A stretch of 63,885 nt of DNA from positions 34,180,393 to 34,244,277 of the forward strand of contig NC_068987.1 in the NCBI RefSeq assembly GCF_001194135.2, read 5' to 3'. The notes under the pieces are model-generated. The model saw nothing but the letters and a program-made list of their open reading frames with translations. It searched no databases and was not told where the DNA came from. A program made the translations under genes and the position numbers. Position 1 is the first letter of the stretch. Every line of letters starts with the position of its first letter. This document shows positions 1 to 63,885 of the stretch, in pieces. This DNA comes from Octopus bimaculoides. Its lineage: Eukaryota.

Positions 1-130
1 GTTCGGCAAAAGAGAACGATAGAATAAGTACTGGGATTACAAAGAATAAGTTTTGGGGTTGCATTGCTCGACTAAAGGCGGTGCTCCAACATGGCCACTA
101 TCAAATGAATGAAACAAGTAAAAGAGTAAA
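1..130 (+). mobile_element. 3' end of abundant SINE family (here SINE-F1)
   Basis: Matches the reverse complement of the tails of the copies at 17.8 and 18.9 kb (GGCGGTGCTCCAACATGGCC...GAAACAAGTAAAAGAGTAAA). Confidence 0.75.
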
Positions 131-142
131 GTATATATACAC

Positions 143-176
<34 letters not shown>

Positions 177-226
177 AAGATATACAGAAAGTGGATATAA
201 GTTAAATTAGTTAAGTTCATATATAG

Positions 227-345
227 TCTGATAGTTTCCGTCAACCAAATCTCCCCACATGGCACTGGTCGGCTCGAGGATATAGAAGAAGGCACCTGCC
301 TATTCTCCTGCACAGTGGGACGCGTTTTCGAAGCAAACCTCTCCA
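227..345 (-). mobile_element. Degenerate 5'/middle fragment of SINE-F1
   Basis: CAAATCTCCCCACATGGCACTGGTCGGCTCGAGGATATAGAAGAAGGCACCTGCC aligns with 19175-19235 (CAAATCCACTCACAAGGCTTTGGTCGG...TAGTAGAAGACAATTGCC). Confidence 0.6.
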
Positions 346-1497
346 CCAAACATCCATGCATGTGGCTTACTGTTAAAATTTTGAATTAAGTGCATAAATA
401 TGAAAATTCACTTATGTAGTGTAATGCATTATTTATACGGAATTTATCTACGTCAAAATTATGCATATATATGTTATTATCTGAAAAACATGCATACATC
501 ACTATTGGATAGCGCACGAACATACAGGCCCCCCCAAAAAAGGGGCCATATATATTTCTGTACGTGCAAACATATAGACACGCACAAAGTAGTGTACTTA
601 CATATACGCAAGGAAATGTATGTATGAACATTAATATAGAGACGAATACATGTAGACAGCCGAGAGTATTAAGGCATATACTTATTTATCACAAGCGCAT
701 ATATACAAGCAGAAGAGCAAGAATAGGCCATATATAACACTATTTTATTTCACATGCGCAGGCACACATATATACGCAAAAGCACATATATATTCGTATG
801 TACCTGCTAACTTGTTTATACGCAGATGTATGCTAGCTTATACGATATGTGCACATATAGATGTATAATGCGTAAATGCGCATATACTAACGCAGTGAAG
901 TATGTGTAATGGAAAACGCAGTTGTATTACGAAAGCTATAAAGAATAAGCAAACGAACATATATGTAGATATGAGAAAAACTGTAGGAGGGAAATCAGTA
1001 AAAAATAAAAATAAATTGAGAAAATGGCTTTTCCTGAGTGGGTTGGTGTATTTGTTAAAATGGTGATCGTGAATTTGAAGGAGAAGTAATGCAACCAAAA
1101 AAGGGCAATGATTATGCGAAATTTTCAACATGAATTTTCAAAATTTCTTGTTTAAAGACGATGCAATATCAGAGATGCACAAACACGCTTACGTTTATAC
1201 TCCAATAATTATATAATGGAAAACGCCTACACTTTAAAAATTAATAGATGTCAACGCATACAAACACTCTGAGGTACATGCTAACTCAAACTACGAGGCA
1301 TTAACAATCCATTCATCCATACCTATATATATATATCTCATGCATATAAGGAACCACGCAATATTTATGTTACGGAATATATTCATGTATGCATGATTTC
1401 ACGCTCAAATATTTATACATATTATATACATTCATTTATTTACGCGCGCGTGTGTGTGTGAGTGAGTGTGTGTATGTGTGTATGTGCGTGTGTGACA

Positions 1498-1536
<39 letters not shown>

Positions 1537-1892
1537 NNNNNNNNNNNNNNNNNNNNNNNNNNNNNNNNNNNNNNNNNNNNNNNNNNNNNNNNNNNNNNNN
1601 NNNNNNNNNNNNNNNNNNNNNNNNNNNNNNNNNNNNNNNNNNNNNNNNNNNNNNNNNNNNNNNNNNNNNNNNNNNNNNNNNNNNNNNNNNNNNNNNNNNN
1701 NNNNNNNNNNNNNNNNNNNNNNNNNNNNNNNNNNNNNNNNNNNNNNNNNNNNNNNNNNNNNNNNNNNNNNNNNNNNNNNNNNNNNNNNNNNNNNNNNNNN
1801 NNNNNNNNNNNNNNNNNNNNNNNNNNNNNNNNNNNNNNNNNNNNNNNNNNNNNNNNNNNNNNNNNNNNNNNNNNNNNNNNNNNNNNNATATA

Positions 1893-1924
<32 letters not shown>

Positions 1925-3234
1925 AATATACATATATATATGCGTGTGTGTGTACACATATATATGTATGCACACACATATATATATGTATATGCGAGCA
2001 CCTACATATATAGATACATACATGCATATACACATACACTCACGCATGCACATGCATATGTATCTAACATCCATCCATATGAACCCTAACCCTCTCTTTC
2101 GCCTTCGTTCTGCTTCTGTATTTATTGTCTACCTTCTCTCTTTCACTACCACCCCATCTCTCCCTCTCTCTCTTTCTCTCTCTCCTTCTATATGTTCTGG
2201 GTAAAAATGCTAAAATATGGCGGCATTAATGCATGCAGACGTAGATAAAGCATGAATGTAGGAACTAAAGTTTAGTTGCACCGTATTATATGTATGTGTA
2301 TTCGTACAAGTGTGAATACATCCGGCAATGTTATATTAGTATATTGCATTAGTCATTTAATGGTGTTAGCGTGCGCGTGTTTGTATGCAGTAATATATAT
2401 ACCTTTCTGTAGATAACTTCATGCATAACTATACTTTTAGGAAGATGTATTCTATTTTAGTTATATGTCAGCTTGTATCAGTGCTGTTTTGATATCTATG
2501 CACTAATCAACCTGACATCAACGGTATACTTTCAGTGTATCTAAGGTACCGAAATTATAACAAAAATAGGAGAGCATTTGCTTCTCCAGAATCTCTAACC
2601 TCTTCGATAATAATGTTCTGAACATAACATATACTACATTAAGTATTGTCTTTTGTTTCTGAGTCGGTACTTCAGCATAGTCACGGTCAAATAAGTGAAA
2701 GAATTAAGAGAGTAAAAGAATTATATATATATATATATATATATNNNNNNNNNNNNNNNNNNNNNNNNNNNNNNNNNNNNNNNNNNNNNNNNNNNNNNNN
2801 NNNNNNNNNNNNNNNNNNNNNNNNNNNNNNNNNNNNNNNNNNNNNNNNNNNNNNNNNNNNNNNNNNNNNNNNNNNNNNNNNNNNNNNNNNNNNNNNNNNN
2901 NNNNNNNNNNNNNNNNNNNNNNNNNNNNNNNNNNNNNNNNNNNNNNNNNNNNNNNNNNNNNNNNNNNNNNNNNNNNNNNNNNNNNNNNNNNNNNNNNNNN
3001 NNNNNNNNNNNNNNNNNNNNNNNNNNNNNNNNNNNNNNNNNNNNNNNNNNNNNNNNNNNNNNNNNNNNNNNNNNNNNNNNNNNNNNNNNNNNNNNNNNNN
3101 NNNNNNNNNNNNNNNNNNNNNNNNNNNNNNNNNNNNNNNNNNNNNNNNNNNNNNNNNNNNNNNNNNNNNNNNNNNNNNNNNNNNNNNNNNNNNNNNNNNN
3201 NNNNNNNNNNNNNNNNNNNNNNNNNNNNNNNNNN

Positions 3235-3289
<55 letters not shown>

Positions 3290-4202
3290 CAGAGAAAGAC
3301 ATAGAAAGACAGAAAGAGTGCTGAACGGCTGATGATATGATTACAAAAACAAAAGGAAAAAGGAAAGGCCTCCACTCAGAGAACGAAAAGTATAATTTAT
3401 CAAACACTAGAGTTATATCTGCGTCACTGTAAGTTTCATACTAGGACAGTTCAGTAATCGTCAAACCTTTTATAGCATGGAGTGTACTATGGGGCAAACA
3501 TTCAGGCAAAAAAGGGAACAACCCATCTCTTAGAAAAAGTAAGAAAGAGCGAAAAATCTATTGAAATATATATCAGTGGCGGCCGATTTTGTGCTTGCGT
3601 GCAGCTACCATTACAGCAGCTATGTCACCACCGTTGCTTGAAGGTGACTACCTGCTACTGGTGTATTTTTATGTGTTTTAACACTATATGTTCATAAGAG
3701 TTACTTTCTTGAGACGAATACCGTTTCTGTATGTGTAAAAGCTTGAAGGTGCGTGTGTGCGCGCGCGCGCGCGCGTGTGTGTGTGCACGTGTGGGTGTAT
3801 GAATGTGAGTCGACTGGAAATAACGTCGCAAGCTCACTTTTCATTTTCATAAAATGATCAATGAAATGTTCCAGCACGCCGTTCAGATTCACTTCGCAAT
3901 ATTCAGGTATCGTCTTTATACATATACATACACACACACATACGCAAGCACACACGAAAACAAACACAACCATATTTATATTGGCATAGATCAAGAGAGG
4001 CAATCAGAAAGGCAAAGAGGGAGAAGGAGAGAGATACAGAAAAAGTGTCGCACGTACATACGTGCACATGCGCCCACAAATGCCTTTATTCAATGAAGAT
4101 AGTAAATCTGAAAATATAAGGTTAGTAAGAGACACATATATATAGACACAAATATATATACATATATACACATACACACATACACAAACACACACATATA
4201 TA

Positions 4203-4236
<34 letters not shown>

Positions 4237-4705
4237 NNNNNNNNNNNNNNNNNNNNNNNNNNNNNNNNNNNNNNNNNNNNNNNNNNNNNNNNNNNNNNNN
4301 NNNNNNNNNNNNNNNNNNNNNNNNNNNNNNNNNNNNNNNNNNNNNNNNNNNNNNNNNNNNNNNNNNNNNNNNNNNNNNNNNNNNNNNNNNNNNNNNNNNN
4401 NNNNNNNNNNNNNNNNNNNNNNNNNNNNNNNNNNNNNNNNNNNNNNNNNNNNNNNNNNNNNNNNNNNNNNNNNNNNNNNNNNNNNNNNNNNNNNNNNNNN
4501 NNNNNNNNNNNNNNNNNNNNNNNNNNNNNNNNNNNNNNNNNNNNNNNNNNNNNNNNNNNNNNNNNNNNNNNNNNNNNNNNNNNNNNNNNNNNNNNNNNNN
4601 NNNNNNNNNNNNNNNNNNNNNNNNNNNNNNNNNNNNNNNNNNNNNNNNNNNNNNNNNNNNNNNNNNNNNNNNNNNNNNNNNNNNNNNNNNNNNNNNNNNN
4701 NNNNN

Positions 4706-4757
<52 letters not shown>

Positions 4758-5750
4758 TTCATATAATCTATATATATATATATATCTTAATTATATATCT
4801 ATATATATCTATCTACCTATCTCTCTCTATATTTATGTATGTATATACATATATATCGACATATACATATATAGATATATACATAAGGACTACAAACTTA
4901 CCCACTCACTTCTACGCACATTTATTCCGAATTTCTTTCCACTTTTGTCCTGCAGAGAATGAATGTATAAATAAGACAAATTAAGAAAAAAAGAAAGAAA
5001 TGAACGCACAAAACAAGGGTTGCAATAGCAAAATCAACAACAATAAGATGAAAACAACAACATGAAAACTATAAAAATAGCTACATTAAAAATGTAAGGC
5101 ATCTAACAAAGGAATATATGCGTTTATTTTGATATTTTTCAAATATATGCGAATTGCATGATATCATTCTATACGTTAAATAAAATAAATACAGAATAAA
5201 AATCTACGAAAATAATCGATTTACATTCTACAAAGCGTACAATTCTTGTTCGGTAATCTATAGAATTTGAGAAGACATCAAAGACAGAAAATTCATTCAT
5301 TTATACAATGTTGAGATTTAAAGGTTTGTTATACATATAATATAAAGGACTGAAATAAACTGATTCACAAACTGACACGTATACTTAATAAAGGCGCTTC
5401 AGTACACACACACGCGCTGAACGCATAGAATTATACGTAATATACATTATGCATGCATCCATACGTACATATATGCATACATAGATTCATAAATACATAT
5501 ATCTATCATATCTGTATATATATTTGCATATATGTGTTTGTGTGTGTGTGTGTGTGTGTGTTTGTGCGTGCGTATAGCTCTCGATGTATATGTATATATT
5601 AATGTATTTATAGGTGTGTATGCATACGCACATACATACACACATACACACATACACCCGTATCATCTATCTATATACTTTTACTTTTATGTCAGTTGCT
5701 ATCAATATATACGTATATATATGCATATGCATGCATTATCAAATATACAT

Positions 5751-5787
<37 letters not shown>

Positions 5788-5869
5788 CATATATGCATTT
5801 ATGTGTATATATATGTATGAATATATGTATGCATATATGTATATAAGTGTATATATATGTGTGTGTGTT

Positions 5870-5913
<44 letters not shown>

Positions 5914-6849
5914 TACGTATCTCTAATATTGTGTGTGTATGTGTGTATGTGCGTGCGCCTGTGTGTATATGTGTCTGTGTGTATGCACATATATGCATGC
6001 ACATGTGTACTGCAAGGAAATGAATGTGTTTGTTGCATACTGGGTTTAGAGTGATTGGATATTTTTGCTAGAGTTATTGAACGAGTCCCTTGAAATGGAG
6101 AATGTGACGTACATTATTCAAAATGCCAGCGATGATACATGATACTTATCTTATCCTTTTTCAATATTCAATCTGAAAGGATTTATTTCTGTGTTCGATT
6201 TCTACACACTTGTACATGCAGACACCCACACCCACACACGCACATACAGATAACAAGAAGAGCAACAACATTAACAGCAGCAAAAATAACACCTATAGTT
6301 TCCGATGTTGATGCTAGGCCAGGGATAAAGCTATATTGGCATTAATTTTATATATCCCGATGTACGAAAGGCAAAGGCGACCACACCGGCATTGAAATTC
6401 AGAACATAAAAACAGCCTAAGTGACGCAAAGCAGTTTTCACAGCGTGCCAAAATTTCTGACAGGTCTCCGACCTATCAACAACAATATCAGCGGTAGCAG
6501 CAGCAGCAGCATCAATAAAAAGAAAACAATAAGAACAACAATAATCTGTCGTAGTTTTAACCACAGGGCAAGGTTTAGGAGAGGAGGTTAATAAATGCCA
6601 TCGACAATGTTCATCTATTTCTCATTTCATGCATCTGTACCTTTGAAAGGCAAAACCAAAATTGAAATCAGATCTTAAAGCTCCGGAAGAAATGCCGCTG
6701 TTTCTTCTGATGCATTAACTATTCTGTCAGCTCTTGGTCCTAAACCCATTTGCTTCCGCTATTACGGTGGCGGATGACTGCTACGTTATATAAATCTGAT
6801 GTTGGGATCTTAACATAGAATCGAATAAGACAACAATTTATAGTTTGAG

Positions 6850-7110
6850 TACAAATTGCATGCGTTATGAAAGACAAGGCAATGAGGCCAATCGTAAAAC
6901 CCCACCATCGAAGCCCTTCCTAAACACAAACGGGGAGCGTTCTCTCCAATTTCTGATTTTCAACATACTGGCTTTTATTTCCACGACTCTCAGCCAACTT
7001 TCAAGGAAATCATTGAAATACAGCACTTTCCTAGCTACTTTCGCCTTATATTCAAGTAAAACTTGAAAACGTTGGTGAAGTACGTACACAAAATGAAAGT
7101 CTCTCACATC
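6850..7110 (-). mobile_element. Possible L1/Tx1-like LINE ORF2 C-terminal fragment
   Basis: ORF 6865-7107 (LLEYKAKVARKVLYFNDFLESWLRVVEI) resembles the K-x-K-V-x-x-E-R...F-x-x-x-W C-terminus of Tx1-type ORF2. Weak. Confidence 0.3.
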
Positions 7111-8440
7111 CTTGCAGCTTTGTCCAGCATGCTATCTCGTCCACTACAGCCAAGTAACAGAAAACTGCCTTTTCTGCTCATTTAAAGGAAATAATCACGA
7201 TCTGTGTTCTGAATCCAGATCACACATAATAACAGCAGTTCGATATATTTCTACAGTTCAGCAATGCCAAAGCACACAACGCGTGCTCCCAGATGGGTTT
7301 CATCGATCTAATCGCATGACAGATAATTCTAAATGACAGCACTTCACCAACAGTCCCGTCCTGATGGCTGTTCCTGTTTCCTGAAGCCATACATCCAACT
7401 TTTTTCCTAACAGCTCCCAGGGCGCCACTTTGAAAACTTTCCATAGTTTGCTGATTTCCTATTCAGCTCCTGGTATTTTTCCACTTTCTCACTTCCCTTC
7501 TCATTCACATTGAGGTCCAGCGGTGAATCAATAATCACAATAATTGCTTTATTCTTCTTCTTTCCTACGACAATCACAAGTCCCCAAGCCACAATAAAAT
7601 GGTGACACTGGATGGTTATGGTGCACAACATCTTACATTATTTGTTTTCAGCAAACCTTTCCGTTGGTTCTCATACCATTTCTCATTTTGCTCATGTCAT
7701 ACTTATGACGAAGTTTCCATTAAATCACTCTAGAAGTATTGTCGTGCCTTCTCTTGTACTCCTTTGTACCAGTATCTTACATTCAATAACAATATGGTTC
7801 AACGTTTCGCCTTTCTGACTACGCAATTTACAAGGTAGGGTAGTCACTGACTTGTCAGTTTTGTACTTTATACAGTTCATTCTTAGTTTATGTTCTTAGA
7901 CTCTGAAGTTATGAGTTTCGCTTTCAACTAACAAATCCTTTTTTCTAGTCTAGTTCCAGATCTTATCTGTGTCAACTTTTTCAGGCATTTTCCTGCAACA
8001 ATTGACCGTACATTTTTTTACCTTTACCAACTTTTCATTTCATGGTGTCATTCTGTCTGTCTTATTTAAATTCTTCTCTTTCCTTTGATTCAATACTGCT
8101 CAGGACTTTTATCTTTCTTAATCCTGCCATCAATCTCTCTTTCGAATTCTTTACATACAATGCCAGATTATTTTGCTCAGATATCACGCACATTTCAAAG
8201 CCGATGGAAAGTCATCTTCCTCTCTGTCACGATAGATACAGCCTGTCTTAATCAATGTTAAAGTGTAGAGCCCCGTGTAGTGTCATTATTTTCTTGTCAT
8301 ATCAGTCATTTTCTTTCATTACTTCTCCTACCTATCACACCGGCGCTATACTTTAGGGTTGCAACGGTCCATGTATTACAGCCAGAATATTATTCCTACC
8401 TCTTAACTTTTTTCTTTAACACCAATTTCAATCTCTGTTA
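7110..8440 (-). mobile_element. R4/Dong-clade non-LTR retrotransposon, 5'-truncated, degraded (RT end, CCHC knuckle, REL endonuclease)
   Basis: Minus-strand translation across stops gives KYKTDK...CKLRSQKGETLNHIVIEC (zinc knuckle), TIQCHHFIVA...IIDSPLD..VNEKGSEKVEKYQEL (REL). ATT repeats lie just beyond the 5' break. Confidence 0.8.
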
Positions 8441-8757
8441 ATATTCGTTTGATTATTATTATTATCGAGAGGAAGAGAGAGATTGAGAGAGATAGAGAGA
8501 GAGAGCGAGTGATATATATATATATATATATATATATANNNNNNNNNNNNNNNNNNNNNNNNNNNNNNNNNNNNNNNNNNNNNNNNNNNNNNNNNNNNNN
8601 NNNNNNNNNNNNNNNNNNNNNNNNNNNNNNNNNNNNNNNNNNNNNNNNNNNNNNNNNNNNNNNNNNNNNNNNNNNNNNNNNNNNNNNNNNNNNNNNNNNN
8701 NNNNNNNNNNNNNNNNNNNNNNNNNNNNNNNNNNNNNNNNNNGAGAGAGAGAGAGAG

Positions 8758-9620
8758 AGCAATGCATGCCATCAAATAGACACTAGTGTACTGATTTACG
8801 AAACCCAATATATCTACCATGATTACCTTTCTGATAAGGGTAAACCAGGCACATGCATCATAACCGTATGTGCGTGACATGGTGATTTCATATGAAAATT
8901 AAAAGTGTATGAACTTGCAGGCGAGGTCCATTTAGAATTTCCTTCAGGGCAAGTAGTCCCCTCGCGGAGAAATGTCCCTGATTAAGGTTTATTTAAGGAC
9001 GACGAACGAAATACTCTTGTTTCTAGGAAAATTATTCAAACCCCAAAGAATCCTTCTCAAAACATGGCTATGATGCGCCACCATTACTGCTTATAATCAG
9101 ATGCACATATTATCATACACTAAGGGAAATGCACAAGTGGCCAAGGAGAAGCAGCGACTTAAAAGTAAATCTGTAGTACATATATTTTATATCAACACGA
9201 ATCATGTACAAGATAAAACTACGAACCAGTCAAAATCGGAAGCCATGTCAGATATAAATATTACTGTGTTAGAGAGCAGTGCATGCCATCAAAGTGACAG
9301 TGGGGAGATTTATACGAAGCCTATTATATGCATACTGACTACCCGTCTAATAAGGGGACACCAGGCACACGCATTACAACCATATGAACGTGACATGGTA
9401 ATCTCATATCAAGATAAACGGCGAATGACATAGCAGGTGAGGACCAGTTAGAATTTTCTTTAGGTCGGTAACATATACCGCTCAAAAGTCCCATATTTGC
9501 AGAGGTGAATTAGTCAAACCATAAAGAAATCCCTACATGGACATGCTCAATTGTTTATGGTCAAACAACAGACGAGTAAATATGTGGTATTAAGCAGAAT
9601 ATCTGCTGAACCCCATTTTT
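8758..9620. repeat. Two diverged tandem copies (about 8758-9130 and 9275-9620) of a dispersed non-coding repeat
   Basis: Both begin GCA(A/G)TGCATGCCATCAAA and share ACCAGGCACA(T/C)GCAT, CGTGACATGGT(G/A)AT(T/C)TCATAT and TTAGAATTT(C/T)CTT. Confidence 0.7.
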
Positions 9621-9644
9621 ATGTTAAGACAAAACATGTACATA

Positions 9645-9875
9645 ACGTTATTTACATTCGACGGATATTTGTCCTCATCTTGTTTGTTGTACACACAACG
9701 TTTCGGCTGATATAACCTCCAGAATTCTTCAGGTGTCTTGAGGAAATTTCGAAACTGGGTTATTTTTTGATGTTGTTGTTCAGGTTACTGCCTGGAATCG
9801 AACTCGGAATCTTGGGGTTAGTAGTGGGCGTTCTTAACCCCAAGATTCCGAGTTCGATTCCAAGCAGGAGCATGA
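9645..9875. mobile_element. Fold-back copy of tRNA-headed, hammerhead-containing element (family H1)
   Basis: Homologous to 44101-44742. Inverted GGAATCGAACTCGGAATCTTGGGG / CCCCAAGATTCCGAGTTCGATTCC flank a short centre; the right arm runs into (AAT)n and a gap. Confidence 0.85.
9692..9738 (-). ncRNA. Minimal type I hammerhead ribozyme motif (core intact, helix II weakened)
   Basis: Minus strand: GACAC-CTGAAGA-A-TTCTG-GAGGTTATAT-CAGCC-GAAA-CG-TT-GTGT. Helix I is ACAC/GTGT, helix III is the palindrome ACGT. Confidence 0.65.
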
Positions 9876-9890
9876 GCAACAATGATAATA

Positions 9891-9921
<31 letters not shown>

Positions 9922-9976
9922 TAATAATAATTATTATTATTATTGTTATTATTATCTTCATAACCCCACCACAATG

Positions 9977-10069
<93 letters not shown>

Positions 10070-10474
10070 NNNNNNNNNNNNNNNNNNNNNNNNNNNNNNN
10101 NNNNNNNNNNNNNNNNNNNNNNNNNNNNNNNNNNNNNNNNNNNNNNNNNNNNNNNNNNNNNNNNNNNNNNNNNNNNNNNNNNNNNNNNNNNNNNNNNNNN
10201 NNNNNNNNNNNNNNNNNNNNNNNNNNNNNNNNNNNNNNNNNNNNNNNNNNNNNNNNNNNNNNNNNNNNNNNNNNNNNNNNNNNNNNNNNNNNNNNNNNNN
10301 NNNNNNNNNNNNNNNNNNNNNNNNNNNNNNNNNNNNNNNNNNNNNNNNNNNNNNNNNNNNNNNNNNNNNNNNNNNNNNNNNNNNNNNNNNNNNNNNNNNN
10401 NNNNNNNNNNNNNNNNNNNNNNNNNNNNNNNNNNNNNNNNNNNNNNNNNNNNNNNNNNNNNNNNNNNNNNNNNN

Positions 10475-10530
10475 GGGTGAGACTTGGATCCAACTTGTAC
10501 AAATGCAAAACAAAAGTCAAACATAAAATA
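10475..10530 (+). mobile_element. 3' terminus of a Dong-like LINE followed by (AAT)n
   Basis: GTGAGACTTGGATCCAACTTGTACAAATG...AAATAATAAT is nearly identical to the 3' end at 24437-24490. Confidence 0.75.
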
Positions 10531-10554
10531 ATAATAATAATAATGATAATAATG

Positions 10555-10644
<90 letters not shown>

Positions 10645-10647
<3 letters not shown>

Positions 10648-12855
10648 TTATTTTATTTCCACAGCTTCTAATGCTGGAGAAGTAATACAGTGTCAGCTGT
10701 TCACTACCAGTGAACTGAGGTAACACCGCTTATTTTGGGAGCACCATCCGGAGTATTCGAGCGGTTCCGAGCAGTGATATTTTCTGGAAGTGCTTCACCC
10801 TTATTGCAGCCCCATTTTGTTTCATATATTACTCAAATTGTTACTCAATGTTTCCAGTGATCCGACAATTATTGGTGCTACTACCACCTTTTCCAGCAAC
10901 TACAGCTTGTTCACCCCGCCCCTATCCTTCACTTCGCCATACATTGTCCAAGCAATCGCTCAACATTCGATGCAATTCCAAATAGTTTCATAGATTCAAT
11001 AATTCAACAATGTGGTATCACATCGTAAGCCTTACGATAATGGATCTATGACATTGCGAAGCTACTTTTCCTCATCTTGCAGTCTCTAAGTACAGTTTTG
11101 TCTACCAGGTGGTATTTGATCCTATGATACCTCTGCACTTACGCTTGCAACATTTCTGCTCATGTGGCAGGACTCCATTTTTTCCAGATCTACGTACATC
11201 GACTCTTCGACTATTCCAGTCAATAATTTCCACCTATGGGGCAAGATGGTTATCGGCGTGTAATTTTCTACGCTATTGCCTTTTTCGATGCTTTTTTAAG
11301 CACAGCACAATCTTACCCATTGAAAACCACCCTGATGTTACATGGTCGGCAATTAACAAGGCGTTGAGTTGTACAGCTATTCGTTCATGATATTGACCAA
11401 AACTTTTGATCCAGTATCCTTGAACCCTATCTGGTCCCGCGGTCTTCCAATTTCCAAATTTTTTCCCATTTCTTTCACTTCTCTAACTAAAATGATTATT
11501 TCTGCCTCTTGTTTTTACAGACAACAATTTGTTTAAGTTCTTGCAACCATTCAGCATCTTTCTTGGTCTCCTTGTCTTTGCTCCAGATGTCACTTCAAAA
11601 CCTTTGACTTTCAATATTATCTAGTATCAACTTTTCATCTGTGCACTCTCCATTTATTTCTTTATGGAATCTCTTTTGATTTACTCTGAATAACCTATTC
11701 TGCTGATGTCTATTCATTCTGTGGTCGTATTGTAACATCTTTGCCTTCTTTTCAATGAGGCGCTCTTTTAGTTCCTCCATTACCACTTTCAGGCCCTTTT
11801 TTACAATATCATACTTCCTGTCCAGTGCCCTGTATTTTTGTTTCCCTTTAAGTTCCCATTTCTCTTTTCGGCCTAACTCAGAAATATCCTTTGAGAGCAT
11901 ATCTAACCCCGCCTGTATTCTTGTTTGCCACCATGAATATTTTCTTTTGTCACTCCCATTATATTTCTCTTTCTTGACATCATCGCCCACATTTTATCCT
12001 ACAAAAATACTTTCTACCTTGATTAAATTATTTGCTTCTGTGATAATTTTGTGCTCATATATTTCAGACTTTCATTGACATTTTTCGTTTCTTGCTTCAT
12101 CTTCCGGCGATCAACCATTTTTATGGTTACAAATAATGCCACTACCTTTCTCCTGTGTCCTTGACTCTCTTCTGTCGTAGTTTGCCTTTTGACCATCTGT
12201 CATGTCGCCATTAGTTTTATTGTCTTCTTCCAAACCATCTATATGTCTCTCATCGAGCAAGCTATTACTGTTCTTCTCCTGTGGTTTATTAGAGATTTCA
12301 CCTTTGTTTTCTGCTATGAGATTACTTTCATCAGTAGGTGATATGTTGTCATCGTTTCATCCGATGCTGTTTTCCAATACCCGACTTTCGATAGCTTCGA
12401 ACGCTACTTCTCTGAGCCAGCGAGTTTTCTAATTGCTCTACCTTGATAACTTAATTTCTGTTCCGTGATTTGAAACGATCCTTTTTTTTCTCATTTGATC
12501 ATACATACATTGTCGGTAACCCCCTAATATGAACACAAGTTTTTTGTCTACAGGTTTACTCAGGTAGTAACTCTCCATGGCCACAACATTGACTTGTTTG
12601 TTCCACTTACAGCGTGTGTGCTGGTCCATTGTTGGATAACAGCAGACTGGAGTCGGTCCATTAAACTTGAGCCTACCGGGTGCAACATTGTCACCATCAA
12701 GGGCTTCAGTTTCATTACCACTGTTATTCACAATATTTTGTAATTCATATGAGGTAACGATTATCAGGTTGGGCATTTACCAGTGTTTTTATTGTGACGC
12801 CATCACTAGAGGTATCACCATTCAGAACATGCGGAGAGTCCAATCGATTCCTCTC
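10645..12855 (-). mobile_element. R4/Dong-clade LINE with both ends present but most of the RT and zinc knuckle deleted; flanked by (AAT)n on both sides
   Basis: N-terminal RCKWNKQVNVVAMESYYLSKP..GGYRQCMY (12438-12776); ORF 11595-11990 with QNRLFRVNQKRFH; RT start NWKTAGPDRVQGYWIKSF...NYTPITILPHRWKLLTGI...HEQKCCKRKCRG; then a jump to the REL end VVVAPIIVGSL...QKISLLGTARILRMVL. Confidence 0.88.
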
Positions 12856-15731
12856 ATTATTATTATTATCATCACTAATATTATTATTTTCACTTTTTTT
12901 TTTACTATTTATCATTGTTAATATTTCCTATCATCCGACATAAATTTTCGCTAATTGTCATTAACATTTTCATATTAGTACTAGGCGCCGAGTGTTGTCT
13001 ATTAGCGGAGACAATTTGATAGAGCTCGTCGTCTATAATTATAAACAAAGAAATATAGTCAAACGAGACGTAGAAACAAACAAAAACTTAATATCCACGC
13101 TTATTACTTCTGGGTTGTGGTATATATTTGTTTAATGCCGTGAGGGTTTTATATATTTAAATCTGTTTAGTGCTTTTGTGATCAATAATGACTAGTTTTT
13201 GTCGTTTGTTCTTATTCGATTCACTTATAAGTGTATGTGCTGCTTTATACATTAATGTCATTTTGAAATATTGAAATGTGTTCAAGTAATACTGGTGTGT
13301 ATACATTATTAATTAGTTTACGTACTTACGTGTTTGTGATGTGTACGTAATCGGGTATAGTCCAATATGTACGTACTCGGATACAGTCCAACACTTTTAA
13401 TGAGTATTACTTACTCGGCTGTAGTCCAGCGCTTTGTCAGTGTGGCGAGCCTGTTTACAGGCGTTGTGCGAGTGACAGAGGGAACACACAGTTAAAATAC
13501 GTCCTTTCATTTGGAAAACAGATAAATTTGAATGAGCATTACTTAGACATAATTCAACACGTTGTCATTTATTTCAGGTTCCATTTGTTGTCTTTATTTC
13601 AGATCAGAGTTTTATCGCTCTCACATGTTAGACGTCTCCGGTGTCTCTTTTTAAACATCCCCAATGCTGTTGTTGTTGTTATTAATATTATTGTTGCTGT
13701 TGTTGTTGTTGTTGATGCTCTTGTTATTATTATTACTATTAAATTTAATATTATAATACTATTATTATTACTATCATTATTATTGTTTGTATGTGTGCAT
13801 GTGTGTGTATGTGTGTGCATGTGTGTGTATGTGTGTGCATGTGTTTTTGAGATCGTTAGTTGAAGAATACTGGTCCGGTAAACAAGTTGTTACTAATACT
13901 CAGTACTGAAAAAGCATAGTTTAGAGAAATATGGAATCAGTATTGTCTTATCATTTCCGCCATATTGAAAAATTCTTGCCAGTGTGTTTGAATGCGGTGT
14001 ATTTATGTCTGATTTATGGATTCTTAGACGGCTTACACACACATACACACACATACCCCCCCACACACACACACATACACACACATACCCCCCCCCACAC
14101 ACACACACATACACACACACATGTATGCATGAGCATATATATTATTATTATTATTATTATAATTATTATTATTACTTTTCATTTTCCTATTAATTCTCCA
14201 CGTGCGGTTAACACAACCCCACTGTTTACTGACATTTATATANNNNNNNNNNNNNNNNNNNNNNNNNNNNNNNNNNNNNNNNNNNNNNNNNNNNNNNNNN
14301 NNNNNNNNNNNNNNNNNNNNNNNNNNNNNNNNNNNNNNNNNNNNNNNNNNNNNNNNNNNNNNNNNNNNNNNNNNNNNNNNNNNNNNNNNNNNNNNNNNNN
14401 NNNNNNNNNNNNNNNNNNNNNNNNNNNNNNNNNNNNNNNNNNNNNNNNNNNNNNNNNNNNNNNNNNNNNNNNNNNNNNNNNNNNNNNNNNNNNNNNNNNN
14501 NNNNNNNNNNNNNNNNNNNNNNNNNNNNNNNNNNNNNNNNNNNNNNNNNNNNNNNNNNNNNNNNNNNNNNNNNNNNNNNNNNNNNNNNNNNNNNNNNNNN
14601 NNNNNNNNNNNNNNNNNNNNNNNNNNNNNNNNNNNNNNNNNNNNNNNNNNNNNNNNNNNNNNNNNNNNNNNNNNNNNNNNNNNNNNNNNNNNNNNNNNNN
14701 NNNNNNNNNNNNNNNNNNNNNNNNNNNNNNNNNNNNNNNNNNNNNNNNNNNNNNNNNNNNNNNNNNNNNNNNNNNNNNNNNNNNNNNNNNNNNNNNNNNN
14801 NNNNNNNNNNNNNNNNNNNNNNNNNNNNNNNNNNNNNNNNNNNNNNNNNNNNNNNNNNNNNNNNNNNNNNNNNNNNNNNNNNNNNNNNNNNNNNNNNNNN
14901 NNNNNNNNNNNNNNNNNNNNNNNNNNNNNNNNNNNNNNNNNNNNNNNNNNNNNNNNNNNNNNNNNNNNNNNNNNNNNNNNNNNNNNNNNNNNNNNNNNNN
15001 NNNNNNNNNNNNNNNNNNNNNNNNNNNNNNNNNNNNNNNNNNNNNNNNNNNNNNNNNNNNNNNNNNNNNNNNNNNNNNNNNNNNNNNNNNNNNNNNNNNN
15101 NNNNNNNNNNNNNNNNNNNNNNNNNNNNNNNNNNNNNNNNNNNNNNNNNNNNNNNNNNNNNNNNNNNNNNNNNNNNNNNNNNNNNNNNNNNATATGTGTG
15201 TGCGTGTGTATGTGCGTGTGTGTATGAGTGAGTGAGTGAGTGAGTAAGTGAATGCGTGTATGTATGCGTGTGTTTGTGCGTGTATATATATAAACGAATG
15301 CGACAAACACAAACGTTTATGCACACGAATTTTTATATGTATGAACAAATTGAAGTGCAATTTCAACTGAAAATTTACTGATTCCTATCGTTTTTCTTTC
15401 TTTACAAATTTGTATCGTTGATAATGTAAGTTTTCTTGCTTCTGATTATCATTTAGTTTGAAATAACCTGAAGGTATCAATCTACATATTATCTACATCA
15501 ATACCGTCTTTAATATATTCACAATCAACGCTAATGTTTCAAGGCATATTTAAATATATCTCATAACTTTAGATTCTAATTAGAAAACACGGAATTGCCA
15601 AATACCAGAATTGATGTGCTAATAAATATTAAATTATGATGCACAAAATATTATATAATTTTTAGATTAGAAAGAATTTGGATATAATATTTTATAGCCA
15701 TTACAATATTATATATACTTTTATATATGCA

Positions 15732-15762
<31 letters not shown>

Positions 15763-16125
15763 NNNNNNNNNNNNNNNNNNNNNNNNNNNNNNNNNNNNNN
15801 NNNNNNNNNNNNNNNNNNNNNNNNNNNNNNNNNNNNNNNNNNNNNNNNNNNNNNNNNNNNNNNNNNNNNNNNNNNNNNNNNNNNNNNNNNNNNNNNNNNN
15901 NNNNNNNNNNNNNNNNNNNNNNNNNNNNNNNNNNNNNNNNNNNNNNNNNNNNNNNNNNNNNNNNNNNNNNNNNNNNNNNNNNNNNNNNNNNNNNNNNNNN
16001 NNNNNNNNNNNNNNNNNNNNGTTGTATTTCGGGGTGGTCATGTTGCCAGGTTAGCCAATAAAAACACACACACTATATCTTTGGTGTTAATTTGCTTCAC
16101 CTTTATTTTACATTAATCGTATTTC

Positions 16126-16170
16126 GGCAAGATTTCTTTCGTCACACTTCTTTGACCTCATCAGTGGTCC
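16126..16170 (-). ncRNA. Hammerhead motif, left arm of H2 (degenerate)
   Basis: Minus strand: GGACCA-CTGATGA-G-GTCAA-AGAAGT-GTGAC-GAAA-GAAA-TC-TTGCC. Confidence 0.55.
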
Positions 16171-16577
16171 TTTGCTTACTTCTTTCCTATTTGTGTGTCT
16201 TTCCTCACTAACAATCAGCCATTTTGTATTTTGTATTCTATTGTATGTGTCTTTATTTGCGCATGCGTATCCCCTATATGTGCCTATGTTTTGTAAGTGC
16301 GTGCGTGTGTATGGGCAGCGCCTGTATTAACTGTATCCCCTGTTTATACACGTTCATTTGATATGTTTTGATTTATTTGTTCATGTGTTTATGCCTAGTT
16401 ATTAATCCTTTTTTATAGTTTTTTTTTGTTTGTATACACACGCACACCCTTGCTAAACATAGACACGCATAGGGGGATACGCATGCGTAAATAAAGACAC
16501 ATACAATAGGAATACAAAATACAAAATGGCTGATTGTTAGTAAGGAAAGACATACAAATAGGAAAGAAGAAAGCAAA

Positions 16578-16622
16578 GGTCCACTGACGAGGTCACAGAA
16601 GTGTGACGAAAGAACTCTGGCC
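16578..16622 (+). ncRNA. Minimal type I hammerhead motif, right arm of H2 (core intact)
   Basis: GGTCCA-CTGACGA-G-GTCAC-AGAAGT-GTGAC-GAAA-GAAC-TC-TGGCC. Helix II is 5 bp, helix I is CCA/TGG plus GG/CC after a bulge; predicted cleavage after C16617. Confidence 0.7.
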
Positions 16623-16831
16623 GAAATACGATTAATGTAAAATTAAGGTGAAGCAAATTAATATTAAAGATATAGTGCGTATGATTTTATTGGCTAAACT
16701 GGCAACATGACCATACCCAAATACAACAATTTCTGTTTCAAAACACGATTTCACATCAAGAATCTTCCAAAACGAATATATAAACGTAATATTCATATAT
16801 ATATATATATATATATGCGTATTCATACCTT

Positions 16832-16907
16832 GACTCTGATGAAGGAATACCCAGTCCAAAGACATGTTAACCTACCAATTCGGTTATCTCAGAAACGGCT
16901 GTAAAAC
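16832..16907 (+). ncRNA. Degenerate hammerhead-like motif
   Basis: CTGATGA (16836-42), imperfect GGAATACC/GGTTATCT stem, GAAA (16892-95), near-palindrome ACGGCTGT, GTA triplet. Helix I is poor. Confidence 0.35.
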
Positions 16908-17180
16908 TTCTAATTCTCCTTACTCTAATTGAATTATTCTAAATGAATTGAGATACTTGTTCTGACTTGGTTTTGAATGCTCCTCTAATGTATATGTATG
17001 CTATAACGGACCCCTGACATGGATCCCTAGACTTACCATAACACTTACCCTGCGTACATATTCGTTTAGATCACAAGTGATCTAAATCGCTCAATTTTTT
17101 AATATATGTATATACATATGCATATATATGTTTGTGTGAGTGTGTCTGTGTATGTGTGTGTGAGTGTATATATTTATGTA

Positions 17181-17237
<57 letters not shown>

Positions 17238-17558
17238 CAATACAGTGTAGTATATACTGGAATTGATAGATATGAAAGCGGCTATTCAGCATGCAATAGT
17301 TTAATGGAAAAGAGTAGTAACGTATTTTTTCTAAAATTAATATATAGAATACATATTGCAGTAATGCATTTATTGAAATGTATATTCATTTACGATTCTC
17401 TACATAACAAATTAAAAATATATCCTAAAGTCTATGTCTACAATGCAAAATGCTTCTTGTTATTTTGTGATAATGTGCGTATACAGTGTAATGTAGAAGA
17501 AAACGATAAATGGTATGCATTAATATTACACAATACTCATGAAAACACATACATATAC

Positions 17559-18853
17559 AAATCGCCGCTGAGTTTAATGTATAAATGTTTTACTGATAAA
17601 TTTGAACACGGGTGATCGGTTTATATCTGATATATTTCATTTACCGTCACAAACTGTAAATTTGTCCAACTCAGTTGAAGGTGAAACTCCAAACTGCTAG
17701 GCTCTCTACGTGTGTTGATTATTAAACAAATTTGTCCACCTATATCTTCTGTGTCTCATGCTTAACTTGGTTCAGTCCTTTGACTGCGGCTATGCTGAGG
17801 TACCGCCTTGGGGGGAACTTTTAATTGAACCAATCGACACCGGGTCTAATTTCTTAAGGTTTAGTACTTATTATATCAGTCACTTTTGCTGAAGCGCTAA
17901 TTTAACGTAATAATAACGTAATAATAACGTAATAATAACGTAAACACACCGACACTGGTTGTCAAGCCGTGGAGAGGACAAACACAGACACAACAACTCA
18001 CACACATAAATATATGCATATATACGCCAGACCTCTCTCAGTATTCACCTACCAAATCCATCCACAATGCTTTGGTCGGTCCGTGGCAATAGTAGAAGAA
18101 ACTTGCCCAAGATGCCACACAGGGGGTGAATCCAGAATCATGTAGTTAGGAAGCAAGCTTCTTACCACAAAGTCTCGAAATTAGTTTTAAAGTAGATGTC
18201 AGATAACCTGGCGGTTATATGGAGAGAAACGGGTGTGTTACCTTTAGCTTTGCTCGGCAACATGTTATTTCAGATTATCTTACATCGAATGCCTAAAGAA
18301 ATATTAGACCACATCTGGCATCTGCTGATTGTAATATACTGATGATTAAATATTTGCTAGAAACCTCATTTGCTTTTGATTAAATGTATCTAACAGTTAT
18401 GTGTGTATATCTGTGTGCATATGGGATGTGTGTGTGTATGTGCCTGTGCGTGCCCGCATGTTTGGGTTTGCGTCTATGAGCATATTTGTGTACGCGGTAA
18501 TAGCGTTTGGGATATGTCATCAATACTCCAATATGAATAGTTCATTGTAAACAATCTGAGAACCATCTGGACTGAAAAATCGTTATTTTCCGTTTATTTC
18601 GTGGTTAGTTCTATTCTTGTTTTTTCCTAAAAGCGGGCGGAGAATTGAGTTTGAGCCAGCAAAAAAATGTGTATACAGCGAAGTCAAATCGCCGCTGAGT
18701 TGATGTACAAATGTTTTACTGATACATTTGTACATGATCGGTTTATATGATATATTTCATTTACCGTCACAAAATGTAAATATATTTGTGCAACTCAGTT
18801 GAAGGTGAAACTCCAAACTGCTAGGCTTTCTACGTGTGTTGATTATTCAACAA
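17559..18853. repeat. About 170-bp direct repeat (17559-17729 and 18686-18853)
   Basis: Both copies contain AAATCGCCGCTGAGTT...CAACTCAGTTGAAGGTGAAACTCCAAACTGCTAGGCT.TCTACGTGTGTTGATTATT. Confidence 0.9.
17762..18172 (-). mobile_element. SINE-F1 copy, diverged, with an internal 11-bp tandem (AACGTAATAAT)x3
   Basis: Colinear with 18925-19308. Confidence 0.8.
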
Positions 18854-18924
18854 TATCTCTTCTCTGTAGATTCTTCTGACTTAGAGCCCTTATCATGTGC
18901 TTCCTATTTAGGAATATAATTTAG

Positions 18925-19308
18925 ATTCTTTTATTCTTTTATTTGATTCAGTTATCTGACTGCGTACATGCTGGAGTACTGCCTTTGGTCGAACGAATCG
19001 ACCAGAGGACTAATTCTTTGTGAGAGTAGTACTTATTCTATGGCTCTTTTATCGAACCTCAAAGTTACGGGGACGTAAATACATTGGTTGTCAAGCGATG
19101 ATGGGGGACAAACGTAGACAGACACCCTCACACACGTATATATACGACAGGGTTCCTCTCAGTCTCTGTCGATCAAATCCACTCACAAGGCTTTGGTCGG
19201 TCCATGGCTATAGTAGAAGACAATTGCCCAATGTGCCACGTAGTAGAACTGAACCCGGAACCATGTGGTTGGTAAGCAAGCTACTTACAACACAGCCACT
19301 CCTGCGCC
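18925..19308 (-). mobile_element. Near full-length tRNA-derived SINE (SINE-F1) with a CORE-like segment
   Basis: Minus-strand head GGCGCAGGAGTGGCTGTGTTGTAAG...GGTTCCGGGTTCAGTTC (A/B-box-like); TTGGGCAATTGTCTTCTACTATAGCC resembles the CORE domain; A-rich repeat tail. Confidence 0.8.
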
Positions 19309-20899
19309 TATATATGAAATAATTTTGTACATTTTTATGGTAAAACACAATTTGCTGCACATAGACACTTTCTGCGTGCAAAGTGAAGATTGGTATGTAG
19401 GAGTTAGATTGCTCCACTGAAGATCGTAAACATTGGGGTGGAATTCATGAACAGGTAAGTGTTTTGCATCATAGATCAAGCCGTTTTCCCACTGTTCCTG
19501 TTTACTCAACTCATAGCGAATACGACAATGATGCTGGAACATCTGGGAATCCTTCTTATTTTCATTAACCATTTATGCAGCTATGATAGCGCTGTGAGGC
19601 TCCCTATGGCTTACCCCCCACTACACTGAAACTTGAAACAATTAGCCAAAGCATGGTACATGTGAGCAATTAACTCTCCATATTAGAATTATATTATATG
19701 CTAGAAATAGCAGAAATATGTTCCTGACGTTTCACACTCTTGTCTAAAACTGGAATTGCATATTTGGTAATGGAATCATCGATTAAGGATGAGAGGAAGA
19801 TTATATAGCCACAGTTGAAAATCTTTTGACCAAAGGTCTGACCTAAATCTGAATAGCTACAAAAGAAATCATGAAATTATCGGTTAGTGTAAACACTAAT
19901 ATCGTGATATTCCCAATGATCACACGTTCACTTGTATTGAACTCGTTATTATTCACCTCACATATTTTTGAATATGATCTTTTGTTAGAGTATCCCCAAC
20001 AACAAAAATGCTGTGTACTTTGAAGATACAATCAACGTATTCAGAGCCTCTGGTGAATGTGTACAAATCTGTAAGTATCTGTAAATGTGTGTAATTATAT
20101 GTGTGTATGTATATCTGTGCGTGTGTTTACGTGCGTGTGTGTTTGTGTATCTATGTGTGTTGATATGCATATACATATATCTATATCTATATATATATAC
20201 ACATGTATGTGTGTGTATTTATAAATATTATAAAATTTAGTGTTTGCCTATGACACACATTTGCGTATTGTTATGTACGTGTGCCTACACACATATATAA
20301 AGTGAAAGAAAGAAAGAAAGAAAGAAAGAAACATATATGTATGGCCAAAAAGAGTTGAGAGTGATATGAAAGTTGAAAGAAGGCCTCAAATCTTTTAGCG
20401 TGCGACGATATTAAAAAAAAAAGAAATATATATTCCAACTGAAAAAGAAAGTTATGACACCACCCCAAGTGCCAGTTCAATGAATAACAATATATATTGT
20501 TCGCTTTCCTCTTCACTTCACAAAATTATATTAGCAAATCTACTCGCCTTATCGCAGGTTAACGCTAGTTTTGTAAGTCTCACAATGTATACAATCTTAA
20601 AAATGTAAAACATAAAACCCTAAGAAAATCAAAACAAACTGACCAACACATAAAAAGAAAATTATTTATGGATTTTTCAGTGAATGTCCAATTCTTACAA
20701 TGTCTTTGACTGAACACTTGATCAAAGCAGTAGAGTTACATTAACTTACACATCTATTTCGAAAAGATTGACAAGATTAGGGCATTTATATCGGGAAGTG
20801 CTAAGTCCAAAATATTGTTTCTAGTACTAATCAATACCCTTGTCTCTAATAAATATACATATATTGTGTTGCTTCTCTCCCTTTCTCATTTTGATACCC

Positions 20900-20945
<46 letters not shown>

Positions 20946-22069
20946 TACTGCTTTATTTCTTTGCTGTTGTTGCTGTTCTTTATATATATATTTTTTCATA
21001 TTACTTCAGGTTTTCTATTTGATGTATGTAAGAGAACAGTGATTGTTGTTGTCGGTGATTTTGTTATTTATTCTATTGATATATTGTTAACGATCTTTAG
21101 GTAAATGTGTTTAATATGATAACCTTGCAGATGGGTGGAGGTCACGCATACACATTTTTATTACTAATATTAGAGAATGCGATGTTTATCAATAACGATT
21201 TCACAGAACTATCACAAATACACGGCAGCACAAAAACTCACACGGGCTTGAGAAACACATTGAATATATTCACATGCTTAAAGTAACAAAGGAATACCTA
21301 TCAACGACTAACGCTCAGTCGTGCATATACATATGCATACTGAAGTACACCTACTTCTTCTAATATATACTAACACACCACTAAATTGAATAGAAGCCTA
21401 CTTAGGAATATGCGGTTGGTGAACCAAAGATATATGCATATGAAGTCAGGTATAAGTACTTCTATACAATGAAGCCGACAGAGACACACGCAGACCTAAA
21501 TGCACTTACACAATACACACATACACAATATATACATGAATATATAAATATGCATATCCCTCAGATAGTTATTCAAGTGAAGATCGAGTATTTTACACAG
21601 TTCTTTACCCCTGCACCATTTCTGCTGTTATCTCATTTTTTCCTGGCGCTTTTTTTCTGATTTCATGCGTGAGAAAATTTTCTGTTTCAGTGACAAGAAG
21701 CAATGGCGCTTCTTCCAGCTTTTCTGACGGTGGAGGATCAAGTTTCACTGATGGTTTTCAACGACTGTTGTCAAAGTGATGCCTCTTCCATCTCCCCTTT
21801 GTCTGTCACCACGAGGCCATCCCTGTTCTCAAGCCCCGACACCAACCATCAGCCCTCAACTGCATCTTTTTAAACTTTTCTTTCCTTGAAACCTGCATGA
21901 ACTTCTACATTTTATGATTCTCAGCATAATTTTCTACATGTCTGATTGCCTTTCATACAAAGGTACTCGACGTACCCTTTCATATTTCTCTTCATATTTT
22001 TCCGTTTCTCCAGCATCTTCTTCCTCACCTCCGATATTTTTTCCTATAGGCTGCATTGTAAGTCTCGAT

Positions 22070-22500
22070 GTGGAAATACTCGAATACCATCTCATACACT
22101 CATACGAAAGGTGACAACGATGATTAGGGAAACTATTATTGCTTCACCTCTATAAGCGATTTACATAGATAATAGCCACCAGACTATCAAAACACTCGAT
22201 GATCATCAGATAAAGGAACAAGCAGGATTTCCCTAAGAACTAGAGTACGATGAATCACATATTCACTCTAATAAAGCTTAAAGAACGAGCGGACAACACA
22301 AGCTGCCTCTGTAGTTCTTTTACCTCGGATACGCAAAGATCTTCGATAGCATCAAATAGAACATGATGTGTAAATCTCTGGAAATGCAAGGCATGGAAGC
22401 GCAATACTTAAAACTGCATACCGATTCAAACACGGTAAATACATCAGGGGTAATTTTTGCTATTGTTACCAGTAAGAGTTCCAGTTAGGAAGGACATTCT
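22070..22500 (+). mobile_element. RTE-clade LINE reverse-transcriptase N-terminal relic
   Basis: Frameshifted translation gives KGDNDD.GNY..., TLDDHQIKEQAGF, STMNHIFTLIKLKERA and YAKIFDSIK (RT domains 1-3). Confidence 0.65.
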
Positions 22501-22555
22501 CTGTCTCTCTCTGTCTCTGTCTCTGTCTGTCTGTCTGTCTGCCTCNNNNNNNNNN

Positions 22556-22596
<41 letters not shown>

Positions 22597-22609
22597 TCAA
22601 AGCTCTCCA

Positions 22610-23110
22610 TCGTTAGAAATGGTAATCAAAACGTCTGAACAAGTTGTGAAAATATCAACTGGGTGATATCAACACACTCCTGATTGCATAAGACATCGTA
22701 TTTATCAACAAAATCACAAATCAGCTACAGAACAGGCTGAGAGATCAACAATGCTGGATCAAAGATTTAGCATGCCCAGCTAACAACAGGGTTTGCAATA
22801 AGAAAGGAAGAAAAGTCGATAGATATGGCAGGTTAAAAATCTTGAGAAGCACATGGAAAAAAATGGGGCTGCAATAAGGTGGTAGTAGTACCAATAATTG
22901 TCGGAGCCTCGGGAACAGTGAGTAAAAATCTTGAGAAGTTCATGGAACAAATAGCGGCTACAATAAGGGTGGAGCATTTACAAAAAACAGCACTGCTTGG
23001 AACCGTTCTTTTAATCCAGATGGTGCTCGAAAAATAAGAGGTACCTTAGTTCACTGGTAGTGAACATCTGGCACCGTAGTACGTCACCAGTGTTAGAAGC
23101 TGTGCAAGGA
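22610..23110 (+). mobile_element. R4/Dong REL C-terminal fragment and 3' UTR (same family as 10645-12855) with a small internal duplication
   Basis: VVVVPIIVGASGTVSKNLEKFMEQIAATIRVEHLQKTALLGT; 3' UTR CCTTAGTTCACTGGTAGTGAACA matches 10700-10720 in reverse; 22834-22888 duplicates 22922-22975. Confidence 0.8.
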
Positions 23111-23516
23111 CAATCCTTTTCATTGCAAAAAGTCCTACTGTATTCTCCAACTGGACAGACGAATGAACATGCAAAGAAAACATTAACAGTTTTAATATAT
23201 CACTTAAATGCGCAAACACACCTTCTATTGCAACAACACAAATGAATTAAGAAATTCAAACATTCAACGACGTGAATATCATTATATATGTGTGTGTGTA
23301 TGCGGNNNNNNNNNNNNNNNNNNNNNNNNNNNNNNNNNNNNNNNNNNNNNNNNNNNNNNNNNNNNNNNNNNNNNNNNNNNNNNNNNNNNNNNNNNNNNNN
23401 NNNNNNNNNNNNNNNNNNNNNNNNNNNNNNNNNNNNNNNNNNNNNNNNNNNNNNNNNNNNNNNNNNNNNNNNNNNNNNNNNNNNNNATAATAATAATAAT
23501 AATAACAATAACAATG

Positions 23517-23611
<95 letters not shown>

Positions 23612-23612
23612 T

Positions 23613-24490
23613 TTAGCTAACGGCATCTGGCTTAAAATCTGAAACAGAAAGGTTTATCATAGCAGCTCAATACCAATGCCTACGTACATGGAACTACCAG
23701 GCCAACATATTACGACTTGCACGACAGCTTCCCAACATGCCGTGTATGGCAACTACACAATGAGATTTTTGATCATGTTGTCTCCATGTGCAGTCTACAG
23801 AGTATCTGAACAGTCATGATAGAGCTGCACAATATATTCATTGGGTAATTTTCAAAAACCTGGACTTGCCCCATGATAAAAACTGGTTGGAACATAAACC
23901 ACCTCCAGTGCTTGTACATGATCACATTGCACTTTTCTGGAACTTAACCATTCAAACTGACAGAAATATAGATGCAAATAGGCCAGACATCGTATTGAAA
24001 GACATCAGACAAAAAGCATGCCTCCTCATTGATATGACTGTCCCAATCGATATTACCGTATTTGTCAAGACCTACAAAAAACTGAGCAAGTATAAAGATC
24101 TTGAAATAGAAATTAACAAGATGTGGAACCTGAAGACTAAAACGACACCTGTTCTCATAGGTGCCCTAGGAATGATAGCAAAAGGGGCTGATTGCTACCT
24201 AGCTCAGATACCAGGAAACCTCAAAATGGCAGAAATTCAAACGATAGTGCTCATCGGAACTGCTCATATCTTACGCAAAAAACTTTTGTATGTAATCTCA
24301 AATTTTAAAACAAACATAATTTTCTTATGGTTTCTTAAACATTCTTTAGAAGAACACTATGTACAGAACCAAATATATGGCACACTAGGCATAACACCAA
24401 CATGAACTTCTAACTTGTTGTCTCTTGAGGTCTCTGAGTGAGACTTGGAGCCAACTTGTACAAATGTAAAGCAAGTCAAATATAAAATAA
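23613..24490 (+). mobile_element. R4/Dong LINE 3' fragment (zinc knuckle plus REL endonuclease) inserted between (AAT)n tracts
   Basis: ORF 23788-24405: HDRAAQYIHW...IQTDRNIDANRPDIVL...LLIDMTVP...KLSKYKDLEIEINKMW...PVLIGALG...LIGTAHILRK, canonical REL motifs. Confidence 0.92.
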
Positions 24491-24529
24491 TAATGACAAT
24501 AAATAATAATAATGTTAATGATGATAATA

Positions 24530-24975
24530 ATAGAGGACTTATTGGATGCGAATACAACATTAGAACAGAAGAAAACAACATAGCATGGTATGTAGAAAAA
24601 TGCCACAGAACCACTATTATTAAGAGTAAGAAGCTCAGGCTTGTGAAAGATGAATTATTGCAAACATCAAGCACTGTACAAGCTATTAAAAAGGAAAAAA
24701 AAACGAGTGAAACTAAAAATAGGTGGGTAAAGATAAGAATGCATGGACAATTTCATAGTGATGTTGAAGTTAAGACAGTTAGAGAAAAAAAGATGGCTGT
24801 GGATGATTAAAAGTGATTTAAAAGCCGAAACGGAGGCTCTAATCTGTGCAGCCCAAGAACAAGCACAAATTACGTAATATACAGAACAGACAACACAGGA
24901 GAAAGTGATAAGTGCAGAATGTTTGGACAAAATGGTGAAACTGTATGGCATATTACCACTCAATGTACGCCTAAT
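24530..24975 (+). mobile_element. R4/Dong LINE internal fragment (RT thumb to CCHC knuckle) bounded by AAT repeats
   Basis: RGLIGCEYNIRTEENNIAWYV...MHGQF...WLWMIKSDLKAETEALICAAQEQ...CRMFGQNGETVWHITTQC. Confidence 0.85.
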
Positions 24976-27412
24976 AATAATAATAATAACAACAATAATT
25001 ATAATAATACCAGGCAGTGGCTCTCATGGCTTCTGATCTTAACTCGTTGGAAGTGATATCGTGTACATTGTTTTGTCACTGCATAAAATATGGCTTCGGG
25101 AACTATTCAGCTCAATGCAATCCATTGCAATCCAAAACATTTAATATTAAGATCATTGCAAGAGGTGCATACTAAACCTCATTATCTGTAGTTTGGTGTT
25201 TGGTCAGAAACCAAATATTATATAACTGTGTAATTTTAAAATTAGATATCTCTTTCTAACCATTGAAGTTGTCTTGATTTCGATGTTTTCTACTCTGATT
25301 CTAAGTTTTGTTGCAGTGTGTTTCGTGTGCGGAACCTTTTAGCATTTGCGGCTTTCAAATTATTGCTGCGTCGCCATGTCGTAAAATGTTCAAATTTGAA
25401 TAATTCTTGGTAGTAAAAGTGAAAGTGAGATAGCGTGTAGTCGGTGCGTTAGCGACGGTGTGATCTAGCAAGCAAAAGTCATTTGTAATTTTTTCACCTT
25501 CAATGATTTCTGTTGATGTATGATTCATAATTAGTACCTTTGGTACTTTATATTTTAGATTAGTGTACTGAGTGCACCTCTAAACTGTTAAACGAAGCAC
25601 TTTTGTCTTTAACCAAATGTAAAAGTTTGACAAAGTTTCTGTTCATAGTGGTAAAGTACGTTTAATGCGAAGCTACACATTGGTGAAGTTAGAACCAGGA
25701 GGGTTACAGAAGAGTGAAGTGAATTATAATCAACATACGAATTTGTAATACAGATGATGATAACAATGAGCTTAGTGATAAATAAGTACTGAAATATAAG
25801 TTGCCTTGAAAGCGTAGGCGTAACTTAGTGACTTATTGTAGTGAGCCCTTTAGTGGGTGGTGTTAAGTTTTGCACCAGTGCATATTGTGCAGGCGCCTTC
25901 TGCTTAGAATGTTAAGATATAAGACTCGAAACAGTGAAGGGAGCTGGTCATTAGCTTTCTTGGTGCAAATTGAATCAGGCCATGTTTGTTTTGGTTACAT
26001 TTGTAATATGGTTTTTGTATACTTAGTAATGATGCGTGGGAGGCTCTTTTATTAAAGTCTTAGTATTTGTTTTCGAATGTTTAAATCGTAATATTTTAGT
26101 GTCTGTCATTCAGCCGTTTTCGATTTGATTTCTTTTAATTAGATACACGTAAGTGGAATTTTGCAGCTTGAATACACAGTACTAGACATCGACTCACATG
26201 CATCGATTTGTTGCAGCTGTATAGACTGACAAATTATACCTGCCTTTGGTACGCAAAATCAAAGTGTAGAACTCAATTGTTACTATTTAAATTAGTTTGA
26301 GAATTGGCACATAGTAACACGAGGGATTACTTGAGGATTACATCGAGCTAAAATATCCGATTTATCAATCTCACCCATTTCAAAGCATAATGCGTTTCTC
26401 ATTGAAATATTTTAAAGTAATCAACATATTGATACGCTTGTAAATCCCTTTATTGTTAATTAACGTGATTATTGTAATCGTTTCTCATATTCAGTAGAAT
26501 ATTAAATGATATAATTCTTCTTGATTAATCTGTTTGACTTTCGAAAATGTCACATACTAGTAGAACTACTTAAACTGAACATTAAAAATCTGATCATATC
26601 CACAATAAATATTAGTAATATTACAACAGGACAGCGAGCAAGGGGAATTGCTACCACACAGGGAAAACATTAAGAGGAATTTTATGCGTTTTATGTTCTG
26701 AGTTAAAATTCTGCCGACGTCGACTCTAGTTTCACCAACTGGAGGGTCGATAACATGAGTATCAATGGAGCACTGGTGTCGATGTAATACATTTATCCCT
26801 CCTCCGTAGTACTATTGGTCAGTGAGCTAGAAGAATCGTTAGCATGCAGGAAAAAATACATAACTGCATTTCTTCCGACTTTACGTATTGAGTCCAAAAA
26901 CCACCGAAGTTGACATTGTCTTTCATGCATCTCGGCCGATAATATAGCACCAGTTGGGCATTGGAGTCGATGTAATCTACATATCCCGCCACTTCCTAAA
27001 TCGCTAGCCTTGCACCAACATTTGAAACTAATATTACTATTACGATTATTGTAGTGAAGCAGTAATACCGATATTATTGCTATGTTTTCACTTTTGCAAT
27101 TTAGTTTTACATTATATCCCCACATTCTGAATTCAATACGAATCACAATCTATATAAACAACTTCCTTCTAGCATAGAAGATAAAGTATTTAAATTATTG
27201 GAATCGAATTATCAACGCTTTTACATGTGTGGTTTGTCTAAACATAGTGGGATGCTACACTAACTCTTAACCTTCGAAAAGAAAAGTGTACATGCGAGGG
27301 AAACAGCTATGTATATAAGGGTCTTTCAATCAACTGCAAGTAGCAACTTACATTCCTATCATATCACAACCAGAGCTGGAAAGACATATTGGTTTAACAA
27401 TATTCCAAGATA

Positions 27413-27633
27413 CTAAGGCGGCGAGTTAGCAGAAACGTTAGCACGCCGGGCGAAATGCTTAGCGGTATTTTGTCTGTCTTTACGCTCTGGGTTAAAATAC
27501 CGCCGAGATCGACTTCGCCTTTCATCCTTTTGAGGTCGAAAAATTAAGTATCATTTGCGTAGTAGGAGCGATCTAATCGACTGGTCCCCTCCCCATAAAT
27601 TTCGGGCATTGTGCCTAGAGTAGAAAAGAAAAG
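27413..27633 (+). mobile_element. Full-length SINE (SINE-F2) with 14-bp target-site duplication
   Basis: AAGGCGGCGAGTTAGCAGAAACGTTAGCACGCCGGGCGAAATGCTTAGC...GTGCCTAGAGTAGAAAAG; AATATTCCAAGATA at 27399-27412 and 27634-27647. Confidence 0.88.
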
Positions 27634-30600
27634 AATATTCCAAGATATTGTGGGTGTGTACACAAAGACCTGAGTGACATTTGGTAAAGTGACTTTGTTC
27701 AGAAGTACTCTGTATCAAGTTACATAAGAAGCTAAAAAACATCGACAAAATATATGCATGTATATGTGTACACACACACATAAATACATAGACACATACA
27801 TATGCATATATAGATACACACATACATTCACATATACCGATAGAGAGGACGGAAGAGAGAGTCAGAGAGAGCGCGAAGGAGAGAGAGGACACTCATAATT
27901 ATATATATAAAAGGATGTTGCATACAATTATATAGCATATATAACATTTATGACGATAGAGTTATATCACTTTATGCCGTTTTGCATTCTCCTCATACAT
28001 GATTGATTGCTATATCATAGTGAACGCCACAATCCATGCATCACCTCGACGAAATCAGTGGCAGCATTCAGCTGGTGAAGCTAATCACCATTACGTTCTT
28101 AATTCAGAGTAGCTAATCCAACGTAGCTATGCATATCCACGAGTTTCATAGAGCGATATCATACACTAGTTAAATTCAAAGGATGAGTTAAACTAGTATA
28201 ACTTCACCAATAATATAACCCTTTGTGCCAGTGTTAAAGTATATAATAATTGACCATCTAATGACACCGATCTCTGTGGTTTTGTGCTATGCAATAGAAT
28301 CAATATTTTTAGTTGAATAGCACCCGGACTGGTGGGAAGTGAAACCATTAATGAGCCAACCGAAACGTTGTAATTGATTCTTCACTCGAATGTTGCTGAG
28401 ATAATATCAGTTCTTCATCTCTACAGCCTCGATAAAATAGGGATAAATTTGTGGCGCTGCGTCAGTAATCATTATATATAGGAATTTCCTTCAAATTAAA
28501 CGTCAGGAAAATGTTCAATACTTGCACAGAAGAATATTAATCAGAATTATAGATATCTCAAAATGAGAGATATAGAAATAGAAAGAGGCAGAGAGTTTGT
28601 GAGAAAGCGAAAGAGAAAACAGGAGAAAGTGGGGGACAGAAAGTGAGAGTTTCAAAGAAGGAAAGAAAGAACAAGAGAAAGAAAGTGACGAGGTGGGATG
28701 GAAAGAAACTGACATGTAAAAGAAAAGAGATGCAGATACTGAAGGATTGGAGAGATCGAACTGAATTATAGAGAAATACTTGACACTTTTCCAAGTAGAT
28801 TTGCTTTTAAACCCATAATTCTTGGACTACAAAAGAGAAGCAAGTTCAGAATCATTAATTCAAGAGAATCATTACAAAGATGAATAGACGTCAGAATCAA
28901 TCCCTTGTCATTGGAATAATGTCAGAACGGCATGGTATGGCTTCAGGCAAATTAAGTAAATTTAAGTGAAACACAAAGAACGGAAAGGCAATCTAAAGAA
29001 ATGAAATTATAACAATAATGCATTGAGACGAATCAATGCAAGCAATTGTTTCTTAGAATATTAAACAGTTAAAAGTGAAAATCGTAATGCAAGACATGTC
29101 AATAAAAACGGGTTTTATTTTTATATTTCATTTAATTTATCATTAAATTTTCGAACAGCGTTAAAAGAAATATCGAAAAAGTGCATGTATTGGTATCTGA
29201 CCTAGGCACTAGACCTCAAATTCATGATGGATATATAAGTTATATATTCGATAGTAGATCGAAATCATTATATCATGAATATTATATTTNNNNNNNNNNN
29301 NNNNNNNNNNNNNNNNNNNNNNNNNNNNNNNNNNNNNNNNNNNNNNNNNNNNNNNNNNNNNNNNNNNNNNNNNNNNNNNNNNNNNNNNNATTTATATTTT
29401 ATTGTAGAAGCATCAATTTATGGGTAAAGTACTCTAGCAATTATTGACACTCATCGCATCTCACTCCAAAACGTTTTTATACATTATTTTGGAAACAGTT
29501 TTGCTGAATGCAACTGTTTATTTTGCAACCTCACCAAGTAAACCAAAGTCACGATTATTATCTAATGAAATGTAAATTCGAAACATTTACGACGATCAAA
29601 TTCTCGTGCAATGCAGAAACTATTTTGCAGGAGAATGGATAGCAATTATAAAACGGCTTACCTTAGTAATTTACATAATCTATATAAGTGCCTATATCAA
29701 TTTTAGATATTTGACGTATTAATTATATTTTTCAAAATAATATATAAACTAACAAAAATTTTAAAATATCCTTCATTAATTCCGGATTCAATGCATACAT
29801 TAAAAAGAAATACGAGCTAAGTTTATAATTTCATCTAAAATAAATCCACAATAAATAAATAAATAAATCATTAACAACAATTCAAATTGAAATTCAAAAA
29901 CTACAGCTTAGAACGATAGAAGTGTCACATGCTGAATGAAAATGCATTTTGGCAGATAATAGTTATTGAATTTTCAACAATGTTCTATGCGATACTTATA
30001 CTTCAAGAAAGAAGTAAATTGCGAACATAAATTCATGCAAAGATCCCACAAGATTTAATAAATGAAGTCCTAAATAAATAAATTTGAGTTATGCTTCCAT
30101 TTAAAAGATTAGCTAAATGAAGTTATATAACAAAACTGATATTAATAAAATACAACATAGAATTTAGTTAATGTAAAATTTCTATTACAATAAAGATGAT
30201 ATTCTTTCACACACATTCAGATATTTGGAAATAAAGCTTTTGCAACCAAATTATAAATGAGAATTCATTTATAAACGTAGGTGGCTATTTTATACTAGGA
30301 TTATTTTCTATTGTGTTCAAAGTGTTCTTGTTTCTCGTTTGATAAAATCCAAACGAAATGAATTGTCAAAAAGCGCTTTACTTCATTACACTGGTTTATG
30401 TGCAGGTTAAACTAACTTGTAAAAGCATACATTAAAGTGAATATATATCTGTGTGTGTGTATGTGTGTGCATGTTGGTGTGCGTGTGTCTGTGTATGTGT
30501 AAGCAGTGTGATTCAAAGTTACCTCACTCAAAGGAAAAAAATACCCAGTATTTAGTAATCCATGCGGATTTCAGTGTAAATATTTCCCTAGAATCATAAC

Positions 30601-30639
30601 ACATCAACATTTAAATTTGATACATCATGGAATAAAAGT

Positions 30640-31320
30640 AAGTATTATAATCTGTTACAAAGTCTTTTGGTTCTCTCAAGAAGCGTCTTTGGAAGAGCCA
30701 TGACATTTGCCTGCACCATAAAAAAAGAATTGCGCATAGATCCGAACTGATCCCTTGCTTCCTCCACGTCGTGAAATTAAAGGCCTTCACCCCAGACACA
30801 TCAAGGCACTGGTGTGTGCACAACATCGTCCTATGCTCTCCATCTTGCCTATCATATGTTGGCATCTGTGCGCTAGCGCACTTAACGTGGAAGTCCTCAT
30901 TGAATGATCGCAATTGCGCTGAGCGGGATATGTTTGCAGGATGCAAGGTGACAGGCCCCCAAAGGGAGTATCCTATGCTATAGGTCTGGGGGTGATGTGA
31001 TGGTGAGTGGTTGTGATGGAGAGATATGCTGAAGAGACATATGAAGTAGTCAGGTATCTCCCCAGACAACTGCGATGAGAAGCCCTGCGCGCAATGAATG
31101 TCTCTAAATGCTAAAGCTCGTAATTCCAATGATTGAGGAGAAGCATCAGAGAGAATGCAAAAGAGGCGTTACCTCTTCCCTAGCAGCAAATGTCATCGCT
31201 CCAGCAGATCAAGAGCATGCCTTGTACTTCAGACCTGCGGAACTACCAAAAATGATTTCTGAGCAGAGCTACAACCGACAACCGGGGACAAAATGTAAGT
31301 GCCAAAACGAAATATAAGTG
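30640..31320 (+). mobile_element. RTE-clade LINE 3' relic
   Basis: Translation across stops: LNVEVLIE*SQLR*AGYVCRMQGDRPPKGVSY, matching the RTE SQLRWAGHVxRMxDxRLPK motif. Confidence 0.75.
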
Positions 31321-31639
31321 ATAGTTTATAAAATAATCATACACAGTCTTACGTTGGTTTCATTACCAAACAATGAATTATTTTTTACAAGAGAAATTCC
31401 ATGACAAAATTCAATGGCACCTTTTCAGAAACGTCTAACATTTATAAGTAACTAGAATAAAGATTAAATTATAGACGATTTCAGTCTTTGTGGTATATAT
31501 ATTTGATGTTTGGTGGAGGAGGAATGACAAGTGAATAACTGTTTTGTGTTTGTGTATAAGTTGCATATAGTCAATGCCAATGATTGCTGATGCCTAGGGA
31601 TACACACATGCATACATTTAAATATGAAGAAAATAATCC

Positions 31640-31870
31640 AAGGTTCTTCCCGAGCTATGGGCTGTTATAGCTGATTTCCCAAATTCAGTGACGTATATGC
31701 TCACTGCTGGATATGGCGCAGGCTTGTCGTAGGACTATTCATTTTTGCTAGATTAGTGGACCGCAGAAACGAGAAATGAAATCTTTTGCTGTAAACCGCA
31801 GTGCATCGCTCGGCCCAGGGATCGAAGCTACTATCTTACGACCATGAGTTCACCAAGCCACGCAACATCA
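31640..31870 (-). mobile_element. Degenerate tRNA-derived SINE
   Basis: Minus-strand head GCGTGGCTTGGTG...CATGGTCGTAAGATAGTAGCTTCGATCCCTGGG with a B-box-like motif. Confidence 0.6.
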
Positions 31871-32216
31871 CACTTTTAAATATAGTGTCCTTTATATGTG
31901 GTCCAATCGTCAATGCATGATTATATATACATATCTCCACATATTAAACCACACATAAACGCAGACACCCAGACAAACGCAACCGCGAGCACGCACTCAC
32001 ACTCAGACACACATGTATACTTACAACTGCAATGAAATATTATTGGAGTTGCATTTATCGGAAATAGATAAAAGGTGTACAGGTTTAGTACTATCAAGGT
32101 ATTTGAAATACAAATACATTTAGATGTATAACTCCTATATTCGTATTTCTGTCAGTCAGTGTGTGTGCGTGTGTACGTATACACACACACACGCACACGC
32201 ACACACACCCACACAT

Positions 32217-32302
<86 letters not shown>

Positions 32303-32329
32303 GTCTAAATTGTACATGTACGAAAATTC

Positions 32330-32950
32330 TTCCAGAATCGGACGGTATACATCCAATCAGTTCTGAATTCGGCACTTAATGGTGCTAAGGCGATTATCCA
32401 CTTCAAGGGTCTCCAGCTCTCCTCACGCAAATCTACATGCCATATTCCGCCCTTCCATTGAAAATCAGACTTCCGAATTCTTATTTCTGGGTAAAGACAA
32501 TTGCGCCAGTCTTACCCTCAACACCTCCTCCCCCTTTGAAAAATGATACGGATGTCGGAAGACATCTACTAAGAAACTCTACTGCATGTCACCCAAATTC
32601 CATATGCTTTTACTGATGATGTAACACTTATCCTTACATTAACAGCACCACATTAACATCAATGGGATTAACTCATTATAATATCACATTACTCAACGTT
32701 TACTGCGCATCGGTCCAAACTGATATGTTAATCATATGGGGAGTTTTCAGCACAGTTTACATGCGAAAAACAGGCCGATGCCTTGCCGATCGCTTTCGGG
32801 AGCATATTGGAATCATATTGTTACACTGCAACTATGTCAAGCCAACCTGTCACCTCCCGGTTCTATCACTTTCCTACACTTTCTTGCTGAAGTTGATTCT
32901 CCCATGATCCTTCATTTCTTATCAATTGCAGCCACTCTCTTTTAATTAAA
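32330..32950 (+). mobile_element. Penelope-like element (PLE) relic: linker and GIY-YIG endonuclease
   Basis: ORF 32662-32907 contains STVYMRKTGRCLADRFREH (YIGETGRxLxxRFxEH half of the GIY-YIG nuclease). Upstream YMPYSALPLKIRLPNSYF resembles the PLE TYHP..LP.K.I..N linker. Confidence 0.72.
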
Positions 32951-32999
32951 GGATGTAAAACTCTGTTGTCTTCCATACAATTTCTTTCCGTCCATTTTT

Positions 33000-33640
33000 C
33001 TTTCAAGAAGGCGTTTGTTTCTCATTTCAAGAATGTAAATATTAGAAAATTGGCACAAAGAATTAGGTGGAGTGAATAGATAAGTTAACAAGAGTGTAAA
33101 AGGTGAGGGGCAGAGGAAAAGAGATTGTGATAGTGAGAAATCTATTGAGTTGTGAACATAGGTAGTCAATCGAGAATATCAGATTCAGGGGATAAGAGTG
33201 GGTCAAGTAGGGAAGAGGTTACAACACAGGTGATGTAAAGTGTTTGGAAGTGCTTTCCCAGAGAAAGCTACACATTTTCACGGGGAGTGAATATGATGGG
33301 TATAGAAATGGAAATAAACGGACGAACAAAGTGTATAGGCACCATCATATGGCGAAAGAAGAGATTTATAATGAGAAATTAGAGGTGAAAGGGGGTCTTC
33401 AATGAAAAACGATGTTGAAAAGGACGACATCAAGAATGCGTGAGACAAATAGAGTGATGCTAAGAATGGTGAGATATAAAGGGGGTAATGCCTGCAGTTC
33501 TTCCCTCGAATACACATCAGCGGTGTGAATAAGTCCGTAGTCATTTGGGTGATGGAGAGGCGGATGTTAAGAATATGTGTTGTGGCTTAAAGATTGTGGC
33601 GTAAAGATGATAGAAGATATGCAATGACACCTATATTATG
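33000..33640 (-). mobile_element. Possible degraded PLE reverse-transcriptase segment, inverted relative to the GIY-YIG relic
   Basis: Only faint similarity (SFSTSFFIED..SPLISHYK) to the PLE SFLDI...TSVHYKPT region. Confidence 0.25.
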
Positions 33641-33659
33641 GATGTTTTCAAGTACAGAA

Positions 33660-34380
33660 AAATATCCTTGTCCTTTGCCTTTCCTCTGTGATACTCAACA
33701 TCGTGTAGTCAGTCTACACTATTTCGTCTTGTTCAATATATTCCTAAATCTCTCTCTTCCATAGATTTCTTCCACATTTACCGATTGGCTCATATATGTG
33801 CAGTCTCCGCTCACAAACACATGATATGACAATGCCAATGTAATCTTCTCTCTTGCACACTACATCTGATACCTCTGAATCACATTTTTTCTTGCAACAC
33901 ATTTGCTATTTGTCCTATATGCACACTGAAGTTGCAGTACAGTGGAACATACTAGTTTCATGCATTCACGACCAACGTTTCCCTACCATGTGGCATTCTC
34001 GTTTGTACAAATGCATTATATAGTCTGTAGGTTGGTGACAAAAATCTGAATTGTTTCCAGCCGGTTCTTATTCTTGTCTCGATGATTTATGTATGTATTC
34101 TTCCACTGCTAAATAAGTCATATACATTTCAGGAACTGCCAACGACATTTAAGGATTTTCGTGAGCATTGGAGGGAATATATTTCCTCTGAGTTCTCAGT
34201 GTCCATTGTTCCTGCGCATCTTTCACATAGAAAATCTACTGTTTCTGCTAACCTTATTGTGATTACACTTCCCGTCTATATCCTTGCACTGGACACACCT
34301 TTAAAAATTTTTACCAACACATTTTTTATATATCCATTAGGGTCATTTTCCTGAATCTTTTAATGGTTTGTTTGTTTTCC
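33660..34380 (-). mobile_element. RTE-type LINE 3' relic with a Cys-rich (PHD-like) insert in the RT region
   Basis: Minus strand: KKCVGKNF*RCVQCK...VDFLCERCAG, then FVQTRMPHGRET...RGIRCSVQERRLHWHCHIM. Confidence 0.7.
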
Positions 34381-34605
34381 TGCTTTTTGGTCCTGTTTAT
34401 TTATTTATTTTTTTACTAAGTTAACGTATAGGTACTTTGATTCCAGGTTTTGCTTCAACACGCCAAATTTATTTTCTCATTCTACCAAAGATTCGGCTAC
34501 AAGAACAATTTCACACGAAATATGAGCTCTCTCTCTCTCTCTCTCTCAAGGGTAAAAAGACTTAAACTGCTCTGCTGTGGCCAGGAGCGATACAATACAG
34601 ATGTA

Positions 34606-34900
34606 TCGCCAGTTGTTATGACGATACTTCTTTTACATTATAACCGTGTAGTAAAAATAAAACATATAACAAAGCAGGGTAACAACAACGTAATAATCCA
34701 ACACACTCTCAACGAACTATACATAAACGAACAAACGATATTCCGACAAACTACCAAAACGACACCCTATGACTTCCTGCGATTAACGCCTACTCTCTCT
34801 ATCTCACTCAGACCGCTACTATTTATAGTTGTTCAGTCAGTCTATTCTCACAGGAGGTGTCGTGACTAGTGGCCCAACTTATCCCCTTTTAAGATTACGA
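34606..34900 (-). mobile_element. Possible LTR ending ATAACA followed by a PBS-like TGGCGA
   Basis: Minus strand ...CGTCATAACA-AC-TGGCGA; TATA-like CTATAAATA inside. No second copy seen. Confidence 0.35.
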
Positions 34901-34901
34901 C

Positions 34902-37750
34902 TGTTGGTAGGAAGCTAAATTTATTTTGTATTATATTTATTTATTTCTTTTCTTTCCAACACCTCCCCGTCTTTCAGATTTTGATTCCCTTGGGATTTCA
35001 GTACATTTTCCGATTAGGAATTATTTCCGTATCTTCAGTGTGTTTACGTTTTCTATTACTGCTCCTACTAGACTTAATCTCATTTGGTGCTAGCACATCA
35101 GATATGTAAAAAACGTGCATTGGAATTTCCTTCCTTTCTTACGTATATCTAGTTTTTAATTCATGTAGTTGTCGTGTATGCTCCCATCGTTGGACTTTTA
35201 TTAAATACATCATGTTCTTTTAGTCACTATACCGTCCTGCCAACATTCTTTACCGTTCGTGCATGTTTTGAAATGGACTTTGTCTCGACACCAAATAGTT
35301 TTGTTATTTTTTCTCTTTTGTCTATATGTTTTTTTTTTTATTTAGCAACAATTTGTCGAAGATACATTTTATCTTCTGAGCGAACGTTAGCTCTGCTGGC
35401 AACTTACCTGAACTGGTATTCGTTTTGGACGTTATTCTACACACTTAAGAACTGAATTAGCGCTTCACCATTTCCTAATTCGTTCCTTGCTTTTTGTAGT
35501 GCTCACTTAAAAGTGTATACAAATCACTCTGTTTGCCCATTTGATCCCTGGTGGAAGGGCGGGGTAAACATATGCTTGATTACATGCACTTAGAAGAAAT
35601 TTTTGAATTCGTATCCTGTAAACTGTGTTCCATTATCCAATAATATAATGTCCGGAACACCGTATCGTACAAAAACATCGTGCAGGAAGTGTGTCTCATT
35701 CGAGGATGGTTGATTGTACCAACATATTTCTGGCCACTTGGCAAATGTATCAACGATGATCAAGTAGTATGCGCCATTCACCGGTCATGCTTTTTCTATA
35801 TGTACCCTGTACCACAAACTATCTATCTCAGGTCACGATTAGTATTTCATCGGTGTTCCCTTGGCTAATAGCACACAACCTCTACATGATTCCACCAAAT
35901 TTTCAATGCCCAAGTTCATTTTGGGTAAAACATGTAACACCTCATCAAAGATTTCATTCTTGATATCCACGGGTGTCCACTATGAAATTCATGTAATACG
36001 CATTTCTGCACTGAAGATGGTATTACCACTCTTTGTACGTACATTTATACATCGTCGCATAGTGAAAAAATGGTTCGCATTTGTGTTTCTCTTTTGTTTA
36101 CTTTTCAAGGTTTCCTTCCATTTTACTATGTATTTGTCATCCGCTAATTTATTTTTATGCTTTGCGCAGTCACTGGCGGTTCCTGAATGACATTGCACAT
36201 AACGTTTTTAATTACGTTTTGTGATTGTAATGCAGCTCTCACCGTATATTTCAGTGGTTCGGCATTCTTCTCCATGGCCAATTTTCTTACAAGGAATGTA
36301 CTCCATCATAAAGTGATAATTAAACAATATCGTAACCCGACGTTGCAATCTATTTGAAATATGGGTAGGAATTCCTTTCTTCGATCCAAAAATTGATAAT
36401 AATAGTCGTAAGTTTATAGCCTAAAACTTATACCGTTCAAAATCCTGAAATTTCTTCATGGCAAAAATAATCGCAAGATTTTCTTTCTCTATCCGACTAT
36501 CACCTTCATGTCATCGTCATTATATCTGTATAGCTTTATTGGCCCTACGCCATAATCACAAGTGTCAGAAGCTACAATAATCACGCTGCAGGATCGACTT
36601 GATCCAGCGACAAATCCAATATTGATATTTTGTTTTTTAATATTGTCAAGCGCGTTTTAACAATTGTTTGACCAATTTCACTTCACCTCTTTTTTTGGCA
36701 AATTATTCAGTGAAGCTCAATTTATACATGTTTGGTATGTAATTTTAATAATTTAACAGTTTAACTTTGGATGAATATCTCTCCTGCGGTTACTTTACTA
36801 GGACAAACACATCAATATTACTTCACTCTTGCATAAAATCAAATGGCATCATGTCGGTACTCTCTTCTGGACTAGTTAAGCTGTAACCCTTTCTGCAATT
36901 TTCATGATCTAATATAGCAGATTGATGTTTCTGTAATTACTTATGTCTAAGACATTTCTTTTACTTTTGTAGCATTTGCATATAATGTTACAACACCATT
37001 CGTAGGGTATAATACCTTCCTGTATATCTTGATTACTTATCCATGTAATTAGGCTGCATCAAATTCCACCAGATATTTTAGCATAACGTCATACATGTAA
37101 ATGCTAATCTATCATAGTACTATCGGCTAGGATAAATGGTCTTTTTTCTTGGGACTACATTAAGAAGACTCTCCACTTTCCATATTTAGCAGCATTTCGA
37201 AGTAGCTATTGAATACTTCTTTATTTTCATATTCACTAATTGCGTCGTTATCCAAACATACAAAGCTCTGTTCTACACTATAAAATCTTTCAATACACAA
37301 CTTTACAATGCGGTCCTGCATCGTAGAACACAAGCAGACACCTTTCTACTTCTCCGATTGCTGGATTGACCTGTCATCTAGATTGCTACCGTCATTCATC
37401 CATTGCTACAAAGCCTTTCTCGCCCTCGGTAGCTTGTCCGAAAGGAACTTCTACCTCACCTTTACGTTATAAATCTCTATCACCTGCTTTTCATAAAATC
37501 CTTCATCTAGTACTTTTCTAAATTTCTGACTGTTCATTGATTCTTTCTATCTACCATAATTTTTTTCAACATTTAACTTTATATCTGAGCTCTTTTAACT
37601 CTAATTTTGGATTGTAATTCTTCCCCAGATTCCACATTTTCGCACGGTTTATGATGTTATGTTGCTTCAAAAGTTCTCTGTCTAACTTTCATACATCACT
37701 GACATCTTTAATGAATACATTAGCCTGGACTTCGAGAAAAAATAAGAGCT
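34902..37750 (-). mobile_element. Ty3/Gypsy LTR retrotransposon pol relic (RT, RNase H, integrase)
   Basis: ORF 35590-35781 NGAYYLIIVDTFAKWPEI...FVRYGVPDIILLDNGTQFTGYEF (rve core); RNase H motifs IIVASDTCDYGVG and EKENLAIIFAMKKF; PPT-like AAAGACGGGGAGG directly before TGTTGG at 34961. Confidence 0.85.
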
Positions 37751-40685
37751 TGCCAATTATTGTGAAATTGGGAAGAAACAATAGGACGTAAACCACTTAA
37801 AAGGTAACACAAAATATACTTCAGTTGGAAGACAATTATTTGCAATAAGATTTGTTAGTAATGTTTTACAACGAATATTAAATTTACTTTATATGTACAA
37901 GAATTTGAAGAGAGAAATATCGACTAGCATATGTCTTATTCATTAGAGTCAAGAGTGACAATCACTCAGATTCTTTAACGTTATCTGATAGTTATCTTCG
38001 TTGCTGTTAATATCGTTTAACCCCATATCAACCTTGAATGAAAAAGATAAGAAGTCGACGGCATTCCAACCCTGGCTATTTCTGCTTTTATAGTGCTATG
38101 TAGAACATAGTTTTGTGATGAGACATATCTGTATAAAAGGTCTTTTAAAGAGTTATGGCTGCTGTCTGAACGCTTTGTTTTCAGTCAAGGCTACCACATC
38201 AGTGTGCTCTCTAATATGCAAATGTAACAAATATTTCTGGTGACGTTATGAAACTCGCTCCATGTTTAATAGCAGGGTATTAAACAAACTACATTTTGAG
38301 GTAAGTCTTTCTTCAATATGTTCGTATATTTTATATTGTTTTAGATTCAATGAATATAATTATAGAAAAGACTACAGTTCAGCAATTCGTAATACTTCAA
38401 GTTCAGCGTGCAAAGTCTTCAGAATGAGGCATCAGTAAATAAGAAGTAAACATTCTAAAAACGGGTACAAATTAAACTCAACATATAAACAGAGTATAAC
38501 AGAACACAATGCTTGTAATATTAACAATGGTAAGTTACATTAATCAGGAATATAGTATTACATGTAAATTATTTCCATGTTTGAGAATTAGGTGTCCATC
38601 CTTAAATGCATATCGCCACAAGTTTCTGCAGATGTGTTTACATGATCCCTTAGGGAGCATTTTCATAGGAAGTACATTGGGTATGAAAGTATTTATTCCG
38701 TGATGTCTTTGAAATAACGTACCAGAAAACAACAGTTAAAAATACAATTATATTATTAAAATGTATAATGCCTCGGAATTTAACGAGAGGTACAAAATAT
38801 TTTTAATGAAATACGTAGGAAATATTGGAGACAGACTCAAATCGAGAGAGCTACTGATGTTTTAGGAAGGGAGGTAAATCAATAGAGATGTGGATATATA
38901 GTAGAATATTGACTTAACATGCATTAACAAGGTTGTCACAGTAGACAGATAATTCACTATATATTCATTTCTAATAAACGGGTTTAAATATCACCAGCGA
39001 TTGATTTAAAACCGCTGATATTATAAGTGATTTTATTGCACTTCGTGAACTTGACATAGGAAAGTGTATCGTGGGGAGGGTGGATTTAAGAGCCGTAATC
39101 TTGAGCATCATGTTATAAATATGATATATTTCACTATTCAAAGTGCTACTGGCTATATTGCAGTCACGAATGTTATTAGTTTTACGATTACACTGCTCTT
39201 TCTTTTTTTTATGTCCGGGTAATGTCGACAGCAATTATAAAGGCAATCAAGAAGTTTAGAAGTTTCTCGGTGTATAGACGTCCGCATCATTTAAATGTTT
39301 ATTGAAATCCACACATGACATGAATTTAGATATTATGGATAAAATTGAAATGTGGTCAATATGTAATAGAAGAGATTCAGTTCACTTTCAGAAATGTACT
39401 TAGCATAGTTTTATTGATTTTGTCTATACGTAAGAATATTAGAAAGATAATGTCTATTTCAGACAAATGTGTGGAAAGTATCCAAATATATTACAGGGCA
39501 GAATCTACGGAAAGATCGCATGGTGAATTCCTAACATCAGAAGGAATTAATTTAAAATCGTAGGATTGTATGTAAGAAGTGAGGTGAGTTATTTAAAGTT
39601 TACTCATGAACCAGTAATTTAACATCACAGTAGTCACACCACCGTATCTTATTGAAATAAGGATTATAATCCAAATGACATTTGCTTTTTGCTATAAGAT
39701 AAAGGACGAATATCATAGTCACCGTTTTGATGTTATCAGAATTACGTATGTTGGTTATAATTGGTTTTCAATAGACTTTACATCTAATGGAAACCACAAG
39801 AGTCAAACCGTGAAAGCATTACGGTGTCTACGATTGAAGGCAATGTAAATATATTTTCTAAATACGAAATTTATTCTGTACTCAAGTAGGTGTGTAATAG
39901 CCATAAACAGATTTCTGTTGTTCTTATTTTATTAGATGGCGATATATTTTACATTAAACGAGGCATAATTTTGGCTTATATGTTAGGCTTAGATATATTA
40001 CTTTTCTTTTGCAAGACAATAAACAGGGTGTAGAATGAATAAATATATCCGCAAAACTTTTAGAGAGAGAATATAGTTGATTTATTCCTGCATTAATTAT
40101 AGGAAAAAATATCGGCGTCATTATTTCACATTTAATGCTCCTGAATCTTATGGCCAAAAATTAATCGAATTACCAATACATATAATCTGACAAGTGTTTA
40201 ATGGTGAATTCGTAATATAAGCATCATAGTGGCATGACTGTTTAGTCATGCATACGTATAAGGTAATATATAATGCACAGAGAAAAAGTGGCACACATGT
40301 CTGTATGTTTATCAATATTAGAATCATGAATAACTAAAATTTCGTGATATTAATGTAGCTAACTATTCACCCTCATGCAGTTATAGACTACATTTTCGCC
40401 GCAGTTTGTAAAGTTAAAGTTATTTCAATTTTTGTTTAAATTCATTCACTTTATGTGATGATTTACAACTTGGATTTCGTTTACTATCTAAAAACAACAA
40501 ACAGAAAAAGGTGAGTAACTGTGTCAAAAACGGTAGAGTGGGGAATAATATTTAGGAGGAGGCTCGTACTTGGATAGTCAAGTTATTCCTGGATCTGTGT
40601 CATTCTTTGTGTGATCTCAATAGGGGTTTCGCATGTATCAGTAAGACTGTCTTATTCAAGTAATCAGTAGTTTGAGTACTATGTA

Positions 40686-41917
40686 TTGGGTCATCCCATA
40701 AATAATGACATTTTTAATACTATTTTTCAAAATTAAGAAAGAAAAATTCTTCAATCTAAAATATGCTCTCCTTCATTTCCTATAATGCTCTTCCATATAT
40801 CCAGTTGACTTGGAAGGCCACTTTTCCAAATTTCACTTGACTGTGACAGACAATACTACACGAGTATTGTTCTGCCTTTGTCTACAGATTTCATATTTTT
40901 CTGTCCAAATGATTTTGAAGACTGCGGAATAAATGATAATCATTTGGCGCAATGTCCGGTGAATATGGTGGATGGGATAAAGTTTCCCATTCAAACTACT
41001 CCAGCTTTTGGAATGACATTCTCGCTGTATGTGGCGGAGCATTGTTATCCTGATAGAAGAGCACATTTCGCCTTGAAAGGAAAGATGGTCATTTTTCTTC
41101 TAGCATTGACTTAAGCCGCACAAGCTGCTCGCAGTACATCTTCTTTATCGTTTGAATTAGGTCTAAAAGTTTTAATTGTACTAAACTTTTCGTATCCAAC
41201 CAAACAGATAACAACTTACGTGGGTGAAGACCTTCTTTTGCCTGGTGTGCCAGCGTTTCTCCTTTCCCTACGCACTGCCTGAAGCACTTCACATTTTATA
41301 GATAACCTAATTCTCGTCACCAGTCACTATGGGGTCTAAAAAACTTCACTTCGAGAGACGTGACTGCAAAGACGAGACCACTCTCTCTGTGCGCGATTAG
41401 ACTGGGAAAGTGTGTTAAGAACACATTGACCCAATTTCCTGATTTTTCCAATGTCTCTGCAGGTGTCGATGAATGGTAAAATGAACAAATCCAATCTTCT
41501 CTGCTAGTTCCGTAAAAGAAAGTCCTCCACGAGCTCTAAAGATCTTCCAGGAGATCTTCTAGACTGTAGTTTCCGTCACAGAATTTCTGGAACCACCGTT
41601 GACACTAGCTTACGCTTATTATTCGATCTCAGTATACTACATTAATATGCCTCGTACTTTTCGTTGCGTTGTTGCCTTTATTGAACTCATAAAGCAAAAT
41701 ATACCGAATATGCTCCTTTGTCACTTCCATTATAACTTTGAAAAAATAACTGTTGGTGTAGGACTGCACTCTTCAAAACTTGCACTAAGAATAAAGACAA
41801 TGTACAATTACTACTTGATTTTATAGCAAGTTGATACAGATAGATTATCCCATCCACCTACGACTTTTAATTCATGCAATCGAAAACGATAAGCGCATTA
41901 TTTCTGGGATGGCCCAA
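40686..41917 (-). mobile_element. Mariner (DD34D-type) DNA transposon, full-length boundaries, inactive transposase
   Basis: TIRs TTGGGTCATCCCATAAATAATG / CATTATTTCTGGGATGGCCCAA; minus-strand QDNNAPPHTARM...*...HPPYSPDIAPNDYHLFRSLQNHL. Confidence 0.92.
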
Positions 41918-42035
41918 TTATATAGTCATCTCAATTCACTGACTTTTCACTTTCTTTCTTTTCGTCTTTAGTATAAACCTGCATACAAAGTGCTGACTTT
42001 CTTTTGAAACCATTCTTGATTAGCTGGTATGGTTA

Positions 42036-42410
42036 ATGCAAGAAAACATCATCATTATTAACAATTGTATCAATACCAACAGATTGCAACGTTTCTCTAA
42101 AAGCAATGGAGAAACTTACAAAGTACAAAGACCTGGAAATAGAGGTAACTCGAATTTGGAGTCCAAAAACAGAAACAGCTCCTATCATAGCATTAGGTAT
42201 GATAAAAAAATATTCAGACTAATACATATGGACTTACAAATATATATAACATACAGAAGATAGCACTACTAGGCACTGCACACATCCCACGTAAAACACT
42301 TTGAATACAGTAACCATAAGAGCACCACAGCAAACCACAGCACATACCCAAGGGACACAGAGCTGCGCTCGATAGTACAGTGAAAGCACGCTATAAAAAT
42401 AGGAATACGG
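42036..42410 (+). mobile_element. R4/Dong LINE 3' fragment of a further family ending in (AAT)n
   Basis: IPTDCNVSLKAMEKLTKYKDLEIEVTRIW...IQKIALLGTAHI (REL), then 3' UTR and ATAATAATG repeats. Confidence 0.82.
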
Positions 42411-42519
42411 CATGATAATAATGATAATAATAATAATAATAATAATAAGAAGAAGAAGAATGATAATAATAATAATATTAATAACCCCTTATACTATAGG
42501 CAGACGGCCTGAAGCTTGT

Positions 42520-42665
42520 AGTGGATGGGCTAGTGGATTTCGTCGAACACAGTGCATAACTGTGGATGAAAGACAAATTCGACCCCGGTGGAATTTGAAC
42601 TCAGAACGTAGCAGAGGATGAGATGTCACTAAGCATTTCGCCCGGCGTGGTAACGATTTTGCCAC
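42520..42665 (-). mobile_element. SINE-F2 5' half
   Basis: Reverse complement of the 27415-27530 head (CTAAGCATTTCGCCCGGCGTGGTAACG; GGAATTTGAACTCAGAACGT). Confidence 0.75.
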
Positions 42666-44100
42666 ATAAACACACACACACACACACGCACACAATTAGG
42701 CACAACGAGAAGTAGAAAAATGGAGGACTACGACTAGGAGAAGTAGAAAAAATGGAGTACTACTACTAGGAGAAGTGGAAAAATTGAAGAAGTAAAACGA
42801 TATGTACGGTCATTGAAAAGATAGAAGAAGAGAAAATAGATAATGGAATATCAGGTGAGACAGGGAAGTTAATATTAGAGAATTGCAATATAATACACTT
42901 AAAAACATGGAGAAGTCAGAGAATAAATAGAAGAAATCAACGTGAACAAGTAATACATTGTATGATGGAATAATTTCGATATCTTAGAGTAATAATGAAA
43001 ACAGATAAATATGAAAAAGGAAAAAAAGAAAAATGAATTTAGTATTCAGTATTACGACTATTATATACTCATCGGAATGCTAAACGTCCTAGCAAAACAA
43101 GGTAGAAGAAAACGAACATAAAAATAATGCTATAAGAATATACCAAGGATGAAATGATGTGTACATAATATATTTCCCTAGATTGCTGGTTGGTAGGGGC
43201 CTTACGCAGCTAAAAGAATTATACTCTATTTAAGGGAAGTATTACACCTTGCATAATATCGAATAACGAACATCTCCTTTAAAGACTCCAAAATAAGAAT
43301 TTAGCGATACAAGAAAATATGGAACCTAATTCATGAAATACTTATTAAGGAAGACATATGTAGAGGCTACAAACAAAAGTCGCGAACGAAAACATCCCCA
43401 CCACATCATTCTGCAGCTTTATTTTCACAATAGTTTCTAACAGTGTTATGAAATACTAATAGAAACTATTAATATATACATGCATCAGAAAATATTAGGT
43501 AGAAAAGAAAGTCTCTATATTGTGGTCCAAACTTAAACAGACACGAAATAAATTCAAATCTATTAGGGATACTTTATTAAAAAAAAAATATTCTATGAAA
43601 TAGATACCTTCAAACCGAAGTAGAAGATTTTATTATCTTAACAGAAATGGAAACGTTATTCATTTGTTAAATTCATGGAAGTAGCACTAACTGAAGTCGG
43701 AAATAAATATGGTATTGTCTGTTCACTCGGAACGGTTTGAAGAGGAACGCGCTGATAAACGGAATTGCTTAGAACGATCAAATCCGGAAAACAGAGAAAA
43801 TTGCAATCCTCAGCACCACAAACACATGCGCGGGCACATACACACACGCACGCACATACACGCATACACAGAGAAGCAAGCACATTCACACACACACACA
43901 CACACACATACGCGCACGCACACATACACACATATATAAACGGTGCACTCCAGACTTTTTGAGATTTTTCAAGACAGATGTATGTTTTATTTCAGAGAAG
44001 TCTAAAGCTCTAATCGCCTTCAAAGTAGGAGCCTCTGACTTCAACGCGTTAATGCAGCTGTCATAGCTCCCAGTCACTTCGTGAAGATCCCCCCCCAAAA

Positions 44101-44260
44101 CATTATTGACATTATTTACATTTAACGGATATTTGTCCTCATCTTGTTTGTTGTTAACACAACGTCTCAACTGATATAGCCTCCATCCTTCATCAGGTGT
44201 GTTGCTGAAATTTTCGAAGCTGGGTTCTCATTCCAAAGATATTTTTCGATGCTGTTGTTG

Positions 44261-44331
<71 letters not shown>

Positions 44332-44520
44332 GTTGCTGGTGTTGTTGTTGTTGTTGTTGTTGTTGGTGGTGGTGGTGTTATTCAGGTCATTGCCTGGAAT
44401 CGAACTCGGAATCTTGGGGTTAGTAGCGTTCTTAATCACTACGCCATATGCCCGTTGGCGTATTGGTTAAGAGTGTGAGCTACTAACCCCAAGATTCCGA
44501 GTTCGATTCCAGGCAGTGAG

Positions 44521-44558
<38 letters not shown>

Positions 44559-44742
44559 CAATATCGAAAAATACCTTAGGAATGAGAACCCAGTATCGAG
44601 ATTTCTCCAAGAGACCTGATGAAGGCTGGAGGGTATATCTGCTCAAACGTTGTGTTAACAACAAACAAGATGAGGACAAATATCCATCAAATGTAAATAA
44701 TGCAAATAATGTATATAATTCCTCATCTCTTAAATATAGAAC
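44101..44742. mobile_element. Head-to-head fold-back of family H1: tRNA-like head + (AAT)n + hammerhead + 3' stem-loop
   Basis: Arms 44101-44446 and 44456-44712 are reverse complements. A-box TGGCGTATTGG at 44456, B-box GTTCGATTCC at 44501; HHR motifs at 44156-44200 (-) and 44611-44656 (+). Confidence 0.9.
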
Positions 44743-44744
44743 CG

Positions 44745-45000
44745 TTCGATCCGAAGGAAGTCCTCCAGAAGGAAGGTACTCGAGACATTTGTCACAGCAT
44801 CGCCCTTCTCAATATCATCAAAATATATGCTGTACTGTTCTCTTTCGACTTGGGGAGCAGCCAAAATTGGCAGGGACAAGATCTGGATTGTGCGGAGTAT
44901 GAGGGAAATGTTTTGCTGCCTATCTGACGAGTATTTGGTTATCCAGATATTATTGTGGACTTGTGCACTGCCGTGGTGCAGGTGAAGAGAACGCTAGTAA
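44745..45000 (+). mobile_element. RTE RT fragment
   Basis: GTRDI...IYAVLFSFDL...RDKIWIV...RVFGYPDIIVDL resembles RTE RT domains 2-3. Confidence 0.45.
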
Positions 45001-45861
45001 AGAGCTCTGGCCTTTTTCAATGAAATCACTTTCTGAACTCCTTATATACCTTTACTAATTAATCGTTGGTCACCCTCTGGACAGAACGATCCCAGAGAAT
45101 GTATATGATAATCTTGTTGGAAAAAAGAAGGTCACCTAGAGCTTCCCGTTGGATTTGCTTTTCATGGCATTCCTGTATCAGAAGTAAGACAAGATACTTC
45201 CGATAGGTACTTGATAAATGGATCATGACTGTAGATGTTGCTTTTAGAACAGGTCAGCAGAGACTTAGTTATTTTGGAATGGTAGTAATGAGCTGAACCA
45301 CCCACATGCTGTCACCAAAGCGTCCTTTCTTCTGTTCTTCCAAGAGCTCACTGGAAGTAAACTTTGCACACATTTTGTGAATCTTCAGTTCTTCACGAAT
45401 ATTTCTGTGTAATAATGTCTGTCTATTTCTATGTAACATTAATAGACAGACCGAGCCTCAATAGAAAAGGCAAATGGAACAATAACACTGACCACTACCA
45501 CACTATGCAGGATGACGACTAAAGACAGAATGGAAGAAAATAATGAGACGCAGATATAAAACAGATACAAACATCAAAATAACTAAACGCATAAATACAA
45601 AAAGGACACATTTGCGTACATTTCAGACGGAGATGAAAATGGAGATAAATAAGTAAATAAATAAACAAGTAATAAATGAATGAATAACTGACTAAATATA
45701 AAAAGGGCACGGACACAAATAGTATAGTAAGCAAACTTATATACATACACACACACACACACATACGCACGCAGACAACCCCCCCCCCAAATATATATAT
45801 ATATATATATATACATACACATATGTATGTATATATGTGGGTATATATATTTATATATATG

Positions 45862-45897
<36 letters not shown>

Positions 45898-45901
45898 TTT
45901 A

Positions 45902-46415
45902 AAATGCAGAGATGCCTATAATAGGACATCTACTCGCTAGAAATAGCAGCAAAAGACTATATACCACAAAAATTAGGGATAATTTCGAAAGGAAATGAAA
46001 AATAAAAACTTTTACCAATCTATATTCTGTACCATGGTTTCATTTATTAATAATGATAACATTCTTTTTGGATAATTTTCTGAAAGAATTTCGGCATTTT
46101 TGTATTTGCTGCCGATTAGGTAAACCGCAAATACGCGGTATATTTTGAAAAATTAGACATAGGAACACGAACCATGCTGCTTATTGACTCGTGCTTCATA
46201 TGTTGTCTGGTCATTTCTGCTGATGATTGTCCGACCTTGTAAGATATATAAATTTTATCTTACTAAAATTGACTTGAAACCATGGTACGGAATATAGATT
46301 GGTAAAAGTTTTTATTTTTCATTTCCTTTCGAAATTATCCCTAATTTTTATGGTATATAGTATTTTGCTGCTATTTCTAGCGAGTAGATGTCCTATTATA
46401 GGCATCTCTGCATTT
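45902..46415. mobile_element. Inverted-repeat element (140-bp arms 45902-46041 and 46276-46415) with a hammerhead at the right-arm junction (family H3)
   Basis: Arms are near-perfect reverse complements, and the left arm ends exactly at the complement of GAAA. Confidence 0.9.
46215..46292 (+). ncRNA. Minimal type I hammerhead ribozyme motif
   Basis: TTCTG-CTGATGA-TTGTC...GTAAGATA/TATCTTAC hairpin...GACTT-GAAA-CCATGG-TA-CGGAA. Helix I is 5 bp, helix III is the palindrome ACCATGGT, predicted cleavage after A46287; the base of helix II is mismatched. Confidence 0.75.
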
Positions 46416-46629
46416 NNNNNNNNNNNNNNNNNNNNNNNNNNNNNNNNNNNNNNNNNNNNNNNNNNNNNNNNNNNNNNNNNNNNNNNNNNNNNNNNNNNNN
46501 NNNNNNNNNNNNNNNNNNNNNNNNNNNNNNNNNNNNNNNNNNNNNNNNNNNNNNNNNNNNNNNNNNNNNNNNNNNNNNNNNNNNNNNNNNNNNNNNNNNN
46601 NNNNNNNNNNNNNNNNNNNNNNNNNNNNA

Positions 46630-46752
46630 AAAACCTCTTCGGTAAACTCATTTATAATCATAAATATATAGGGATTGACAATAACCTGCTTTTCCAACAT
46701 ACTGAGTATGTTGGAGAAGCAGGTTACTGTCAATCCCTATATATTTATGATT
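46630..46752. repeat. Near-perfect hairpin (46656-46752) formed by fold-back of a repeat homologous to 52680-52770
   Basis: TAATCATAAATATATAGGGATTGACA...CCAACATAC-TGA-GTATGTTGG...TGTCAATCCCTATATATTTATGATTA. Confidence 0.85.
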
Positions 46753-46780
46753 ATATATATATATATGTACGTATATAATG

Positions 46781-46849
<69 letters not shown>

Positions 46850-47320
46850 TACTGTTCCCTACATGTATGTGGGGGTGTACATGTGTATATACGATTGGCA
46901 TCTATATAGTTTCAGACTCAAAAATGTACTCCCGGCACTTTGATCGTCGTGGACCTAATAGTGCATAACACTAGCTAATAGTCTATATTTCTAAACAGAA
47001 ATTATAACTATTTACTTTCTCTCATTATCAATCTTCATTGTATTATAATATTTACAATAATTCTTTCCGTATGAAATGCTAAATTTTTATAATCCTCAGT
47101 TGTCACATCTGCTGTTAGGTTCACTATTAATACCAATAGAGTTTTACTGGAACATATATTTGTAAAACACGGAATAAATATAGACATAATGAATTGGTAA
47201 TGGATGGAGGTGCAATTAAATTCACACGAAATATAATAACCGCCAAGAAAAGAAGATATAGATTAAAAATGCGATACCTTCTAAAATGATGTATTTACAG
47301 TGATATTAAATACCACTTCA

Positions 47321-47705
47321 GTGGAGGCGCAATGGCTCAGTGGTTACGGCAGTGGACTCGCGGTCAGAGGATTGCGGTTTCGATTCCCAGACCGGGCGTT
47401 GTGAGTGTTTATTGAGCGAAAACACCGAAAGCTCCACGAGGCTCCGGCTGGGGATAGTGGCGAACCCTGCTGCACTTTTTCACCACAGCTTTCTCTTACT
47501 CTTACTTCCTGTTTCTGTTGTGCCTGTAAATCAGACGGTCAGCTTTGTCACACTGTGCCAGGCTGAATATCCCCGAGAACTACGTTATGGGTAAACGTGT
47601 ATGTGGAGTGCTCAGCCACTGCCACGTTAATTTCACGAGCAGGCTGTTCCGTTGATCGGATCAACTGGAACCCTCGATGTCGTAACCGACGGAGTACCAA
47701 CAAAA
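47321..47705 (+). mobile_element. tRNA(Arg)-like SINE (resembles octopus OR-type SINEs)
   Basis: Head GGCGCAATGGCTCAGTGGTT...GACTCGCGGTCAGAGGATTGCGGTTTCGATTCC parallels tRNA-Arg; it lacks a proper acceptor stem and has a 300-bp unrelated body. Confidence 0.78.
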
Positions 47706-47954
47706 TACCAGTTCGGTTTATTTGTACCCTACCATCTGCTTTGAAATGATTACTTTTTGTAGCAAGTTTGATATCATATTTTCAATAAACTAACAATTAT
47801 CAACTAAGTACATAGATTAATATCAAGGACACTAGCTCTAATTTGAACTTGTCTATATATCTCCTTTCGTGCTATGTTGCATTTAGTATTTTTTTAATTT
47901 CTATTTTGGTAGCAACTTATATTATTAATAAATTTCATTATTACATCACATGGT

Positions 47955-48150
47955 AAAGCGGGGAGTTGGCAGAATCGTTAGCACTTTGGGCACAGGGATT
48001 AGCACAATTTCGTTCGTCTTTGCCTTCTAAGTTCAAATTCCGTCATAGTCTACATTGCCTTTCCTCCTTCGGATTTGATAAAATAAGGATCCGTTGAGTA
48101 CTGAAGTCGACCTAATTTCATGCCTTGTGCCTATAGTAGACAGGGCTATT
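47955..48150 (+). mobile_element. SINE-F2, diverged
   Basis: Colinear with 27413-27633. Confidence 0.7.
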
Positions 48151-48908
48151 ACTTTACATGGATACGATGGCGAGCTGTCAGAATGATTATCGGGCCGAGA
48201 GAAATGCTCAGCAAAGTTGAAATTCCAGTGAGGTAAAATTGACGTTTCGTCCTCTCGGTTGGATAAAATAATGCTAGCTGTGCACAGGGGGATATGTAAT
48301 CGAATTTCACCTGTTCCCAAAATTGCAGGTATTTTACCAAAATTTGAAACCATTTTTACATTGAATGGCACGTACATGAACCTGTGATCGAAGTGAAAAT
48401 GCATTTTCATAATTCCTCCCAGATATATACTTGAAATTTTAAATTGATATATCCATTTTATAAAGTGTTCGTTTTCATATACTTCTTCCTATTATTTGCA
48501 GTGATATACTTCATTAACAATTAGAGGGTATTATTGCTGTTATTAAGCTTTACATAGAATCAATGCAAAGAGCAGCAAACGCGCGTGTCACATATCTGTT
48601 CTATGAAGTAAATTCATTTCTTTTTCTCAGCTGTCAAGTATACGTTGCAAAGGTATCACGTGTGCTATACTTCCTCCTCTGCGCATGTCATGATAAGAAA
48701 AACAACATGCAAAAGTCATTTTGAATGATTTTGGATTTTGATTTTGAATCAAAGTCGATTACTACAACAATATTTGAAGTCTAACGTGTAAGAGGATGTC
48801 ATAATGTCATAATTCAAGTTCAACTGAGAGCAATACCGTGCTGAAATACAAAGACTGAACACATCCATACACACACGCACACACACACATATATACACAC
48901 ACACACAT

Positions 48909-49070
48909 CTGAGTTCAAATTCCGCCGAGGTCGACTGTGCCTTTCATCCTTTCGGGGTCGATTAAATAACTACCAGTTACGCACTGGGGCCGATATAATC
49001 GACTTAATCCGTTTGTCTGTCCTTGTTTGTCCCCTATGTGTGTAGCCCCTTGTGGGTAGTAACGAAATAA
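48909..49070 (+). mobile_element. SINE-F2 subfamily, 5'-truncated
   Basis: CTGAGTTCAAATTCCGCCGAGGTCGAC...CCTTTCATCCTTTCGGGGTCGATT; tail shared with 63350-63420. Confidence 0.8.
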
Positions 49071-49582
49071 CACACACGAGCATGCACGCACGCTAACTTA
49101 CCTGTTTAAAATCTTTGAGATTGGTATGAATGTAGTCTCTCTGAACCGTTACAACATCTCCCACATTGGCGAGAACGAGGCAGAAAGATATCCTCAAATG
49201 GGAAAACTCTGCTCAAACTTGTAAGAAACTGGATTCCGTGGGCTGTGGATTCAGTTGAAGCCACACACAGTGTAATGTGGCAGTACATACAAATACGCAC
49301 CCACTTATACACACATATACACATACAATCATACAAGAGTACATATACACACATACGTACACATGTATATATGTATGTATGTATATATATATATATATAT
49401 ATNNNNNNNNNNNNNNNNNNNNNNNNNNNNNNNNNNNNNNNNNNNNNNNNNNNNNNNNNNNNNNNNNNNNNNNNNNNNNNNNNNNNNNNNNNNNNNNNNN
49501 NNNNNNNNNNNNNNNNNNNNNNNNNNNNNNNNNNNNNNNNNNNNNNNNNNNNNNNNNNNNNNNNNNNNNNNNNNNNNNNNNN

Positions 49583-49625
<43 letters not shown>

Positions 49626-51978
49626 CGTGCACACACGCACGCACACACACACACACAGATATATATATACACACAAACCAAACATTATCTTGTATACATG
49701 CATGCTGATCCATTAATATAAGGCTGTCTTTTACAAATGTTTATCTACTTAAACCATCCTATATTTGAATGGTTGATAGCAGTGATTTCACTTAAAACCA
49801 TCATAGAAGAATGCAGTAGTATGTTTGTTTGTATAAACTGATAGCTTTTGGCTATTACGGGCTTCACTTTTGCAAAATATAACCTGTCGCTTAAATATAA
49901 GTCCTGAAAGTGAAAGCAAACATAAATATTTACAATTCCTGTACTGTCATTGCTATTCACAATACGTTTACCTACCAAATAGATTTTTGTTCGCTTATAC
50001 AATTTTATTTTTTCTTCATTTGTGTGTGTGTGTGTGTGTGTTTTTTGTGTGTTTACTTTTGTAATGAGTTCTGCTAGGAGCAATGATTGTCAATAGATTC
50101 GTTCTATATATTATGATTAAGTCTGACATGGCATACCCTAGTAAGAGTAGTTCATGTTTACTTACGAAGAGGAGTTTGTGAATTCGAAGCTCTCATTTAT
50201 TTGCTCTAATATAAACAGGAGGAAAAAGTTAGGTGCAACATATTAAAAAAAATAATAATAAAAAACAAACACTCATGAGAAAAATATATTCTATATTATA
50301 GAAATACTATTGAATGCTAGAAACCTTACATCAACGAAATATAAGTTGCAGAACATGATCTGGTACCTTATGTTCTATGTTCAAATGTCATTGAAATCAA
50401 GTATGAATTTCACAATTCAGGACCTGGTAAATGAAGCACTAATATAACAAAAAGGTCTGCATTTTTGTTATTGTAACAGTTTATCTCTTTTTACTGTCTC
50501 TTTCTTTATCACCTCTCTTTCTAACACACTCTGTTACTCTCTTTGATTATCTTTCTGGGAATTGCTCAATATAGCAGTATGATATGTGTGGGGAGGATCA
50601 TTTACAGTACCATTTTCTATAAAAATTTGATTACGATACTCTCATCGTTCACACTTCAAATCTAGTCAACAGAACAGAAAGGAAGAGAATGTGCCCAGTT
50701 AGTGCTGAAGTGCAGACGATATTTAATTAATAGTACGCAGTGTATGAAATGTTGCACGTATCGGAACAAAGTCTGCATTAGCATCAAATTACATAGATAC
50801 TACAAGAAAGAAAATGATTAGTCGAAGATAAAATTCATTTTATTTTATTTACGACTAGTCTTTTTTCTTCATCCATTCTTATTTTCGGGTTCCAAGATGG
50901 TGGTTTTGAATTGTAAGAACGCTGGAAGATAGGAGTTTTGTATATAGTTTTCAATTCCTTACATCCTCATATGAAATTTCGCCAAGGTACCCAGAGCTTT
51001 GCTAATTGGTTCAACACAGTCGAACCTATCCAACGAAGTATTAGCGTGGACAAATAAGCATACAGTAAGCTTATTATATTATACTGGCCCCGATCTTGTA
51101 TTATTATATTATACTGGCCACGATATTGCAAATATTAAGGATGATTTAATTGGAACGTACGATTTAGTTATGCATAAAGGTAAGCACATTTTGATCTATT
51201 AAAACAAAACTGCTTTCCAAAATTCCACTATTGCCCTTTGTTTCCAAGCAATGAGACCAGGAAAATAATTGAAACACTAGCAGAAGAGACATCACTCTGA
51301 AAACTTTCACTACGAATTCAGTTTGCATAAAGAACATATAATGAAAGACTAATTGCATTTTAGTTCCAAAATGAATACATATATTTTTGTATTGGGCATT
51401 AACAAATTACCGTCCGTTATCGCATCGTGTGTAAACATGGAGTATTGGGAAATGATATTGATAGTGCTAATGACTAATCGATCCCCATTTTCAACTTTCC
51501 ACAGCAGTAGCTTCAACGTTAACAAGCTAACGATATTTTAAGTATCTTATTCAGAGGAAAGAGGAGGGCCCATGACATTCTATTTCACCTTGAGTCTGTG
51601 TATAGATCGTAACGAAACTGGGAATTCCTCGCTAATATGTAGTACAGTTTCAACTGTCAAAGGTACCTGTAGTGTAAATACAGTTGTTTAAAGGTATGAT
51701 GGATTTAATCAGTCAGGTAAGAAACGAAAGACCACCTCAGTGAAATTTCAATGACAAATTTTACTTCAAAGGCCTTAGTTAAACTGGGGCTAGAGTACAA
51801 GACACTTGCTTAAGGTATCGCATTATCTGCAAAACTAAATACAAATTATCTGAGAACTGATAACTCAGCTACTAATTTCTCACCTTTCATTCGATCAATC
51901 TTATGACGCTTTCACATTACATCCACTTTGAGGAGGATATATAGATTGATACACATACACACACACGCACGCACGCGG

Positions 51979-52030
<52 letters not shown>

Positions 52031-52032
52031 GT

Positions 52033-52585
52033 TTTTAGTTTTCGTTCCGTTTGAAATTACTCTTCTCCCCGGTTTGGATTTTGACTGCCGTTTTGAGCAT
52101 GTACGGTGCCCTGTTAGGGTCACCACTTTTGCGTATAGATATGTACACTAATTTTTATGAAAAATATGTTGTTTATTGACTCTATTACGCATGTTGGCCA
52201 CTGGTAGAATATTTCTCAGAATTTTCTACCATAAATATGTTCATAGTAAAAGTTTAGAAGAACGTTGGTACGTAACTTTTATTTGCTGCCGATTGTAGCT
52301 GCGCTTGCGCGGTGGATTTGAAGAATTATATTGTATATAGATGGAACATGTATGTCTTCAGTGTTCCACAAATACACTTTAATTATTGCGCCCATGCTGA
52401 TGAGACACGAATGGCAACTTATTTTATTTGTTCATTGATGTCGAAACTCGAGTACATGTGGTAACTATTGAAATGATTTTATTTTTCGTTCCTATTGAAA
52501 TTACTCCTATTCTGGGTTTTAACTGCCCTTTTCAAGATGGCCCCTGTTAGTGTCATTTCTTTTGTGTATAGAAATCTACACTAAT
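52033..52585 (+). mobile_element. Partial tandem of a retrozyme/pLTR-like unit (family H3): direct repeats 52033-52152 and 52478-52585 around an HHR
   Basis: Shared TTTTCGTTCC..TTGAAATTACTC...CTGCC.TTTT...CCCTGTTAG.GTCA...TTTTG.GTATAGA.AT.TACACTAAT; period about 433-444 nt. Confidence 0.75.
52393..52458 (+). ncRNA. Intact minimal type I hammerhead ribozyme motif
   Basis: CATG-CTGATGA-GACA...TGTC-GAAA-CTCGAG-TA-CATG. All core nucleotides present, canonical G10.1-C11.1 pair, helix III is the palindrome ACTCGAGT; predicted cleavage after A52454. Confidence 0.85.
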
Positions 52586-52604
52586 ATACATACATATATA
52601 TATA

Positions 52605-52946
52605 TATACAAGAATAAGGGCAGATAATCGTCAATTAATAATAGAATTAATAACTAACAATTCTGCCAAGTAGTTCAGTATGAAAAAAACCTTTATCGGT
52701 AAGACTATTTATCATTATAAATATACAGGGATTAGCAATTGAGTTGCTTCTCCAACATACTGAAAATTTAGAAGTAGCAGTCAAAGAACTACTGATTCCA
52801 AACTACAAATTTTCTCTAAAGTGGATGGCGATATTTATGGCACACATAGAACAAAAAACCGGAGGGAAAAGCGTAAACAAGCCAAGCTTTTAGTTAATTG
52901 GATACGAATCGTTTCATGGTTAAGTGAATAGAAATTTCACTATTCC
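52605..52946 (-). mobile_element. Repeat related to H3, truncated by a gap, ending in the 3' half of a hammerhead
   Basis: Minus strand GAATAG-TGAAATTT-CTATTC hairpin, then GAAA-CGATTCG-TA-TCCA; downstream TTCTTTGACTGCTACTTCTA resembles H3 TTTTGCTGCTATTTCTA. Confidence 0.5.
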
Positions 52947-53644
52947 NNNNNNNNNNNNNNNNNNNNNNNNNNNNNNNNNNNNNNNNNNNNNNNNNNNNNN
53001 NNNNNNNNNNNNNNNNNNNNNNNNNNNNNNNNNNNNNNNNNNNNNNNNNNNNNNNNNNNNNNNNNNNNNNNNNNNNNNNNNNNNNNNNNNNNNNNNNNNN
53101 NNNNNNNNNNNNNNNNNNNNNNNNNNNNNNNNNNNNNNNNNNNNNNNNNNNNNNNNNNNNNNNNNNNNNNNNNNNNNNNNNNNNNNNNNNNNNNNNNNNN
53201 NNNNNNNNNNNNNNNNNNNNNNNNNNNNNNNNNNNNNNNNNNNNNNNNNNNNNNNNNNNNNNNNNNNNNNNNNNNNNNNNNNNNNNNNNNNNNNNNNNNN
53301 NNNNNNNNNNNNNNNNNNNNNNNNNNNNNNNNNNNNNNNNNNNNNNNNNNNNNNNNNNNNNNNNNNNNNNNNNNNNNNNNNNNNNNNNNNNNNNNNNNNN
53401 NNNNNNNNNNNNNNNNNNNNNNNNNNNNNNNNNNNNNNNNNNNNNNNNNNNNNNNNNNNNNNNNNNNNNNNNNNNNNNNNNNNNNNNNNNNNNNNNNNNN
53501 NNNNNNNNNNNNNNNNNNNNNNNNNNNNNNNNNNNNNNNNNNNNNNNNNNNNNNNNNNNNNNNNNNNNNNNNNNNNNNNNNNNNNNNNNNNNNNNNNNNN
53601 NNNNNNTATATATATATATTTATATATATATATGCATATATATA

Positions 53645-54533
53645 TCGGGTCATCCCATAAATAATGTATTTTCTGTATACTTCTATTATTTTTGAAAATG
53701 AAAATAAGCACAGTTGTTTTAATTTCAAATATACTTTCCTTCATTTTCCTCAATGCTTTTCCATCTATCTAGTAGACTTGCAAGGCCCCTCTTCCAAAAT
53801 TCACTTGTACGTGACGAAAATTACGCCTCCAGTACTGTTCTGACTTCGTCTACAGAATTTATATTTCCCCGTCCAAATGTTTTTGAATACTGCGGAATAA
53901 ATAATAATCAGATGGAGCAATGTTCGGTGCATATGGTAGGTAGGGCATCGTTTGCCATTGAAACTGCTCCAGCCTTTGGAATGTCATCCTGGCTGTATGT
54001 GGCCAAGCATTATTCTGATGGTAGAACCACTTTCGTCTTGCAACCAAAGATTATGGATTTTCTTCCAGTGTAGGTGCGATGAATGGTTAAATGACCAAAT
54101 CGAAGCTTCGCTGCTAGCTCATCAACAGTTACAATGGGATTTCTTCCATCACGGTTTGCAACGCGTCTTTTCCGAGGTCTAGAGATCTTCCAGGACGTGG
54201 ATCGTGTTCTAGTCTATAGTTTCCGGCTCAAAATTTCTGGACCCACCGTTGACACTGGCTTACTCTTATTGTCCGATCCCCATATACTGCATTAATATAC
54301 CTCGCACTTTCCGTTGCGTTGATGCCTCTATTCAACTCATAAAGCAAAATATGTCGAATATGCTCCTTTGTCATTTCCATTATAGCTTGCTTTGCATAAA
54401 TAACTGTTTAAATCGAACTGCACACTACAGAGCTTGCACTGAGTATAAGTAAAAGGTAAAATTATAGCAAATTGATGCAGGTAGTTTATCCAGTCCCGCT
54501 CCGAATTTTAGTTCTTACAATTCAATAAACCGC

Positions 54534-54538
<5 letters not shown>
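53645..54538 (-). mobile_element. Mariner, same family as 40686-41917, internally deleted
   Basis: Same TIR (GGGTCATCCCATAAATAATG); ORF 53859-54047 HQNNAWPHTARM...PYAPNIAPSDYYLFRSIQKHL; lacks about 360 bp present in the other copy. Confidence 0.9.
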
Positions 54539-54564
<26 letters not shown>

Positions 54565-56499
54565 NNNNNNNNNNNNNNNNNNNNNNNNNNNNNNNNNNNN
54601 NNNNNNNNNNNNNNNNNNNNNNNNNNNNNNNNNNNNNNNNNNNNNNNNNNNNNNNNNNNNNNNNNNNNNNNNNNNNNNNNNNNNNNNNNNNNNNNNNNNN
54701 NNNNNNNNNNNNNNNNNNNNNNNNNNNNNNNNNNNNNNNNNNNNNNNNNNNNNNNNNNNNNNNNNNNNNNNNNNNNNNNNNNNNNNNNNNNNNNNNNNNN
54801 NNNNNNNNNNNNNNNNNNNNNNNNNNNNNNNNNNNNNNNNNNNNNNNNNNNNNNNNNNNNNNNNNNNNNNNNNNNNNNNNNNNNNNNNNNNNNNNNNNNN
54901 NNNNNNNNNNNNNNNNNNNNNNNNNNNNNNNNNNNNNNNNNNNNNNNNNNNNNNNNNNNNNNNNNNNNNNNNNNNNNNNNNNNNNNNNNNNNNNNNNNNN
55001 NNNNNNNNNNNNNNNNNNNNNNNNNNNNNNNNNNNNNNNNNNNNNNNNNNNNNNNNNNNNNNNNNNNNNNNNNNNNNNNNNNNNNNNNNNNNNNNNNNNN
55101 NNNNNNNNNNNNNNNNNNNNNNNNNNNNNNNNNNNNNNNNNNNNNNNNNNNNNNNNNNNNNNNNNNNNNNNNNNNNNNNNNNNNNNNNNNNNNNNNNNNN
55201 NNNNNNNNNNNNNNNNNNNNNNNNNNNNNNNNNNNNNNNNNNNNNNNNNNNNNNNNNNNNNNNNNNNNNNNNNNNNNNNNNNNNNNNNNNNNNNNNNNNN
55301 NNNNNNNNNNNNNNNNNNNNNNNNNNNNNNNNNNNNNNNNNNNNNNNNNNNNNNNNNNNNNNNNNNNNNNNNNNNNNNNNNNNNNNNNNNNNNNNNNNTA
55401 TATATATATATATATTTCGCAGCTACAGTCATGTCGCCTCATTGAAGAGCTTCTGTGAAAGACAATGTACATCACTGACTGATCCGCAGTCTCCAACAGA
55501 GTGAGGTCCACGAGAACCAGACATGGTCAATAGTGCGAATTACCTATCCGTGGAAGGTATATTCAAAATTATCTAATCGTTGCTTAGTAGAGACATTTTG
55601 TATTCTATTGTGTGGTGATAAATTTCTAAATCTTTCAAATGCGTAACCATAACCTCAATTCTCGTATTTGGAATTTGAAAGAAGAAACTTTCGATAACCA
55701 GCGTTACGTTATCTATTTATTTCTCTTTAATCATTTTGATGTGCCTCTCTATAGCGTAATATGATAATATCTAGTATAACATACCATCTTATGTGTTCCA
55801 GTGGATACATGTACCTTGTAGCTCTAGTTGTTATTATTTATTTTATGGTTATAAATTTCTGGTATATGTATACATTACTGAATATAGAACGAATAGGGTG
55901 TATATGTCACTATTATTGTGGGTGAATGGTTAAGTCCTTATCTGTTAAGTATGTATGTCTATACTAACAAACCTTATCATTTAACCCTACAATCTATTTC
56001 AGTTTCTAAATGAATTAATAAAGATTATTAATGTTTGTGAATGTAGTTTTCATATGGCTGTTCGTATGAAATTAAGCCTATAAATCAACCATTTTAAAAC
56101 GGTTGACGTAAATCCATGGACGTGGTCTACATTCTTTAAATTGGTTGGCGTAAATTTAAGCTGCCTGATTTCTGTGCTTGCTTTGCGATTTGCATCAGTT
56201 AATATAAATATACACCGTTATCTGAGCTAGCACCAGCCTACCTAAACTTACGCTAACTGATATGCTGATAAAATGTTTTATCTAAATATTTATGGCCCAA
56301 AATGTTGGTAAGATGTTTACACTCGGATGTAAGCTTTTGTTACTAGATAAGCTGCGGTTTATGTACCGATACCACATAACTATTATGGCTTCCAGTCAAA
56401 TCAAAATCAATCTGTGTTCTTTAGCAAATATAGCTGAATCTTTCAGTCCCGCTCGTAATTAATGGTCACGTTCTGGTCCTGCAACGAATTTATGGTCCT

Positions 56500-56720
56500 T
56501 CTCTACCACTCCGGCTTCGACATCACGTCGGATCATTCCAGCTTCGTTGTGTCCTACAACTCTGATTCCGTCAACTTCGTTGCATCTTTCCATTGTAGCT
56601 CCATCAGTCGCATCGCGTCCCACCACTCCGATTCTGTCAGCATTGTCGCCTCCTAACACTCCGGTTCACTCAGCTTCATCGCCTAGCCAATTCCGTCATC
56701 GCGCCTAGCTGCACCTTCGC
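56500..56720. repeat. Degenerate GC-rich minisatellite, unit about 33 bp
   Basis: Recurrent (C/T)AC(C/A)ACTC(C/T)G(A/G)TTC.GTCA(G/A)C.T.GT.GC.TCC units. Confidence 0.6.
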
Positions 56721-56808
56721 GCAGTTCACGGATATTGCGTTCAGCTCTACCGATGTACTTCCGTCTATATCGGTTCGGGCGATGAGTCTGCGAGTGAGTA
56801 TTTGGCTG

Positions 56809-56889
<81 letters not shown>

Positions 56890-56892
56890 ATA

Positions 56893-56957
<65 letters not shown>

Positions 56958-58150
56958 TAATAATGATAATAATAATAATAAATTACTATTATATAGTAAA
57001 CATCTTCACTGGTTGATTCTTGCTGTTGGTATCATATATTGTATCACAAAATATCATTGAAGGCTTCATTGATTCGCATTTTCAAACATATTAGATAAGT
57101 ACGTGCTCGTAACAATATATACATCCATGCATATATACACACACATATATATGTGTGCGTATGTGTGTGTATATATATGTAAATATATGTATACATGTAC
57201 ATATACATATAAATAAATATACATATATATATATATATANNNNNNNNNNNNNNNNNNNNNNNNNNNNNNNNNNNNNNNNNNNNNNNNNNNNNNNNNNNNN
57301 NNNNNNNNNNNNNNNNNNNNNNNNNNNNNNNNNNNNNNNNNNNNNNNNNNNNNNNNNNNNNNNNNNNNNNNNNNNNNNNNNNNNNNNNNNNNNNNNNNNN
57401 NNNNNNNNNNNNNNNNNNNNNNNNNNNNNNNNNNNNNNNNNNNNNNNNNNNNNNNNNNNNNNNNNNNNNNNNNNNNNNNNNNNNNNNNNNNNNNNNNNNN
57501 NNNNNNNNNNNNNNNNNNNNNNNNNNNNNNNNNNNNNNNNNNNNNNNNNNNNNNNNNNNNNNNNNNNNNNNNNNNNNNNNNNNNNNNNNNNNNNNNNNNN
57601 NNNNNNNNNNNNNNNNNNNNNNNNNNNNNNNNNNNNNNNNNNNNNNNNNNNNNNNNNNNNNNNNNNNNNNNNNNNNNNNNNNNNNNNNNNNNNNNNNNNN
57701 NNNNNNNNNNNNNNNNNNNNNNNNNNNNNNNNNNNNNNNNNNNNNNNNNNNNNNNNNNNNNNNNNNNNNNNNNNNNNNNNNNNNNNNNNNNNNNNNNNNN
57801 NNNNNNNNNNNNNNNNNNNNNNNNNNNNNNNNNNNNNNNNNNNNNNNNNNNNNNNNNNNNNNNNNNNNNNNNNNNNNNNNNNNNNNNNNNNNNNNNNNNN
57901 NNNNNNNNNNNNNNNNNNNNNNNNNNNNNNNNNNNNNNNNNNNNNNNNNNNNNNNNNNNNNNNNNNNNNNNNNNNNNNNNNNNNNNNNNNNNNNNNNNNN
58001 NNNNNNNNNNNNNNNNNNNNNNNNNNNNNNNNNNNNNNNNNNNNNNNNNNNNNNNNNNNNNNNNNNNNNNNNNNNNNNNNNNNNTGTAAATATATGTATA
58101 CATGTACATATACATATAAATAAATATACATATATATATATATATATATA

Positions 58151-59044
58151 CAGCACACGATGGGTAAGATGTCGTAAGTTAATTACGTAATGTAATTACG
58201 CTAAAGGAAAATAACAAAGGCATCTCATTTTAACAGATATATTTACCAAAATTACATATAAACATCTTGAAATACTACAGAGTAAATTCATTGAATGAAA
58301 ACACCATTGGCATCAACTGAGGCTTCCAGATGACTTCGTAATCTCCTGCAACTCTATTGGACGATCTCCTTGTTTACGTTTGTGAATGCTGCGGTAACCC
58401 TTGCCTTCGGTTCATCTTTAGTGATACAAAGAGTTTAGTTGGTCTCTCGCTCCACACCTAATAATCAAGGAGGTTGCAGCCTGGTGCGTTACATGGTCGG
58501 ATGTTATGGGTGATGTGATTGCAGAAATTGCCTGACCGCCATGACTGGGTTCTCTTGCTTGTGTGACATGGTGCAGAGTCCTGTTGCGAGACATAGGGTC
58601 TTCCAGCAGCCACCCTCTTCACCCAGGGCAGCACTATCTCCTCAAGGCACTTGATATAAGCCTCCGTATTGAGACTGAGGCTGTGTGGGAAGATGAATGT
58701 AGGCATAACATCGCAATCACTAGTGATAACTCCAAACAATATGATATTGACTGGATGTTTGATTCTTATCACTCTCGGTATATATCCCCATATTTCACTG
58801 TTTTCAGATTCACACCCAAGCACCCTGAAATGTTCGCATTGGAGCTTTTGGCGCGAATACCAAGCAGTACAGCATGTCGTTTCCAAATTTATGGCAGAGT
58901 GAATTGGATCATGGCATTGTTATTTTCTCATAAGTGACGCCAAACTGACTCTACTATACTGTGTAGTCGACAAAAAAAGAATCAAGCAAGTACACGCGCA
59001 AGATTAAAAATATAAATTGGCAATAGTTTACCCATCGCACCCTG
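58151..59044 (-). mobile_element. Tc1/mariner-superfamily (maT/DD37D-like) transposon, deleted
   Basis: ORF 58458-58886 KHPVNIILFGVITSDCDVMPTFIF...YVSQQDSAPCHTS...NAPGCNLLDY; imperfect TIRs CAGCACACGATGGGTAA / TTACCCATCGCACCTG. Confidence 0.85.
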
Positions 59045-59049
59045 CATTT

Positions 59050-59108
59050 TACACTTTTACTCTTTTACTCTTTTCAGCCATGCGGCTGTGGTCATGCTGC
59101 GGCACCAC
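59050..59108 (-). mobile_element. SINE-F1 3' tail
   Basis: TTTTACTCTTTTACTCTTTTCAG...GCTGTGGTCATGCTGCGGCACC is the reverse complement of the tail at 75-130. Confidence 0.6.
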
Positions 59109-59109
59109 T

Positions 59110-60175
59110 GTGGTTTTGCTGATTTCCATACGCTGAGGAGTTTCAAACCAACACTCCTCACAGTTGATGGCCAAATTTGTATAAGGGAGTATGATTCTGC
59201 TTCCCTTGTCTATACTTTATGTCAGGCCCTTGGTTCATCCGGTATTGGGGACAGGAGGATGTGTAGTTCCTTTTTGAAGACAACTACTTCCACTTTATGC
59301 AGATTATAAAGCTTTTCCGGCAGAGTATTGAAGAGCTTGAGCCTTTGAACCACAGGCTATTGCAGTAACTGGTCCTGAATTTAGATGGAGTGGATGGTAC
59401 CTCTGGTACAATACAATGGCTTCTAACTCTGGCATTTGTATTGCACTCAATGCTGAAGTTAGGTACCAGCCCTTCTAGAGATTTTCATATGTAGATTATT
59501 ACATATCTGTCGCAACTTAGCACCAGGGAGTAAAGTTGCAGTTTTTTCAGCCCCTCCCTATAGCGCACCCGCTGCAGTTTCAATATTTTTAAGGTAATGG
59601 TGTTGCACTGCTTCAAGCTCCGCTGCTATTTTGACACTATGTGGTGACCATAACTGGGAGTAGTAGTCCAGGTGGCTGAGAATAAAAGTTCTCCATATAT
59701 TCTATATAGTTTCTTAGTATCTTCTCTAGAAAGACCTTAGTATCCACCGTAACAGATATTTGAACTTTACTGCCATCTTGGTAATGTTCATATGAAACGA
59801 TGCATTATTCACTGCCTGTAAATCTGAGTTTGTAGTGCCTTGTGGTCCTCTGTCTGCAGACTGCAGTACATTCGTTAATTGATAGTGCAGTGCTTGAAAT
59901 GTTCCAGCATTAAACTGTACGTTGCTTACTTCAGCGCACTTGTATACTGCATTCAGTTCACTGTGTAAGCATGCGACGTTATCTTGATATCTTATTGTCT
60001 GTTATCTGCGTAGCATTTGACACTGGCTGCCCGAGTGACCATGGGTATGAATACGGTGGCTATTATAAGCAGTCACGGCCCCAGAACTGTTCCCTGGGGA
60101 GCACCATTATCTGATTTGACTTTCCTCGGAAAGGGCAACATTGGCTACAACTACCAGACTTCTGTCTTTAAGGAA
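59110..60175 (-). mobile_element. CR1-clade LINE RT 3' relic
   Basis: Minus strand SGAPQGTVLGP...CYADN; WRTFILSHLDYYSQLWSPHSVKIAAELEAVQ; KILEGLVPNF. Confidence 0.82.
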
Positions 60176-60394
60176 GTCATACAGCCATATACATACATAC
60201 AAACGTCCATGCATACATACATACATAATACATACATACATACATACATACATACATACTTACATAATGGGTGCTAACTCGTTATCGAGTATGGCCATTG
60301 CACGTGGCTTAACTTCTAACGGTGCTGTGATCAAATGTGACTTTTTAGCCCATCTAAAGATCTACAATGTCTCGTACATAATTTTCATCTAAAA

Positions 60395-62235
60395 CCTTTA
60401 ATGGCAGTAGTTTAACTTGGCTTGATGTACCTTTGCATGTCGTTTAAGTTCTCTTGCTGAATCACACTCCCTTCCACATCCCTGACAGATATGATTGGTA
60501 TGGTGTGTAGCATCAGTACCAGCGGCCTGGTAGTCAATCATCGGTCTCACTTTATGACTACGAAGATGTCTCTTGAGTTCAGCTTTACTGAGGCAAAGGC
60601 AAGGTTTTGCACAGAAACTGCATGTCTGCGCCATACGAATACCCTTACCATCTGGAAGTGCAACAGCGATGCCCTTCCTGATATCTTTCCCCACTTTTTC
60701 ATGCTCAACTCAAGTTTCTCAAAAGTGACCCACCCTCATGCACAATCCTTCTCCACATGCTACGGTCAATAGCTATGCTCTCCCCTGTGTGAGGAGAGAT
60801 GCTATCATCTCTCAAGGAAGCCTTCAGCAATGTATACAATCTTCATAGCTCTTTCTTTTTGTTTTTTTTGGTTTATGTGGAGGTCGCTCTCCTTTAGCTA
60901 ACTCTCCATAGAGGAGTTGTTTTGGCATCCTTGAAACCTTCATCCTAACCGGATGACCACTCCACCTGAGCTTTTACTTCAACACAGGAGATTTTATAGT
61001 TACACACCGAGTGCTTTCCAATGTCTCAAGATCACTAACGCAGTTCTCCCTCCGTTTGAGGTATATCTGATATAAACGTTCCAGTTGTTTAAGCTGGTAT
61101 CTTTATATGAACCTGGTCTCGCACGCATAAAGAAGAGGCGAGATCACAAACGCCTTATAGACCTTTATCTTTGTCTTCCTGTATATGTCTCGCCCATTCA
61201 AGAGGCGCCTTTCTAGCATTCCTAATTCTGTATAGAATTTCAATATCCAAATTGCTATATCAATTAACAGTGCTTCATAAGTAGACAAACTAATCAACTG
61301 CATCAAGTCGTTTACCATACACATAGATATTTGGTTCACTATACTGCTTACCAGGGGCAGGATGTAACATGCAAACAGTTTTCTTGAGACTGATTGCCAA
61401 TCCTAACGCAGTGCAATCATCAGAGCATGCATTCAAAATGTGTTGCATATCAATCTCTCGGTGCGCTACTAGATCACAATCATCTGCATACAAAAGTTCT
61501 CTTATGAAAGAGGTAAATACCCTTGTTTTTGCAGCAACGTGCCGGAGTTTCGATAATGGATGTAAACACCAGATCTGCAATGTTGAACGCAATAGAGAAA
61601 ACCATCGCAATATATATGGCAAATAGGGTCGGTGCCAGAATATACCCCTGTTTCACTCCACTTTGTAATGAGATGGGCTCCGACATTTTACCTCTAGCAT
61701 TAACCCTACCCTTCATGTCTTCATGAAAAGACCTAACCAAAGCAAGGAACCTTGTATCATTGGAATCCGCCGCCGCCCGCATCTCATCGGCCTTCTTACA
61801 CTACCACGTATCCCTCATCTGAGAGAGCCTCCGCCTCACACGTGATTTCACATTCTTGAGTTCCCTGTGTAACTCCGGTGGATTTGCTGACAAATAGTGT
61901 GGCAAAGGATGTCTACTGTCAGCGAATAAATCATCTGTATATTATCATTTTTTTAAAACAATCTTGATGCTTTCTTTGTGTCAATCTCAGAACGTTCCTG
62001 CCTATATCAAAAACTGGCTTTTAAAGGGCCAGCCAATCTTCTCAAATATCTGCAACAATCATTTCCTCTCCTAAAGTTCTATCTACACTTGTACAACAAA
62101 CACGAGCAAAATTCAGTCGGTTACACAGAGTAATACCTGCAGCCCGGATTTTACGTTTTGGGATTAATTTCACTTTTGCACATACCAAACGGTGGTCAAT
62201 CCAACACTCAACCCAACGAAGAACACGAACACATT
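60395..62235 (-). mobile_element. RTE (BovB-like) LINE relic: APE end, RT, two C-terminal C2H2 fingers
   Basis: ECWIDHRLVCAK (APE); SGVKQGYILAPTLF and RELLYADDCDL (RT); TKIKVYKAFVISPLLYACET; CSFC..LSKAELKRHLRSH and CQGCGRECDSARELKRHAKVH. Confidence 0.9.
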
Positions 62236-63214
62236 GCACATACATACATACATACATACATGCTTAGATATTTACACCCAGACACACACACACACACATA
62301 CACACACACACACACACAGACACACACACACACATATATATATATATGTAAACATTATGTTAATAATCCATTATATTATCCTGTATTCCAAATATGGTCC
62401 ATGCACTCAGATAATATAGAATAATGGAATCCTATATTGATAAGCATTTATAGATAACTCTTCTGCTCCTCAGATAAATCAAATGTGAAATTTGTATAAT
62501 TTAAAGAATAGTAGTATTTTTTTTAAATTTATGAAGTAATATGGGAAAATGTTGTTTGTTTGAAATATAAATTGAAATTTACAGCTTTTGATTTTGGTAA
62601 GTAGACTTTAGTATGAGAATCTTGAAATTCATATATGCTTCCTTGGTAATTCCTCTGAAGTAATCCATAATAATTATGTATAAAATCCATTACATTTTCC
62701 TGTATATCAAATACGGTTCATATAAATAATATGATCTTATATTATTTAAGTCTATGAACCATATTATGGTTCAATGTCTTAACTATACACTGACAGTCAA
62801 ATACACACTTATACACAATGTGATGTTGTCGTTGTCATCATGGTACAGAATGAACTATATTTGACTATAGGAAGATTATCTTTATAAAACGATATATTGT
62901 TTTATTGTGTCACTCTTGGAGTTTGATTTGATTTGGTGGAGTTGTGTGAGAATGCATTAGGAATAGACAGATACAGAGATAAAAAAAATGTTATATATAC
63001 AGATTAAGCACATCTATTAAATGTAAATTTAATGGTTAATATGTAATGGTAAATATAATGCAACCTTGCAACTGCTGCGATAATTATTAACTAGTAATTG
63101 AAAGGTACATCTGTAAAATAGGATGATATTTGTGTTAACACTGAGATCAAACGTGAAACAATAAAAGGCACGTCGATTACATCAACCCCAGCACTTAATC
63201 CATATCGATTTTAT

Positions 63215-63630
63215 CGAAGGCGGTGAGCTGGCAGAAACGTTATACCCCGGTCGAAATGCTTAGCCGTATTTCGTCTGCCACTACGTTCTGAGTTCAAATT
63301 GCACCGAGGTTGACTTTGCCCTTCATCCTTTCGGGGTCGATTAAACTGGGTTCGATATAATCGACTTAATCCGTTTTTCTGTCCTTGTTTGTCCCCTCTG
63401 TGTGTAGCCCTTTGTGGGGAGATAAGAAATAAGAAACGTTAGTACGCTGGGCAACATGCTTAGCGGAATTTCGTCTGTCTTTACGTTGTGAGTTTAAATT
63501 CCGCCCATGTCGACTTTGCCTTTCGTTCTTTTGGGGTTGATAAATTAAATATCAGTTGCGTATGGGGACGATCTAATCGACTGGCTCTCTCCCCCAAAAT
63601 GTTGTGCCTTGTGCCTCGAGTAGAAAAGAA
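63215..63630 (+). mobile_element. Two tandem SINE-F2 copies (about 63215-63430 and 63435-63630)
   Basis: Both align to 27413-27633 and 48909-49070. Confidence 0.85.
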
Positions 63631-63885
63631 TGCTATATCGCATTACAATATACATCATATTTTTTCCCCATTTGACACGTAATACCGAACCAGTGTGAAA
63701 TATTGCTCTGGACACGCATTAGGCAAGAATTTGAAAAGTATTTTGGCCCATGACGCTCGATCAGCCTTTAGTAATACATGTGTAAAATTTGAATGAAATT
63801 AATTGGGTAGTTCTCGAGTTTTAGGGATTGACACGTACAGACAGTTGGGGGGACGCACATTCTCAGTTTAATATATATATATATA

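What the first reader, a model, noticed from the sequence alone, without database searches (positions are those of the whole stretch)
46103..52503. Diverged hammerhead-retroelement family (H3) with exact spacing conservation and compensatory helix changes
Seen: the HHR loci at 46.2 kb and 52.4 kb share an identical 15-mer, TATTTGCTGCCGATT (46103-46117 and 52280-52294), each exactly 117 nt before CTGATGA. Both follow it with CGCGGT..ATTT(T)GAA. Both have a downstream box TTTTATTTTTC.TT(T)CCT.T.GAAATTA..CCTA, with GAAATTA 44 and 43 nt after the predicted cleavage site. The helices differ in sequence but keep pairing: helix I TTCTG/CGGAA vs CATG/CATG, helix III ACCATGGT vs ACTCGAGT (both perfect 8-nt palindromes), and both cleave at GUA. 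Known: minimal type I HHRs with palindromic helix III occur in Penelope-like element pseudo-LTRs and non-LTR retrozymes and are thought to act as dimers. Inference: covariation plus fixed-distance boxes indicate selection on ribozyme function in a non-coding retroelement family. The boxes could be cis-signals (promoter or RT recognition) that may be undescribed.
Basis: partly seen in the sequence, partly recalled or inferred. Interest (0 to 1): 0.85.

Follow-up and report, generated by a model that had tools for sequence, protein, structure and literature searches.

The report
Hammerhead-ribozyme retroelement remnants in octopus
Two old, strongly diverged copies of a short mobile element that carries a self-cutting hammerhead RNA motif, inserted into TA-repeats in the tangled tandem/inverted way typical of Penelope-like retroelements; the motif is real but this is an ordinary kind of repeat in invertebrate genomes.

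Summary
A hammerhead descriptor with a palindromic helix III hits exactly these two places in the window and none of 300 random windows. Copy B (52393-52458) is a full-length but sub-threshold match to Rfam Hammerhead_1 (20 bits, gathering score 34), and its predicted dimer fold is the double hammerhead. Copy A (46215-46292) has two U.U mismatches at the base of helix II and no Rfam match.

The two copies differ by six pair-preserving double changes, two per helix. The "exact 117-nt spacing" is not a constraint: ungapped identity across it is 24.5%, which is random, and inner boxes are offset by 3 nt.

The boxes are the best-kept patches of a homologous repeat of about 430-440 nt. B is a partial tandem with a 444-nt period. 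A has a 141-nt inverted 5'-truncated copy next to it, running up to the gap. Both abut (TA)n. No RT or endonuclease gene lies within 46.6-54.6 kb.

This matches published Penelope-like-element hammerheads and animal non-LTR retrozymes. The genome is octopus-like. It is a new member of a known kind, of low interest. Family-wide covariation could not be tested because no cephalopod sequence was reachable.

The parts
45740..45901 (.). (CA)n / C-run / (TA)n microsatellite that abuts the outer end of the inverted copy at locus A
   Evidence: Read directly and listed as repeat families D2, D3 and D5.
45902..46042 (-). Inverted, 5'-truncated partial copy at locus A. On the minus strand it carries T-GAAA, the helix III palindrome CCATGG, the GTA site, the helix I 3' strand CAGAA and the P segment.
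   Evidence: Inverted repeat I6: 141 nt, 98% complementary to 46275-46415. The three mismatches are at 46289, 46350 and 46362.
46043..46214 (+). Q segment of copy A, 5'-truncated. Contains the 15-mer at 46103-46117, CGCGGT at 46134-46139 and ATTTTGAA at 46142.
   Evidence: Weak homology to B between the 15-mer and the ribozyme (z 2.8).
46215..46292 (+). Hammerhead A. Helix I 5' strand 46215-46219; core CTGATGA 46220-46226; long helix II 46227-46275; GAAA 46276-46279; palindrome ACCATGGT 46279-46286; predicted cut after A46287; helix I 3' strand 46288-46292.
   Evidence: Helix II base is U.U/U.U. No Rfam hammerhead match. The hammerhead fold is not the predicted optimum: -35.6 against -42.8 kcal/mol for the dimer.
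46288..46415 (+). P segment of copy A (post-cleavage part, with the box TTTTATTTTTC...GAAATTA), cut off by the assembly gap
   Evidence: Alignment A1 of the four P copies. The nhmmer profile finds exactly four copies in the window.
46416..46628 (.). Assembly gap. Probably hides the end of P, a (TA)n run and a spacer.
   Evidence: Collinearity with locus B. The inverted copy ends in TTAAATGAA followed by (TA)n.
46629..46758 (+). R segment at locus A, containing a 109-nt palindrome at 46650-46758. Whether it belongs to the element is uncertain.
   Evidence: 79% identical to 52685-52780. The self-inverted match is 93.6%.
51950..52030 (.). (CA)n(TA)n microsatellite that abuts the truncated upstream P copy at locus B
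52029..52152 (+). Upstream P copy at locus B. It is 5'-truncated, lacking about the first 30 nt after the cleavage site, and has no ribozyme. It runs straight on into Q.
   Evidence: Direct repeat D10 with 444-nt spacing. BLAST 52473-52585 against 52029-52152 gives 73%. 79% over the aligned body.
52153..52392 (+). Q segment of copy B. Contains the 15-mer at 52280-52294, CGCGGT at 52308-52313 and ATTTGAA at 52316.
52393..52458 (+). Hammerhead B. Helix I CATG 52393-52396; core 52397-52403; helix II 52404-52442; GAAA 52443-52446; palindrome ACTCGAGT 52446-52453; predicted cut after A52454; helix I 3' strand CATG 52455-52458.
   Evidence: Rfam RF00163, 20 bits, E 0.0071, model positions 1-45 of 45. 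The predicted dimer optimum is the double hammerhead, -39.7 against 2 x -14.4 kcal/mol. Pair table.
52455..52585 (+). Downstream P copy at locus B, ending at a (TA)n-like run at 52586-52612
52685..52780 (+). R segment at locus B, with a shorter hairpin. Whether it belongs to the element is uncertain.

Best explanation
Loci A and B are two fossil insertions of one old, fast-diverging family of hammerhead-bearing retroelements. The family was mobilised by Penelope-like-element (PLE) machinery. Most likely it is a short non-coding unit of about 430-440 nt, that is, an animal "non-LTR retrozyme" or pLTR-derived non-autonomous element.

Shown:

- The unit is collinear in both copies: Q (15-mer, CGCGGT, ATTTGAA), then a type I hammerhead with a palindromic helix III, then P (about 130 nt).
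- P ends at (TA)n.
- B is more than one unit long: P-truncated, Q, hammerhead, P, with a 444-nt period.
- A is a 5'-truncated copy with an inverted 5'-truncated copy joined to its 5' end.
- There is no RT or endonuclease gene nearby.

Inferred from the published model for these families:

1. A source array is transcribed.
2. Two neighbouring ribozymes pair through the palindromic helix III into a double hammerhead and cut after GUA.
3. The unit-length RNA is joined into a circle by a tRNA ligase.
4. A PLE reverse transcriptase and GIY-YIG endonuclease supplied in trans copy it, for more than one round, into a nicked (TA)n target.
5. This yields 5'-truncated, partly tandem or inverted copies.

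The conserved boxes are parts of that unit. Some may matter for the RNA, but these two copies cannot show it.

Each locus holds only one complete ribozyme, so neither can form the dimer in cis. Both are probably inert remnants.
For: The motif is real: exactly 2 descriptor hits in the window and 0 in 300 random windows.

B matches Rfam Hammerhead_1 over the full model and folds as a double hammerhead.

There are six pair-preserving double changes between A and B, two in each helix. The inverted copy carries CAGAA, which pairs perfectly with TTCTG.

Homology extends beyond the boxes:
- Four P copies are found in the window.
- nhmmer aligns A to B collinearly at E 0.0015.

Architecture:
- 444-nt direct repeat at B.
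- 141-nt inverted repeat at 98% at A.
- (TA)n at the element ends.
- A gap next to the inverted repeat.

No RT or GIY-YIG in 46.6-54.6 kb.

The unit has 34% GC.

Literature:
- PLE hammerheads are dimer-type, palindromic, extremely variable with compensatory changes, and are often found as single or opposite-strand pairs 100-700 bp apart (PMC4209133).
- PLE insertions are 5'-truncated, in partial tandem, often with an inverted truncated copy. They prefer (TA)n and break short-read assemblies (PMC8557442).
- Animal retrozymes have units of 150-450 bp with low GC (PMC7229834) and derive from PLE pLTRs (bioRxiv 10.64898/2026.07.22.740005).
Against: - No PLE gene is present in the window, so the link to PLE machinery rests on architecture and on the type of ribozyme.
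- Only two full and two partial copies could be examined.
- Each locus has a single complete ribozyme, not a tandem array.
- The 433-nt B unit is not more structured than shuffles (z -1.2), unlike the highly self-paired retrozyme circles described in the literature.
- A's helix II base is non-canonical, and A's arms are 98% identical. The odd helix II was therefore probably already in its source copy.
- B's two P copies are only 79% identical, which a single-event tandem does not predict unless the insertion is old or two different templates were used.
Confidence: 0.7

Rival explanations
1. The two loci are heavily 5'-truncated 3' ends (pseudo-LTR parts) of a longer, autonomous Penelope-like element, not a short non-autonomous unit. 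On this reading the P-to-Q junction at 52152/52153 marks a template jump of the reverse transcriptase, not the true circular junction of a 440-nt unit.
For: [quoted passage not shown] A and B are truncated at different points in Q, 60 versus 127 nt upstream of the 15-mer. Upstream of the 15-mer the two copies are not detectably similar (z -0.2).
Against: At B, P runs directly into Q with a 444-nt period and no coding sequence. That is what more-than-unit copying of a short unit gives. No RT or GIY-YIG remnant lies in 46.6-54.6 kb.
Confidence: 0.2
2. One reading: the 15-mer, the CGCGGT box and the downstream box are selected, previously undescribed cis-signals (promoter or RT-recognition sites) held at fixed distances from an active ribozyme.
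For: A 15/15 identical run in copies that are otherwise about 55-63% identical has P of about 0.02-0.07 under uniform decay. TTTTATTTTTC and GAAATTA are kept in all P copies that reach them. The 15-mer can pair with the CGCGGU region in both copies.
Against: The distances are not fixed: inner boxes shift by 3 nt and the 117-nt equality comes from cancelling indels. The 15-mer/box pairing is only marginally better than with shuffled partners (15 of 300 and 27 of 300 shuffles reach it) and shows no covariation. With two copies, patchy conservation is expected anyway.
Confidence: 0.07
3. Chance motifs or an assembly artefact. On this reading the inverted repeat next to the gap and the similar boxes come from mis-assembly of microsatellite-rich sequence, and the hammerhead resemblance is accidental.
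For: Both loci lie next to microsatellites and gaps. The right arm of the inverted repeat ends exactly at the gap. Rfam gives no match at gathering score.
Against: 0 of 300 random windows give even one descriptor hit, against 2 observed. The arms of the inverted repeat differ at 3 of 141 positions, so they are not the same reads placed twice. Locus B is ungapped across the whole unit. B matches the full Rfam model.
Confidence: 0.03

Closest known systems
Hammerhead ribozymes of Penelope-like elements (Cervera & De la Pena 2014, PMC4209133)
   Same: Type I topology, short helix I (4-5 bp), long helix II and a palindromic helix III implying action as a dimer. Extreme sequence variability within a genome, with compensatory changes. 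Mostly isolated motifs, or pairs on opposite strands 100-700 bp apart. Located in the terminal repeat part of the element.
   Different: Helix III here is a full 8-nt palindrome rather than absent or 1-2 bp. Helix II carries a 39-49-nt insert. [quoted passage not shown] A lacks the G10.1-C11.1 pair. No PLE open reading frame is nearby.
Animal non-LTR retrozymes (Cervera & de la Pena 2020, PMC7229834; Li et al. 2026 preprint, 10.64898/2026.07.22.740005)
   Same: Non-coding unit of a few hundred nt (444-nt period at B), low GC (34%), type I hammerhead that needs a second copy, and a proposed origin from PLE pLTRs. A U.U mismatch at the base of helix II has a precedent in the axolotl HHR_Amex2.
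   Different: There is no multi-copy tandem array here; each locus has one complete ribozyme. No loop 1-loop 2 tertiary contacts were recognised. The unit RNA is not predicted to be unusually self-paired. Expression as circular RNA is unknown.
PLE insertion architecture (Craig et al. 2021, PMC8557442)
   Same: 5'-truncation, partial tandem forming a pseudo-LTR, an inverted 5'-truncated copy at the 5' end, a (TA)n target preference, and assembly problems at such sites.
   Different: That description comes from coding elements of 3-4 kb, and the (TA)n preference was stated for the Naiad clade, which lacks canonical hammerheads. Here the unit is about 0.44 kb and non-coding.
Rfam RF00163 Hammerhead_1, and the classic double hammerheads of newt satellite 2 and avocado sunblotch viroid
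   Same: Core CUGAUGA...GAAA, an NUH site (GUA), and cleavage expected only when two copies share an extended helix III.
   Different: B scores 20 bits against a gathering score of 34. A does not match at all.

Membership tests
Hammerhead ribozyme, type I (Rfam RF00163) | Conserved core C3-U4-G5-A6-N7-G8-A9 and G12-A13-A14, with A15.1-U16.1 and an H17 cleavage nucleotide | tested here: met
   Both copies have CTGATGA, GAAA, A...T closing helix III, and the GTA site.
Hammerhead ribozyme, type I (Rfam RF00163) | Open helix I formed by the 5' and 3' flanks | tested here: met
   A has 5 pairs including one G.U. B has 4 pairs. The inverted copy has CAGAA, fully complementary to TTCTG.
Hammerhead ribozyme, type I (Rfam RF00163) | Helix II closed next to the core by a standard pair (usually G10.1-C11.1): copy B | tested here: met
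   B has G-C, A-U, C-G, A-U at positions 10.1-10.4.
Hammerhead ribozyme, type I (Rfam RF00163) | Helix II closed next to the core by a standard pair: copy A | tested here: not met
   A has U.U and U.U, then G-C, U-A, C-G. In A's predicted optimum the core is sequestered.
Hammerhead ribozyme, type I (Rfam RF00163) | Score at or above Rfam's gathering threshold (34 bits) | tested here: not met
   No match at gathering score in the window. B scores 20 bits, E 0.0071, on a 96-nt stretch. A has no match.
Hammerhead ribozyme, type I (Rfam RF00163) | Site-specific self-cleavage | not testable with these tools
   Needs transcription of monomer and dimer constructs.
Hammerhead of a Penelope-like element (pLTR) | Weak or palindromic helix III that implies action as a dimer | tested here: met
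   ACCATGGT and ACTCGAGT. The cofold of B gives the double hammerhead as the optimum.
Hammerhead of a Penelope-like element (pLTR) | Insertion architecture: 5'-truncated copies in partial tandem and/or with an inverted truncated copy | tested here: met
   B has a direct repeat with a 444-nt period. A has a 141-nt inverted copy.
Hammerhead of a Penelope-like element (pLTR) | Microsatellite, often (TA)n, at the insertion borders | tested here: met
   (TA)n at 45790-45901, 52010-52030 and 52586-52612.
Hammerhead of a Penelope-like element (pLTR) | Element encodes a PLE reverse transcriptase and GIY-YIG endonuclease between the repeats | tested here: not met
   Pfam on all stop-free stretches of at least 45 aa in 46.6-54.6 kb found only a mariner HTH_48. 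The only RT in the window is a LINE-type fragment at 61.1-61.8 kb.
Hammerhead of a Penelope-like element (pLTR) | Extra unpaired nucleotide between A9 and 10.1 | tested here: not met
   B pairs from the first nucleotide after A9. A has U.U/U.U instead.
Animal non-LTR retrozyme | Short non-coding unit (about 150-450 bp) of low GC | tested here: met
   444-nt period, 433-nt reconstructed unit, 34% GC, no open reading frame over 50 aa.
Animal non-LTR retrozyme | Tandem copies, each with a hammerhead, so that a unit can be excised | tested here: not met
   Each locus has only one complete ribozyme. The upstream unit of B is truncated before its ribozyme.
Animal non-LTR retrozyme | Highly self-paired unit-length RNA | tested here: not met
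   Circular fold of the B unit gives -89.9 kcal/mol, z -1.2 against 100 dinucleotide shuffles. This is an old copy, so the test is weak.
Animal non-LTR retrozyme | Expressed as circular RNA joined at the cleavage site | not testable with these tools
   No transcriptome data could be reached.

The most novel reading that the evidence does not exclude
H3 is a cephalopod lineage of hammerhead retrozymes that has not been described. Its 15-mer/CGCGGU hairpin and post-cleavage box would be true cis-signals, recognised by a PLE reverse transcriptase or acting as an internal promoter. Its A subfamily would work with a non-canonical U.U/U.U base of helix II.
Probability: 0.12. Interest if true: 0.45.

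Novelty: new member of a known kind. Interest (0 to 1): 0.2.

Why it matters
The finding adds an octopus example to the known association of dimer-type hammerhead ribozymes with Penelope-like retroelements and their non-autonomous derivatives. The full-text search found no paper describing hammerheads in octopus.

It also shows that such copies are invisible to Rfam at curated thresholds. Their tandem or inverted insertion into (TA)n coincides with assembly gaps, which is useful for annotating cephalopod genomes.

It does not open a new question. Variability with compensatory changes, palindromic helix III and this insertion architecture are all published properties of the class.

Tried and rejected
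1. Rfam on the whole window at gathering score, and on 45.8-53 kb at E up to 10, found no hammerhead. Only a 96-nt query recovered B.

2. A scan of the metagenome collection with TATTTGCTGCCGATT-N(8-24)-CGCGGT gave 5 hits. All are chance matches in prokaryote-like contigs without a hammerhead.

3. Exact look-ups of window ORFs, tried in order to fetch an ungapped copy of the region, found nothing on record.

4. 197 kb of ENA and Logan loci were fetched through relatives of a window transposon ORF. They contain no H3 copy and no descriptor hit.

5. A protein-level search with the short ORFs of the element was considered and dropped. The transposon search returned octopus proteins only from UniRef, with almost no Logan hits, so octopus sequencing reads are evidently not indexed.

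6. A covariance model built from only two sequences was not made. The descriptor and nhmmer had already shown there are no further copies in the window.

7. Rod-like folding of the unit RNA was tested and not supported.

8. The 15-mer/CGCGGU hairpin is only marginally better than shuffles.

9. A and B as the two terminal repeats of one 6-kb element was rejected. They are far too diverged (about 63% in P, helices unalignable) and nothing coding lies between them.

Full report
**The observation**

Reading the two places and string searches confirm every literal statement.
- TATTTGCTGCCGATT occurs only at 46103 and 52280.
- CTGATGA follows 117 nt later in both, at 46220 and 52397.
- CGCGGT is at 46134 and 52308.
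- ATTT(T)GAA is at 46142 and 52316.
- TTTTATTTTTC is at 46310 and 52477 and nowhere else in the window.
- GAAATTA lies 44 and 43 nt after the predicted cuts at A46287 and A52454.

The helices are as described, and both sites are GUA.

I ran a hammerhead descriptor on both strands. It requires CTGANGA, a spacer of 8-80 nt, GAAA, A + 6-nt palindrome + T, a non-G nucleotide, and at least 4 pairs in helix I. It hits exactly these two places and none of 300 random windows with the same first-order composition. The motif is therefore not a chance find.

**The gaps**

The gap at 46416-46628 cuts copy A about 128 nt after the cleavage site. After the gap comes a segment I call R (46629-46758). It is 79% identical to 52685-52780, which in locus B lies 100 nt beyond the end of the same post-cleavage segment with no gap in between. 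The order and orientation across the gap in A are thus supported by collinearity with B. The gap's true length is unknown.

The gap at 49403-49582 lies inside a (TA)n run between the loci and touches neither copy. Nothing here is coding, so reading frame is irrelevant.

**What the ribozymes look like**

Copy B (52393-52458) is a regular type I hammerhead.
- Helix I has 4 pairs.
- Helix II starts with G-C, A-U, C-G, A-U and carries a long insert.
- Helix III is the palindrome ACUCGAGU.
- Given only a 96-nt stretch, Rfam aligns it to Hammerhead_1 over the whole model at 20 bits, E 0.0071, below the gathering score of 34.
- The predicted optimum for two copies is exactly the double hammerhead: intermolecular helix III and helix I, at -39.7 kcal/mol against 2 x -14.4 for the monomers.

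Copy A (46215-46292) has the core, a 5-pair helix I and the palindrome ACCAUGGU.
- The two pairs of helix II next to the core are U.U and U.U.
- Rfam does not match it.
- In the predicted optimum, GAUGAUU of the core is tied up with GGUCAUU upstream. The double-hammerhead fold costs 7 kcal/mol more than the optimum.
- One U.U at this position is known from an axolotl retrozyme hammerhead (PMC7229834). Two in a row is unusual, so A's activity is doubtful.

Between A and B there are six pair-preserving double changes:
- helix I positions 3 and 4;
- helix II positions 3 and 4;
- helix III positions 3 and 4.

The inverted partial copy at A has CAGAA where A has CGGAA. Both pair with UUCUG. This is what one expects if the fold was under selection in the sources of both copies. 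With two sequences it is an indication, not a test.

**Spacing and boxes**

The equal 117 nt does not reflect a constraint.
- In the ungapped register, the 102 nt between the 15-mer and CTGATGA are 24.5% identical, against 27% expected at random.
- The best alignment needs at least six indels.
- CGCGGT sits at +31 in A and +28 in B.
- The ribozymes differ by 10 nt in length.

The boxes are the best-preserved patches of a longer homology.
- An nhmmer profile of the post-cleavage segment (P, about 130 nt) finds four copies in the window.
- A aligns to B collinearly over about 260 nt at E 0.0015.
- P is about 63% identical between the A and B copies.

A 15-nt perfect run in copies this diverged has a probability of about 0.02-0.07 under uniform decay. 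That is mildly notable. The 15-mer can pair with the CGCGGU region in both copies, but this is barely better than with shuffled partners and shows no covariation.

At B, a third copy of the downstream box lies at 52027-52063.
- The segment 52029-52152 is a 5'-truncated P copy that runs straight into Q, the ribozyme and a second P.
- This gives a 444-nt period.
- B is therefore a more-than-unit-length, partly tandem copy.

At A, 45902-46042 is the reverse complement of 46275-46415.
- The match is 141 nt with 3 mismatches.
- It starts at the T before GAAA and runs to the gap.
- It is an inverted 5'-truncated copy joined to the 5' end of a 5'-truncated direct copy.

In the inverted copy of A and the downstream copy of B, P ends at (TA)n. 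The truncated upstream P of B begins at (CA)n(TA)n.

No reverse transcriptase or GIY-YIG endonuclease is encoded in 46.6-54.6 kb. Pfam on every stop-free stretch of at least 45 aa found only a mariner HTH domain near 54.3 kb.

**Comparison with what is known**

Cervera and De la Pena (PMC4209133) described hammerheads in the terminal repeats of Penelope-like elements. Their traits are:
- a short helix I and a long helix II;
- a palindromic helix III that implies dimers;
- occurrence mostly as isolated motifs, or as pairs on opposite strands 100-700 bp apart.

Craig et al. (PMC8557442) describe PLE insertions as 5'-truncated and in partial tandem, often with an inverted truncated copy at the 5' end. 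They note a preference for (TA)n and trouble for shotgun assemblies.

Animal non-LTR retrozymes are non-coding tandem units of 150-450 bp with low GC and type I hammerheads (PMC7229834). They have been linked to PLE pLTRs (bioRxiv 10.64898/2026.07.22.740005).

The two loci fit this picture in ribozyme type, architecture, target and lack of coding capacity.

They do not meet several defining features.
- There is no PLE gene.
- There is no array with a ribozyme in every unit.
- There is no unusually self-paired unit RNA (z -1.2).
- The Rfam threshold is not reached.

I therefore file them as remnants that work like, and most likely derive from, a PLE-mobilised hammerhead element. They are not demonstrated members of a named family.

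**Mechanism**

The model below is inferred from the published work, not shown here.
1. A source array is transcribed.
2. Neighbouring ribozymes form a double hammerhead through the palindromic helix III and cut after GUA.
3. The unit RNA is circularised by a tRNA ligase.
4. A PLE enzyme supplied in trans copies it, for more than one round, into a nicked (TA)n.

This explains the P-Q-ribozyme-P order at B and the truncations. Each locus now has a single complete ribozyme, so neither can form the dimer in cis. Both are probably inert.

**Organism and limits**

A transposon ORF in the window (23773-24402) has its best matches in Octopus bimaculoides, at 81% and 73% identity.

No cephalopod genome could be reached.
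- The metagenome scan gave only chance hits.
- Exact look-ups of window ORFs found nothing.
- 197 kb of fetched loci hold no copy.

**Open points**

1. R follows both copies on the same strand, yet is much less diverged than they are. It may be part of the element or a second repeat that also targets (TA)n.
2. B's two P copies are only 79% identical while its ribozyme is intact.
3. A's arms are 98% identical while its helix II base is non-canonical. The oddity was therefore probably already in A's source copy.

**Verdict**

This is a real hammerhead-bearing repeat and a new member of a known kind. The spacing argument fails, and the boxes are unproven as signals. Interest is low.

Noticed in passing
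window 16021-16727: A foldback of about 700 bp starts right at the gap 15763-16020 (arms 16021-16238 and 16510-16727, 91% complementary, plus inner arms). Each arm carries a minimal-hammerhead-like motif. On the + strand, about 16578-16625, it reads GGTCCA CTGACGA G GTCAC agaagt GTGAC GAAA GAAC TC|TGGCC. On the - strand the motif has CTGATGA at 16164. Three of its traits are published for PLE minimal hammerheads: an extra nucleotide after A9, a G10.1-C11.1 pair and a 5-bp helix II. Rfam does not match it.
   Followed up: partly
window 46629-46758 and 52685-52780: A segment R lies downstream of both hammerhead copies on the same strand. It is 79% identical between the loci, far more than the hammerhead element itself. 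It contains a hairpin: a 109-nt palindrome at A and a return arm of about 30 nt at B. No other copy is in the window. It may be part of the element or a separate repeat that also inserts in (TA)n.
   Followed up: partly
window 44100-44712: An inverted repeat (112-nt arms at 88%, plus 81-nt arms) around long (ATT)n/(AAT)n runs. CTGATGA occurs on both arms (44196 on the - strand, 44616 on the + strand) but has no GAAA partner, so this is not a hammerhead.
   Followed up: no
window 53660-54510 (-) and 58461-58919 (-): Mariner-type transposase fossils. There is a Mos1 HTH_48 domain at about 54231-54407 (52 bits) with mariner-like C-terminal pieces at 53.8-54.1 kb. A second ORF at 58.5-58.9 kb looked mariner-like by eye but has no Pfam match.
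   Followed up: partly
window 61103-61800 (-): A LINE-type reverse transcriptase fragment with YADD and GVKQGYILAPTLF motifs (RVT_1, 21.9 bits, below the cutoff). It is not of the Penelope type, judging by its motifs.
   Followed up: partly
window 23773-24402 (+): A 210-aa stop-free stretch of a transposon-like protein with no Pfam domain. Its best matches are two uncharacterised Octopus bimaculoides proteins (81% and 73% identity) and many ENA invertebrate contigs at about 50%. This is the basis for calling the window octopus-like.
   Followed up: partly
window 48026-48069 and 48908-48951: A repeat of about 44 nt at 80% identity, TCTRAGTTCAAATTCCG...GCCTTTC, resembling the T-arm region of a tRNA-derived SINE (family D8).
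   Followed up: no
whole window: There are fifteen assembly gaps in 64 kb. Most of those I looked at are flanked by (TA)n or (CA)n runs, and two adjoin inverted repeats that carry hammerhead-like motifs, at 16021 and 46415.
   Followed up: no
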